A DNA stretch of 63,440 nt, the filler included, from Choristocarpus tenellus KU-1152 (lineage: Eukaryota; Protista; Phaeophyceae): the NCBI GenBank assembly GCA_964200185.2. It is 9 parts of 9 records of this genome, joined end to end, with 100 filler letters (N's around TTAATTAATTAA, not from the genome) between each part and the next. Parts side by side here need not be neighbours in the genome. Positions count along the whole stretch, not along the records: positions 15,579 to 20,733 come from CAXNAD020011681.1; 8 more parts are not named here. One strand, 5' to 3'. The position numbers and the translations under genes are program-made. The notes under the pieces are model-generated. The model saw only the letters and a list, made by a program, of their open reading frames with translations. It had not been told where the DNA came from and did no database searches. This document shows, piece by piece, positions 1 through 63,440 of the stretch (within the stretch, counting starts at the first letter, position 1; each line of letters opens with the position of its first letter).

Positions 1-1321
1 CGACAAACAAAACGCAACCTTCACCACTACACCCATCAAAACTCTAGGGACGGGTCTGCGTGCACGAACTTCAACCTGCTTCGGCAGTGCAAAGTCTCGA
101 GGATATAAAATCGTTTTCTTCGTGCATGTCGTCGTCCTTTAATACCTCCCACTTGACATGCTTAGACTAAGAGGCCGTTGCGAGCATCGCTCATCCCTCC
201 CTCTATGGAGCAAATGATACCATCACACAAAAACACGAATTCTGGCACCGCTATTTCGAATCCATTGCCCAAATTTTAGCATTGCCAGGTTCAAACCATA
301 AGTATGAATCTGAGCAACATTATCAGTGTTTTCTTCGTAAAAGGTTGGCAACGAAACCTTTTACTCGTACCCAATCGAGGGAGGGCTGACAAATCCTGAA
401 TTCGCCAAGCTTTGCAATTGTTACCCAAATGTCAGTCTAGCAGGCCCCGGATGCATGCCGACATCTAAACCACAATACAAAATATGTATCCAACTTGAGT
501 ATTTCCATCTTGATTCTGAATACACCAAGTCTACTCCCTCTAAGGGGCAGAGTCTTCAACATTACCAACATGGACAAAACTTGGGATGACAGAAATCCGC
601 GCGACATTCTGTCGCGTTCACATATTAACCAATATCTCGTTTTCTTACACTATTTTGCAAAGTTGAGGTTAAGCTTCTCATGCGGATTTTCACAGGAGTG
701 GTTTCTCCCAGTTTCATCTACAACAATCAAATGAAGTTATCAGAGCCCAATCACGTCCTCCTTGGCTTCTATTGAGGCTTGCCTGGGTGGCAGACACCAA
801 ATCTATAGGATGGATCCACAATTCGATCCCTCGGCGGTAAGGAAGATGCAGGGGAGGGTGATACATCGATCATCATATCAAATTTGTGTCCCAGGAAATG
901 CTCAAACATCGCAACGGACCCTAGCATTGTCTTTCCTTGGTCCACCTTCCCATGCTAAATCCCCCTGTAGGAATCCATCATTTGTGAACTTCAAGTCTTG
1001 TGAACAATAACAATTAACTGCTATGGAATCAGTTGTAGAAGGGTGCGTTGCAGAAGATTTCGCGGAGTTCTGGTGCACCGAACAAACAAAGTTTGTTTCA
1101 GGAGACGGAGGAAGGCCGAGGATGTATGTTACGCAACCGAGCCGGTCAGGAGCGGCATCATATGTCATGACAGGGCATGAAATCATCGATACCAATCACT
1201 GTCTGGATGGATTTCCCGCGCCTCCCAGTCGGTGCTTTTGTCGAATATTCCTCTTTCCGTCAACCTTACAACCCCTCGTTTGTGCGCCTCGTCCTCTAAT
1301 CGGAAGATGGGGCAAAATACA

Positions 1322-1662
1322 TGTGCAAATTACCTTGGGAGGTAATGCTATTTATGAGTAGTGAAGATAAGAAGGTGTGAAGCCTCACACGATCCCTTTC
1401 GCTGAACGTGAAAAGAATGGAGGAAATTAGAAGAGTGACCTTTGTGTGGTGTATTCTCATTGCTTGTTTATTATTTATTTGTGCTTCCTATCTAAGTCAA
1501 CGGTTGTGTCAAAGTAGTTGAATGCAGAATAAATACCAACACATAATCCCATACATAATCCGGATGTGATATCTCATTAGTTACATCACATAGATTCAAT
1601 TCAACACCATAATCTCATATGCACAAAATAAGGTACACCTCACTATTGTCCTATTTTGCACA
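1322..1662 (-). mobile_element. Solo LTR of a Copia-type retrotransposon
   Basis: Termini TGTGCAAA...TTTGCACA flanked by a 5-bp direct repeat ATACA (1317-1321 and 1663-1667). A closely similar copy at 51066-51422 abuts a polypurine tract, which gives the minus orientation. Confidence 0.88.
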
Positions 1663-4600
1663 ATACATACCGACAACAAAGATCACGAGCAACCCTCTCT
1701 AATAAGATATCATCGACTGAGCAAAGAGGGGAAGGACCAGCGTATGCGAATAGATCACCGGGAGCCTCGATCTCAAACCCGTCACGTAGCACATTTGGGT
1801 GGAGTGGAGTTGTTTCTGGTTTCAGCACTGGATCCCGATCGCCCCGAGCCATCTCTATCCCACCACCTGTCACTGGATCTAGGACGGGGCTGATACAATC
1901 ACCAGTGAGGAGTGCTTCTACTGGTACGAAACTTGTGGGCGTCTCTTCAACGAATCATACTCCCATGGATATACTGAGGTGGGCACTCGTTTTGGGGGGT
2001 TGTGGGTGTTAGAAGTTGTTGTGCTTCCACCTACCTATCCATGGGTCTTTATGTGAATACTTTCTCTGTCGCTTGGATCATCAATTGGCTGGCCATTTGC
2101 TAAGAAGGATATTATGTGCTCGTAGCAAAGTTCGTGCCAGTGGTGAGACAAAGCTTCGTGGTAAATCTAGGTGAGGCTACTTGACGTAGTGCAACCAATA
2201 GTTTTGGGGCTTGCTTTCCTTTCATTCCTTCACACCTCGAAGTCTTCTGTATTTAATGCACAATACTGCCAAACCTCAGACTTCAATGGCGGCAGTCAAA
2301 TGTCAGTGAACAGCAGACCTCAGGTGGGCTCAGCATCACAAAAAATGGGCAATCTTCGCCAACAATGATCAACCCCAATGTTCTGAGGGTGGTTATCCGG
2401 GTGCGACCACTCCTACCTCACGAAAGGCGCAGCAGGGTTTTGGCCTGGGGTGGTGAGGGAGATTTGGTGGTGATAAATCCGTCAGTGTTTCCCAATAGCC
2501 CAGAGACTGTGAGTATGAGACCTACGTATCCTGAACAAGTCGCATATCAACTGTCACCATTGATTTTACTCCATCCACGTACTCCAGAAGTATCCAATAT
2601 CCGCCACCACGTACTTTCCCAATCCCATACAAATCTTACAACTGCTTTCCTGGTCGATTTCCTCTCTTCACTTTCTTCACCTCTACCGTTTGCTACAGTC
2701 CTTGTGTACTCACCTCTTGGCCCCACATGATGAAGAGTGATAGACTAACGGTGGGGTTTGCTGCTCCCAAGTATGTAACAGTACCTACAAATGGCGGAGG
2801 AAAAGGCATACAACTTTGCAACACACCTCTCCCCCGTTCCTATACACCAAAACCACATACCCTCAAAAACGGTTATCACAACAGCAGCTGCTGTAAGCAA
2901 TGAGTACATGGGAACGTTGGGTTGGCAAAGGTCTTTCGTGTTTGACAGGATTTTTGGCTAGGAGAAGGAATGTGGTCTTGCTCACCAGGCTCGGCATAGG
3001 GGAGAAATGGAGCAGGGGTTGCCCGGGTCCCAAGAAGCCGTTCACACTGAAGTGGGCAAGGGCATGGTCATGGATGTCCTCCAGGTTGTCGTGCTTGCTA
3101 GAAGCATTGTTCCCCTCTTCGTACAATTCTAATAATGGTTTAGGTTTGGAGAGAGAGAGGGTAGAAGGTGATAGGACTGACTTTGAGTGTGACACATCAT
3201 TCGTTTTCCTTTACCACAAGTGCCTCCTTGATGCAGGGTTGCTACTGTACTGAAAATGTGTATTCATGTGGACTTTAAATCTCAAGATATTTTGAAATGG
3301 AGCAATCCCTCGCTTCTTCCGCTCACATCTTCCCAACTGTGCCCAGAGGACTCCATCTTGTTTAAAATTCAAGTCAATGAAAGCACTTGTTCATGATGCA
3401 TCTGCTCTCGACTACGACTTGTGCACCACCGCCCTCCTTTTCCCCTTCCCCGAGGAGTCTAAAAAATCATTTCCTTCTGTAATCCCCATAATCTCAACCA
3501 ACCACTTCAGGGAAAAAATTGTTTGTGCGTGGCACACGGGCATGTAGGTAGTGGCAAGAGCTACTCTATCTTCGGCCGCTGTCCAGTAGAACCAGGAAAG
3601 GCAACTGCAGCAACTTGGCAATGGCGACCCACTGGAGAAAATTGTGGCCTTGTGCCTAGGCTTTGTTCCGACCTGTGTCAACGCATGGAAGGTGCTCAAC
3701 ACGTGCCTGAGCATTCCAAAGGACATGCAAGTGAGTGAAGAGGTTTATAAAATATGGGCAATTATTACGGGGTATATATAATAAGGATGGATAAGGACTT
3801 GGCTTCCTCAAATGTGATCATCTCACTTCTCATTGCATTCACAATACCCACATAAGGATTGTGAGTGGCCTTCTTGGAGCGCAATGCAGTGGGAAAAATT
3901 CAGACAGTGCTCAAGGTATTGGCCAAGATACTGGCCAAGATACACTTTATGAAAATGATTAACTCTGGGAAGTAATGGAGTAGAATATGAAGACTTGTCC
4001 TTTGTCACTCTGCAGTGCTCGTCCTGGAGTGATTGATCAGTGAGGGAGGGGGGGAGGAAGGCTATCGACGATCAAATGATGCCGACACGATCCTTTCAAC
4101 AATAACAAGAGCGGCTCTCAGCAGCAGACCAGGACAACTGTTACGTCAAGACACCCCTATCAGGATTATCGTATTATTATATTTATGAAAATGGAAGTAA
4201 TGGTGTAGAATATGAACATTTGTCCTTTGTCACTCAGCTCAAAGTTTTCCCAACATAATACGAAGTCACACAATTACAATAATAGCCTAGCTATTGCCCC
4301 TCGTCACTTAGCACAAAACAACTAGCACCATTCTGCTGCTATGCTCATATAGGCATGGAAATTATGGTGTCATTTATCGGGGTGTGCGTGGATCAGATCA
4401 GGGACCTCCTTCACCCTGATGCAGACACCACAATATTTCGTGTCAGGGAAAATCGCTGTGCAGGCTCTTTCTTCGTGGAAAACCTTACTCCAATGAAGGC
4501 AAGGGGCATTTCTCGTGGAACATTGTACTCTATGTTCAGTAATTTGTGACTTGAAGAAATTTTCTCCTCTTACTACTCCGGAATATAATATGCCTGTGTG

Positions 4601-5679
4601 GAGGGCAAGAAAAATATTGCCATAGTGCGGATGCAGGGGTAAGGTGTGTTGTGCCAACTCCAAGCAAAAATATGTAGTGTGAAAAGTTGACCGACCACAT
4701 TTGCTCCTTCAAAGTAAAAATATTTGTAACATCTGCCGTAGATATGTTATTTAGAGGAAAGCCTAAGAAATTCAGGGAAAGGATATATTGGGTTTATCAT
4801 CTATGAAAGCAATTCCACCTTCAGATTCGCCGAACATCATCATACTGGAGCTCACGAACACTAGCAATGTGATCACTGTCCAAACTGGTCCTTATATACA
4901 CACCGTAGCAGCCCGAGACCTGGGCTCGCACAAACACTGAAACTAGACCACGGTCCAGACTGGACCTGCCACAACCTGGATGGGGTCATGACTGGATATT
5001 TTACAAACACAAGAAACCGAGGGACGTGGTCTGGAATTGGCATTCAACCAATCCCCGTGTTCCAGGAACCAGACCTTTCAGAAACATGTTACACCAGTTC
5101 AGCTCTGACTGTAATACTGACACATCTGGACGTTTTTGGGACACTCATGCACTACATATCCAGATTGATCATAGTACGAGTTCCTTACGTCGAGACTGGG
5201 TAGAGATAACCGTTGCACGGTCCATAAAAGACACTTCCAAACCTAGTGGTCGAAAACCAGACCTGGAACAAGATTCCTCTAACTTGATGTCAGTCCAAAC
5301 CAGACCTTTCACAAACACGAGATCTGGGTCACGGTCCAGGCCAGGCAGTGTCACAAACCATAGTTGCCCAACACATCAGACCTTCCATAACCTCATCTTT
5401 TGAAAATACAGTGAGGTCTAAGATACATTGGGCTAACAGTACCTTTAGTTATAATATGAGTCAAATTGGAACCTGGTACGTTTTTGTCCAAAGTGAACAT
5501 ACTTCAGGCTCTTTCTTTGTCTATCACAAAAACCCATTATAATATACAATATATAAAACCAAATTGAGGGTTTCGAATGCATTGCATGCTGTTGATATAC
5601 ACATTTTGTTTCCCTCTTCTCAACAACTAGTCCACCTCCACAACATAGTGCAACCCTACTGAGGAGAGAGTCCTTGCAG

Positions 5680-8600
5680 TGGTTGACCAACCGTGGTCAA
5701 GTGTCTACAATTCCATTGAATTCTCGAGACCTGATCATGTAGGATCGAGTGTGGGGCGTTCTACAACACACAAGGAGTCAATAACGATCTCAACAAGTCC
5801 ACTGAAACTGAATCTTGCATATATCCATGAAGATACAAGGAGGACAATATGGTTGAGGGGTCAACTTGTCGTCAGGAAACGACACTCTTGCGAGTGTGTT
5901 CAGGGGAAGCACGAATGAATGGGAACAGTCTGCGGGTGGGTAAGGATTGCGCGTGTTTCATTTACCGTATGAGGTAGATATCCTCGTTTTGGATTCTTTC
6001 ACATTGGAGAGGGTGCGAACGCATTTGAGCGAATGGCGCGTATATGAAGAGAAGTTCCACGAGCAGGAACAATTGCAGTGCCTGAGGGCAACTCGTGTAA
6101 ACATCAAGGATACGGTGAAGTTGGGCACCTTGCGGGCTTTACTGCGAGGTGTGTGCTGATGCACCAGTGGCGAGAAGCTGCTGAGGAATAGGCATCTGGA
6201 ACAGGTGGCGAGGGTCTCGGCAACAAATCGAACCCTAGATATGGGAGAGATTGAAGTCCAATCGAATACCCTAGCCACAATGAGGAACGACGCACGAACT
6301 TCGATCGGGTGCAACTCGTGAAAGAGGCACTAGAGAACTGCATGAGGTCTTCCGTCTCGATGTTGGCAAGGAGGCCGAAAGCTGGCAACATGGGTGGGCC
6401 AAGTGTTGTCTGGGGCGATCCTCGCAGTATTGTCAGCATTATGACCTGTGGAATGCAGGGACCAGGCCCTTGGGGAGGTGAAGTGGTATCCTGACATCAT
6501 GAATGATTTGGATGAACTGTTTGACCTCCCGCTCGGAGAGGCGAAGAAGTCTCACACTTTTGAGCGCGCTATGGAATCCCGGGCTAAGCATCGTACGTTT
6601 GGGGCAGTGTAAGAGCGAGATGTGTCTTTTGACAGGCCCAAATGCGTCAGAGTTGCGCAGGTTGGCAGGGCTGAGGAAAGTGGTTCAACACGGTCCCGTG
6701 AAAGTGAACAAAAGAGGTGGGATTAATGGCCTTCGGCCATAACTGTGGCTAGCAAGGCTACAAGGTGACTGTGTGTGGATGTGGAATGATTTTAATACCT
6801 CGAAGAAAACAACAGTACCACCAGCAGCAATGTACTTTACAAGGAGGAAGCCAAGGCTGGGTACGTTACTGTATCCAGGCCAAGGATATTGTGGTGGTGC
6901 GGGTTAGGGACTGTGTCTTAACAGTGGTTTCATCAACACCAATACGATCTTGAAGTCCTAGATTTTATATGTTTGTACTTCTTAACTACTTTTATTATTT
7001 AGTCATTATGATGCCGCATAGAGGCAGTACCTGTTTGTTCAGTCCTATTTGTATACCCCCACAAAAGCAATAAATTCAATAATTGAAGAGCGAGATCCAG
7101 CACTTTTTGACGACGTTTCCTTTATGGCACCCTCTACGAGCCTCATCATCCACACATCCAGCCTTGTGGATTAGAACTACATATCCCATCGTGGTTAAGC
7201 TTGTGGAGCATTTTGTAAGACCTTCTTTCTGGACAGAAGGGTAGATCAAGCCGCTTGGGTGCAGCCCAAGGCACCCACAGCCATCAAAGGAAGATGATCC
7301 TCTGGTCCCAAGAGTATACAGGGAGGAGAGGCTTTTGGCACCTCCAGGAGAACAGCTTACACTAGAACTGATGGTGCCGAGTGTGGGGAGTTGAATGCAT
7401 TTGTGTCACCCCTAGGAATTCACTATGACAGTGCATGAGAATCTGGACATCCTATAGGTCTCTGTCATGTCAAAAAGGACTATGGTGTGGGGTTCTGGCT
7501 GCAATGGGGGATCCTATATGGATCACAGGACCAGTCATCTCTTGGCCTCAATTGTCCACACAGGGACTGACATGGCTCAGGTATGCACGCCTTTCATATT
7601 TTTTCGCAATAACTATTGTACTCACCTTATTTGTGTTGATACAAACATAAAGAACACAGTGTGACAGTTTCATGTACGCTTAACAGAGTAGTATCGTACA
7701 TAGCAGTATGATAAGTCAGTCATATGTCCGGAAATGGATGACCAAGACAGAAGTCCATCGGATAATTAATAATCAGTGTATGTTCAGCATGTAACCCACC
7801 AGCAGTTCATGGCAATAAGCCTTTTCCTGGACGAATCTATTCAAGTCATCTAAGTGCATCCTGGATGTTAGATCCATGGTCACTGGCATGTCCAAAGGCC
7901 TGGCGAAGAAGCTGATAGTACACCATGGGGGTGTGCATCTTACCTCCCCTTGCCCTCATCATACCTGTACGTCCATCATCATGGCTGACAGCCGTTGGAG
8001 TATCATTCGGGAGGTTAGAGTACCTCTTCACCACTCGCTACACACACCTCACGGACCCATCCAGCTTTGGAACATGACCATGACAGTCCTCCCCGGCACT
8101 GATGGTGTGCTTATTGTGGGAAGAAAAACCCTCCGAGATATCCTGGAGCTGGGTTTTCATCTTTCAGGATGGCCCTTACGGGTGTGGCGGCAGCTGCAGG
8201 GGAAATCATGACCCTCTGGGTCACCTGTCCCTCGATGAAGATGGAATGGTGCGCATTGATGTGGGTTGCCAGCCCGGCTGTGGATCCCTGGTGATTGTCA
8301 GGCTTTGCCGAAATGGTGTGTGGCGCGTATGGGAGAAGCTTGACACCTCGGCATGGCTGCAACAATGCAGTGACTCAAGGTGCATGCGCTTTATCATATA
8401 TGGAGGCAGATGTGACCGATTCTGTGCAGGACTGTTTGAACTGCATGGATGCAAAGGATGGTGGTCATGTGCCCAGATCTTATGGTGAGATGGTACATGT
8501 CAAAGCAACTGGGCAGACTCTTCACGTCATCTACCTTCACGTGGGAGAAAATGAGATATCGGAATGATTGCATGTCCACAACCAATGGGAATTTGAAATA
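5680..8600 (+). mobile_element. Highly degenerate Ty3/Gypsy-like relic inside a kinesin intron
   Basis: Gag-like fragments at 5947-6494, protease-like LDPWS/GMSKGLAKKL...LIVGRKTL at 7860-8150, and integrase-like CLNCMDAK...LHVIYLHVG at 8430-8560. Many stops and frameshifts; boundaries approximate. Confidence 0.55.
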
Positions 8601-8955
8601 ACTGTCATTCTGGAAATGCTTAGAGCAAGGGTTGGGTACGAGGATTTCGTGGACTGACTTAGATTGAAGAGGATGAGAGGTCTGGGGGTGCTGTAGACCC
8701 AGATTTAGGATTTCATAATATGGCATCGGCATTGTCATTGATATACATATTATTTTATTGAGCTTGCCTGGTCTGAGAGCAAGTAGGCTCACTCTCAATG
8801 AGGACATCGAACTGTAGAATCTTGTACTGCAAGCCTACTGAGGGGTGAGTTTGCGACACTTAGACTGGCCCTGGATTTGATTTACCCCTGGTCCGGACTA
8901 GTCCTTTAACAAAGAGTCAAAGTTGATGAGAGGTATACCCAGACTTGCTTTTTTG

Positions 8956-9133
8956 GCTCAAAATATCTGGGGGGGAGGGGGGGTCTACACCAGGGTGCCC
9001 ATTCGGGTCCTAACCCGGAGAAGCGTACTTACACTATCCATTCGACGCATGCAACCAGATAAGCCAAAAATCGCAACATGGAAAAATGGCCCCCGAATGG
9101 ATAGCCGCCCACCCCCCCCAGATCCTTTGAGCC
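8956..9133. mobile_element. Short MITE, second CAAAGTATC-type subfamily
   Basis: Terminal inverted repeats GGCTCAAAATATCTGGGGGG ... CCCCCCAGATCCTTTGAGCC. Related ends occur at 31668-31708, 54621-54653, 57963-58137 and 60768-60810. Confidence 0.7.
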
Positions 9134-10835
9134 TTCAGGATGTTGACAATTGTGTGGAAATTTCGGAGTTTTGTCGAAATGTATGACATTTTCTGAGCTG
9201 TGTAGAAGCTTCGACGAACACCAGAGAAATAAACGCTCTCGAGTCAAACTCACAACTTGATCCATAGAAATATGTGTGAATCCCAAAAGATTGAGAAACA
9301 GACTAAAAAATTAAAACGGGCAAAACCTGGGTATCTCTCGTATTCTTTCGCCCAAACTCCAGTGGTTTTGGATTGGAGCTTCAAAATATCACATAGCAGG
9401 CCACTGTCCGGAATAGACGTCTACAATATTTTACAACTAGAGATTAAATTGCGGCAAACAATAGCCACTTGGGACCAGAACTTCCACCAACATAAGCATA
9501 AGGGCTGCCATCTAGATCAGACTTTTACAACCTCATCTGAAGTCGTGAAGATACACATAAGGAAACGAGGCAATATAGCACTGGGTTCATTAATTGAGTA
9601 GGTATGGTCAAGGAACCGACTGTACATGACGGCTAAGGGTAAACCCCCTGACACCTGGTTGTTAATTTCTATTGTGTGAAAGGTGGAGGACGAAGGAGCT
9701 TCAGAAGCAATATGACGTGGAAGATATCTCTCTATTGCTTGTAGAACGCAAATTGTTCGCTCTAGCAATCCTACTCATATGCCATACCCCATTATGGTGC
9801 TCGTTCTTTAAAATCCAATGCTTTCCTCGTTATTCTAATGCCTCACAATGATAGGTGACTTCATGGCCTCATCTGAATTACCTGATCTCTCGAGGATTCT
9901 ACTCTCTCTCCAAGGCAGGCACCTCCAAGAACAGAATGAGCGGCAACGGCCATGCCATATTTACCCTAGAGGTAGGAAAATCGCCTTGCAGTACCATTGC
10001 AGTACCCTCCAAAGCAGGTTTTAAGGATTTTGTCATCAGATCTCAGTACTTGGTATGAGTCGGCTTGAAGAGGGGCTCTTGTCTTGTGCCTTTGACGTGC
10101 TTGTGAGAGGTGTTTGAAGCACTACTGCAGTAACTTGAACTCCATACTATTAGCAGCATCTGTTTCAGGTAGTTTTGTTGATTCTGTGCGATGCGTTGTA
10201 CCAGTACATCGTATCACAACAAGAAACAAATGTATGTGTAGAAGACTCCTACCTTCTAATTAGAGAGTCTGCACTGTAGAGGGCAATTGGGAAGACGACC
10301 ACGATAATGACTACTCTTGCTTTCAGGGCGGCAAACTATTTTCGCCTTGCTTAACACAATCTAGTCTCTTCAGCCCTTCTAATTACTGTATATGCCCACA
10401 CAAATATTTCCATGTGCAGTGTGGGGGGTCAATGGATAAGGCAAAAGGGTAGTCAACATTTCTAGCTCGTGAGGCATTCTACTAGAAAAGGGGTTCGCCT
10501 CAACAAAGGTTCCATTGTTGGTTCGCAATATGGTCCATCACCCTCTCTCTCTTCATCCAGGTGCACACTAACCGGGGAGTAAGCCGAGTCCAGGTAGTTG
10601 AACTTGCCAGCTCGAAGCGTCAGCTACCAGAGATGGGAGTAAGGCAGAAAGACCCTGCCTATGTGGAAGGTGAAGGATTTGGCAGACCAGGTTAGAGTCA
10701 CCACAAGGACAAGAATCAACTTGAGCAGCAGTTGCGAGAATCAACCAACATCAATAAGACCCTCACCAACTTGGGTGGAATCCTCACTCGTCTCTCAAAA
10801 GGAAAACCTGTCATCGGTCTGCCTTTCTCAAGGTC

Positions 10836-11150
10836 AGACATAGTATTTATCCGTAGATATATTTAGATAGATGTGTCTTGTCGTACCACTAGTTTTGATG
10901 GGTTGTGTGGTAGGTCGATGTGCCAGTGGCCATGGGGAGAGACGTTGATATTGCTTATGTCTTACATCCACCCTGGAGATGGTTTAGCCTTTCCACTGGC
11001 AAGAGCAAAGAGGGATATACCCAGCAGAGATGTTATTTGCACGAAGAGTAGTATCTGTGCACATTGCTGCACATGAAGACATAAACGCTTGATTGTTGCC
11101 CGTGTCCTAGATACACAGACACATGCCCATGAGTGGATACACTACACTTA
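10836..11150. repeat. Dispersed repeat, copy A (internally deleted; carries the empty MITE target site)
   Basis: Collinear with 11584-12320 but lacks ~165 nt and the MITE. Confidence 0.8.
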
Positions 11151-11583
11151 CATATCCACTCTCCCTAAACTTCCCCCTTTCACTCCATTTCTGCCAACAA
11201 CTCTGCTCCCATAGCTTTTGCTTTGAGCTAGTAGGAGTGCATTGCCAAACATTATAGCACTGCCCACTTACGAGAATCCAATGCTATTTCAATATCCCAC
11301 CCTTCTCCTAACACATGGCTGGTCCTCTTCAGTATTGCATGGTCTCTTGTTGAGATCATGGCTTGTTGTATCGTTTGTGATCTAAATCATGTGTTCTACA
11401 GGATAACCTCTCTGGCCGGACACAGATCACTGTGCTGGCGACTGTCAGCCCTTCCGCAGGGGCTCACAAGGACACCCTCCACAGTGATCCGTGTCCGGCC
11501 AGAGAGGTTATCCTGTAGAACACATGATTCAGATCACAAACGATACGACAAAACATTCCGTTTTGACGAGGCTTGTGAATTTG

Positions 11584-12320
11584 AGACATAGCATTTATCC
11601 ATAAATATATTTAGATAGATGTGTCTTGGCGGACTACTAGTTCTGATGGGGTTTCGTCTTTTTGAGATTCATATAATTTCTGCGCTCTGATTCTATCTAC
11701 ATTTGCATAGAATCTGGTTTTAGCTGATTTTTTAAGTTTATCTTCTCCGTGACTCAAGACTCCAACTTCTGCATCATTTGTGTTTGAGCTAATTACATTA
11801 CTAGACGCGGGGGTGTGTGGTAGGTGGTTGTGCCAGTAGCCATGAGGAGAGACGTTGATATTGTTCATGTCGTACATCCACCCTGGAGATTGTTTAGCCT
11901 TTCCACTGGCAAGAGCAAAAAGGGATAACCCAGCAGAGAAGTTCTTTGCACAAAGAGTAGTATCTGTGCACATCGCTGCACATGAAGACATAAACGCTTG
12001 AGTGTTGAGCCAAAGTATCTTTTAGAGGGTAGAGCCGCATCCATTTGAGGGTCAAAATCCAATGTTGCAGTTTTGATGAAATTTTGGCTATCGTGTTTGT
12101 TAGTAAGTATCAATATCCTTGTTCTGGACACACCTTTTTATAACGTACACATTTTATCTATTCCGAAATTTCTCGGAGTAGGAAAATGTCATAAAATACC
12201 CTGANNNNNNNNAAATGGACAAACAGGGCAATACTCGTACCCTCTAAGATACTTTCACTCTGTTGCCCATGTTCTAGATACACAGACACATGCCCATGAG
12301 TGGATATACTACACTCACAT
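11584..12320. repeat. Dispersed repeat, copy B (with MITE insertion)
   Basis: Shares AGACATAG..TTTATCC..ATTTAGATAGATGTGTCTT...CACATGCCCATGAGTGGATA with copy A. Contains a 126-codon minus-strand ORF of unknown nature. Confidence 0.8.
12007..12260. mobile_element. ~260-bp MITE (Sola2-like), TSD TGTT
   Basis: GAGCCAAAGTATC...GATACTTTCACTC. TGTT on both sides (12003-12006, 12261-12264). The paralogous empty site near 11094 has a single TGTT. Confidence 0.9.
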
Positions 12321-12806
12321 TATGCAAAAGAGAACTACTCAAGTAGAGTATTTTGCTTTGTCGGTATGGATATGTTTATTAGCGGAGTGAGCACTGCCCT
12401 CGGTGGTGGGGGGTGCTCTCTCTTATTATCTTAATGTTTATTACATATATCAGCTGACACATTAAAACGTGTCCTGCCGTTACATCTTACTATGTCACTT
12501 TTCCTGTGTAGCTAGTACTATGTCAGAACTCCTCCATCAGTCCATTTATATCATTATCAAGTAATAAGAACTCGATTATCTGAGATTCGAACTCATTACT
12601 TTAAGCAGACGAACACGAATCAACGACACTTGTTCCACTTAGCCAACATTCCTGTTGTCTAGTTGTGTTCACGAAATACGTATAAACCGTACAGACTATC
12701 AGCCTATATTGCACACTTCCCCATGAGCGTGCAGCAAAGTTGCTGGCAAAAGCTCACCCTCGACGCGAAAGCACAGAATGCACAAAACTAGAGTAAGATT
12801 CTTACG

Positions 12807-13061
12807 CAAAGTGTCTTAGAGGGTAGAGCTGCGTCCGTTTGAGGGCCAAAATCCATTGTTGCGATTTTGATGTAATTTTGGATATCGTGTTTGTTTGGAA
12901 GTGTCAATGTCCATGTTTTGGTCACACCTTTTCATAACACATACATTTCACCTACTCCAAAACAATTTGGAGTAGGAAAATGTCAAAATAGCACTCATGG
13001 GAAGCCAAGTACCAAATGGACAAACAGGTTAAAACTTGTACCCTCTAAGATACTTTCACTC
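12807..13061. mobile_element. MITE copy inserted at the end of Copia RNase H (left end truncated)
   Basis: CAAAGTGTCTTAGAGGGTAGAG...CCCTCTAAGATACTTTCACTC; interrupts the frame after QLADI. Confidence 0.88.
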
Positions 13062-15044
13062 AATGTCAGCTAGTTGTTTAGATGCTGGAACATATTCTAC
13101 ATGAAACAGGCCTTGGTCCACATATTCCCTAGTGCACTTCAGCTTCATGTCTACGTGTCTTGTTCTCCCATTGTAACCTTTGATTCTGCTCGCGTGTATA
13201 GCACCACGATTGTCACAGAACCAGGGAGTCTGATCCTGTAATATGCCAATCTCCCCCAGAATGCCTTGAAGGAAAATGCAGTGGCGCATGCCATATGCCA
13301 TTGCCGTCCACTCTGGCTCCAAGCTGGAGAGGGTGACAGCCCCTTGAAGTTTGGAGCGCCAGGCAATCGGCGGCTTGTTGAACAGTAGCAAGTAGCCTGT
13401 GACACTCCTGCATGTTTGGGAGTCTGTGCCCCAGTCAGAATCTCCATAACCCACTAGAAGTTCTTTGCCCCCCTTGTTCATATATTTGTCTCCTCAATTA
13501 TAATGAATGCAGACATCCAATGTCCCTGCAACATAGCGCAAAACGTGCTGTAGTCTGCGTCAGTGTCTCATGCATGGAGATGCTGCTCTACGCCCCAATT
13601 CACGAACACTGTTAGCCAGATCTGGTCGAGTCATGCCTGCTAAGAAAATAAGTTTCCCAAGAATACTGGCATAGGGGTGTATGGTGGGATCTAGCTCCTC
13701 CTCATGATCTTGTTTAGCAGAGAAGTCCATGCCGGGGTCCAGCGGTGTTGATGTCTTTTGTACTTCTGTAGTGCCCATCCCGGCCATGACAATACTTTCC
13801 GCATATAGTTGTTGATCCAAGGTGATTCCATCTTCGTCCACAGTGATGCTCACGCCAATTAGCTTGTCTAGCGTACCTAAGTCCCGCCCCTCATACTTTT
13901 CCAGCAGTGATGCCCTCATCCTTTGTATTTCTGTGAAGTCCCCAGTGGTGAATGTGTCGTCCACATAGGTCGTGAGAATGGCAATGCGTCCGTCTTCACT
14001 CTTCTTGAAGCAGAGGCACTTGTCATGTTGGCTGCTTGTCCATCCCTCTGATATAATGGTACTGCGTAGTTTATGGTACCATTCCATTACTGACTGCTTC
14101 AGCCCATAAATTGCCTTCTTGGCCTTAACTGTGCAGCCATCAGGAAACTCCAACCAGATGTCCTCCTGCAGATCCGCGTTGAGGTAGGCCTGTGTAAAGT
14201 CCAGGGCGTCTATGCTCCAACCTCTGTATGCTGCAACTGATATAATGCATCGTAGTGTGTCATATCCCACCACCAGGCTGAAGGTTTCAAAGAAGTCCTC
14301 TCCTGCATTTTGGGTGAACCCACGGGCCACTAGTCTTGCCTTTTATCGCTCCACTGACCCGTCTGCTGAGCGCTTGATCTTGAAAACAAATCGTGTCTTG
14401 ATTGCCTTCCTCCCTTTGGGCAGGACCTTATCACTAAAAGTCCCCTTTTGCCATAACCCTGACATTTCCTTCTCCATTGCCTCTTGCCATTGCTCTCCAT
14501 CTGGCCCTCTCAAGGTCGCTTTGGTTGTAGATGGCTCGTCTGGACCTGCTGTTACTTCCCCCATGAGACCCATAAAGCAGTACACTTCTTCGTTGTTCTG
14601 CTGCATGAGGGTTGACGCGAAATGGTTAATGGCTGTTTCTGCTTCTTCCTGATCACATAGTTTAGATGTGTAGGCTACCCGCTGGTGTTGCTCCAGCCTG
14701 GCAGATCTCCAAAGTCCAGAGTGTGGGGTCAGGCGTTTGGCTGCCATCTGTGCAGCCCTATCCATGCGCTGGCGTTGTCCCATCCTGGTAGAAATTTCTT
14801 AACTTTGGGGGGATGCTGAGCGCTTTGTATCTTGAGTCCTACGCCCAATGTTTTGACGCTCACCTCCAGTTTCGCTCCCTGTTGTGCAAGCCTCTTCATC
14901 TCTCATATCCATGTTCATGTCGTCATGAAACTCTGGCTCCCCCACTAACTCCAGCAGTTTGTCTTCAGGCTGGAAAGACACTTGTGCTGAGGTCACCAGC
15001 TTACCCTCCTGTGGGATCCATATGTGCCAGCATAATGATTCTCT

Positions 15045-15302
15045 GAGTGAAAGTATCTTAGAGGGTACGAGTATTGCCCTGTTTGTCCATTTGGGGCTTG
15101 GCTTCCCTCAGGGTATTTTATGACATTTTCCTACTCCGAGAAATTTCGGAATAGATAAAATGTGTACGTTAAAGAAGGTGCGTCCAGAACAAGGATATTG
15201 ATACTTCCTAACAAACAAGATAGCCAAAATTTCATCAAAACTGCAACATTGGATTTTGGCCCTCAAATGGGCGCGGCTCTACCCTCTAAGATACTTTGGC
15301 TC
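15045..15302. mobile_element. MITE copy inserted in Copia pol
   Basis: GAGTGAAAGTATCTTAGAGGGTA...TACCCTCTAAGATACTTTGGCTC. Removing it plus one TCT restores GHDRESLCWHIWIP. Confidence 0.92.
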
Positions 15303-15478
15303 TCTGTCATGTCCAACAATGATCCCCCGTTTTGCATATGGGTGGAACTTAGCATTGACGCCGCGCTGTTGCTTGGTGCGGTGTACAAAACACTCTGTCC
15401 CAAATACTCGAAGCCGCTTGTAATTAAAGGGTGTGTTGGTCAGGCGCTCATATGGAGTCTCGCCTCCCAAGTATTCGT

Positions 15479-15578
15479 NNNNNNNNNNNNNNNNNNNNNN
15501 NNNNNNNNNNNNNNNNNNNNNNTTAATTAATTAANNNNNNNNNNNNNNNNNNNNNNNNNNNNNNNNNNNNNNNNNNNN
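15479..15578. other. Artificial contig linker
   Basis: N44-TTAATTAATTAA-N44, a six-frame stop linker. Confidence 0.98.
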
Positions 15579-15689
15579 CGCAAAAAACCCATCCTCATAG
15601 TCCCGCGCCTTCCTCAATTTTGAGATTCCCCTGTTCTATTCCTGCACCCCAGGGTGGGGAGGAGGTAGGGAAGCACCCCACGAATCTAA

Positions 15690-15960
15690 GAAACCAATGG
15701 CACGTCTAGACAGACCACCTGCGTTGTTACCGATAATATTTGACGTAGGTGGGATTTGACCGCCCCATTCCTGCCATAACCTCCAGTTCCTCTCCCCCCT
15801 ACCACATATTTTGCCAGCTTATCCAGGAAACGTTCCGCTTGCTTGCTGAGGCGCCCAAAACTTTCCACCGCGAAAGTGTTGAGGCTATAATAACTACGAG
15901 GATCAAAAGAGCCCTTGTAGTGAGTGCGCTTTCGCGTCTCAGTTGTAGCAACAGTTACAC
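15690..15960 (-). mobile_element. Non-LTR retrotransposon C-terminal fragment (RLE/CRE-like)
   Basis: RKRTHYKGSFD...FAVESFGRLSKQAERFLDKLA...LRQILSV resembles the C-terminal tail of restriction-like-endonuclease non-LTR elements. Confidence 0.65.
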
Positions 15961-16654
15961 CATTTCTGATTAATGAATGGAAGATGGGGGGCGGGGGGTG
16001 GGCTGCACTTCTTTATTATTATCATTATTTTTATTGTTTATTTTCTTACGCCTCTTCTATTTCATATATGTTGTGTCCATTGCTTTCTGTTTTCTACAAA
16101 GTGCAATCTATAATATCTTTCACATTTTCCACAACTGTTACTTTTTTATTACAAGTTGTGATATGATTGGTTTTGCTTTTTCCCTGAAACATCTACAAAA
16201 TGTTAGAGGGCATAACAATAAAATATATATTTATTTTCACAAATTTCATCTCACTATATTCTACTATATAATTACATACACGTCATACGTCGTTGAGTTA
16301 CAAATAGATTGAGAGTAATATTGTACATAGATCACATCAAAACATCCCATTTTAAGGCGACATATTCAGTTTGGAATGGGGGTAGTGACGCCTTAACATG
16401 GGACCGGTTTATGTTTTTTTGTTTACACCTCTTCAGTTTTTGAACTAGACTTCTCCCCCCCCTGGTCCCTCCCCCCCAATCAATTTGAAAATTGAGATAT
16501 GACTTCTATTGTATCACCAACAAGGGCAGACAACAACAAGATAGATTAGTGTTGTGAGTTTCGTGAGTACCCTTGCCACTAGCCTTGTCGGTAACTTTGG
16601 CACTCTCCCATCTGGAGTACCCTAGGATTCGGTGCGTTGTAATCGCAACTAGGA

Positions 16655-18028
16655 ATGTCGAACAGTGGTGGTTTGACAGATTTTTGGAGTGAGCCCTGGA
16701 CAGCGTCAACTTGGAGCCTTTGGTCCAGCCAAGGAGCTGCATCTGCTGGTCTGAGGGCCCTGAACTGGAGAAAAGGTGCAGAAATTGACCCGTGGTCTAA
16801 CAACTGGGGAAGCACGCTTGGACCTGGAGCACCCTTGCGAGAGACTCTCAAGGGAAATGGAGGGCAACCTTTTGGGCGGGAATGCGAGACCGCGCCCAGG
16901 ACAATGGGGAAGCGCACAATTGAGCTCCTCCCCACAGACGAACAGCGTCAGACGCTCCAAAAGGTGCGGGAGTGTACGTTAGAATGTGCTGTTCGATGGA
17001 CCTTTCTTTTGAACTCTCTCAGCTAATTTTTGCTCTCACATTCCCCCAACTTGATTCTCCAGTGGTTTGGTGTTGTACGCTGGACCCATAACCGGGCCGT
17101 GGACGCTCTCCGCCGCGATCCCTATGCGAGTAAGGGAAGCCTTTGGGCTGCAGTTGCCGCGGCGGAATCGGATCATGCGTGGGTCTCTGCTGTTCCCAGA
17201 GCTGTCCGCGATGATACTGTCCGAGAACTTGTGGAGCAATTCAATGCCTTGCCAAGACGGGGAGGAGTTGAAGACGGGCTCAAGTACCGAACTAGAAAGG
17301 ACCGTCTAGAACGGGTGGTTGTACGAGCATCGGGGTAAGTGACGGTCAGGAATTTTGTGTTAGTAAGTAGAGAGGTCTGAGAATGTTTCAGGTTTTATTG
17401 TGCCTCCAAGCCAGGATGTACAACATACGGGGAGGAGAAGGTTTAACCAACAGTATTCGGTAGGCAATCTTCGCTTAATCCTAAGTGCTCTTCATGATAT
17501 AGGTCTTGGATCTGGGACAGCAACTTTTAAACTGAGGTACTACTGCTAACAAAATGATTTTACACAGCAGTGCCAACAATGCGGCGATATATTGCTCTCG
17601 CTCAGTATGGGTGAGGAGTGAAGTTCTGTGTTGCAGCGGTGCTCTTAGAATCTTAAGTGGCAATGTAAAGCTCTACCTCATACAGACCAACAATAAAGTG
17701 CTATATTGGGCCTGTTTTGTTGCTCAGGGATTAGGCAGCACATGTGTTAAGATGCCCTTTGTGGCGCTGATATTGTGCCGTTTTCTTTTCTGAATCCCTA
17801 CTTTCGCAACAAGTACTACTACAACACCTTTTTTCCTGCCTCTCCACTTTTGTCAGGTACTACGGGGGTATTCCTTATCCTGACTACTTTGGTCGAACAC
17901 CATTGGCTGCTTCGGAAATTCTCCCAGAGCGACTGTCTGGAGACGGTGTCCTAGTCCGTAGCTGTGAGCGCTTCTTCCTGTGCATTCCTACCTTCGAGAA
18001 GGAAAACAAATGGTCGGCGACAGCTTGA
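16655..18028 (+). CDS. Spliced, RuvC-less Fanzor2/TnpB-derived protein, 250 aa; exons 16655-16963, 17063-17334, 17857-18028
   Basis: Splicing at AAG|GTGCGG...CTCCAG|TGG (phase 0) and GG|GTAAGT...TGTCAG|G (phase 2) gives one open frame: ...KRTIELLPTDEQRQTLQK|WFGVVRWTHNRAV... (OrfB_IS605 HTH/WED-REC start), WVSAVPRAVRDDTVRELVEQF, LKYRTRKD, YPDYFGRTPLAASEILPERLSGDGVLVRSCERFFLCIP, then TGA at 18026-18028. Confidence 0.88.
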
Positions 18029-20682
18029 ATGTACAATTGTTCAGATAGCAGGGAGTGATTTAGGGGATGCCTGATGAAGCTATCACTCGACTTGATAGTG
18101 GACACTGCCCTCCTGGCTGGCACTCTTCCCTTTTCCCCCTCCCACTACAGTCCATATATGTTTGTTGTTGCTCTTCTCCTGTTTTTTCGTATATTTCTCT
18201 CTGGTTTGTTCCTTCTTGGTCACATTGTTTCAAATATTATTTCAAGCTTTCGTCCTCTATCAGAGAGGTGAAGCGTCTTGTGCATGCGCTTGCTGAGCAT
18301 TCCCCACCTTGAGTGTGCATACAGGTGGGGTAGGGGAACAGGGGGGGGTGAAGGGAAGGCAAGAGAAAATACTGGAGAGCATAGCTGCACAATTAAGTCC
18401 TGGTGTCTTATATGACATAAAAGTGAGGCAGGGAGATAGATGGAGAAAGCCTTGCAGTGTGTAGGGATGTCAGTGGCAGGCCTTATCCAATATGACCCTG
18501 CAATCTGCCAAAGTGAATATACTGCTTGTGAGGAAGGATTTGTTTGACAAACATAGGATCGTTCACGACCTTTTACTTAGCTCTGGTCGGTGTTTATTTG
18601 CTGTAGTACAGTAACATTTTCCTTGTGTGCGCATCTCGTGCTGGGACCCTTTTTTTCTGCATGTGTCTTATGTTATTTATTGTATAGGCAAGCGGGGGAT
18701 GCATATTTTGGAGGTTAACAGCGGGGTTATTTTGATTGATGCATAGGGTTAGGGTTCGCGTCTTGCGAAGTATAGAGAATTAGTCCTGGTGTAGAATCAG
18801 GACTAATTTCCTGTAGACACATTCTCTGCTTCTTCTACCCACTGTACTGATACCTACCAGGAAGGTTGTGGTTGGTCAGAGTGTTGTATGGATCGAACGG
18901 TAATTGTAAGTGATAGTGTGACAGGAGAAGATTGGATAGAATATTGTTAGTTGTAGTATCAAGGGGTGGAGTGGTCAATGTATGAAGTGATGGATAGATA
19001 GGACCATGGACAGGCGCACCCATTTCTGCGTGATTTTTTTTGTTGTTGCTTGGAAAGCATTGCACAACAAACTTTGTAACTATTTCAACATCATGGATAG
19101 TGAGCCGTTGTGTTTGCCAGATAGTAGCATAGGCACATATGATGCTAATCTGATCTACAGAGCATGTTGAATGGTGCATCCACTGCATTCATACCACAAA
19201 AGTTGGGGCTATGGAGAAGAGGGTTGTAGGTGGGTTTTTGTGTATTCCACAACTGCATCAAGTCTGTCAATTCGACCTACCTTTCAGTGCTTTGAGATTT
19301 AAATTCATTCAAGTGCAGCATATTTCAAGAAATGAAAAGATCGAGGAGACAGTACAGTGAAGGGAAATTATTGCTCTTCCCTCTCACCATGACACCGTCT
19401 CCTGGTCTCTCTTCCTTCACGCTCTTGGAGTAGAGTAGCAGTGAGCAAGGTGGGTAGCTCGGGGTATTCTGATGGTGACAAACAGGTCCTGAAGTCCTTA
19501 TGTGGGTGGCAGTGCGCACTTTTGATGTTGCTTGTCAGGTGAAGATAGCTAACGTATTTGGCAGGTGGCAGCAGTGTATTGAGGTATCAGAGGGTTATTG
19601 ACATTGTGATGCAATGGTCACACACAGGGCAGTACATTGCTAGAGAGGCCTCTCTACTGTAGACCACTGTTGCATTAATGATGTGCTCACACTTGAGTAT
19701 ATACTGGAATGCAGTACTGACTCGAGCAGAGCATTTTCATAAGTGGTTGTTCTTCCATTGAGAGTGTGTGATTGGTGCTGCTTATATTTCTGTAAAACCT
19801 TTGAAAGCAAAGTGGTATCTAGTATTTACATGCCAAGTGACCTGTGCCTAGAACAGTTGTCGTTCAGCAGCAGCCCCTATTCCCAAAATCGATTTTAAGG
19901 GGTGCACTGCTGAAGGAAAGACAAAACCAGTATCATTGGCTGATACACCCACCCAAGGGTGTATTCCACCACTGTAGCCAAATGAAAGACAAATGAAAAT
20001 AGGAAATGCAAGTCAACTCTCTAGGACATTGCGGATCCCCTTGAACATTCTGGCAAAGCCAATCAACACATGGCCACCTTCACCCCACCGCCGTCCTATT
20101 TCATTCTATTTTGCATCCTTATCTTTTTGTCCCCTCAAATTTGGGGGCAGTAGGAATCAGAGCCATCATCGTTATTCCCTCGTTCCTGATACAATCTCTT
20201 ACATCAATCAACTTTGTCACACATCCATTTTGTTAGTTTTGCTCGAATCATCCCTTTAAACCCATCTGCTCTATATGACACAATGCACAGTGGCTCAATG
20301 GGGTGCGAGTGATGAGTATCCTCGCTGAATCTGCTTGAACTCATCCTGATGTGTGCCGATCCATGTTTTGTTGTACGGGAATGGTAGATGAAGCAAGCCA
20401 ACTTGTACATGCTGTGTCAGTTGCTGCAGCTTTCATACCTTATGTTGAGGGCAAGAAAAGTGATTGACATTGGGATCTGTAAATTTGTTGTGTGAAGATG
20501 GCTTAGAAATGTGGAATATTTGAGGGGAATGCTGTATGCACAGAGCAGCAGTAACCATAGGGTCTCTCTTTATAGTGTACCTCTTGCAGTGCAGGAGGAA
20601 CCAACTATTGAGTACACTTTGCCACGTTGAGATGAATGTTTGGCATTATTCTTCGTAGAGGTTAGGTTATATATACTGCATG

Positions 20683-20733
20683 GAGGGTACGAGTTTTGCC
20701 CTGTTTGTCCATTTGGGGCTTGGCTTCCCATGG
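20683..20733. mobile_element. MITE fragment at contig end
   Basis: GAGGGTACGAGTTTTGCCCTGTTTGTCCATTTGGGGCTTGGCTTCCC matches the 15045 and 50609 copies. Confidence 0.85.
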
Positions 20734-20833
20734 NNNNNNNNNNNNNNNNNNNNNNNNNNNNNNNNNNNNNNNNNNNNTTAATTAATTAANNNNNNNNNNN
20801 NNNNNNNNNNNNNNNNNNNNNNNNNNNNNNNNN
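20734..20833. other. Artificial contig linker
   Basis: N44-TTAATTAATTAA-N44. Confidence 0.98.
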
Positions 20834-21391
20834 CCTGGTGTTCGGCCGTGTGTTCTTCCGGTCGGCGCAAGGCAGTATCAAATTTCTCTCTTTTTTTTAG
20901 ATGGGGGGGGGGGGAGCAGGGCCCTGCGAAGAGCCTGTTACGAGGTTGCCCTTTTGTATTTTCAGTGAAATCTGACCTACTCAGTCTACCCTTTCTACAC
21001 CGCCTGCTGCAAAGCTGCAAGAAACGCCTTCCCGATGCAGTATATTTCCTCTTCGTCAGTGATGTTCGAACTGATGCTGAACAGAGGAAGTGTTTGTAGT
21101 GCATACAGCTGCTTCCAGAGCTTAGTGCATTGATGGTTGGTCTATTTTCACCAGAACTGCGATTTTAGCCGTTGGCCATATTTATTTATTTATTTATTTA
21201 TTTATTTATTATTTTCCTTTTTCCCATAAAGGTGTACCTTTATTCCTTCGTACTGTTCGCAGCCCAGCATTTTACGCACTGGCAGTCACTGGTGCCATCT
21301 CCCCTTTCACCCCCCCTAACCCTAACCCTGACCCCGATACTGAACGTACTGTGATTACCACTATCCTAACCAATGCCGCCAACTCCCCAAG

Positions 21392-24300
21392 GTGAAAGAG
21401 TACCGTGAGGTTACGAGGGAGGCGATGCGATGCGTCATGAAACAGGTGGCGGCAGGCCCTAGGGGTAGGATCAAGACCCTTGGTTTTGCATGGTCGAAGG
21501 TGTGTGCATGTGTGTGTGTTTTTTGTTGTGCATGTGTGTGTATGTTTATGTTTAGTGGTATTTCACGTGATTGTTGTGTGTATCGAGGTGTTTGTGTTCA
21601 AACATTGGTCAAACGCCTGCCGTGGATGGACGGATTAGTATTGGTAATAGGAAAAGTGAAGTACTCCTATTTTGGTTTCGTCTTTCTGTGAGTAAGAAAG
21701 AGAGGTGCTTTAATAAGAAAATACTCTATTTGTGTGTGTGTGCGTGTACATCATTGTGTACATGTATTTGTGGAGCTCGCTGTAGGAGTACCTATGGGCA
21801 AGGGTTATGTACAAGGCGTTTGGGGCTTGGATTAGGGCCCTTGGTCAGGTTGGGCTGAGAGTTAGGAGTTAGATATGTATAGCCAAGAAGCACGTACTGC
21901 AGTAATGGGGACTGTATTGGTTCTCAGGATTACTTGCAAGCTGTGTATGGCTAGATCAATGAGTGAGAGGGGTAGGTTCAGACAGTGACCTTACAGTTTC
22001 ACCATTGGAATGGCCCCTGTGTCATGTTTGGCCAATAGGATGCATTCACCTTTCCTGTATTAATAATCCCTGCCCCTGCTACTTTATTTTTTTATGTTGG
22101 TATAGCTCTGTGGTGCTCTGTGGCATGAGAGTATAAGGAGGAGAAAAGGTTTGTGATGAAGAATGTTTTGAACAGGAATTAAGTGACCTGCTACGTTCTG
22201 TGACACACTTGAGGTATACGTATGTGTATATAGCTCTAGAGACCCGTGTTTGTGCCATGTTTGCCTGCATTAGACGGTCTGGGGTTTGAATTGGTTAGAA
22301 TTTGTTTGAATTTGTTCATCATGTGAGTACTCATCTAGCGTAGGGGCCACTCCCTTTTGTGTTCAAAGTATATGAATTGATACATAGAAGGCGTGTGTGT
22401 TGAGTTTGATTCGTGAGTATCTCTTTGAAGAGTATTTCTTACATAATATGTGTGTGTGTGTGTAATTTTTAAGAAGAAAGATGTGCAGTTTTTTGGAAAG
22501 ATAACAAGACAAAGCCTCAACTATATTAATTTCTTGTCCTATCCCATCACAATCGTGCGCAAGAACTGACGGGGGTTTTTTTCAGGCAAACCTTTCTATT
22601 ACTTGTAATAGCATTCTTGTTGCAGAGAATTTTCTTGGTGGCGTTTGTTGTTGTTGTTTTTTTAAAGGTCTGTTCAACCTTTGTACCTTAAAAAATAATA
22701 GTGTAATGGGCCAGGATGTGAGGTGGTGTGCAAGCGATGACTTTGATTGACTGACTGCTATTGTCTTACGTTCCTTACAAAAAAAAATTAAAAATGAGTA
22801 TACAAAAAGTTAATAAAAGATGTTCCAGTTTCTTTTTTTCTTCTTTCATGATAGTGGAGTATTAATTAGAACAATCCATACCCCCACCTGATCACTGCCT
22901 CCTGGGACACCAACACACACCTACCTATCAGACCAATCCGCACCAGCCATATGCCCCTGAGGATGGGGGAGGTAGCCCTCTAGCAGATCTCATTTCTTGT
23001 AGGGATGAAGTTTTGCACGGCAAGCAACTGGTGGTGGCGTTCCCAGTTGGACTGGGATCAGCAAGCTACAGCAGGGCGGCAGCTACATCTGGTGGACTAG
23101 CCCTACCTCCTGAGTCTGGAGTTTTCCAGATTGGAACAAGGCAAGTAGGTGGATCTGTACTCTCAGGGTGTGATGGACTTGGTTGTGGACCTGTGTCTGA
23201 CGTGTGGGGGGTGTTTATGATGCTTCCCAGGTGTTACAAAATGCAACCCCGTAACCCCAGAGCCTTAACCTTTGTGGGTTTTCAATGTGGTGTATCAAGG
23301 CGTTTACTTCACTGTATTCCTTGTTACTGGTGTGAATCGAAGAAAGGATTTTAGGGTGTACCTTTTCAATGACGCCTCAAGAAGCTTGGATGAGTTTGAT
23401 ATGATCCAAGGTTTTGTGCACAAGAGGTGGTGGCCACAAGGAAACACTGAGCACCTCAAAGGATTTTCTAGGAAATCAGTCATATTATTGACTCTCTGGT
23501 GACACTTTTTTTATGGGCACTCAGTCCAATCTGTGCAATGCAATTATTATTTTTTTCTGTTTTTTGGGTACAGTCAGTTTTCAGAAGCAAGTTATCGTTA
23601 TTTTTTGCCCTTTTTTCGAATATCGTTCTTATCTATTTTTTTTCTGAACAAAGGTGAAAAAGCTCATTGAAAGTAAAAATAAAAAGTAAAGTAGCGAAAT
23701 ACACAGTCCCTAGTCAATTACTTTGACTCATGTGTGGAGAGATTCGAGAACAGGAGCATTACATGTCTTGTGTCTATGAAATTTTGTTGTAGAAAAACTT
23801 AACGAATCTTACACTCTTGCACACCTACACACCTACACACACACACCAATGTAGCATCTGCTGTGTGTATGTATTCCGTGATGATGAATCTAATCATGTG
23901 TGGCCTCAAGCAGGGTATTACATACCCAACGGGAGGATGGACGTCCCTTCCGCTTTGTGGATGTAGTCCCACGGGAAATGGATGTTATCGTGGAAGAGCT
24001 CAAGGTATTAATGCCACTAGAATACACCATATATTTTCATTTAGTACCCCTCTTGGTCAGTGTTTGCCAGGATATATTGTTTTGTTACGTAAATAATTAA
24101 ATGGATATTACCCCAGTTGTGATAATAGCTCCTCACCCTGGGGTGCAGGACTAACCTGGGTTGGAGGCACTGGGAGGCAGTGGTACAGTAGAGCTGGAAG
24201 TAAAATAGTAAATGGATTAATGTCTTTCACATTTTGCAACAACTGTTACTTTTTTAGGATTTATTCTGACATGTGAACAGTTTTCACTGGTTTTTCCCCC

Positions 24301-25976
24301 GACACGTCTGCAAAATGTCAGAGGGCAAAAAATAGCATTGAAAAATGCCATGAAAGTGTTCTTGAAACTACATCACAACATACTAACGGTTAGTAAGAAC
24401 CGACACTCATTATACTTTTTGAACAATAGACTGGATGAGTTTCAACTATGTCTGTCTTAGGATTGTTGTTTGCTTGTTTTCAAATACACTATTGACTCTT
24501 GTTGGTATCTTTGTGCTCTTTGCCTCTTACACTTTTCTTCCTATTTCCTCCATGACAAACAACTGCAAGTTGACACTAAGCCTAAAAATAGTACTATGTT
24601 GATAGGAACATGGTTGAAGTCAGAGGACCTGGTATGAAGTTGAAGGTTTTAGTTTTACACCAAAGACTGGCCTACATTTCTTATTGTATTTTGACCAATA
24701 GATTGAATGCATTCACCACACAGTGTGTCCCATTTATCTGCATCAAACTGTACTTGTAGGGCAGACCCATTTGACACCTCTACCCCTCCCCCACTCCATA
24801 GCCACCCTCCTTGAACTCAAGAGGAACATTGTACTACACGCCTGAAGTGTTTGAAGTGCAGCTGAAGAGGGTATTGTATACACTTTTGTACCTTGTTTTG
24901 TACTGGCCCAAACTCTAATTAACTGGTTGATGCACTGAAGCACAAACAGCAAAAAACGAAATGGTCACCATTATTTTTGAGTTGTTGTGAATCTTAGATT
25001 CGTTTGAATCACTTTGATTCGATTATATCGCGATCGATCGAAATTGAAAGTTGAAACTATATTTTTTATTATATTTTTTCCGTTTTTTTTTTTTCGAGTG
25101 TGTGCTGCACGATCTTTACGCACAGGTCACTTCCCTCCACTTGAGCGCTGTAGCTTTGTACATGTTTTGTGATCTTCAGTCGTTCATGATTTGAACTTTT
25201 GATTCACACCTCTACATTTTATTTTATTTTTCTATTTTCTATATCAGCTGACCGCCGTACTCATTGAAGGTCCTCTTCTGTGATCGATCATTTTTTATTT
25301 ATTTTTTCGTTTAGAGGCTATTCGACTAGTAGAGTACTTACTATTCAGTGAGTAGATAGCACTATGTAACTGTCCCAGAATTGGCCAACCATTGACAACG
25401 AAGGTCCTCAAATATCGCCTTCCTTCCCTGTACGTGCAGAGCGTACGTCCTTGGATCTGGACGGAAATTTCCGAGACAGTTCTTGGACTTTTGTCTCTTC
25501 GACAGACCTTAAGAGTGGTTGTTTCTTCAAACAATACATGCAACGCACGTGCATTAATTGCCTGAGCTTGTTGATACGTGTCCATAGGATTGATTACAGG
25601 CATGGAGTCTTCTACCTTGGGAGGGCGATGGAAGTGCATTCAGTATTTTTTTCATTTTTCTCATTTGTTCACAAAACTGCATTTGAGAAACAGTGCACAT
25701 CAATCAAGGTCATCTCTATGTAGTGCTGTTTGAAGTCACCATTGAACCCTCTCTTGTATCCCAAAACCGCCATTTTGTGATACTGTGGATGTGCACCTCT
25801 CCATCTATATTCAGTCAAGGTTTGGCATGGTGTTACACATGGAAGTACAATATGACAAGCGCTTTGCCAGGGGAGGGGACATAGAGAGGACTGAAGACCT
25901 GGAGGGTAGTGAAAAGTCTGGGTCATTGCCACTGAAGGCAAACATCAGCTGGGGACATATACTGGTGCAGAATCAG
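21392..25976 (+). CDS. Internal exons of an unidentified gene (about 21392-21499, 23355-23410, 23912-24004, 25770-25976)
   Basis: Short open segments bounded by AG/GT: VKEYREVTREAMRCVMKQ...AWSK; VYLFNDASRSLDEFDMIQ; VLHTQREDGRPFRFVDVVPREMDVIVEELK. Product not recognised and joining not verified. Confidence 0.4.
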
Positions 25977-26543
25977 GTAGTCTGATTTATGGACAAATTG
26001 TAGTGGCATGGTGGTGTTTGACTTTCCAAGCCCACTGCCTTGAAACCAAAAAGGCGCTGTACCATACTCTGCTCAAAAAAAAAACGCTTTACTATGTTGC
26101 ATTAAATGGCAACTCTTTTTTTTTGCTTTCTATTTTTTTCATTTGTTTTGTTAGAAACACAAAAATCCTTACAATTCTGTGACAATTTTGGAAACACGTT
26201 GTAGTTATGTGGTGCCATCCGTACCCTGCACTCTGGGTGCTTAGAAGGGCTTATATATATGTGGCATTGAACAGAAAATATCATTAGGACTCTTGTCTGT
26301 GTATAGGATTATATGTGATACATACTGTTGCAGACGGTGTGCTTCTTCATGTACACAAAGCATCCTGTATATCATTTTTTTTTTTATGCTATGGAACACA
26401 TTCCATTGTATGACTGCGCAAGAGACCGTTGACTGAACTGTATTTTGAGTACATAAAATATCATCACCTATGACATTTGTATCGTCCCACAATGTCCCAC
26501 AACCCCCACCCCCCCACCCCCCCCCCCCCCCCCCCCCCCCCCC

Positions 26544-26643
26544 NNNNNNNNNNNNNNNNNNNNNNNNNNNNNNNNNNNNNNNNNNNNTTAATTAATTAAN
26601 NNNNNNNNNNNNNNNNNNNNNNNNNNNNNNNNNNNNNNNNNNN
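26544..26643. other. Artificial contig linker
   Basis: N44-TTAATTAATTAA-N44. Confidence 0.98.
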
Positions 26644-26799
26644 CTTATGATGTTGCATTCGGTACAGGATTTTGTATATGAAAATTATGTAAAATAAAGG
26701 TATAAAATTTTTTACAGGACTTGATGCAAGCGATAATATGTTGAATTATGTAAATAATTTAATTAGTGAAAATAATTGGACTGATAAAGTAAAGTTAGT

Positions 26800-29700
26800 C
26801 TTTGATACGTCATAGGATACTATTTTCAAATTCGGTACCTTGATCAGAGTGTACCAAAAATTGAAAATACACTTTCTATCAGCGTACGAGCAATTGTTGC
26901 GGCCTCTTTATTTGGAATAGGACTCAGCACAACAAAACGAGTGAGGTGAACAATGGCAGACAACACATATGAGCACATGACACCATTTGTTGCTGGAAAA
27001 AGTGTTTTGTACTCTACCAAATCAATAGCAACACGTTGAAACGATCTATCAACGGGCATATGGCCAGTAGGAAGCGTAGGCTTCTTATGAGCAGTCTTAC
27101 GTGTTTGGCATGCTTGACAATCACGACACCATGTACGACGAGCGTCGATATTGAATGTTGACCACCAACACGAGTCTCTAATCTTATCGAACGTGGGTTT
27201 GAAACCTAAGTGACCTCCAGACAATGCATGGTCATGACAAGCATGGAGTACAAGATGGACTAACGAGTGAGGAACGACCAACTGGTCTCTAAATGTGCTC
27301 CTCTTACAAAGATGGCCTGGTAAATACGAACGATACAGTAAGCCATTACAAAGGGAAAAATAGATTCCTTATCAGGTAGTGGGACGACGTTGGGGGACTG
27401 CAAATACCTGAAATATGGTCTGAACTCGGATTCCTGCTCCTTGCGCAATTGCTCCTGGTCCACTGAAGGAAACACGGTAGTGGAACTAGTAAATAGTTCA
27501 CGATCACTTTGGACAGGCATTGTTGGTCAAGGTTAGAAGCAGATAACTCATATTCCTTTTGAACGCGTGTGATAAATGCATGACTACCTTCAGGCACATT
27601 ACGACAGATTGGTGCCAGCATTGGAGCAACGGATTTCTCCTGTTCCTCAAACTTGAAAATACGAGACAGAGTATCAGGTATAACATTGAGCTTACCGGGC
27701 TTATGTTTAACTGTGAAATCATAAGCTTGAAGAGCAATAGCCCAACGAGTAAGCATGTTACTGGTATCCTGCATTCTATACAAATAACACAATGCGGCAT
27801 GATCTATGATGCAAGTAAAGTGTCTACCCCAAAGATACGGTCGCCAATGCATGATAGCTATAACGACTGCATAACACTCTCTTAATGTAGCTGAATAATG
27901 GCGTTGAGCTTCATTAATTTCTTGCTAAAGTATGCAATGATACCTAGGTCTGCAGGATTATCGGATCGAGGTTGTGCTAAAAAACCTCCAGCACCATTCT
28001 TACTGGCATCAACATGGATGATGAATTCTTTGATAAAGTCAGGAAACACGAGAACCGGGGTGGCAGTGAGTAATTGTTTTACTTGAAAAAATGCCACGTC
28101 CTGGTCCAATCCCATTCTTTATCCACTCTCTTATTGACACCTTTCTTAGTGAGAAGAACTAACGGTTCGATTACTGTGGCTAAGTTGGGTATGAATGTAC
28201 GCACAAAATTTATCATACCTAGGACAGATCGAAGTTCTTTGATGGTGGTGGGTTTGGGTAATTCAGTGATTGCACGGACACGATCCTCACCGATACGAAT
28301 CCCTTCAGACGATAAAATGTGACCAAGGTAACGTACTTCTTTGGGTCCAAACTGGATCTTTGACGGTTTCAAAGTTAAATCTGCTGCTTGTAACGCTTTG
28401 AACTGCTGTTCTAGTAAGTGTATATGTCCTTCCCATATGGGAGAACAAGCAATCAAATCATCCATGTAAACCAGTAACCCACTCAATGGACCAAAGTTTG
28501 CAAAGGATAAGGACATGATTCTTTGAAATTGCCAAGGGGCATTTGATATCCCAAAGGGTATCCTCTTAAAAAAGTATTTGCCTCTGGACGTGACAAAAGC
28601 AGTTTTATCAATGTCATCCTCAGCAACAGGAATCTGTCAATATGCACTCTGAATATCACAAACGGTGATAAATTTTGGCACCCCCAACAGTATCAATATG
28701 AGACTATATCAGGCATAGGCCAAGACTGTCGAACAAGGTGAGTCAAAGTATCTTAGAGAGTAGAGCCCCGTCCATTTGGGGCCCAAAATCCAATGTTGCA
28801 ATTTGATGTGATTTTGGCTATCATGTTTGTTAGGAAATGTCAATATCCTTGTTCCGGACATAAGTTTTCATAACATATACTCCGAGTACATTTTGCCTAC
28901 TCAGAAACATTTTGGAGTAGGTGAAATGTCATTAAAAACCCTTGGGAAGCCAAGCCACAAATGGACAAATAGGAAAAAACTCGTACCCTCTTAGATACGT
29001 TCACCCAGGTGTTTATTAACAATTGACCTATAGTCCACACAGAATCGTGGGGAGTCATCAGATTTGGCCACAACAGTAACAGGGCTACCCCAAGGGCTGG
29101 CACGTTTTTCAATAATGCCTTGCTCTTCCATATTATTAACAAACGAGTCAATTACTTGTTGAGTACGGGGGTTTGCTCCGTAAGGGTTCCTGTCAACAGG
29201 TTTGGTACCAGGCTCTATAGGAATTTCTGCTTCAGCTAGGGTACATCTGCCTAGTTCTGCTGTATTCAACGAAAATACCGATCTATAACGAGCACAGAGG
29301 TCTAAAAGTTGAGACACTTGTGACTGATTGAACGTGGTATCTTTGAATGCATTTGACTTGGTGAAGGCTTGATGTAACTCCTCTCTAGCTTTACTGAATG
29401 GAGCAGAATCAGTGCTTAGAGCACTAACAGTAATTGGTACCTGATCTAAAATAGGGGTTAAGTGACCTATCACAAGATGCTGACTGATACGTACTTTCCG
29501 TGTCGTTGGATTTGCCATTTGAACCAATACTGATCTATTACTTGCTGACCAAGTACTGAGGGTGCGAGCAGCTACGATATGATTCCATGGGTGTGTACGT
29601 TCAGTGGTTTGATCTACAGCAGGCATGGAGTGTATGACTGGCTCCACTATCACAGCAGTATCCAACGGCGGACTAGTATCAGTTGTGCAACATACGATGA

Positions 29701-31567
29701 TTTCATGACCAGCTGGTATATTAAACTGTTTATGTACACGAACAGGTATAGGGTCAAAATCATGTTGCACACTCACCACAGAACATGAAGGAGTTGTACT
29801 TGTATCACGTACTTGAGTGGGGCTCCTTGTCATGTGATGTCTTACTGAAATGGTACACGAACTGTTGTGAAATGAAAGACGTTGTTCTTGCCAATCAAGG
29901 ATTGCACCGAAGGCCTGCGTAACACTATTATCAAGCAGAATTTTATCGGGACCAAGTTGGGGAATCACTAAAGCTTCAACTGGTAATGTGGTGTCACCAA
30001 GTGTAAGTGCAAAACGAATAAATCCACGGATCTGCAAAGGTGAACCATTTGCTGCACGTAGATTTATTGCACCAGGTGGGACAGGATGCACATCAAAACG
30101 TTTCAGTTGAGGGTGATTGCGAACAAATATTTCAGAAATACATGGTACATCACTGGCTGTGTCAATTGTCAAGTCATTTTCCTCTTGTTCTTCAACGGTG
30201 CCCGATACATGCACTCTTTGTGATGAAAACGACAAAGGTTTGGGCATGGATGGGTATCTGCACAAAGAACTGTTGAACCAAGTTTCATTATTATCACACA
30301 AGTTTGGTTGAACTAAAGGCAAAGAAAAATGCTTAGTGACATGCGTGCAGGCAATAAACGATGCCTGCGGGGCAAGAGGTACGACTGGCGTCAACCTCTG
30401 ACGCTTGCCACTCCCTACGATGGTGTCAACAACGACACCATGGCTGTTCCCAAGTGGACAGGAGTCAAATCCACCTGGGCATCCCTAGGGACGCGGACCA
30501 TAATGGCCAGGTGTTGACTCACTGTCGTCACGAACACGAACACGAACACGTCTGCCACGACCCCTGCCTCTACGACGCAATTGTGGGTTCCGAGCACCTC
30601 GCGGATTGTCTAGGCACGACTGAGTAGTATGACCCTCACGAGTCGTTGCCTGACAACCCGGGTACTCGCACACACTATTTTGCTGATCAATAGTGTACGT
30701 CGAACTGGATGGCAAGGCTGAGTCTCGTGACGTGTCATGGGGTCGTGATTGCCTGTCAACGTGCATGGCTGAGGGAGGTGGACCCGCCGACGACCGAGCT
30801 GGGGTCCTGTTAAGGGTTGCTTCCCCTGCTCGGTGACGTCCCACCTCCGTGCGTAGCCTTTGGCACTCACGTTGTGCTTGCTCAAGTTCACTACGAGGAA
30901 CCTGTGCATGACGAGAATTGAAAGTAACAGCACTTGTGTAAGTCATGGGGTTGGGGTTGTTACCAGACAAATGGTTAGCTTCGTGTCGTTTTGCCCGGTC
31001 ACGAGCTTGGGCAAACGAGTTGGCAGGCTCATCCCGAATCTGCTCAAGACGAATAGCAGGGAGCAAGCCATCTTCCATCAGCGTAATCTTCAGCTGCTCG
31101 ACAAGCAAAGCTTTCGTGTCAACTGCATCTGAGGACGACGTCGTGCGATGGACATCATCCAGAAAACGATTCATTGCAGTGGTGCAACGTAAGGTATACT
31201 GATCGACAGATTCATACTCCCCCTGTTTGAGAGACGTTAGTCGACGTGCTGATACACTTACGGCATGTGCAGGAGTAAACGCAGTGATCAGGGCTTTCTG
31301 GACATCATCCCATGTTCTTGGTGGTGTAATGGGGACGGGGATGTCAAGAGACGATTGTAAACGAGCCAGATCACTTGTTGAACGCCACTCTACTGTGCCT
31401 GCCAACGCCTGAAAGTAAAAGGTTTCAGCTGGTCCTTGAAGAATTTTTGGTAAAAATTCTACACATCGAGCATTAATAGTCTCAGGGGATGCGGTACCAT
31501 ACTGCCTAGAGTGCAACGAAATCGCCACATGCCATTTAGAAAACAAGAGGGGTAAATTTTCTTCTCC
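26800..31567 (-). mobile_element. Ty3/Gypsy LTR retrotransposon internal region (gag-PR-RT-RH-IN), degenerate
   Basis: Gag ORF 30485-31546 (LKQGEYESVDQY); protease TIDTASDV; RT SPWGSPV..RFCVDYR, VYMDDL, YLGH; RNase H VDASKNGAG, WRPYLWGRHF; integrase H-H-CxxC (HDHALSGGHLG...CRDCQACQ), AIDL. Frameshifts and stops; no LTRs seen. Confidence 0.95.
28740..29006. mobile_element. MITE copy in Gypsy RT, TSD AGGT
   Basis: GAGTCAAAGTATCTTAGAG...CTCTTAGATACGTTCACCC with AGGT on both sides. Excision restores VNKHLVRQSWPMPDI. Confidence 0.92.
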
Positions 31568-31667
31568 NNNNNNNNNNNNNNNNNNNNNNNNNNNNNNNNN
31601 NNNNNNNNNNNTTAATTAATTAANNNNNNNNNNNNNNNNNNNNNNNNNNNNNNNNNNNNNNNNNNNN
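31568..31667. other. Artificial contig linker
   Basis: N44-TTAATTAATTAA-N44. Confidence 0.98.
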
Positions 31668-31887
31668 CCAAATGGACAGCCGCCACCCCCTCCCAGATAC
31701 TTTGAGCCTAATATACTTGGAAGCACATGATATGAAAATGATGTGGTGTTCCTGAGTCACTTGGCAACACAATACTCCCCAAGGAGCGGTTTGGTCACTT
31801 GCACCCTCAAAATGCCATGCACTTTATTGATGGAGCGCCCCCCTTTCCTCTTCCCCCTCTATATGTATGTGCTCATCACCTCTCGGA

Positions 31888-34019
31888 TGCTTGCTGAAAA
31901 GGAGGGAACCCGTGATGCCATGGCTGGGAACAAGGTACCCCTAACATTACTGGAGTACCTAGTTTTTGAAAATAATAATAAAATATGTTGTTTTTTTCAT
32001 ATGCAAAACTACTTTTATCTCAGTTCTTGAGTTAAGGTAAGGATGAGGGACAGATGGAAAGGTAAACGATTTACATCTTACTGGTCCACTTGGTTCACTA
32101 CTACAACACTTCCAGGTGCAGTGTATCACACACCATGTTGGCTTCTACCCTTTTGGTGAAAAGCAACATCCCACCACACGTCCCCTCCCCCTCAACCTCA
32201 CTGATATCCTTCTTTGTACTCCAAGGTAGTTTTATATTTTTGATAGATTGCTACATATTGTTTTTTCCCACAACTGTATCGTTTTAGTCAGAGGATTCAG
32301 GAAGGCTAATTCACACCGGCGGGGCAATAGTGGTACACAGCACTGGATGCGCACATCCCTCCGCTTCCATGATTCCCAACACCCACAAAAACAAAAGTGT
32401 GATTGACATGTTCCCCTCAACTCTCATTGTTGACGGTGTTGGGTGGGTATCTGTATATGTCTCCCCATTTTGCATGATGGATGATTACAATCACCTCATT
32501 GCATCAGGCCAGGGATGACCTGGTGAAGTCTCTGGAGGCTCAGCTTATGGATCAGAAAGAGAGGTAGGCAATGAAAGAAGATGGCAAGAGCAGAGGAGGA
32601 GTGGGCGGCCAAGACCACAGAGTTCACACAATCTTCTGGTTTTGATATGTACTTCTAAGGATTTATTTTTACCATGTCACTGCTGTTTACTTATCTATGT
32701 TTATTTCATGTAAGTATATTTTAGGATACATTTTGTTACATGTTATCTGCCCCTCAACTTTCTTCCATAGTAATTCTTGCCGTGGCTCTAACCTGCTGCT
32801 GCTGCTGCTGTTGTCGATAATGATGAAGTTCCGTCACATCAAGTAAGGTACAGTTTTATTGGGGTACTCCAAACATTTGTTCCAACGGAGTGCCAGATAG
32901 ACATGTGCCATTCAAGCACAGAAGAGTCTCTGCAAGAAACCGCACACAGAACTCTGCAACCCCAAGGGAAACACTCTACTCTTGCCTGAACCCTGTTCCC
33001 ATAGGGTGCACAGATATACATTCATAGGTGCTCATCCCCTGCTTAGCCCCTCCGTAGAAACACTCAGTCCAACCCTACCCCTCCCTGTGCGAGGAAGACT
33101 GGAAGGGGAGCTGAAGGCAGCCAAGAATAACTATGAAGAGTTCTCCAGGGCAAGCAAAAGAAAGACAGCCCACCTTGCACGGTATGACCAACTTCACCAA
33201 ATAACTTGTCAAAGTACTCCCTATCTTTCTGTATCCGACCCCATCCATCTTCTGACCCTGCCCCCCCCTTTTCATAAATAGGTCATCTCTTTACAGCTAA
33301 AGCAAAAAAGATAAGTTTCAGTGATGAAAGTGTACAGTAGTGCACTTGCTATCAAGAGTAAAGTGGTAGAACTTCTCGGAGCTTCCGTTGACGTTCTTCT
33401 CAGAAAAGAGGGCAGTGGTTATGCCTGCTTCCCTGTCCATTCCACTCATCTTATACAAAAAAGTGTGTGTATGCGTGTGTGTGTGTGTGTGTGTGTCACT
33501 CTCTCTCACTCACTTGGGTCATTATCTGTCAACTGTTGTGGTGGTACAACAAAAGGAGGTGCCTGGAGCTGGAACACAGCCTTGCATCATCATCCCAGCA
33601 GCAGACTGCGCCCACCCAACAATCAGGTGTCGCCCTCAGGGAAGGTGTCATTGTGGTACTTAGTTCCCCCTCTTTCCATTTCCCAAACCAACCATACAAT
33701 ATTACTAGCACACTAATTGTCAAGCTTAGTAGGCAGTCAGTACTTCTAGTGCAATATAAGGATCCAAGTTGGTTCAGATACACGCTGAAAAATAATACTG
33801 TACAAGCAGTTGGTAAATTATGAGGTGTAATTGATGCTGATTGAGACAATTATTATAGTGTGTTACAAAATTTAAAAAAAATCTATCATTGAACACTGAT
33901 GACTGGAAATGCATGTACAACTTTTTACTTCTCACAGGAGAGATAAACCACAATTTTGGGTGTGATCGTCTCTGGAAAACCAAGTAATCAAAATTGCCTA
34001 TGCTGGTCTTCCCAGTCCA

Positions 34020-34065
<46 letters not shown>

Positions 34066-34076
34066 TTTTGTGTTTT

Positions 34077-34109
<33 letters not shown>

Positions 34110-34453
34110 GTGGTATCCCTTTCAATCCTTTTTGGAAAAATCTATACTATCGGCCTAGAGTGGACAGTACTATCCAAAACTATCACTGGTTTGTGCACAC
34201 AATAAGCAAGAAAAAAAAACTGTTGTGGCTTATGGGGACACATGTAACCTCCTTGTATGGCCCCCACTTGGTGCCTGTGCCTTTGTCTTTGAACCCGGAT
34301 GGGGTGGGGGCAGGAGTGAGACCACATCATGAGGTTACTGAAGAGAAGAAGCTCCAAAAGTCATCAAGCCAGTCCGCGGACAACCTCCCAGATCCCTCTC
34401 GAGACAATGTCAACGCACCTGCCTGGATGCGGGTCGACCTAGAAGTGAAGTAG
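31888..34453 (+). CDS. 3' exons of an unidentified coiled-coil protein gene
   Basis: Segments MLAEKEGTRDAMAGNK|GT, DDLVKSLEAQLMDQKER|GT (~32513-32562), LEGELKAAKNNYEEFSRASKRKTAHLA|GT (~33098-33181) and a terminal VRPHHEVTEEKK...MRVDLEVK* (to 34453). Exon structure not fully resolved. Confidence 0.45.
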
Positions 34454-34727
34454 ACTCTTTTGCGCAAGGATTTGAAGATAGAAAAATCGGGAGAGGAAGA
34501 GGGGGAGAGGAGACAGAGAGATGAGGTGCACAGGCATGTCTAAATGGTACCAACTATAACCGGCGGGGTCTCCCTACTGTTGTTGTAGCATGTAGGAAAA
34601 GCAACAGGGTTAGGGTTGGACATGACCACTACTGTCTTTTCTAGTGCTGGGATGCGATGCTATGTAATATTATAGTTACAACAAAAAAAATCCAGTCCTT
34701 GATGTACTACTGCCTGACTGCTCCTAG

Positions 34728-36326
34728 CTACTCAAATGCAAGTGTTGTGCTGCATCTTTCTTGTCTCCCCAGCCAAGAACCTTCCAAGATTCTTCTGGAA
34801 TGGTCCACCCTTTCTCGTAACTGATGAAAGGCCATTATCGATGGGTGAAATATTATGCTTCTGCAAACACAATCGAGTGGAAAATTCCCTGTATCATAGG
34901 CCTCATTGAGGTCATGCATCAGGTAGGGAGAGTAGTGCCAACAGTACTTACAACAATAGAACAAAGTGCCTTATTCTCTTGCCTTGTGTTGATGCACACA
35001 CTGGCAGGGGCCAATCTGCAATGAATGCCATGGTTACCATAGTGTTCAGATCGCTGGGTGATGAAATACATCTTCCCCTTGCAGTTATTACGTACAGAAT
35101 CATATATACACATACCTATGCATTATGTATGCATATACTCTGTATGTATATATATATATTCATCAGTTTTGCCTTGCCTTGACTTTTTCATCTGGTACAA
35201 CAAAACACATACCCCACAGAAGGAGAGCATGAACGGGAATCTTAAAAATGTAGCGTCCATAATGCAAATTCCTAAAAAAACCCCAATGAGAATAAGAAGG
35301 GTGACAATCCCTCCGAAGACAACAAAGTGTAAAATGGTGTCACAATATCTCCAGGCAAACCCCAACAACATCAGCTTGCCATTTGCTTCAACTAAACAAG
35401 AGAAACGGGCAAGAGCAGGTCACCTTCGGACCACAAGAGCCCGCAAGGTTGGATCCTGTTACTTCAACCATTGAATGTGCCTGCGTGTGTGTGTGGTAGT
35501 CATAAGGAGTACAAAAACCTTGTTCAGTGATCCTACCCAACCTACCTAAAGTACAGGACAACTAGAACCACATCTACATGCACGTATGTATCCCCAAATC
35601 ATAGAGCTACAGTATTAAAACAACTACAAATAGATACCATTCTGGTACTGATGCACAGATCAATGTAAACTGTGCTTGTACTGGACACAACAAACAAGCC
35701 AATGTCTACTACACCGCTGAACAAGCAAAGACCAAAGCAAATGGAAATTGACAAACTCGTATCTTTTTGTATCTGCAATGTGATACACCATATCAGTGCT
35801 TGCACGGCACAGGCTGCTGCTGCACATGTTACCACCACTACGGGTTCCTTCCCCTCTCCTTCATGAATTATTATTTCAATCTACAACTACGAACCAGTCC
35901 AGTTAAAACAAAACAAAAAAAAGAACTACTGTCGTGGCACTTTCCTATGGTTGTGTGTCGATAACAACCCCCCACAATAAAAAAATATATATAAAAAGCA
36001 CCGCGACAATCCAGAGTCGTACACACGCATCCAAAAATGTGCAGAGGTCCAACAACAAACTAGTAAGCAAACCAACAGTACGAAATGATCCCCTGACTAA
36101 CGCGAACAAACTCCCTTAACCTCAAAAATTGTGCATCCAAGAGAGAGATCAGTAAGTGGCCGTCAGTTGAGTACACTTGGGGCAGATGGATGGGACAGAT
36201 GATAAATGTGCTTGAACTTCTATTTACAGTGGAGAGTGCTCGATATGTGCATCTGACTTGGCTCTTAGTGGTGTTGGACATTGAGATTTCCCAGGTTATG
36301 TTCACAGTCCGAAAAGTGATGCGCAC
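34728..36326 (-). CDS. Possible exons of a multi-pass membrane protein (unidentified, may be decayed)
   Basis: Hydrophobic ORF segments at 35638-35838 and 35210-35395 ending at GT donors. Exon joining is uncertain. Confidence 0.3.
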
Positions 36327-37145
36327 ATAAGAGTCTCACCCTCTAGAATGCACAGAGCACCTTTGTCTCAAAGGTAACTGAATCGCATACGGGGTATGGC
36401 TTTAGGATGTTGCAGTACTATACACATTTCGATGTCATAGACAGAACGTACTTGTGCCATGTAAAATATCCACCTGTCCCCACCCCCTGGCAAATCTGAG
36501 TAACTGTCCCCATAACTTCATCTGTGCGAAGCTCCATTTGCATCTAAATGAGAAACATTCCAAACAACCGTTAGCTGCCATCGAGGTGGGCAGAGGTATG
36601 AAAAGACTGGGCTCGTATCAACTGCAGTGCAAGAACTACCTGTCACAACATGCGATTCCCCTTGTACAAGGGAGTTGTCCACGTGGAACTCATGAACATT
36701 CACATACTCGAGATGCGAAGGTGTGAGTTGGCAGGCATCAACAGTGCCACAGAAATGGTGTAACACGAGCAGCTTTCGAGCAAGCGCTAGACTTGGAGTA
36801 GATAGATTGCATGTGGCAAAGAGAGAGGCCTTGCTTCCAAGCCTTCACCAAGGGGAAAACTTGACCCTGGTTCACCGAGCTTATGTTCTCAGTTGCTCTT
36901 CAACTACTAGTAAAGCCTAAAGTGGTAGGCACCAATCACAAAGTCAAGAAAATCAAACATGGCAGCAAACCTACTGACAATAACAGCACTATGAAAAAGA
37001 CGCAATGTGCCCAAAAGAGAGTATTCCCGAGCGAGTTGTGGGGTATAACCACCTGCTGTTGATAAAAAAATATAATCAAGCCATGTGTCACTGGTCACAA
37101 GCAAGAAACCCCACTCCCAAACTTCGCCCAAGAGCTCCTCAATTC

Positions 37146-39397
37146 TTACCACCGTCGTTGCCTCCCCCCAACCTTAGCCCTTGCCCCACCATCGGCCTCC
37201 ACCCCCTCCTGCATGAGTTTTTTTGTACACTCTAGTAGTGTCTCCACCTCATGGGGTGTGCTCTTCCCGCAGCCCCGCCACCTCACTCTCCCCTCCCAAT
37301 CCACAAGAAACATGTAAAGTGTGAGACGGTTCACGATTCCGAGTTTCTCCCGGATCTGAGATTCTCGTTAGTTGATGAAGATTCACAATTGATAGGGGGC
37401 GGGAGGCATGGGTTAAGGTTGACGTAGGTTTGCAAGAGGACAGGTGTTCAAAACTCTTTTGTTTCCTGTCTCTGCAGCACCACAGTGGAAATTGTCACAC
37501 AAAAAACGTCGCGATAAGTGTTGAATCTGTGTGACCAGCTTCCCAGAGACTTCATGAAAGCTCTTTTAAAGGTGCATACAAGGTGGGGCACTTGCGAGAA
37601 TTGCAGCTAGTGGATTATGCACTAAAGGTGGGTGGGTTGCATTAACTCACCATGGATGATGTGGTTTAGCTGAGGTAGCCGGCGATAAAATGGAAAACAG
37701 AATTTCCTCACGGACAACAAGCAAGAAGTACTAAAACACACATCATAAATCAAAAAGACAATACTTTGCCTACCCACTACCCTCTCCCCTGCTACCTTCC
37801 ACTGTCATTACCTCACTGGTACCACCAAAGTGATGAAAGAAAGCTGCCTTCTGGCCTTCTGAGACTTGACCCTCCATGGACCGAACAACTAGGGGCTTGA
37901 TCAGCCGCAGTGCTGTAGACTCAATCAGCGACACATGCAGTGCCTCTGGCCCACGCATCCCTCTGTCACTTTGACCAACACCGAACCTTTCCCTCCCCCT
38001 TCCCCTGCCACCTTTCCTTTTACCTTCATCTCTGGCTGCAGAGGCCACTCCAGCTTCAGTGCTTCTGTTGGGAGGGCGAAACTCCTCTTCGAATGGTTCT
38101 GACCATGTTGGAAGCATTTCGTACCCAAACTGCCTGTGGTAAAGGCCAACCAGAGTTACTCCACCAATTAAGCGCGCTGGAAACTTGGCTTGCTCGCCCA
38201 TTAGGGAGCAAACATCCATTTCTGGGAAGTGCAATGCCTCGTCAGGTGAGCAGAGGTCAGCATCAGCCTCAAAAATTTTCCTGTGGATGGTTGTTGAAAG
38301 AAAAAAAATTCAAAGCTGGTGCGTAGAGTGCCTTGAACTATATGACCGAATAGGTATCCATTGATGTTGTACCACCCTCTGGCAATGTAGTGTGTAGGTG
38401 GTGTGGTCTCTATGGGGCTCATACACTCCCTCGCTTATGGCGGTGGACTGTTCACGATTTTTGTTGAGTCTCGGATCTAAACCCACCGAGTCATATGTCA
38501 ACGCGGAAGGGCCCAATGCTTTACTGAGGGGAAAAAAATGAACATCAGAGACGGAGCACAACACTACGTTGGACCGTCTCATAGATATGGACCTCATAGG
38601 ACGGCCAAGTAGAGACGTTGATGAAGGCGATGCAGAGGCAAATAGAAACATAGATGTTGCTGGGTCTGAGGACGCGTCTCTATTGCAAGGGAAAGTTTTG
38701 TGCAATTTTAGAGAGAATCATGAACTTATCACTGCCCGACAGTGAAACAGTAGTCGGGGAAACTGCAATCGGGGCTTCGGTTGGTCACATAACGATAGGT
38801 GCGCAGAGGTACATATCTTCCAGACCCGTAAAGCACTACAAATAAGAGAAAAATGTCTGTCAAGGGCCTGGGGAGTAACGAACAAACAGTGCGACATGGG
38901 AAGTATAACTTAATCGACTCTCTAACACAATACGTAAAAGTACCGTCACCGATTTCCTCAATCACACTTTCAACTCACACTTTCGACGTCGTAAAATCTC
39001 ACCCCGCGGTCTTGTTCACTGCTGTAAACTCGTGAAAGTGCCCGTATTCCACCTCTACCCTCTGTTTTCTTGGGCGACCCCATACCCCAAACTGTGGAGG
39101 AGTCTCGAGGTCTTCTTCCTTGCCTCCAGGTGTGCTCTTGCTAGGTACCTTCTCCGGGAAAATATTCGATTCCTTCGATCCTCCACTATCAACTTGGGAG
39201 TCTCCTGAAGGGGCACCTCCTGCATGTGAACCTATACCTCTTTCACGTGAACCTGCACCACTTGCAGGTGCGCCTACTGCACTACCTCCCGAAGCCCAAA
39301 GAATTGATGAGGTGGAGTATGGAGACACTCTACATGTTACAGCATTTGGCCTAATACGTGTGGCAGCCAGGCGGCCCCACCGATGTACAGCAGCCAT
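37146..39397 (-). CDS. ATP10: Mitochondrial F1Fo-ATPase assembly factor ATP10; exons 39397-39003, 38280-37812, 37355-37146 (357 aa)
   Basis: Arg/Ser/Ala-rich presequence-like start MAAVHRWGRLAATR; HEFTAVNKTAGKIFEA; WSEPF; C-terminal IREKLGIVNRLTLYMFLVDWEGRVRWRGCG typical of ATP10. GT-AG introns keep the frame. Confidence 0.9.
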
Positions 39398-41137
39398 CCG
39401 TGGTGTTGCACAACTACTACTAGGGTGGGACACAAGAATTTCACATGGTTCACTGTTTGTAGTATTATTGTGGAGTTGTTTTATGTAAACAATGGATACA
39501 TATACGATGCCGTAACATACGCATATGAATGTGTTTGTGTTGTTTCTCCAACAACTACTACTACAACTATCACAATGTAAGTAAACGAAAATCTCCAATG
39601 AAAATTGGATTTGGGCGATATTTTGAGATAAGATTTAGGGTCCATAGTATTTTGGTGTTGGTTGACTAGTCTTGTCGTATACAAAAATGAATCAGGAAAT
39701 TATTGTTGGAATACCCCTATTATAAAATTTGCAATTAATTGTGAAACAGGTGGAAACAGCCGACAGGTTCTTCGTAATAATGAAGGGGAGCGGAAAGACC
39801 CACAACAAGAGGAGGAGGACAGATCAAAGAGAGACAAGGTCAAAGAGGGAGAGCAATCCCTCAGAAGTCAACTCAGGAAAAGAGTCAACAAGCAGGAAGA
39901 AGGGGGATTTGAAGGGCACTCTAAATCACCCAATCAATCTTACTTCAAGCAGATGTTACCTTCAACAACATACAAAAACAACAAAAGTAACATGAATATC
40001 ATGATGTTCAAGATAGGTTACCTTCAGGGTATATATACCTTCTGTGGAATATGGCTCTCACACAATTTCAAATTTCAAAATTTACTTGACCTCAAATCTC
40101 AAAAACGTGATTTTTTACTTCTAAACCACCATATTTCTCAGTTGTCGCAAGTCGTAAAAACTTATAAGTGGGCTAGTCACGCGGGCGTCGTGGACGTTGT
40201 CTTGGGAAATATTTGCAATTATCGACAGTGCGTCACTCCGAAAAGTAAACTGAAATCCTTCAACCACCAGAGCAGAGAACACACCGACCAAAATCCTCAC
40301 TCAACATTAGTCCGTATATCCATCGCCATGTTACGATGCTCTTGTGTAGCAGACATAAGCTTTCTGCTGTGGGACGTACTATGGAGGGAGGGAGAGGACA
40401 GCGAAGTTGAAGAATAAGGAAGAGGATTCCCAGAACAAGAGGACGAAGGGGAGCGAAGAAGGGGAGAGTAAAAAGGACGGTGTCTAAGAAGATGAGACAG
40501 AGAAGAACAAATGAGGGGAGATAATGGCAAGAGTCGAAAGTGCTCCGCCGAAAGGGACAAATGATAAGGAGACTGGATTGAGGTGTAACCAATGCCTGAA
40601 AGGTGGGGGGCCGTCTCTGTTGCTGATGTTCGTCACCTTGGGCCCCATTGACAACGAGTGCATTAAGAATTCAACCTGGAGATGTCAGACGATCCGCATG
40701 GAAAGGGGTGTAAGGTGCAAGGAGTGCTGTGGAGAGACCAGTGAAGGGTGTCCATGTGGTGAGGGTGGCACAGCACTATGTGACAGCGAGGCCATGCCAC
40801 GGTTGGGTTCTCCTGGTGGACGCCTGAGCCGGAAAATCTTGAAGATGGCAGAAAGGAAGTCGAAGAAGCTCCAAAAATTGTGACTCCTGAAGGTAAGGAC
40901 CAAGTTTTTCCAGAGAGATTCTTGAAAACCCCTGGAGGAGACAACCAAGATTTTGAAGCCTTAGTGCAGATTTCTAAATGGAAAGGGGAGAGGTACGTCA
41001 TTGAAAAGGTCAAGAACAGACTCGAGCTTTAAAGGATGGTAGTAAATTAAGTGGGAATTGAAAGCTACGACGGGGAGCCCCTTAACCTCCTCAAGAAGAA
41101 GTAGTACGGAAACCATCCTTCTAGCAACAACAGCATT

Positions 41138-41260
41138 GGGGTAGAGCCGCGTTCGTTTGTGTTCCAAAATCCAATGTTGCAATTTCGATGTAATTTTGGC
41201 TATCGTGTTTGTTAGGAAGTGTCAATATCCTTGTTCGGGACATACCTTTTCATAACATGC
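41138..41260. mobile_element. MITE internal fragment
   Basis: GGGTAGAGCCGCG...CAAAATCCAATGTTGC...GGAAGTGTCAATATCCTTG matches the MITE family. Confidence 0.85.
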
Positions 41261-41327
41261 ACCACTAACACTCAACTTTACTATAGATGGTCAGGTTTAC
41301 ACTAGTTAAGTGGGGGCTGGTCCTTCC

Positions 41328-44300
41328 TCACGAAAAAGTACATTCCTCAGGCATAATATCCCACATCCTCGTCCACTTTGATCTCTCCATATTCCGTGCT
41401 ACACCTACCAGTCCAGTTCCTCCCACAAGATGGATCATCCCCTCAGACTTGATCATTGGTGGTGAAGCTTCTTCCTCTGCCACCAGGGTATTGCTCTCTC
41501 CCAACCAACTAGTTTGAGCTATCCCGTTGGCACTCTCCTTCAAGTTATCTCTATTCTCAATTAAACCCCCTTGCACAGTTGCCACAGGTATATCTCCTGG
41601 TTCACAAGCTGTGCCTTTGTCAGGCATCCCTTTCAAGTTATCTCTATTCTCAATTAAACCCCTTGCACGGTTGCCACAGGTATTTCTCCTGGTTCACAAG
41701 CTGTGCCTTTGTCAGGCATCCCCTTCAAGTTATCTACAACCGTCCCAGCAGGAACTGAGTATTCTGGTGGAAGAGTAGATTCCTTCTTGCTCTCAGTTCT
41801 CCATTCGGAAGATATCAATCCTGGTGTGAGGGTTGTGCCTTTGTCAGGAACGCCCCTTAAGATATCTTCCGCCATCCCAACAGAAGCTGCATGTTCTTGC
41901 GGAAGGATTGATTCCTTCTTACACCCATCTCTCACCCCACAACATATCAATGATGATTCAAGAGTTAGACCTTCGCCATGCACCTTCTTCAAGCTATGTA
42001 CTGTCATCCCTGGAGAAACTGCAAGCTCAGGGTAAAGAATGAACTCCTTGTTCCCACATCTCTCTCTGCATGCATCCTGAAAACCAGCCCCCACCCAATT
42101 TCTTGGTATGTAGGGTCGATTTTTTATGACTTTCCATCTTTCAGAACTACCCATCCCCTTATCCAATACAGCTTCTGCAACATTGTGGCTTGCAGTCCCC
42201 TCCGATGCAACTCGACTGAGGCTTGGCAACACCCTCAGAATTGTTTCGGGTACATCAGCAGATGCCATCTTCCTGAGCAAATTCACCCTTTTCTTCCTGT
42301 CTTTCCCAGCATTTACCACAGCATCTATATGACCATCACACTCCCCCATCCCAGTCCCTGCCTCATCTTGTCGTGTTTTCTGGGTAACTTCCATCCTACA
42401 AAACACTTCTTGATACGGGCCCACATTCTTCTGTTCACCATACAATCTGGTCTTTCCAACTATTTCCTCAGAAATCCTGTCCTTGCTCCACCTCCTGCTC
42501 CTTATAGACCACCTAGACTTGCCCAAACCCGATTGACTGGAGGACTTCTCCATGCTAGAACCCCTTCTCCCTCTTCCATCCTTGAGGTCCCTCCTCCTCC
42601 TCCTCCTGCTCGTGCTCCTGCTCCTACACCTCTCACGTCTCATGCCTCTCCATCGATCTTTCTTGTGGTCTGGTCTCTCAGTAGGAACACTTCTCCCATT
42701 CAGAGAAAATCCCTCGACTTTGACCCGGCAACCGGATCGGTGAAATGTGCCTTCCTCTTCCCTCTCTTTGAATGGCTTTGCTCTCCTCCACCCCTCCGGC
42801 ATTTCCAAATTCAGGTCTTGTCTGCTCTTCCCACCCCGGCTTAATGACATAGAGCTATAACGACGAGCACTGGGTTCCAACCTGCTGGAATGCCTGCCAC
42901 CTGGCACCACCCGTGATGGACGCCTCACCCCCGCCATTTCCCTGCATCCCCTACGTGGAGACGGATCATGGCGACTTGGCCGAGATTTCCAGTCCTCATC
43001 TTCATCCCATTCCATGCCAACCTTTCTGCGGACAACTCTGTTGTGTTCTTCCTCCTCAACAGCCCACTTGTGAACCATTAACTTCTTGTGATGGTTGATT
43101 TGCGATCTCGTACAGTTCTTGGGATATGATTTCAGTGGCTCAAGTTCCTCAGATGAGGCGGATCTTTCCAATCTATCATTTTCGCCTCGTCCGATGTTAC
43201 GAAAGCTCATAGAAAGACTAGTTTCATCCAGAGTCAACCATTTGTCCACAGACTTGAAGTAGTACTTGATCCCTGGTAAGTGCCCACTGTCAATCCACAG
43301 GATCACCTGATCAAAGGTAAGAGTGCCAATATGCACATGAATAATTGGTTGGTTCTTGGTCTCCAAGTCACTTTTCTTGAGAGCAATACTTGTAGCAAAG
43401 AGAGCATTTAGGGAACCTACGAACTATCCACCCATTGCCCACCTTATCTCTGTTGACGAGGGACATGTGCCCAAACACCTCCAAAAACACTTCCTCAAAG
43501 TCAGGAAGAGGAAGCGGCTTCCTCCGAGCCCTCAGAAGGATCTCGAGCTCTCTAAGAAAGATTTTCTGGCATTTCCTTTCCCTGGGTGACATGGAGACTA
43601 AATTCGACCTCTCCACCTTCTCGGGGTGAATGCACCTCCCATTCCGCTTAAGTGGTCCATTTACGTATGCATCTCTCTCAAACATGTCTGTCTCCTGCAG
43701 GAGCATTAGTGGTAACAGTAGGTATGGTCGGATAGGAACCTTGGGATTGGTGTGGCGTCTGAGTTTACCTTGAATATTTCACGGAAATATGGGAAGGTAT
43801 CCTAGCATGTTAGACGATTACTTCATGCGATCCTGTCGGGAGAGTGACGATGGACGTAGGTGGAATCTACTACGTAGTAGTAATTCAATGCATTATGCCA
43901 GATTCGCAAGTAAAGAGGTAAAGGGCAAATCGAGAGTGCTATTGCAAGGGCGCATGGGAAAGACTGATGCAGGAATCGGTGGTATCTGTTTGATATAACC
44001 GTGCCGGGAATGCGAGCGGCTCACCTTGTCACTACCCCGCAGTTTCCAATCCCTGGTGATCCTTGATTTGCAATCAGCATACTCGTACATCCTTTCTTGG
44101 TGGTCAATCTTCTGCGAAGGTTTTCGAGGGTGGGGGCCTTTGATCTTGGTAAGAGGATTCGCTTCATATCGAGGGTCCTTCGATCCGCAGTCCTTTGGGA
44201 ACCATGGAATTATTTCCACGAAATGTGAGTCGTAAACATCATGTTTCAAAGGGGACCCAGGAGAAGCAGTTGTTGCTGGCTCCTTCACCTCTACTAGGGA

Positions 44301-44615
44301 CTCTCCCCGAGTGACTCCGCTCTCCGAATCATTCTTGCAGTTCAATCTCTTGACCTTCAACCTCTCCAGCATATCGAGAAATCCGTTGATAAATTTGTCT
44401 CTGTCTTCGTCAGTCGAAGGGCTCCCTACACCAGGCATTGCACAATTGCGAAAAGGACCTGGTGGGGGGTCCAATTCTCCACAAATTTCTCCTTCGAAAT
44501 CGACTTTTTCATCCCGCGAGACGTCTTCTTGGCCCACCTCGATTTCGTAGTCTGGCAGTGTATGGATGTTAGGCATTGACATGATGTCAACAGGACTGTG
44601 TTGAACTTGATCCAT
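41328..44615 (-). pseudogene. Long intronless interrupted ORF (240 + 112 + 570 + 102 aa pieces), probably TE- or virus-derived
   Basis: Collinear same-strand ORFs without splice structure, an RS-rich tract and repeated LKGMPDKGT units. No domain recognised with confidence. Confidence 0.5.
41538..41733. repeat. Tandem duplication (~93-nt unit)
   Basis: TTCAAGTTATCTCTATTCTCAATTAAACCCC...GTCAGGCATCCC occurs twice, with a diverged third unit near 41820-41860. Confidence 0.85.
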
Positions 44616-45061
44616 AATCGCAATGCTCCCTAGGGGTAGGCCCGTTGCTACTCCAACTAACTTCTCTCCACCACGGCATTAGTATCTTCATGGACCATGA
44701 AGCAAACGAGGATAGGCTTCAAGTGAGGGTCACTACTTTGTTGATGTATGCAATCATGGAATGGTAAAGGTGTGTATTCAAAATTTCATGGGAAAATGCT
44801 GATCCTATCCTTTAAGAACTCCTCCTACTATCCATAATTTTGACACCCTATTCAAAGGAAAGACTAACCTCTATCCTCCACCCAAAAGACAGAAGGTGTC
44901 ATTATCACACTTGATACACGAATAGTTTCTGCCTCTGCTGATATTATTTTTTGGCCACCACTCGTCTTGAGCATTGGGAGTTTGGTTCGCCGAAGTGGAC
45001 AGAAGCAGGAATCGGTTCTTGGCAAGGTCGAAGACCAATAGTTGAAGATTTTTTAAGAAAT

Positions 45062-47147
45062 ATGGGGAAGAAAGGAGGCAGCGGGACGAATAGTAAGGTA
45101 GCGGCTGCGAGAGAACACCAGGTGGGCTGATGGATGAGCAGGTTGGATGGTACTCAGGGGCAAGAGACATATGCTTACCTTCTGTCGTTTATGAGCAAAG
45201 CTGGATTTCTGGACCTGATGCTTCAATGATGTTACGTAATGTGATTCCTCATGCTTTTGTGGACTTGGTGGAGAACAAGACAAAGAGAGGAAAAAGCACG
45301 TACACTTTGCATCCCTAGGCGAGCATTGTCATATCTGCCGTCTTATGTACCGATTGGCACTCAATTTAACCTAGGAAAGTCTGGCGGTGGTGAGAGCTGG
45401 GAAGGCGGCGATTGCTCGAGAGGCTGAAGAGACCAAAGAGTGGAAAAAGGGCTCGAACACGAGAGGTTCGGCACGAGAGGAGGAGGCCAACGAGAAACAG
45501 GCAGAAAAACTCGCCAAGGCTGCGCAAAAGAAGGCTCTACAAGAGGCGGAGGAGAGCGAACTGAAGGGACTCAAAACCGTCGTGGTGCGTGTCAACCTAC
45601 TTCCTATTCGATTTGCGGCTCGCATGAATATGAGGCCATAATGCCCGGTTTGTTTGGTGTGTCCCCTGTCTGTAAACTTCACACCAGGATAGTGTTGTGT
45701 GTGTAAAAGTGCCTGAAAAGTCTGGAAGGTATACCATCCACTGCTGAGGTTACAACTTCGCCGTACCGAGAGACATGCATACACCAACTCAACCTCCAGC
45801 TAATGTTCCCTCTCTTTGACCTAGTGTTCATTGTTGTGCAAATGCGGGTGATCACAGTTGCGCCTGTTTATAGTAGATACTCCCTGTTTATTGTTGTTGG
45901 TCTGGTGCAGAAGAAAAAGCCGAAGAGTAAGGAGATCCCTCCATGGGAGGCTGCGCTCGCGTCGAGTGCTGGGGGGAGTAAGAAAGACCAGAAGAGAGCG
46001 GAGGCAGCCAAGAGGCAGGCAGCGGCGGAGGAGGCAAGAAAGGTGTGTTTCGTCTTTCATATCCTACTTTGTTACACCATACCATCAAACATCTTTCAAA
46101 GTTTGTGTCATCATGAAGAACCTGTTGTGGCTCACACCCAAGTAAGCTAGAACAGTGACGCATTCGTGCTGAACTGCTTTGGAATATTTCGTCATCTATG
46201 CAGTGCTACAATTTGTAGCGATAGGAGTTCTCATCTGCAAGGTTAAAGAGTATTCATCAGACTGAGAAAACGAACCATGATCGACCACTAAAGGTAGGTA
46301 GAAGGCAATTAATGAGTGTTTGTTGAATCACAAGAGTTTGATTTGCTTCAGTCTGATTAATCAGAAAACCAAGTAACTAAACTGAAAGAGTTTAATTGTT
46401 CTGTTATTTCATCGCAGTACAAGCAGAAGTGCATATACTGAACGTGTCAGAGGTCACATAGTCATGTACTCATCACCAGGTGCCACTACTCACAACTAAC
46501 GACGCATTTCACTGTTCATGCCTTTGGATCTTCCTGCTGAGACCTGTGGAGGCTTTGGATGTTTTGCCCAATGTCACCTGTGTATTGACAGTTCGTTCGG
46601 ATCAATAGAAAAAATCTCCAGCCGATTTTTTTGCAGTTGTCAACTCTTGTATTATGTCGTCAATGTTATCACATGCTGAACAGAACACTGGTTTGCCCTT
46701 GTTATTGAAAATCTGTTTACACATGGCAGGAAGTTTATTTAGTGCAAGGGATTCATTCTCGCAAGAATTAGGGCCTTGCCAGTCTTACCCTCTCACAGGC
46801 TCCCCACTAGCACACAGAAACTTCACTATTGCAGTGAGCTTGACACCTTAGATGATTAATAGCATTATGGAAAAAAATGTGGTTCTCATCCTGCTAAATC
46901 AAGTCTCCATTCACGCCTCCAGGTGAGGGCCGAGAAGGCTGAAGCAGAGGCCAAGGTCCTGAGGGATGCAGGCATCACCATGGTGGACAGTGAGATGCCG
47001 ATGGAGTCCAACCCTAACAGGAGAGCAGAAGAGGGTGACGACTTTGCATGGGCAAGTGGCATTGATGCTGCTCTGGATGTGCTGAGCATGGGAGATGAAG
47101 TTGGGGGTGCTGGGGGGGATCGGCACCCAGAGAAGAGGTTGAAGGCG
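45062..47147 (+). CDS. CCDC124: CCDC124/Lso2/Oxs1-family ribosome hibernation factor; exons 45062-45121, 45375-45584, 45911-46042, 46923-47147 (3' exon missing)
   Basis: MGKKGGSGTNSKVAAARE start, EEtKEWKKG, charged coiled coil, NPNR, ASGIDAALDVL and DRHPEKRLKA signature. All introns are GT-AG, phase 0. Confidence 0.92.
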
Positions 47148-48186
47148 GTGAGTGATTTATGTTGCATATGAAGATTTTGTGGCAAAGTCTGATGCAACAG
47201 TTGAGTGGTTGTTAGCAACACCAGCCACTGCCCAGCATGAGTGTCGGTAGTGTGAGGGTGAATGTGTTTTGTTCATGTGTTAAATATACATCAATTTATT
47301 TTGATGCACACTTAATTACTCGCGTATCCAAATAACCTAGGGTTCCTCACCTTGTTGTCTTCTTCAAGTTGGCAAAATTACACTGCACAATGGTGCTTGG
47401 CATCAAAGTTCTGGCGGTAGTACAGTTTGCTTGTGTATACATTGCACAAAGGGTGATCTTTAAGTCAAGCCGTGTACCAGTGCTCACACATCTTGGTTGC
47501 TTTGTCCTGGAAACTAATGCTACTAGGCATACATGGCCTTTGAGGAGAAGGAGCTGGTGGAGTTGCGTGTCGAAAAGCCAATGCTGAAACTCCGTCAATA
47601 CAAACAGATCATATTTGAAAAGGTTGGTGAACCACATTGGGAACTGGAGAGGGGCTTGGGGTTGAGTTGTTTGGTTTGGTAAGGGGTGAGGAAAGGGTGG
47701 GTAGTGAGGGAAGTGTTGAAGGGGTAGTACCATTGGCAGCTCGGATGTCACTTGTAGATTTTACTGTCTATTGGTTGGGATATCTGTGCGTCTATCATGG
47801 TCGCAACTTCACAACAACGGTTGAAGTGCTGCTCTCCGATCAATGGATGTACTCTGTGAATGCCACAGTTTGAATGTATTATTAGTTTGTTTATAGTATG
47901 TTACATTGCCCTGTGGCTAGGGCACAATAGAGGTGTTCCTACATTCACTTTGCTCCCCTTCACACACCCCATGTGTCAGCCTTCTTACCCCCTAGTTCAG
48001 TCTATCGCAGCCCAGATACATTTTTTCCCTTTGTCATGTGTTGTACCAAAGTATCGGTGGTTAGTCACCTTTATCAACTTTATCATCCTCTCCTCCATCC
48101 CATATTTTTAGTAGCTCTACTGTGTGCATGTCCCACCCCTCAACTCTTACCTATGGCGCCCCATTCATCGCCCCGGCCCCGCCGCC

Positions 48187-48286
48187 NNNNNNNNNNNNNN
48201 NNNNNNNNNNNNNNNNNNNNNNNNNNNNNNTTAATTAATTAANNNNNNNNNNNNNNNNNNNNNNNNNNNNNNNNNNNNNNNNNNNN
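48187..48286. other. Artificial contig linker
   Basis: N44-TTAATTAATTAA-N44. Confidence 0.98.
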
Positions 48287-48351
48287 AAATCGGAACATTG
48301 GATTTTGTCCCCCAAATGGACGCGGCTCTACCCTCTAAGATACTCTGACTC
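48287..48351. mobile_element. MITE end at contig start
   Basis: ...GGCTCTACCCTCTAAGATACTCTGACTC terminus. Confidence 0.88.
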
Positions 48352-48483
48352 TCTCTTCAAGACACCAGTTCCACAAATAATATGGGAATCCTCTTCATTC
48401 AGAGTTGTCAAACATGAAAGATTCACTTCGTTCTCGTCTTGACCATTCAGATGATCCTTTCTCACTAGATCCTCAGTCTGCTA

Positions 48484-48620
48484 GTCCAACCTTACCCTCG
48501 TCCTCTCGGTTACGGTCCGTCTTGGTCCGTCTGTTCCGTCTTGCCTGGTGATTCTCTCCACTACCCTTCCCTGAGTGAACCACGATACCACAGAATCACA
48601 CGATTCATATTGGCGACAGC
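48484..48620. repeat. Dispersed repeat family X, copy 1
   Basis: GTCCAACCTTA.CCTCGT...TACGGT.CGT...GGTGATTCTCT...CCTGAGTGAACCACG, shared with 53513, 57064 and 61282. Confidence 0.8.
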
Positions 48621-49659
48621 AGTGAGCTCAGAGATAGGTGACGGGTAAATCTTTGTTTGACCACTGACCAAACATGCCGAATGCAAGTTCAAGAAGAAAA
48701 CGTCGTAAACAAGAGCGCCTGTCTCAACATCTGGAGGAATCAAGAGCACCAGAGGAACAGGTTCATGAGCACGAGTCAGTAGAGGACATGGAATCCTCAA
48801 CAAATCAGGATTCCGATTCGTCTAGTGCCTCATCCATTTTGTCTAATAACACAACAAACGTCGATCGTAGACGAGGTTCCTCCCCACCTTCCCCTATAGA
48901 TCATCGTGGTTGTACAGAAACCGTGTCGTCGACCTTTGAGCATCGTGTCAGCTCGGGCGACTGTGATACTCATCGGATCCTTTTTCAGGATGATCCTGTC
49001 TCTCCTCCAAGTTCCACTACTTGTGATGTGGCCATTTTGCAGGCTCAGTTCGGAGATGCTGTTCCGGGGTTCATTGCGCACCACATGAACGAATGCAAGA
49101 GAGCAAACAAGATGCCGCCCAAATGGCTTCAGGGTCTATTGAAGCTTCAAGTTCGAGGAAATTGCGTCGATCAAGTAAGACCTGTTCAACAGAGTAGCGA
49201 TGTCTCCCACCCACAACCGACGTTTAGATATTCCATTTGTGGAATCCTAACTTGTATGGTGATTACAGGTTTGTTTGGAGAAAAATATTTCACACTTTTT
49301 TTTGTGCAAATTGTATGTTGAAAGGTCATCAGTACGATCAAACATCTATTTTTAAATGTTGATGGTCGTTGCATGGATATTTTCCGAAACTTCTTCGAGG
49401 TCTAGTGAAACATTATATTTTCAAACCCGGAACCGCACCGTGCAATGGCGTTTCCCTCAAGATGTGACCAGATTCCAGTTATGACCTCGCAACCGTGTTC
49501 CAATACCCCCTTGAACGTCGTGGAAATGTCCAGAAGTTTTTTTTCGTTGATACAGTCACCCCCTCCCATGCTATTTCCTCGTTCGGACTTCGTCCCACCC
49601 CAACGAGAGAACCAATATCTCCAGAGAGAAGTGAAGCGATTCCCCAACTTGGTTCCCAC

Positions 49660-50015
49660 ATAATACTGCTTGAGAATAGTGACATGGATGCCTTCGGTGC
49701 AGTCCTTAATTGGCAAGAGCAACGCCTGTCCAAATTGATCGTGAAATATCTACCAGTTCCACGACTGTGTTTCCTGCAGTGGATCCGTAGCAATTGCGCA
49801 AGGAGCAGGAATCCAAGTTCGGATCATATTTCAGGTAATTGCCTCAATACAGACCGCTTCATCAGGTCCATCTGAACGCTCTTTCTCCTGTGTTGGCAAT
49901 ACAATCACCGCCAAGTGCAAGCAGGAATCCGAGTTCGGACCATACTTCAGATATTTGCCTCCATCCATCTGAACGCTCTTTCTCCTGTGTTGGCAATACA
50001 GTCACCGCCAAGTGC
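49660..50015 (+). mobile_element. Internally deleted fragment of the same Gypsy family, with a local tandem duplication
   Basis: ILLENSDMDAFGAVLNWQEQRLS (cf. ~29880-29945) is fused directly to the RH-IN linker sequence (cf. ~27400-27520). 49805-49900 is repeated at 49921-50015. Confidence 0.8.
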
Positions 50016-50608
50016 AACCATCTCTCTGGGGATGTAGTTGATGATGCTGTGCTGTGCTCTTGTGGGGATGACTTTGGTTCCCAAGTGTGGAAGAAGTATT
50101 AATATGAAATTACAGTGATGAAGATAAACGCAGCACCTTCTGTAGTGTTTTTGCCTCCGCGTCCGACTGGAGTTCCTCTATCTACATGATATTAGAGTGG
50201 AGCGGTACAAGGTATGTTGTTTTCTCCTTGTTAGCTTACACTCGCCTTCCTCGTGTCAACCCAGACATTATTACACTCACAGTAGGACCCAAGTGAGGGA
50301 CAGAACTGGAGCATATAATCTTTGCACATACTACAAAAGAGCAAAACCAATTGAGAGGTAGGAATGTTGGGGACCCTTTTGCATTCTAAACAGTCTTTCT
50401 TTCCCTGTGCAACACACTCTATTTAATTGCTTCATGTGCACAATAACGTACGCAAATTCATTATTCCCCCTTTCCACAAACAGAGTAACTCCAGAGTTAA
50501 GCGAAAACTTCTTCATTGGAACAAAATGTCATATCTTTGTCTTTTCTCAGGATCCTTAAAATGGAACATACCTAACTCTCCATTGGTTGGGCTCAAAATA
50601 ATACTAAT

Positions 50609-50867
50609 GAGTGAAAGTATCTTAGAGGGTACGAGTTTTATCCTATTTGTCCATTTGGGGCTTGGCTTCCCATGGGGTTTTTTATGACATTTTCCTACTC
50701 CAAATTGATTAGGAGTAGGTAAAATGTATACGTTATGAAAAGATATGTCCGGAGCATGGATATTGACACTTCCTAACAAACACGATAGCCAAAATTACAT
50801 CCAAATATCAACATTGGATTTTGGTCCCCAAATGGACTCGGCTCTACCCTTTAAGATACTTTGACTC
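50609..50867. mobile_element. Full-length MITE (259 bp), TSD TAAT
   Basis: GAGTGAAAGTATCTTAGAGGGTA...TACCCTTTAAGATACTTTGACTC with TAAT on both sides. Confidence 0.93.
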
Positions 50868-51065
50868 TAATGAACATTATGTTCCATCACACTCTACTCA
50901 CCTCTTGTATTTGCATGACAAAGAGGTAGAAAGTGTTCCTTGGATTGTATGAAATGACATACATCTCATGTGGCGAATGGAGACGAGAGAGGGTGACGTT
51001 CCGTCAATTTTGACGTCTAATGTAAAAACTTCAAAATATAAAATATCAATGTTTATGTTGAATAT

Positions 51066-51422
51066 TGTGCAATTTACCTTGGGAGGCAATGCTATTTATC
51101 AGTAGTGAAGACAATAAGGTGTGAAGCCTCACACGGTTCCCCATTGCTGAACGTGATTGCATGGTTGAAATTAGAAGAGTGACCTTTGTGGGATGTCTTC
51201 TCATTGCTTGTTTATTATTAATTGTGCTTCCTACCTAAGTCAACGGTTTTATGTCAAATTAGTTGAATGCGGAATAAATCCCCATACATAATCCATATAT
51301 AATCCGGATGTACTATCTCATTAGTTACATCACATGGACTCANNNNNNNNNNGACTCAATTCAACACAATAATCTCATATACACAAAATATGGTACACCT
51401 CACTATTGTCCTATTTTGCACA
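51066..51422 (-). mobile_element. 3' LTR of a Copia relic (same family as the solo LTR at 1322)
   Basis: TGTGCAA...TTGCACA, followed on the + strand by CTCCCCCATGAG, the reverse complement of a PPT. Confidence 0.88.
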
Positions 51423-52099
51423 CTCCCCCATGAGAGTGGAAATAAGAGAAGACAGATGGATTCAACTCTCACACACACCACATTTATCCTGTCAATGCAG
51501 TAAAAGAACGCAGATTGCTTGAACTCTAACACTCGACATTCATCTAGTCAACACAGTGTCTACAAAGTCTTGTACCTGCTCCTTTAGATGTGTTGCAGGC
51601 GTCCCTCAGAACTTACCTCCACAGGATGTACAACTCAAATCCAACGACCGTAAAACGACGCTATGGGGGCGTTGCCCTTTACAACAGTTTGTAGGGTGTC
51701 AGGTGTCCTTCTCTTCTTGATATTCCACTCAGTGCTTAGCTCAAAGCTCGACTCAAAGTTCGTTCAAGACAAAGATAAAGACTGGAGGTAAAAGGGGGTG
51801 ATCGTTTGACCATAAGCCCTCTTATTATTTTCATCATCCACCCAATTTCTTTGGTCTTCTATGCAACTGCTCTACACGTACTCCAACCATAAACCTTTCT
51901 TCTGCAACTTCATAGGGACTTTGACAAATGTTACGTATGCATCCCGAATCTTACTCTGTATCTTCTATGAAATCATCTTTTGATCTGTAAGGCTACCTAT
52001 GTGTTGCCAATATCGTATATTGTTCGCACTTGTTAGAATGCGAAACAATACTCGCACTATACATCTGTCACAAATGTTCGTGTTTGCTAAAACATGGGA

Positions 52100-52655
52100 A
52101 GAAATGCTCGCGCTATTCGCCTGTAACAGATGTACCAAAATAGTGATATACAATCGTGTCCCATGATGATCCCTCGCTTAGTGTATGGGTAAAAAAATGA
52201 GCCAGCTCCCTTCTGCTGTTTCTCTCGTACGTAGCACTCACTCCCCCTGGCTTGAATCTGAGGAATATTGCATGCCACATTCCATGTACCATTGCTGTCC
52301 ATTTCGCTTCTGATGAAGATGTGGTTACAGCTCCTTGCATCTTGGATTTCCATGCATTTGTTGCCAGAGGAGAGCAACACCGTCTAGACAGGCGGAGGAA
52401 TTAGCTGAACCAGGGTTGGAGCCAGAACAGAAAAAAACAGTGGAAGGTTGTCAGCAAAGGGGACTGCAACATGTTCTACGATACCTAGTGGGCGCCATGA
52501 AAGTAGGGATACACTATCCTGCTGCTGGTGAAATGGACAATGGGGGTCTGGTCGGGTATGGAGACTCAGACTGGGGCAATAATACTGTTTCAAGACGAAG
52601 CATGACGGGATACCTAATCCTATTGAATGAGGTACCAATTGCATCTTGGATATAA
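52100..52655. mobile_element. Rearranged Copia pol fragments
   Basis: Plus strand: LQHVLRYL...GYGDSDWG...RRSMTGY...PIASW. Minus strand: WKSKMQGAVTTSSSEAKW joined to KRGIIMGHDCISLFWYI. Confidence 0.8.
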
Positions 52656-53512
52656 AGAATATATATCCAGAAGTGATTAATACTTCACATCCAACCAATC
52701 TAATCCATTAAAAAATTTAACGTAGTCATGGTTGGAAAGTGTCAACATACTAAGTTGTCATTTGTGTCGCAATGCCCCTTCAACTGCATCACCAAAATAT
52801 TACAACAGTATTTGTATGAATATCACTCTCTACAGCAACAATAAAAAACACTATTTGTTGTGAGGCGAGTCCAATCAGTTGTAGGGGGTTTCAGAATCAC
52901 CATTATTTGTGTAAAGGTGGGGTGGTTTCAACAAACCCAAACCTCTCTCAGTCATCAAATCTTAAAAAAAATTGAATGGAATCTCGGATCCGATGGGTGA
53001 CGTCACATCCTTATGACTGTCAACAACATACAGTCTGAGAATAAGACTATTTGTATGTGATGTTGATGGGAACATCACCAATGAAAAAGAAATGTGCGCG
53101 CAATTCACTTGCGTGTGCGCGCGGATGTGGATGGGACTGAGATCAGTTCCCAACCAAACCTCTTTCTCACAATTATATATAAATGATAATATTACACTTT
53201 TGACATTTTGTAGATGTGTCAGGGAAAAAGCAAAACCTGTACCACAACACTGTAAAAATAAGAATCAAATGTAAAAGATATTTCTCTCAAAATTAATTAA
53301 TCTGGAATGAAGGGTTGTCTGTTACTATACGGTTTGATGTTCTTTCCAACAACCCTCATACCTACACTGAATTACCATGGTTCCACATGTGAGGATCAAC
53401 TAGAGAGCAGTCAATCACTGACGGATATTTTGAGAACTTCCCCTCCTTGAATCGTGATTTTCTCCTCTCTGGAACGTGAGTCTGCCCTCTCGTCGCACTA
53501 CGCACTTCTACC

Positions 53513-53660
53513 TGTCCAACCTTAATCTCGTCCTCTCCATTACGGTTCGTGTTGGTCCGTCTGGTCCGTCTCATCTAGTGATTCTCTTCGCCACTCTTCT
53601 TACCTGAGTGAACCACGCTGGCACATATCACGCGATTCACAACAGCGACTATCTGGTGAG
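53513..53660. repeat. Dispersed repeat family X, copy 2
   Basis: Similarity to 48484-48620. Confidence 0.78.
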
Positions 53661-54653
53661 TTCAGGTAATAGGCGACAGTTAAATTTTGACCACACGACA
53701 GTAAGGCAAGGTCAAAGATCAGACGATGCCCGTAGCAAAAAAGAAGGTATACCCCATCCCCTACATCGATCGTAGGCAGTTTTTCATCCCTCGAGGATCG
53801 TGTTGATTTGGTGATAGGGATATATGAAGGGTGCTGCTCAAAAATCCTCCCCACCATAACACCCAAGCCACACCAATCATGTAAGACCAGTTGCATGTTC
53901 ACCAAGTATTCCTTACTATTGATCAGAGGGGAGTTGTCGCTTCAAATATTCAAGATTCTGACAGGATGTGCAATTGAGATTTTTTGGAAAGGATTCCGTT
54001 TTAATTGTTAAAGTGTCCTGCCGCAATAGTTCTCGACTAGACCCATTAAGTTAGTGCCCCCATAAAAATAGATATGTAGCATCCGGAACTATTGACCCTT
54101 GTTCTGTGGAAATTGCAACCAAAATTATTAGAGGATTAGGTGACAAACGTTGAAATCGTGTTCCCAGATCCAACACGCCTGTCCCCATTGCCCTCCCAAC
54201 CCGGTAGAAAGGTGCGTAGAGAGCGTTAACGAATGCGTTCACCCGTGCGGAACCGGTGAGTGTGTCTGCCCCTAGACTAAAGTTGCTGAAACAAGTAGCG
54301 AACTAGTCTGTTGATCAATAGCGTCACTGGTCACACCTCCACCCAATAAACTTACACCAGTACTACTGTCGTTATCACACCTCGTGATGAGCAGTCTCCA
54401 CGCTCTGAAGTCATACAATTACGCGAGAGAACCGATGTCCTCTCACGGAGTTAGAAACGTTCTTCAGTCTGGTTGTCAGCGAGACAACTAGTGCAAGCTC
54501 GTTCCACTGTGCGTTCAGCCTCACAGCTCAGGCATCCATATTGTCGTGCCGAATCCCGAGCTATGCTCCTTTTGTAAACCAGTATCGTAGCACTATGCAA
54601 CGTGAAACACGCCAGTAGTAGGCTCAAAGTATCCGGGAGGGGGTGGCGGCTGT

Positions 54654-54753
54654 NNNNNNNNNNNNNNNNNNNNNNNNNNNNNNNNNNNNNNNNNNNNTTA
54701 ATTAATTAANNNNNNNNNNNNNNNNNNNNNNNNNNNNNNNNNNNNNNNNNNNN
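54654..54753. other. Artificial contig linker
   Basis: N44-TTAATTAATTAA-N44. Confidence 0.98.
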
Positions 54754-54799
54754 CTGTGATCTACGACCAGGTAACAGTAGTAGGCACCGTGTATACCAT

Positions 54800-56450
54800 C
54801 ACGACCCATCCAGTCCACACCATACTCCTGTGTGCCAAGACCATATAAGCATGAAGCACGTTCCACAGTAAAGAGCATGTGAAAATGTGATCGATTTTCT
54901 CCCTCGCATTATCAGTATAGCATTGGCAGCTTCAGGGTCCTGAACCCGACCCTTCATTTCTCTCGAAGTAGCACTCCTCATCCTTGTGCTCACTTTCCAG
55001 CTGGTTACTCCACTTCAGCTGAGGTTGGGGGTTGAGCTTGCCTTGAAGGGGCACATCAAACTTCTCCACTGTACACACAATAGCAAACGAGGCACCATAT
55101 ACTGTAATTTCAATACTATACAGTATCGCCTAAACACCAGTACAGCACATGTGCTGGGTTGGGTTGGAATGAGGGTGGACAGATTTAATGGGAAAAGGCA
55201 AGGAACTCATTATTGGTGAGAAGAGGAGGTAACATCCCAGTCGTGACCAAATGTATGACAAAGCCTGGTGGATTTCATGCAAGACATCAGTACTTACTAC
55301 TGTGCACCTTATGATACCTACTGTCAACGACGATGGAGGTATCGTTCTCGGTGAACTTCATTTCTCTTTGTTACAAAATCGACCAAAGTGAATGATGGCC
55401 TTGTCGTTGTTGGCTCCTTCAAACTGCCTTTCTGTCACCACTATAGCACGTCCTGTAGTCCACAGTGACCTGGTTATGCAATACCCCAACAACCCTCCTT
55501 ACCTCTGTAATATGTAGAATGTGAATTAGGTGCGTTTTGAATGTGGGCCGCATCAGTGGAACCCACAAAACTCCTAACTTGGTGAAGGTATCTGCAATCG
55601 TCTTCAAGTCATCATCGACGGGGATGAAGATCTAGGTGTTATTAATATCCTTCTCCCAAAACCCTGCCAGAAAGTGGAAGAATTCTTGATGTGTGTTCGC
55701 CGCAATACCAGAGGATATCTGCACATCGTCTAAACAGCTCCCTCTATCAAGGATCTGCAGGACCACCAGAACCTAGGCGGACACTAAGAAAATCGAGGAA
55801 TGACAGAAACGCTGAAGAAATTTGAATATTTTCTGTATGTGCGAGTACCATCTAATTGGTTCCCCCCAAATAGCAAATGTGAACTGTGAGGTTTTGAGCT
55901 AACCAAAAAATGGTATAGCAAGTCCGCCACCTTCGAAACACGGAAGTAAACATCAATGCACCTATACTCCTTGCAAACCTTGTTGGAAGAGGACCTTCCT
56001 TCTCCCATAAGTTCGTGTTTGGTTTGAGCCACCGTCACCCACTCGGACGTAGACCTGGGACAAATCACTCACCTGTAGTCCATGTGTATCGCGTGGCGTC
56101 CATTGCTTCTCAACAGCCTTCTCGACCAACCAACGCTTCCGCTTACATTCTCCGACCACTTTCGTCTAGAACGCGAATGGCAATCGAAATCTCCTCCTGC
56201 TCTTCTTGGTGTCCCGTCTACTCGTGTCTATCAAGTGGACCTCCCATTCCAATACCTTGGACCAGGCACTACCCCTGCAATCGGCCCGTGGTCAGGCTCT
56301 GCCACGTTTGGCTCACCTTTTCCGTTTTGTCCCTCCTCATTGGAATCCACAATGACCGCAACGACTTTAACCACTTCAAACATGAAGTCCTCAAATTCTT
56401 TCTCGCGATCACGTTCAGGGTTTTCTATTGCCTTCCTCAATGTCCGTAAC
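54800..56450 (-). mobile_element. Degenerate PIF/Harbinger (DDE_Tnp_4-like) transposase with an intron
   Basis: LQILDRGSCLDDV..SGI...THQEFFHF; QVTVDY; GANNDKAII; VDSRYHK|intron 55307-55069|WRSLMCPFK; WSNQLESEHKDEECYF; FRTLKLP; IFTCSLLWNVLH. Many frameshifts. Confidence 0.78.
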
Positions 56451-56527
56451 TAAGTGGTTGGGTGACAAAAGTGGATTTCTTCATTGTTTCTAATCCCATG
56501 AAATATCGCTCAGAACAATCTTGATCA

Positions 56528-56670
56528 GAAAATTCAGTAAGATTTTTCTGTATGATATGGGAGATTTTACAACAAGGTTATAATGTTCCAAAATTCAATT
56601 AGGTTTTTCTGTATGATATGGGAGAATATAGAACAAATTTGGTTACAATGTTCGAAAATTCAGTAAGATT
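56528..56670. repeat. Minisatellite, ~62-nt unit, about 2.3 copies
   Basis: AAAATTCA.TA.G.TTTTTCTGTATGATATGGGAGA...GGTTA.AATGTTC repeated. Confidence 0.8.
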
Positions 56671-56839
56671 GGTGATACGTATGATTAGGTTGAGGTTAAT
56701 ATATAAGTTACACATATTTTCCTGGATATGTATTGAAAGTCTGAAAATGTATTGCCACTCAGAATTATTTTCATCGATGAAATTTTATCCTTCCTTCACT
56801 ACTACTTGTAAGGTATTTTTCTATTGTTTGAATATTTTC

Positions 56840-57210
56840 GATCATATGTGGAAAGCATGTTTGCCTCGTATTATACCGTTATTGCCGTATGCCATATTCC
56901 GTTATACCGTGGTACCGATTGAGGTTCCCAGTCAAGCATCCATGATTTCACTGACAGACTTTCTGTCAGAATGTCACACATAGAATATCCACTTTATTCC
57001 CACGCCTTGACTGATGATGAAAAGCCCCAGCTTTGATGTTACTCATCACTCCTAAGTTTGCACTTGTCCAACCTTAACCTCGTACCGTCGGTCACGGTTC
57101 GTCCTTGTTCGAGTGATCCATCTTGCCCGGTGATTCTCTTCACCACCACCCTTGGACCACGCCGCCACAGAATCACACGATTCACATTGGCGACAGAATC
57201 ACACGATTCA
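56840..57210. repeat. Dispersed repeat family X, copy 3 (extended)
   Basis: Collinear with 61000-61400, from TGTGGAAAGCATGTTTG through GTCCAACCTTAACCTCGTACC. Confidence 0.82.
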
Positions 57211-58137
57211 CACATAATTCAGAAAATCTCCTATACACATTTACAAAAAGAGATGAAACTTGCACATTTGTCTACATATATATCCCTCAATCATCCAATT
57301 CAATACCAATTGAATGTTTCTTGGTCCTACTTCTCAGACATCATCCTGGTTATCGTTGCCTTCACTTCTCTCCCGTTCGTTCCTACGTTTCATCTCCACC
57401 TACCAGTCACTTCTTCAACTTTTCTCCTCCTTCTGACTTCTACCCACCCAATCCTTACCTTATATTATTATCATGTGTCGGGAAAACAAATGAATATTAC
57501 TTTATCCTCCACCTTCCAATTCAATTATTTTCACTCTCACAATACTCAATCTACGATACATATTCCCTTCCACGAATTCCAACGTTCCTAAAAACAGATT
57601 ACTTCATCACTTTCTTGGAAAAGGAAAAATATCCACTTGCAAAAATGACTCCAAACCTTGTTTACCACCATTTCCGTGCTGTCTACCCAAAAAGAATTAT
57701 ATACTTACATTCTCCCTTGCTCTAGATTATCTTTGAAACAGAGAAAAAAATGGAAAATAAGAACACTGGTTTCAATCACTCGTAACTTCCTCCGATAATG
57801 TGTTGGATGATCTGTCATAACTCAAATTCGTTGAAAAGGTAAGTCGACCCTGCCTCTATATCCATCTGGTATGACCATTTTCTGTGGATGACATTGTACT
57901 ACACCTCTTATACCTCTCATCCACTACCACAATACATTATGTTCAAGCTTTGCAAGTCATCAGGGTCAAAGTATCGGGGAGGGGGGGGTGTTAGCGTCCG
58001 TTTTTGCCCCTTTTTCGATTTTCACTTTTTTGGTGTGATTTGGTCGCACGTGACGGATTGTAAATGTCAGCAAAAAAATGAGTTGTTTCACCGAAACGGA
58101 CGCCCCCTCACAAACCACCATCCTCCCCCCCTGTCAT

Positions 58138-58237
58138 NNNNNNNNNNNNNNNNNNNNNNNNNNNNNNNNNNNNNNNNNNNNTTAATTAATTAANNNNNNN
58201 NNNNNNNNNNNNNNNNNNNNNNNNNNNNNNNNNNNNN
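58138..58237. other. Artificial contig linker
   Basis: N44-TTAATTAATTAA-N44. Confidence 0.98.
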
Positions 58238-58305
58238 GGGGGGGGGGGGGGTAGGGGTCAGCTGGGGGGGGGGGGGGGGGGAGGGGGATCGGCATATATC
58301 GATCA

Positions 58306-60111
58306 GTCTTGCATATTGGAGTCCTCACAGGAGAAAGGAATAGGTGCTGGGGCCCTAGTAGATCTTCAACTGAATATGTCTGCCGTGGGTGACTCATGGG
58401 CTTCCATCACTTGGAGTAGGGCGGCATCAGAGGGACTGGGGAAAAAGCCTGCATGGTATGAGGTTTGTTGAGGTGGCACCTTGGGGTCCTTAACTAGGTG
58501 TGATATTTTTTTCTCATGTTCTGTATCATCATGCTGAATCCCTCTTCATGTTGTCTTTATTGTATTGCCTTTTTTCACCTGTATGTATTTCAAGTTAGAC
58601 ATTGGTCTCCCCTCGGTTCTGAGAGGGTTAAATGTTTCAAATCATTTTTTCGCATTCAGCAGTACAAGTAGTCAAGTCTATGGTGTGCTTTCTATTTACT
58701 TTATTGCACATATTAAACTTCAAAGGAGAACATTCTATGGACTGGGCAAGAGGAAAGGCAACGCCAAAGACTGTATCAGGCCTTGTCAATATTGCAATCA
58801 AAACGATGAACAGTCATGATGGATCCCTGGACTCTGAAGGAGACCTTGCCCATTTATATCATGTTCCCAGGTTGAGATTTCACAAGGAAGAAGTGGGGAA
58901 GCCTTTGAGTCTGCTGGTCCGCCATTCCACCCACCAGATGCACATCAGCAAGACAATCTTCTCCTTCCAAGCAGCTCTGGAACCAGGGCAGGGGCTCTGC
59001 CCAACAGGCAATTCTCCTACACCTTGATAGGCCTAGAGCCAGCGTCAGAGTACTCTGTCAGGGTGAGATTAGTGACCAAGTCTGGACCAGGGATATATTC
59101 ATCCTTGCTGCTGGTGAAAACATTATCTTCTCCTACAAATACGTGGAAGCAGGTGGGATTGAATCAAGAGCAAAATGTAGACTGATAAATTAGAGTTGTT
59201 TGCCTGCAAGGTTAGAACCTGATTGCTAGAGGGTCAGTTGTAGATTCATGGTACTCGATATGGGCCCAATATGGCAGCATGACAAGGCCCTGAAGGCTCA
59301 AAGTAGATATGATGCCAGTGATGTGTTGTAAAAAATTGTATATAGAGTAAGAGAAACACACTAGAGGATGAAAAGGTTAAACACCTCATAACCCAGACTA
59401 CTCTGAGGCAATCACAGGGAGAACTACTCACATCAAAGTGTCATGGAAAAATTGAAGCATTATAGTGGGATTGGCATTCGGGACAAAACTATTGGTAACA
59501 TTTTCTGCATAATAGACTGACAAGAATCAGTGGAAGAAATGCTGTAATTAGTCACAAGCAAAGAGTTTCATCTTTAGGTGTGGTCAGTAGTTGAGATTTA
59601 CTGTATGGTCAGTCCAGGCTTTTGTCATACATTATCTACACCTATATTCTTGCACCTGAATTGTATCGGGTATTATGCTTTGTAAACTCTCATTATGAAC
59701 TAACCGTTATTCACCATTTCCCAAAGATAGAGTTCTACATGTGAAACTCGTTGTGACGACATTTTCAATTGTTAGCAAGGCTTAGTCTTTCCAGGGTCAC
59801 CAATGCAAGGAATATGGAGTGAAGCACTCCTTGAACTTGAAATCGGTGCAGAAGTTGTATGAGATATCGTACAGTTAGTCATCATCCTCGAGTACAATAC
59901 GTAAGGTAAATTACAACAATACTCTTGCAATAATTGGAAATGCCATCATATGCAAATGGCATACCACAAAACAAGAATAGCAGACACTGTGGAATCCTAT
60001 TCTGCCTTTGAACTTGGACAGGTTCACCCAAAGGGATTACGTCTGGCCATGGGTGGGGGAGGTCTATCAGCGCCAGTGATAGGTCAACCATATGTCACCT
60101 CAGTTGGTCAG
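58306..60111 (+). CDS. Fibronectin type III domain protein, internal exons (~58306-58462, 58871-59152, 60022-60111)
   Basis: VGDSWASITWSR...WYE|VEIS...FSYTLIGLEPASEYSVRVRLVTKSGPGIYS is an FN3 consensus. Phase-0 GT-AG introns. Confidence 0.8.
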
Positions 60112-60810
60112 GTTGGTGGTGATTGTAAGCCTCTAAGTGCAACAGAATACTTGAGGACAAGGAGGGAAGTAGGCATCGACTAGACACATTTCCTCCGCTG
60201 ATTGAAATTTATCTAGTGTCTAATATATGGGGTACAAAATGCCCTTTCACATGGAAGAGAGACTCCAGAATTGAGATTGGGTGGATGGTCACATCTCTAG
60301 CTTTCATTCATCCACCTTCTCTTCTCAATACTCCTATTAAGGTCCATTTGTATATTAAATCAAAGTTCTAGAATATTTTTCCTTTCAGGCCACCATACCC
60401 TGTACCAGCATTTGCCATATCCATGGTTGTCACTCAGATTCCAACAACCCCAACAACCTGACGGCATTGTGGACATTGCTTCACAACGTAGAGTGTGCCT
60501 TCTGGGATGAAAGTTATCTTTCACTGCGTACCTTGCACCCAATTTTGGCTGTATATCATAGGTTTGATTATCAGAGTTTCAGATTTAAAATAGAGAAAGA
60601 ACAAGTGTCACACCCATGACGGGGCATAGTGCAATAAGAGACCATGACCGAAATATGCCCCAAATGTTCAGTTTTCTAATCTTAATGCTGGTATTCCAAT
60701 TTGGTGGTTTTCATGCTTGGACCTGTGATCAACACTTGTCCAAAATTCTATCCTACTCAAAACACATGACCCAAAGTATCTTGGAGGGGGGGGGGGGGGG
60801 GGGGGGTCTA

Positions 60811-60910
60811 NNNNNNNNNNNNNNNNNNNNNNNNNNNNNNNNNNNNNNNNNNNNTTAATTAATTAANNNNNNNNNNNNNNNNNNNNNNNNNNNNNNNNNN
60901 NNNNNNNNNN
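60811..60910. other. Artificial contig linker
   Basis: N44-TTAATTAATTAA-N44. Confidence 0.98.
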
Positions 60911-60999
60911 GTCCTCAACATAAGAATACTATAAGACAATGCGTGGAAACCACTAATCAGTTACTTCACCACTATCAAATATTGTTAAACTATATATAA

Positions 61000-61400
61000 T
61001 GTGTGGAAAGCATGTTTGTCTGTTATTATACCGTTATTGCCGTATGAGATATACCGTTACACTGTTGAACCGATTGAGGTTCCTTGTCAAGCATCCATGA
61101 TTCCACTGGCGGACCTTCTGTCATAATGAAACCATGGAATCTCTGCACGAGATAAATCCCACAGACTTGGGACAGTTCGTCATTCAGAGCTGTCACACAT
61201 GGAAGATCCACTCTGTTCTCATGTCTTGACTTGTAGTCATGAGGCCCTTCTTTGAAGATGCTCATGACTCCTCAATTCACACTTGTCCAACCTTAACCTC
61301 GTACCCTCGATTACGGTTCGTCTTTATTCGTCTGGTCCGTCTTGCCCGGTGATTCTCTTCACCACCCTTGCCTGAGTGAACCACGCCGCCATAGAATCAT
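61000..61400. repeat. Dispersed repeat family X, copy 4 (extended)
   Basis: Collinear with 56840-57210. Confidence 0.82.
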
Positions 61401-63298
61401 GGAGATTATTATAAGCAGAACTGAAACTAAGAATCATTGTGGTTCGGACAAGAGATGGAGTAATATATAAGATTCCAGATATATGTGAAAGATAGATCTC
61501 TCCTTTGACATTTTGTGGATATGGCGCGCAGCCATATCCATATGAGCGCGCCAACCACGTCTTTAAACTTCCCCATATCCATCAGTGAAAAAACACACAC
61601 ACACAAGATCCAGGTTTGACCAAACACTCAAAATTATTTTCAAAACTAAGATCCTTTTTCTTGCTGTGACGTTGCTCAGTCATTCTGTGATATCAACTGT
61701 GGACATAAGGTTTTGATTCTGTTCTGAATCTCCTCAACTGACGTTTGGGGTTCTTAGCCAAGACCCAAGAACTCGATCTCGGTCTCTGTGGTGGAAGACT
61801 TCAGTTTGATCATTGTTATTGATCCCTTTTTAAGAGATCTTTGGCACCTTGACACTTCCACATTTATTCTTAGAAGAGTTGGGAAAGAAGAGTTCGTATA
61901 CTGTAGTACGAGCAAATCAAGATGACGACTAGTGTTGGTAATATTTTGGATGAGAGATCTGGCTATGTTCTGGCAGTTGGAAATTTGGAAAGATGTTCGG
62001 CGAAACCCTCAATTTAAGATGTTCTGCAAGAGATGTTCCTCTTATTCGGCAAATCGGAAAGACCTTCAACAAAATCTCGACGTTAGATATTTTAGTGGAG
62101 GTGTCCCCCAAACCTACTCTCCACACATTACCCCCGCTGAGGACATAGTCCCCTAAACTCACGCCGCCAATAAGGCTGACCCAGCCATGTGAGAACAGGG
62201 TAGAGGGGCAAACCAGATTGAGATACAATTATTCTCGACTTCACTAATAATTCACTCAATAATAGTAGCGAACAAGAAATTTCCCACATGGGTTGTTCAT
62301 GTGTGACCTCCTATTCAGGGGAGCCTAGGAATGATTGAATAGAAATACCCACTTGGAGTTTTTCTGGTGTAAACTCCTCCACTTGGGGGAGCTACTAAGA
62401 ACTGGCGAGAATTCCCACATGGGTTTTCCCAATTTAGTATCTACAGATATGGGGACCCATAGTAACTTGATTGAGTAGTTGGTACGGCGCGAAGTCACCA
62501 TACTTCAAATTCTTCACTGAAGAGACAGAATGTATTCCTAACAAGCGGGGTGGACAGCCTCTTCACTGGTCCATAGGCATACTAGCAACCTCTCCCGCAG
62601 AACAGAACACGACTTCCAACAAACAACAAGGAACTCTGAGAGGGACAAAAAACAATGTCATTTTCACATATGCAACCAACAGAGCGAGAATCTAAGCTCA
62701 AACCGTGAGCTGAAATTAAACGAAGTACTCTTTGAGAAACAGACAGACAAATCTTGCCACAAACATTACCCGATTTGTTTGCCTGCAGTACAAACTAGGG
62801 TCATTGAACATATGACTTCCATCACAAACACTGGTCTGGTCCAATGTCTACAATATGGACTAGGATCATTCTTTTGATGAAATACCCACTACCAGAAATA
62901 ATAATATTGTCAATAGTAGGGCCATACCACAGATGGAACTGATGGAGACAATCAAGGGTAACATGAGCTATACAGACACAGTTAAAGCCCAGGTGGGAGT
63001 CTCATAAGCTGTGTATTTTGGCAACTAATATAGGAGGACAAGGTCTCGATACTCAGCAAATCCTATCGGCACATTGAAAAACATCCTCGACTCTTTCCAC
63101 AAATCACTTGCCGGGGTGAAACCGCAGGGCCCTATCCAATTGATGGCCTTATTAGGGGATGGATGAACTGGTCCCTTCTTATGCACTACGGTGCCCTCAA
63201 TAAAGTAGGCTCCAAGTACAGACTGGTGAGCATCTCCTTGGCTTATAGCTGGTCCAGATTACACTCTACCCATGAACAAGGAGTTCAACTCTGTTACA

Positions 63299-63440
63299 GA
63301 GCCAAAGTATCTTAGAGGGTAGAGCCGCGTCCATTTGGGGGCCAAAATCCAATGTTGCGATTTTGATGTAATTTTCGCGATCGTGTTTGTTAGGAAGTGT
63401 CAATATCCTTGTCCGGACACACCTTTTCATGAAGTATACA
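63299..63440. mobile_element. MITE copy truncated by the window end
   Basis: GAGCCAAAGTATCTTAGAGGGTAGAGCCGCGTCCATTTG... Confidence 0.92.

Follow-up and report, generated by a model that had tools for sequence, protein, structure and literature searches.

The brown alga Choristocarpus tenellus carries a gene that encodes only the recognition lobe of a Fanzor2 protein, and this gene is almost certainly a spliced and expressed brown-algal host gene domesticated from Fanzor2, an IS607-type TnpB homologue. Fanzor2 is a transposon-encoded RNA-guided DNA cutter and a relative of CRISPR-Cas12, of which the DNA-recognition half has been kept for more than 230 million years in brown seaweeds. Domestication is concluded from the common end region of all family members, their intron positions, dN/dS ratios, invariant alignment columns, the gene tree, the flat read depth over the gene, and the acyl-carrier-protein neighbour.

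Gene structure and transcript

The analysis covered positions 15579-20733 (CAXNAD020011681.1) of the window, i.e., of the whole stretch of 63,440 nucleotides, along which all positions below count unless a locus is named. Whole-protein analyses used deposited database proteins, including P0010, and the window sequence itself was queried exon by exon. P0010 (CAM9772184.1; 250 amino acids) is the NCBI product of the 5155-nt contig and is identical to the window exons, exon by exon. The following features were identified:

16465..16654, + strand: transcribed 5' leader (at least from 16465, the start of the spliced X2 contig)
16499-16549, + strand: upstream ORF of 16 codons within the leader, read from the sequence
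16655..16963, + strand: coding exon 1, amino acids 1-103, with the aromatic N-terminal motif, a low-confidence linker, the first WED strand, and the start of REC helix 1
16673..16768, + strand: N-terminal motif, amino acids 7-38
16964..17062, + strand: intron 1, 99 nt, GT..AG, phase 0, between K103 and W104; position common to orthologues
17063..17334, + strand: coding exon 2, amino acids 104-194, with REC helices, the basic KYRTRKDR linker, and the WED strand containing R191
17335..17856, + strand: intron 2, 522 nt, GT..AG, phase 2, inside G194; position common to orthologues
17857..18028, + strand: coding exon 3, amino acids 195-250 plus TGA, with the second half of WED; its end precedes the start of RuvC-I in Fanzor2
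18029..19776, + strand: 3' UTR of at least 1.75 kb, unspliced in the X2 contig, with neither a RuvC or zinc-finger remnant nor an Rfam match

A first-pass annotation of this DNA had proposed an intact gene of three exons that splice into a 250-codon ORF. The exons of 309, 272, and 172 nt indeed add up to 753 nt, corresponding to 250 codons plus TGA, and both introns contain pyrimidine tracts. Three public runs of one study (X1, X2, and X3) contain the stretch. Both joints are exact in contigs of X2, in which the 99 nt of intron 1 are skipped at depth 141 and the 522 nt of intron 2 at depth 98; a minor X2 contig of depth 12 keeps intron 2. This run has no cover immediately upstream of the leader. 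In X1 and X3 the stretch is unspliced, the splice joints are absent, and the depth is flat and low. From the coverage pattern we infer that X2, a run not recorded as RNA, is a transcriptome. An ungapped X2 contig (17856-19776) spans the stop codon and has no splice downstream of it, which places the stop at 18028 in the last exon, ahead of the long 3' UTR.

Several repeats were noted in the piece. The 3' UTR contains an inverted repeat of 18 nt with a 9-nt loop at 18771-18815. High-copy repeats occupy 15579-16235, with a summed depth of up to 1e5, and a minus-strand ORF at 15686-15868 presumably resembles the C-terminal end of a non-LTR retrotransposon of the restriction-like-endonuclease type; this left-flank repeat had no match in Pfam or NCBIfam. 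Another very high-copy repeat begins at the right edge of the contig (20681-20733).

The protein corresponds to the recognition lobe of Fanzor2

All TnpB/Fanzor motifs quoted in the first-pass annotation were found in the protein, and the Fanzor2 origin proposed there agrees with both profile and structure matches to Fanzor2. The HTH_OrfB_IS605 profile (PF12323) scored 33.2 bits, compared to a cut-off of 21; the window exons, submitted singly to Pfam and to PDB sequences, gave only a sub-threshold match to the same profile. A search with exon 2 against 1.84 billion proteins returned four close relatives, followed at E values of about 1e-4 by five Fanzor2-type proteins, of which four are full length and contain PF12323, PF01385, and PF07282. 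The full-length Fanzor2-type protein P0005 matches the mimivirus Fanzor2 structure 9B0L (E 3e-26), and the family profile aligned with P0005 at 99.25% probability (E 5e-20; 41% identity over 153 columns).

Block-mean pLDDT of the AlphaFold model lies at 67-90 across amino acids 81-240 and is low before amino acid 80. Foldseek comparison of the model with known structures revealed a WED+REC fold from which RuvC is absent. Its best match pairs residues 83-241 with residues 131-309 of ApmFz2 (9B0L; Z 16.4, rmsd 2.9; Foldseek E 2e-6), and TnpB and Cas12 proteins rank next; the alignment behind the model contained N-terminal halves of Fanzor2, so that Fanzor2 rows guided it. The Atlas's own model of P0010 likewise matched TnpB-family proteins, and a single-sequence fold of P0001 (pLDDT 33.5) gave no usable model. 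ApmFz2 has an N-terminal domain that extends to residue 130, and D324 is the first of its catalytic residues (PMC11832414). Given these limits and the match to residues 131-309, the protein represents the recognition lobe in full and ends at the boundary between WED and RuvC.

Absence of the nuclease half

The stop codon had been placed before RuvC-I in the earlier annotation, and this applies not only to the protein but to all family members. Each of them lacks the complete nuclease lobe, in accordance with the proposed whole-domain loss, and all orthologues end 5-14 residues past the last WED strand, versus 211-231 in full-length Fanzor2. Remnants of RuvC or of the zinc finger were also sought by tblastn with the C-terminal halves of five full-length Fanzor2 sequences, which found no match in the window piece at E<=10; the N-terminal halves of the same five sequences matched it at E of about 1e-10. 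Over all loci, the C-terminal halves gave nothing significant (best E 0.055) and the N-terminal halves matched all algal loci. The zinc finger (Cas12f1-like_TNB) is absent in Pfam scans of the family members and present in P0005, P0007, P0008, and P0009. Downstream RuvC exons, into which transcripts might have continued, are ruled out by the unspliced X2 contig together with the tblastn result.

Signs of mobility were equally absent from the places searched: there is no serine recombinase or other transposase among the called neighbouring genes and no terminal repeat was found at the window locus. Depth over the gene is flat and low, and Choristocarpus has no second copy at 80% likeness. As judged from its sequence, the protein is predicted to be unable to cut DNA by itself, cleavage in cis being impossible without RuvC.

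Conservation in brown algae

Orthologues were found in Discosporangium, several Ectocarpus species (Esi_0274_0027 is the Ectocarpus orthologue), Scytosiphon, Hapterophycus, Nemacystus, Cladosiphon, Undaria, Laminaria, and Ascophyllum. The family thus spans Discosporangium, Ectocarpales, Laminariales, and Fucales, with at least 10 genera; E. fasciculatus and Ectocarpus sp. 12 contribute two records each, which may be strains or sexes. No member outside the brown algae was identified among the species-assigned matches of these non-exhaustive searches. Scans of viral and metagenome contigs returned no family member, the sole match (L012) being an unrelated ORF that resembles a bacterial sigma factor.

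The proposed co-option by the host is borne out by orthologues with a matching stop, matching introns, and dN/dS values far below 1. Introns 1 (K|W, phase 0) and 2 (inside Gly, phase 2) have identical positions in all eight other mapped loci, and Ectocarpales and Ascophyllum possess one additional intron in the N-terminal tail. In one lineage, an additional intron splits exon 2 (L003, 526-756 and 1510-1737), which also points to a long history as a host gene. Counted exon by exon, dN/dS was 0.04-0.18 in 14 of the 14 pairs with measurable dS, with values of 0.04-0.08 within the crown group and 0.087 for the window versus Discosporangium. Comparisons of the window with crown species show saturated dS, with amino-acid identity still at 61-63%. 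Among 10 members, 83 of the 167 core columns are invariant.

In the gene tree, the family forms a clade with 100/100 support, in which Choristocarpus and Discosporangium are placed outside the other nine members (98/96 support). NCBI taxonomy lists Choristocarpus under Sphacelariales; we take it to be now placed in Discosporangiales, together with Discosporangium. The common ancestor of the non-Discosporangiales brown algae has been dated to 236 Mya, with an earlier split of Discosporangiales (10.1101/2024.02.19.579948), which gives the gene a minimum age of about 236 million years.

An acyl-carrier-protein gene adjoins the orthologue in Ectocarpus and Scytosiphon, is fused into the Cladosiphon gene model, and is kept as a neighbour across Ectocarpales; outside Ectocarpales, where the loci are short, no synteny was seen. 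The fusion of the Cladosiphon and Nemacystus models to the acyl-carrier-protein gene probably reflects annotation errors, as does a wrong exon after intron 2 in the Ectocarpus sp. 13 model (the models concerned are P0016, P0032, and P0013). The Discosporangium orthologue has an EsV-1-7 repeat gene as its head-to-head neighbour (L001 5292-8312).

Truncated Fanzor/TnpB fragments are common (P0006; Atlas clusters), and the RNA nature of X2 is not on record, so a neutral transposon relic, an assembly artefact, or a mis-annotated longer gene had to be weighed. A relic would have been expected to lack expression and conserved orthologues. However, the stop region, the introns, and the low dN/dS are kept across four brown-algal lineages, and the transcript contig is spliced with no further splice. 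The X2 splicing, the common introns, and the dN/dS values rule these readings out for practical purposes.

The N-terminal tail

The N-terminal motif contains 13 invariant residues (L7, F10, W11, E13, P14, W15, T19, W20, S25, Q26, A29, G32, and W38). The linker that follows it has about 45 amino acids and about 175 in the crown group, where it is enriched in His, Ser, Gly, and Pro; crown-group N-termini are accordingly His-, Ser-, Gly-, and Pro-rich tails of 209-224 amino acids. Tails of this composition occur in many nuclear regulators. The N-terminal part has no obvious basic nuclear-localisation stretch, with 6-12 K/R in 83-224 amino acids.

The motif is similar to a PFW..W..SWF stretch that occupies the corresponding position in the structured N-terminal domain (RuvC-R, thumb) of Fanzor2, and part of this domain completes the RuvC fold of ApmFz2 (PMC11832414). 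Furthermore, the protein breaks off exactly at the lobe boundary, and the second chains of several Cas12f dimers, resolved to only about 200 residues (7wju_B, 8dzj_B, and 9nzp_B), match the model. These observations would suit a protein that is one part of a split Fanzor or serves as an accessory or inhibitory subunit, and that would pair with a separate RuvC-zinc-finger protein or with full-length Fanzors of transposons or phaeoviruses and either complete or block them. We regard this as quite improbable. The homology of the motif to the Fanzor2 N-terminal domain is non-significant (HH probability 2.6%; HMM scores inside the shuffle range), there is no RuvC-only gene within up to 10 kb at any locus, and the Fanzors that Bao and Jurka described from Ectocarpus belong to the Fanzor1 type, in IS4-type transposons and viral inserts (PMC3627910). 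In addition, near-invariance across 236 million years is unlike an arms race with mobile elements.

The putative nucleic acid contact surface

REC and WED are the domains that read the transposon-adjacent motif, TAM (PMC11832414; PMC10432273), and in ApmFz2 the TAM is read by R194 and H215 of REC and E260 of WED (PMC11832414). The groove for the omega-RNA pseudoknot requires WED, RuvC, and RuvC-R, and RuvC alone holds the rest of the scaffold (PMC11832414). Given this division of contacts, the DNA-duplex clamp appears to have been kept and most of the RNA-holding surface lost; the description of the protein as a guide-recognition half, made in the first-pass annotation, is therefore not supported, because the groove needs RuvC and RuvC-R besides WED.

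The core carries a net charge of 0 to +5 in the family, against about +15 to +21 in Fanzor2, and this drop agrees with a loss of the RNA-holding surface. With respect to basic positions of Fanzor2, 13 were lost, several of them in WED strands, and 11 remain, most of them in REC and the KYRTRKDR linker. Together with 5 newly fixed ones, the latter make up the 16 basic positions conserved family-wide. A weak alignment (E 0.13) pairs the invariant R191 with E260, one of the TAM-reading residues of ApmFz2, and a transitive alignment suggests Ala at the position of the TAM-reading H215.

Search for a guide RNA

The earlier suggestion that the protein is possibly RNA-guided was not supported, since RuvC holds most of the guide scaffold in Fanzor2, no non-coding element is common to all loci, and the core charge is mostly lost. 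There was no Rfam match in the window or in five orthologous loci, no omega-RNA-like element conserved family-wide was found in the loci compared, and non-coding sequence of the window had no match in orthologous loci except one of 26 nt in Laminaria. A stable multi-stem fold (z -3.8 over 171 nt) is predicted on the + strand at 19856-19985, just beyond where the transcript contig stops; it is single copy, and no counterpart was found in orthologous loci. Most loci contain folds with z < -3, scattered over positions that do not correspond.

Three Ectocarpus loci, Scytosiphon, and Laminaria share a conserved non-coding block of about 35 nt, 3.2-4.4 kb downstream of the stop, at these positions:

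L005, 9112-9144
L006, 17359-17391
L009, 17224-17256
L010, 16802-16832
L011, 10655-10684

The block begins with a near-palindrome; the window locus and those of Discosporangium and Ascophyllum lack it. Candidate roles are a 3' UTR element, a site for protein binding, or a segment of a small RNA. Any omega RNA could have diverged or be made elsewhere.

A non-cutting DNA-binding factor guided by an omega-like RNA supplied in cis or in trans, and thus a eukaryotic analogue of TldR, would be consistent with the intact WED+REC fold, the long 3' UTR and the stable fold near it, and the fact that some C-terminally truncated TldRs bind DNA with their guide (PMC10705468). However, TldRs retain the overall fold and the RNA-binding interface (PMC10705468), whereas the algal protein wholly lacks RuvC, the source of most scaffold contacts in Fanzor2; the non-coding comparisons yielded the 26-nt match alone, Rfam none, and the fold of the window, lying beyond the transcript contig, is one of many scattered ones. 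We therefore consider such a factor rather unlikely. More broadly, it is doubtful that the protein is RNA-programmed in vivo, whether by itself, using a reduced guide, or in a split Fanzor of which it supplies one half and whose RuvC-like half and guide RNA are encoded elsewhere. If it were, brown algae would possess native RNA-guided DNA recognition for gene or chromatin control, kept for more than 230 million years.

Putative function

The most likely role, which we put forward as putative and with about even confidence, is that of a guide-independent DNA-binding regulator built on the TAM-recognition clamp. The protein would act as a double-stranded-DNA-binding transcription or chromatin factor. 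Its REC/WED clamp, formerly a TAM reader, would now read a short DNA motif through protein contacts alone, and the disordered N-terminal tail with its invariant aromatic motif may recruit partner proteins. This role is favoured because the TAM-reading domains and 11 basic positions are kept, R191 aligns with a TAM-reading residue, and the tails are like those of nuclear regulators. Arguments against it are the drop in charge, the 13 lost basic positions, the apparent Ala at the H215 position, the lack of an obvious basic nuclear-localisation stretch, and the guidance of the structure model by Fanzor2. Moreover, a reader of a 3-nt TAM would on its own have low specificity and affinity unless it dimerized or was partnered.

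Alternatively, the REC/WED surface for the guide-target seed duplex may have turned to structured RNA or R-loops, making the protein a guide-independent binder of RNA or RNA:DNA hybrids in post- or co-transcriptional control. The conserved basic residues R109, R152, K177, R179, and K182 sit in domains that also line the heteroduplex channel, and the conserved block of Ectocarpus, Scytosiphon, and Laminaria could be an autoregulatory site. However, the other wall of this channel is RuvC (PMC11832414; PMC10432273), the net charge of the core fell, and the block is missing in the window, Discosporangium, and Ascophyllum, its four sequences being too few to establish a structure. This alternative is judged unlikely. 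A protein scaffold without any remaining nucleic-acid contact would fit the near-neutral core of the crown group (pI 6.8-8.7) and the conserved aromatic motif of the tail, but 16 basic positions are conserved family-wide, 11 of them from Fanzor2, and we hold it to be very improbable.

Relation to known systems

The algal protein shares the WED1-REC-WED2 fold with Fanzor2, the IS607-type eukaryotic TnpB represented by ApmFz2 (PDB 9B0L), but lacks the bridge helix, RuvC with its rearranged catalytic D/E/D triad, and the zinc finger. Omega RNA, transposase, and terminal repeats were not found at the loci searched, and, unlike Fanzor2, it is encoded by a fixed host gene with conserved introns under purifying selection. 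Like TldR (PMC10705468) and the exapted TnpB/dCas12f proteins (PMC10691335), it is a TnpB-family protein out of its transposon that is non-cutting, kept by the host, and probably regulatory. TldR and the other exapted proteins come from bacteria, retain most of the fold together with a guide RNA that has been demonstrated, and lost their activity through point changes or trimming of the C-terminus, whereas the algal protein is eukaryotic, has lost the entire nuclease lobe, and has no evident guide. The analogy to TldR drawn in the first-pass annotation is thus a loose one: it holds for a nuclease-dead TnpB homologue outside a transposon, but not for a TnpB fold with its RNA-binding interface, as the whole RuvC is gone.

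CENP-B, FHY3/FAR1, THAP, and ZBED proteins are eukaryotic transcription factors derived from transposase DNA-binding domains. They, too, are mobile-element proteins, or DNA-recognition parts of such proteins, fixed in the host; the algal protein differs in that its source is an accessory RNA-guided nuclease and the module is the TAM-recognition lobe.

Exapted TnpBs have been catalogued in prokaryotes (PMC10691335), and according to the TldR paper the domestication of eukaryotic Fanzors was still to be found (PMC10705468). A text search of the main Fanzor papers found no mention of domestication, and neither the gene name, the Pfam accession, nor 'TnpB' was found in the literature search or in the Phaeoexplorer supplements. 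Databases label the proteins 'unnamed', 'hypothetical', or 'transposase putative helix-turn-helix domain-containing protein'. As far as could be found, in a literature search that was incomplete for subscription papers, there is no earlier description, and this would be the first domesticated eukaryotic Fanzor.

Host domestication of TnpB is known in bacteria, where it gave rise to Cas12, TldR, and dCas12f. The route seen here differs in that the whole nuclease lobe was lost, and the recognition lobe emerges as a self-standing module that selection can keep. This bears on the question of guide-dependent versus guide-independent targeting and on minimal DNA-binding tools. The orthologue Esi_0274_0027 makes the gene directly testable in Ectocarpus. 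For brown algae, the finding brings to light an uncharacterised gene that goes back to the root of the class and to the rise of complex multicellularity.

Follow-up and report, generated by a model that had tools for sequence, protein, structure and literature searches.

A single-copy gene of Choristocarpus tenellus, with orthologs in other brown algae, that probably descends from the N-terminal half of a nuclease of the Fanzor2/TnpB type

Gene structure, splicing and genomic setting

Positions 15579-20733 of the window, the 63,440-nt stretch of joined DNA analysed here, have exactly the sequence of the 5,155-nt Choristocarpus tenellus contig CAXNAD020011681.1 (GCA_964200185.2; locus label L007). 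The public annotation of this contig comprises one gene only, at window positions 16655-18028, with a product of 250 aa (P0038) that bears the public name "unnamed protein product"; the gene model is thus already public but unnamed. Slices of P0038 correspond residue for residue to the translations of exon 1, exon 2, the split-codon G and exon 3, and this protein and its orthologs were used as stand-ins for the spliced product.

The gene lies on the plus strand. The coding part of exon 1 (16655-16963; 103 codons, P0038 residues 1-103) contains a conserved N-terminal motif, L-T-D-F-W-x-E-P-W..T-W, then a linker that is disordered, and lastly the first part of a TnpB-like module (RTIELLPTDEQRQTLQK), and its 3' end reads ...LLPTDEQRQTLQK (...QRQTLQK). 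Intron 1 (16964-17062; 99 nt, phase 0, GTGCGG...CTCCAG with GT..AG borders) includes one in-frame stop only (TAA, 17024-17026), as well as a GCTAAT at about 17023. Exon 2 (17063-17334; residues 104-193) opens with WFGVVRWTHNRAV (WFGVVRW) and encodes the REC helices and the KYRTRKDR strand. Intron 2 (17335-17856; 522 nt, phase 2), which runs from a GTAAGT donor through a pyrimidine tract to a CAG acceptor, splits the codon of Gly194 as GG/G. The coding part of exon 3 (17857-18028; residues 194-250, TGA at 18026-18028) encodes the final WED strands (..VLVRSCERFFLCIPTFEKE..) and terminates where RuvC-I would begin. Both introns had been predicted from the DNA, the first with its in-frame TAA and its split of a K/WFG motif and the second with its donor and pyrimidine tract, and the sequence and P0038 agree on each of these features.

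Splicing was evaluated with three public runs of one study (X1, X2 and X3) in which the locus is present. X1 provides a single 4,515-nt contig over 16196-20710 at a depth of 18.5 with both introns present, X3 is likewise unspliced at the locus, and both look like DNA runs. Coverage in X2 is confined to about 16465-20053, with depth absent over 16267-16438, and this run behaves like RNA-seq as judged by its coverage pattern alone. X2 record 11 (774 nt, depth 141) lacks exactly intron 1, with 497 and 277 nt flanking the joint, which was placed at 16961/17061 and, with the cut moved by +2, at 16963/17063. Record 13 (1,947 nt, depth 98) passes directly from the last bases of exon 2 to 17857, with a short side of 26 nt, the joint being placed at 17333/17856 and, with the cut moved by +1, at 17334/17857. 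Record 12 (533 nt, depth 12) retains intron 2, corresponding to ~12% retention of this intron. The Choristocarpus gene therefore has three exons, and both introns are removed by splicing at the two junctions that the original prediction had named, each of them carried by a spliced X2 contig.

The 5' UTR (16465-16654) extends from the left end of the RNA-like contig, where X2 record 11 begins. Downstream, record 13 is unbroken over 17856-19776 and includes no further splice joint after the stop codon, so that the stop is genuine and is followed by a 3' UTR of ~1.75 kb (18029-19776) with no RuvC or TNB remnant. An inverted repeat with arms of 18 nt and a loop of 9 nt, capable of forming a hairpin, is located within this long 3' UTR at 18771-18815.

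The exons are richer in GC and CpG than their surroundings, as had been noted from the sequence, with a GC content of 0.52-0.58 and an observed/expected CpG ratio of 0.54-1.03 compared to 0.43-0.46 and 0.32-0.59, respectively, in introns and UTRs. Non-coding DNA at window 18029-20566 has a CpG ratio of 0.32-0.45 versus 0.87-1.03 in exons 2-3, and this depletion could reflect methylation of CpG in an early-branching lineage, since DNMT1 is retained in Discosporangium (Phaeoexplorer preprint).

The locus is found on a unique contig with a flat depth of 18.5 and no variant copies, in agreement with the single copy that was expected. Neither terminal inverted repeats nor direct repeats bounding the gene were found in this piece, and none of its ORFs matched a transposase or recombinase family. 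Both contig ends (15579-16266 and 20567-20733) consist of very high-copy repeats, with a summed word depth of 1e4-6e5 versus 18.5 in the unique middle, so the predicted lack of transposon context holds for a Fanzor-type element but not for the contig ends. These terminal repeats are probably the cause of the assembly break, and they do not accompany the gene in other species. The right repeat has a sharp start at 20683/4 with hundreds of loose ends, and a few short-sided joints (15635 to 20683 and 16156 to 20684) suggest that the two flanks adjoin in other copies of the repeat. On the minus strand, 15689-15943 includes the remnant of an ORF, for which Pfam gave no match.

Relationship to Fanzor2 and TnpB

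The Pfam family HTH_OrfB_IS605 (PF12323) matches P0038 at residues 89-118, across the exon 1/2 junction, with 33.2 bits (cut-off 21), and it also scores above cut-off in P0005, P0004, P0039 and P0019. When single exons were compared with Pfam and NCBIfam, the only match was a sub-threshold one to PF12323 in the last 20 aa of exon 1. A profile built on exon 2 (A1) reaches Fanzor2-like proteins of 387-617 aa at E values of 2e-5 to 6e-4, most of which carry PF12323 together with PF01385 and PF07282. Among these, P0012 matches mimivirus Fanzor2 L79 with an E value of 3e-26 and has no match to Fanzor1. The closest full-length relatives found include a protein from a giant-virus MAG. In an alignment with full-length relatives (A2), the algal proteins share the motifs R-x-I-x-L-x-P-T-x-x-Q, L-x-K-W-F-G-x-x-R-W-T-[YH]-N, V-P-x-x-I-R-D, K-[YF]-R-[ST]-x-K-D and Y-[YF]-L-C-I-P.

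Sequence searches of the PDB with the exon-2 profile and with P0038 gave no significant TnpB or Fanzor match, and these structures were found by fold comparison alone. In the AlphaFold (AF2) model of P0038, the block means of pLDDT lie at about 72-94 for residues 80-242; residues 1-74 fall below 50 and are disordered. The best Foldseek match of this model is ApmFz2 (9b0l; E 3.8e-7), to which VIA-align assigned a Z of 16.5 over residues 132-316 with 160 residues aligned at 3.0 A. Model residues 84-250 superimpose on residues 4-182 of ISDra2 TnpB with a Z of 15.2-15.7 (8exa, Z 15.7), and the chain 8ex9_A, which holds WED and REC only, gave a Z of 15.6 and a target-normalised Foldseek TM of 0.70. 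The Fanzor1 protein SpuFz reached a Z of 7.8. The model thus shows approximately 165 residues predicted to fold like the WED and REC lobes of Fanzor2 and TnpB, and by the same fold comparison the nearest solved structure to P0038 is a Fanzor2 and not a Fanzor1, in line with the affinity suggested earlier. Descent of the gene from the Fanzor/TnpB family is supported.

This origin, indicated by PF12323 and by the similarity to ApmFz2, agrees with the original prediction of a Fanzor-derived gene, which had overlooked that only the WED-REC half remains. The algal proteins track their full-length relatives from 'RxIxLxPTxxQ' to '..YYLCIP' in alignment A2 and, in every ortholog, terminate about 10-20 residues short of the RuvC-I motif 'LDPGVRTF'. 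P0038 itself ends ~10 residues before the position of D191, which we take to be the first RuvC catalytic aspartate of ISDra2 TnpB. The split RuvC domain with its D-E-D triad (PF01385) had no match in P0038, and the zinc-finger/TNB domain (PF07282) is missing in P0038 and in all orthologs. Searches by tblastn and with an HMM of the Fanzor2 C-terminal half detected no RuvC or TNB remnants in the window or in L001, L003, L008 and L009. Lacking both the RuvC and the zinc-finger domain, the protein cannot be an RNA-guided nuclease; it is the WED-REC half only, Fanzor2-derived and not a Fanzor nuclease. The nuclease half appears to have been lost before the brown-algal radiation. No Rfam family matched in the piece, and for an omega-RNA region the contig-level data contain neither an Rfam match nor DNA conservation outside the exons relative to L003; the ancestral omega-RNA site was lost together with the C-terminal half.

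The N-terminal region was compared separately. The algal proteins share an acidic-aromatic motif, L-x-D-F-W-x-E-P-W..T-W (alignment A3), for which Pfam, hhalign and HMM comparisons gave no match to anything known. A full-length 550-aa Fanzor2-like ORF in the giant-virus MAG GVMAG-M-3300013132-66 (L004, 5470-7122) has in common with the metagenomic proteins P0009, P0010, P0012 and P0016 an N-terminal motif 'PFW...LWSP...STWF', and from these sequences this region looks like a conserved N-terminal extension of that Fanzor2 subgroup. Homology between the algal DFWxEPW..TW and the viral 'PFW..LW..SWF', which MAFFT aligned, was considered and rejected as unproven, with an hhalign P of 0.017 and a probability of 2.7%, and with HMM scores that were not significant against shuffled controls in 5 of 6 algal sequences.

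Conservation and selection in brown algae

Orthologs were collected by a word search with exon 2, an exhaustive profile search and then the use of the Discosporangium ortholog as query. An intact ORF is present in a minimum of eight brown-algal species spanning three or more orders (Choristocarpus, Discosporangium mesarthrocarpum, Ectocarpus fasciculatus, Ectocarpus sp. 13, Hapterophycus, Nemacystus, Undaria and Laminaria), and several unannotated Logan contigs likewise carry an ortholog. The Discosporangium mesarthrocarpum protein (P0005) has 249 aa and the Ectocarpus orthologs about 400 aa; genes outside Discosporangiales have one additional intron and a long low-complexity linker. In the Ectocarpales orthologs P0039, P0041 and P0019 (loci L009 and L008), an expanded linker of ~200 residues, in which 10-11 histidines occur in a row, separates the N-terminal motif from the TnpB-like module. 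In Nemacystus the annotated protein has a divergent N-terminus that resembles a signal peptide, and in Ectocarpus sp. 13 the model contains an aberrant stretch ahead of its last exon; both are probably annotation errors.

Intron positions and phases are identical wherever they were compared, which covers five loci of four or more species: the Choristocarpus gene, L003 (Discosporangium), Ectocarpus fasciculatus and two Laminariales-like loci. The conserved sites are K/WFG (phase 0) and the Gly codon before [FY]xxG[IV]PYP (phase 2), as seen in L003, L001 and L009; in L002, intron 1 and the intron-2 donor are present before the contig ends. Intron 1 of the Discosporangium gene measures 123 nt. 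The stop codon occupies the same position within a few residues in all orthologs, with an in-frame TAG there in L001.

Between the gene in the window and that of Discosporangium, amino acid identity is 65-81% per exon, with a pN of 0.158 and a pS of 0.747 (saturated), and exon 2 of L001 and L002 gave an omega of 0.07. In blastn, the alignment of the window with L003 is confined to the three exons, and no conserved non-coding DNA, such as might represent a guide RNA, was found relative to L003, L001 or L002. The LKYRTRKDRLE basic strand and the WFGVVRW[TI]HNRAVDALR helix are near-invariant across the algal family. These substitution patterns clearly indicate strong purifying selection on the gene, as anticipated by the original prediction of host domestication.

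Conservation of intron positions in relatives was thus confirmed, while that of flanking genes was not. The Choristocarpus contig carries no second gene for a comparison of synteny, and no shared neighbours were seen between the two loci with annotated neighbours, Discosporangium (an EsV-1-7-domain gene and ParcG) and Ectocarpus (a PAPS reductase and an acyl-carrier-type gene). The neighbours of the orthologs are ordinary host-type genes. The EsV-1-7 cysteine-rich-repeat gene, of a family named for a phaeovirus gene, is located upstream in Discosporangium (L003, 5292-8312) and is not adjacent in Ectocarpus.

Putative role and alternative explanations

Taken together, we consider it highly probable that this is a single-copy Choristocarpus tenellus host gene of a brown-algal family, which goes back to the N-terminal half of an RNA-guided nuclease of the Fanzor2/TnpB type; its product is proposed to act as a nucleic-acid-binding regulator. 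The locus combines the traits of a domesticated (exapted) host gene, with a single copy, clade-wide orthologs, purifying selection, expression and loss of mobile-element hallmarks. In Fanzor2, the WED-REC groove grips the TAM duplex and also touches the heteroduplex of guide and target (PMC11832414). The retained groove would serve as a nucleic-acid-binding module, most likely for dsDNA, and a partner would be brought in by the N-terminal motif, which sits on a flexible, disordered linker, with the outcome of a transcription-factor-like or chromatin-adaptor-like regulator and not a mobile-element enzyme. A nuclease-free nucleic-acid-binding regulator is our best guess for the putative function, and the proposal of nucleic-acid binding follows from the role of the groove in Fanzor2 together with the near-invariance of the basic strand and the WFG helix across the family. 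The isolated WED-REC half may differ in behaviour from the intact protein, because much of the omega-RNA scaffold in Fanzor2 and TnpB is held by RuvC. A more specific scenario, in which the target-recognition half of a giant-virus Fanzor2 was fixed at about the time brown algae arose and now acts as a sequence-specific, possibly RNA-assisted, regulator or as an anti-Fanzor or antiviral decoy, is offered tentatively and is rather doubtful.

In prokaryotes, nucleases of the TnpB family have taken on new roles more than once, as in Cas12 and in the TldR and dCas12f transcription regulators; in TldRs the RuvC fold is still present in inactive form, with a guide RNA next to the gene. Fanzors in eukaryotes are to our knowledge known so far as mobile-element or viral nucleases. 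In the literature searched on Fanzor and OrfB_IS605 proteins in brown algae, on domestication, on exaptation and on nuclease-dead forms, we found no description of a RuvC-less, host-fixed eukaryotic Fanzor derivative. The gene would show that eukaryotic hosts also domesticate the TnpB/Fanzor family and that the recognition half is selectable by itself. If it acts as a regulator or decoy, it would represent a eukaryotic counterpart of the bacterial TldR-type exaptations and the first from a RuvC-less fragment. It is a testable candidate, for which Ectocarpus offers both an ortholog and genetic tools, and it provides a natural minimal WED-REC scaffold of interest for protein engineering.

With Fanzor2 (mimivirus L79, 9b0l) the algal gene shares the WED and REC lobes and the common motifs, but it lacks RuvC, the zinc-finger/TNB domain, a detectable omega-RNA region and an IS607-type or other transposon context, has two spliceosomal introns kept across brown algae, and carries an N-terminal region for which no relationship to the Fanzor2 NTD could be demonstrated. 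Bacterial TnpB (ISDra2; 8exa, 8h1j, 8ex9) resembles it in HTH_OrfB_IS605 and in the superposition described above, whereas the algal gene is eukaryotic, nuclear and intron-bearing and ends before the RuvC aspartate. TldR proteins and nuclease-dead TnpB and Cas12f homologs, which are RNA-guided transcription regulators in bacteria, have likewise left the transposon, lost cleavage and been kept by the host (Wiegand et al., bioRxiv 10.1101/2023.11.30.569447; PMC13472631); in contrast to TldR, the algal protein lacks the entire RuvC/TNB half, has no visible guide RNA locus and belongs to a eukaryotic host. The Fanzor1 genes of phaeovirus EsV-1 and of endogenous virus in Ectocarpus are full-length, single-copy and virus-borne, within IS4-type elements with TIRs (Bao & Jurka 2013, PMC3627910). 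They belong to the same superfamily and the same host group, brown algae, but the algal protein is structurally much nearer to Fanzor2 and TnpB. Because the known brown-algal and phaeovirus Fanzors (PMC3627910, PMC13236599) are full-length Fanzor1 proteins in IS4-type elements, they are of a different lineage from the gene studied here.

Two explanations would deny the gene its status as a functional RuvC-less protein. In the first, the gene would encode a full-length Fanzor, with its exons for RuvC and the zinc finger farther downstream and overlooked by annotation; introns are known in eukaryotic Fanzor genes, and the contig reaches just 2.7 kb beyond the stop. The RNA-like contig, however, continues 1.75 kb past the stop without a joint, the tblastn and C-terminal-half HMM searches were empty in the window and in ~5-10 kb downstream in L003, L008 and L009, and eight annotated orthologs share the end point, which in L001 is an in-frame TAG; this explanation is largely refuted and its probability is close to nil. 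Hardly more probable is a decaying transposon or viral fragment, functionless and transcribed and spliced by chance. Its truncation, its position between high-copy repeats and an annotation that goes no further than "unnamed protein product" would fit such a fragment, but intact ORFs in at least eight species and three orders, shared intron and stop positions where checked, a pN far below pS and DNA conservation limited to exons all stand against decay.

The main alternative to the regulator role is that of a decoy or dominant-negative protein, in which the WED-REC fragment competes with invading viral or transposon Fanzors for TAM sites or guide RNAs, by analogy with repressors that are truncated transposases. 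In its favour are the chronic colonisation of brown algae by phaeoviruses with Fanzor genes (PMC3627910, PMC13236599), the presence of a giant-virus MAG protein among the closest full-length relatives, and the retention of the half that reads the TAM (PMC11832414). Against this, the known phaeovirus Fanzors are Fanzor1 proteins in IS4-type elements (PMC3627910), while the algal protein resembles Fanzor2 and TnpB and is matched by SpuFz only at the low Z reported above. An arms race also predicts fast evolution, and omega here is about 0.05-0.1. Furthermore, the Phaeoexplorer preprint reports no viral regions for two genomes, both of Discosporangiales, which are taken to be those of Choristocarpus and Discosporangium, and the gene has been kept in these genomes; their lack of viral regions also argues against a gene of an endogenous virus. 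We regard the decoy role as unlikely and favour the nucleic-acid-binding regulator. Choristocarpus is placed under Sphacelariales in the NCBI taxonomy copy.
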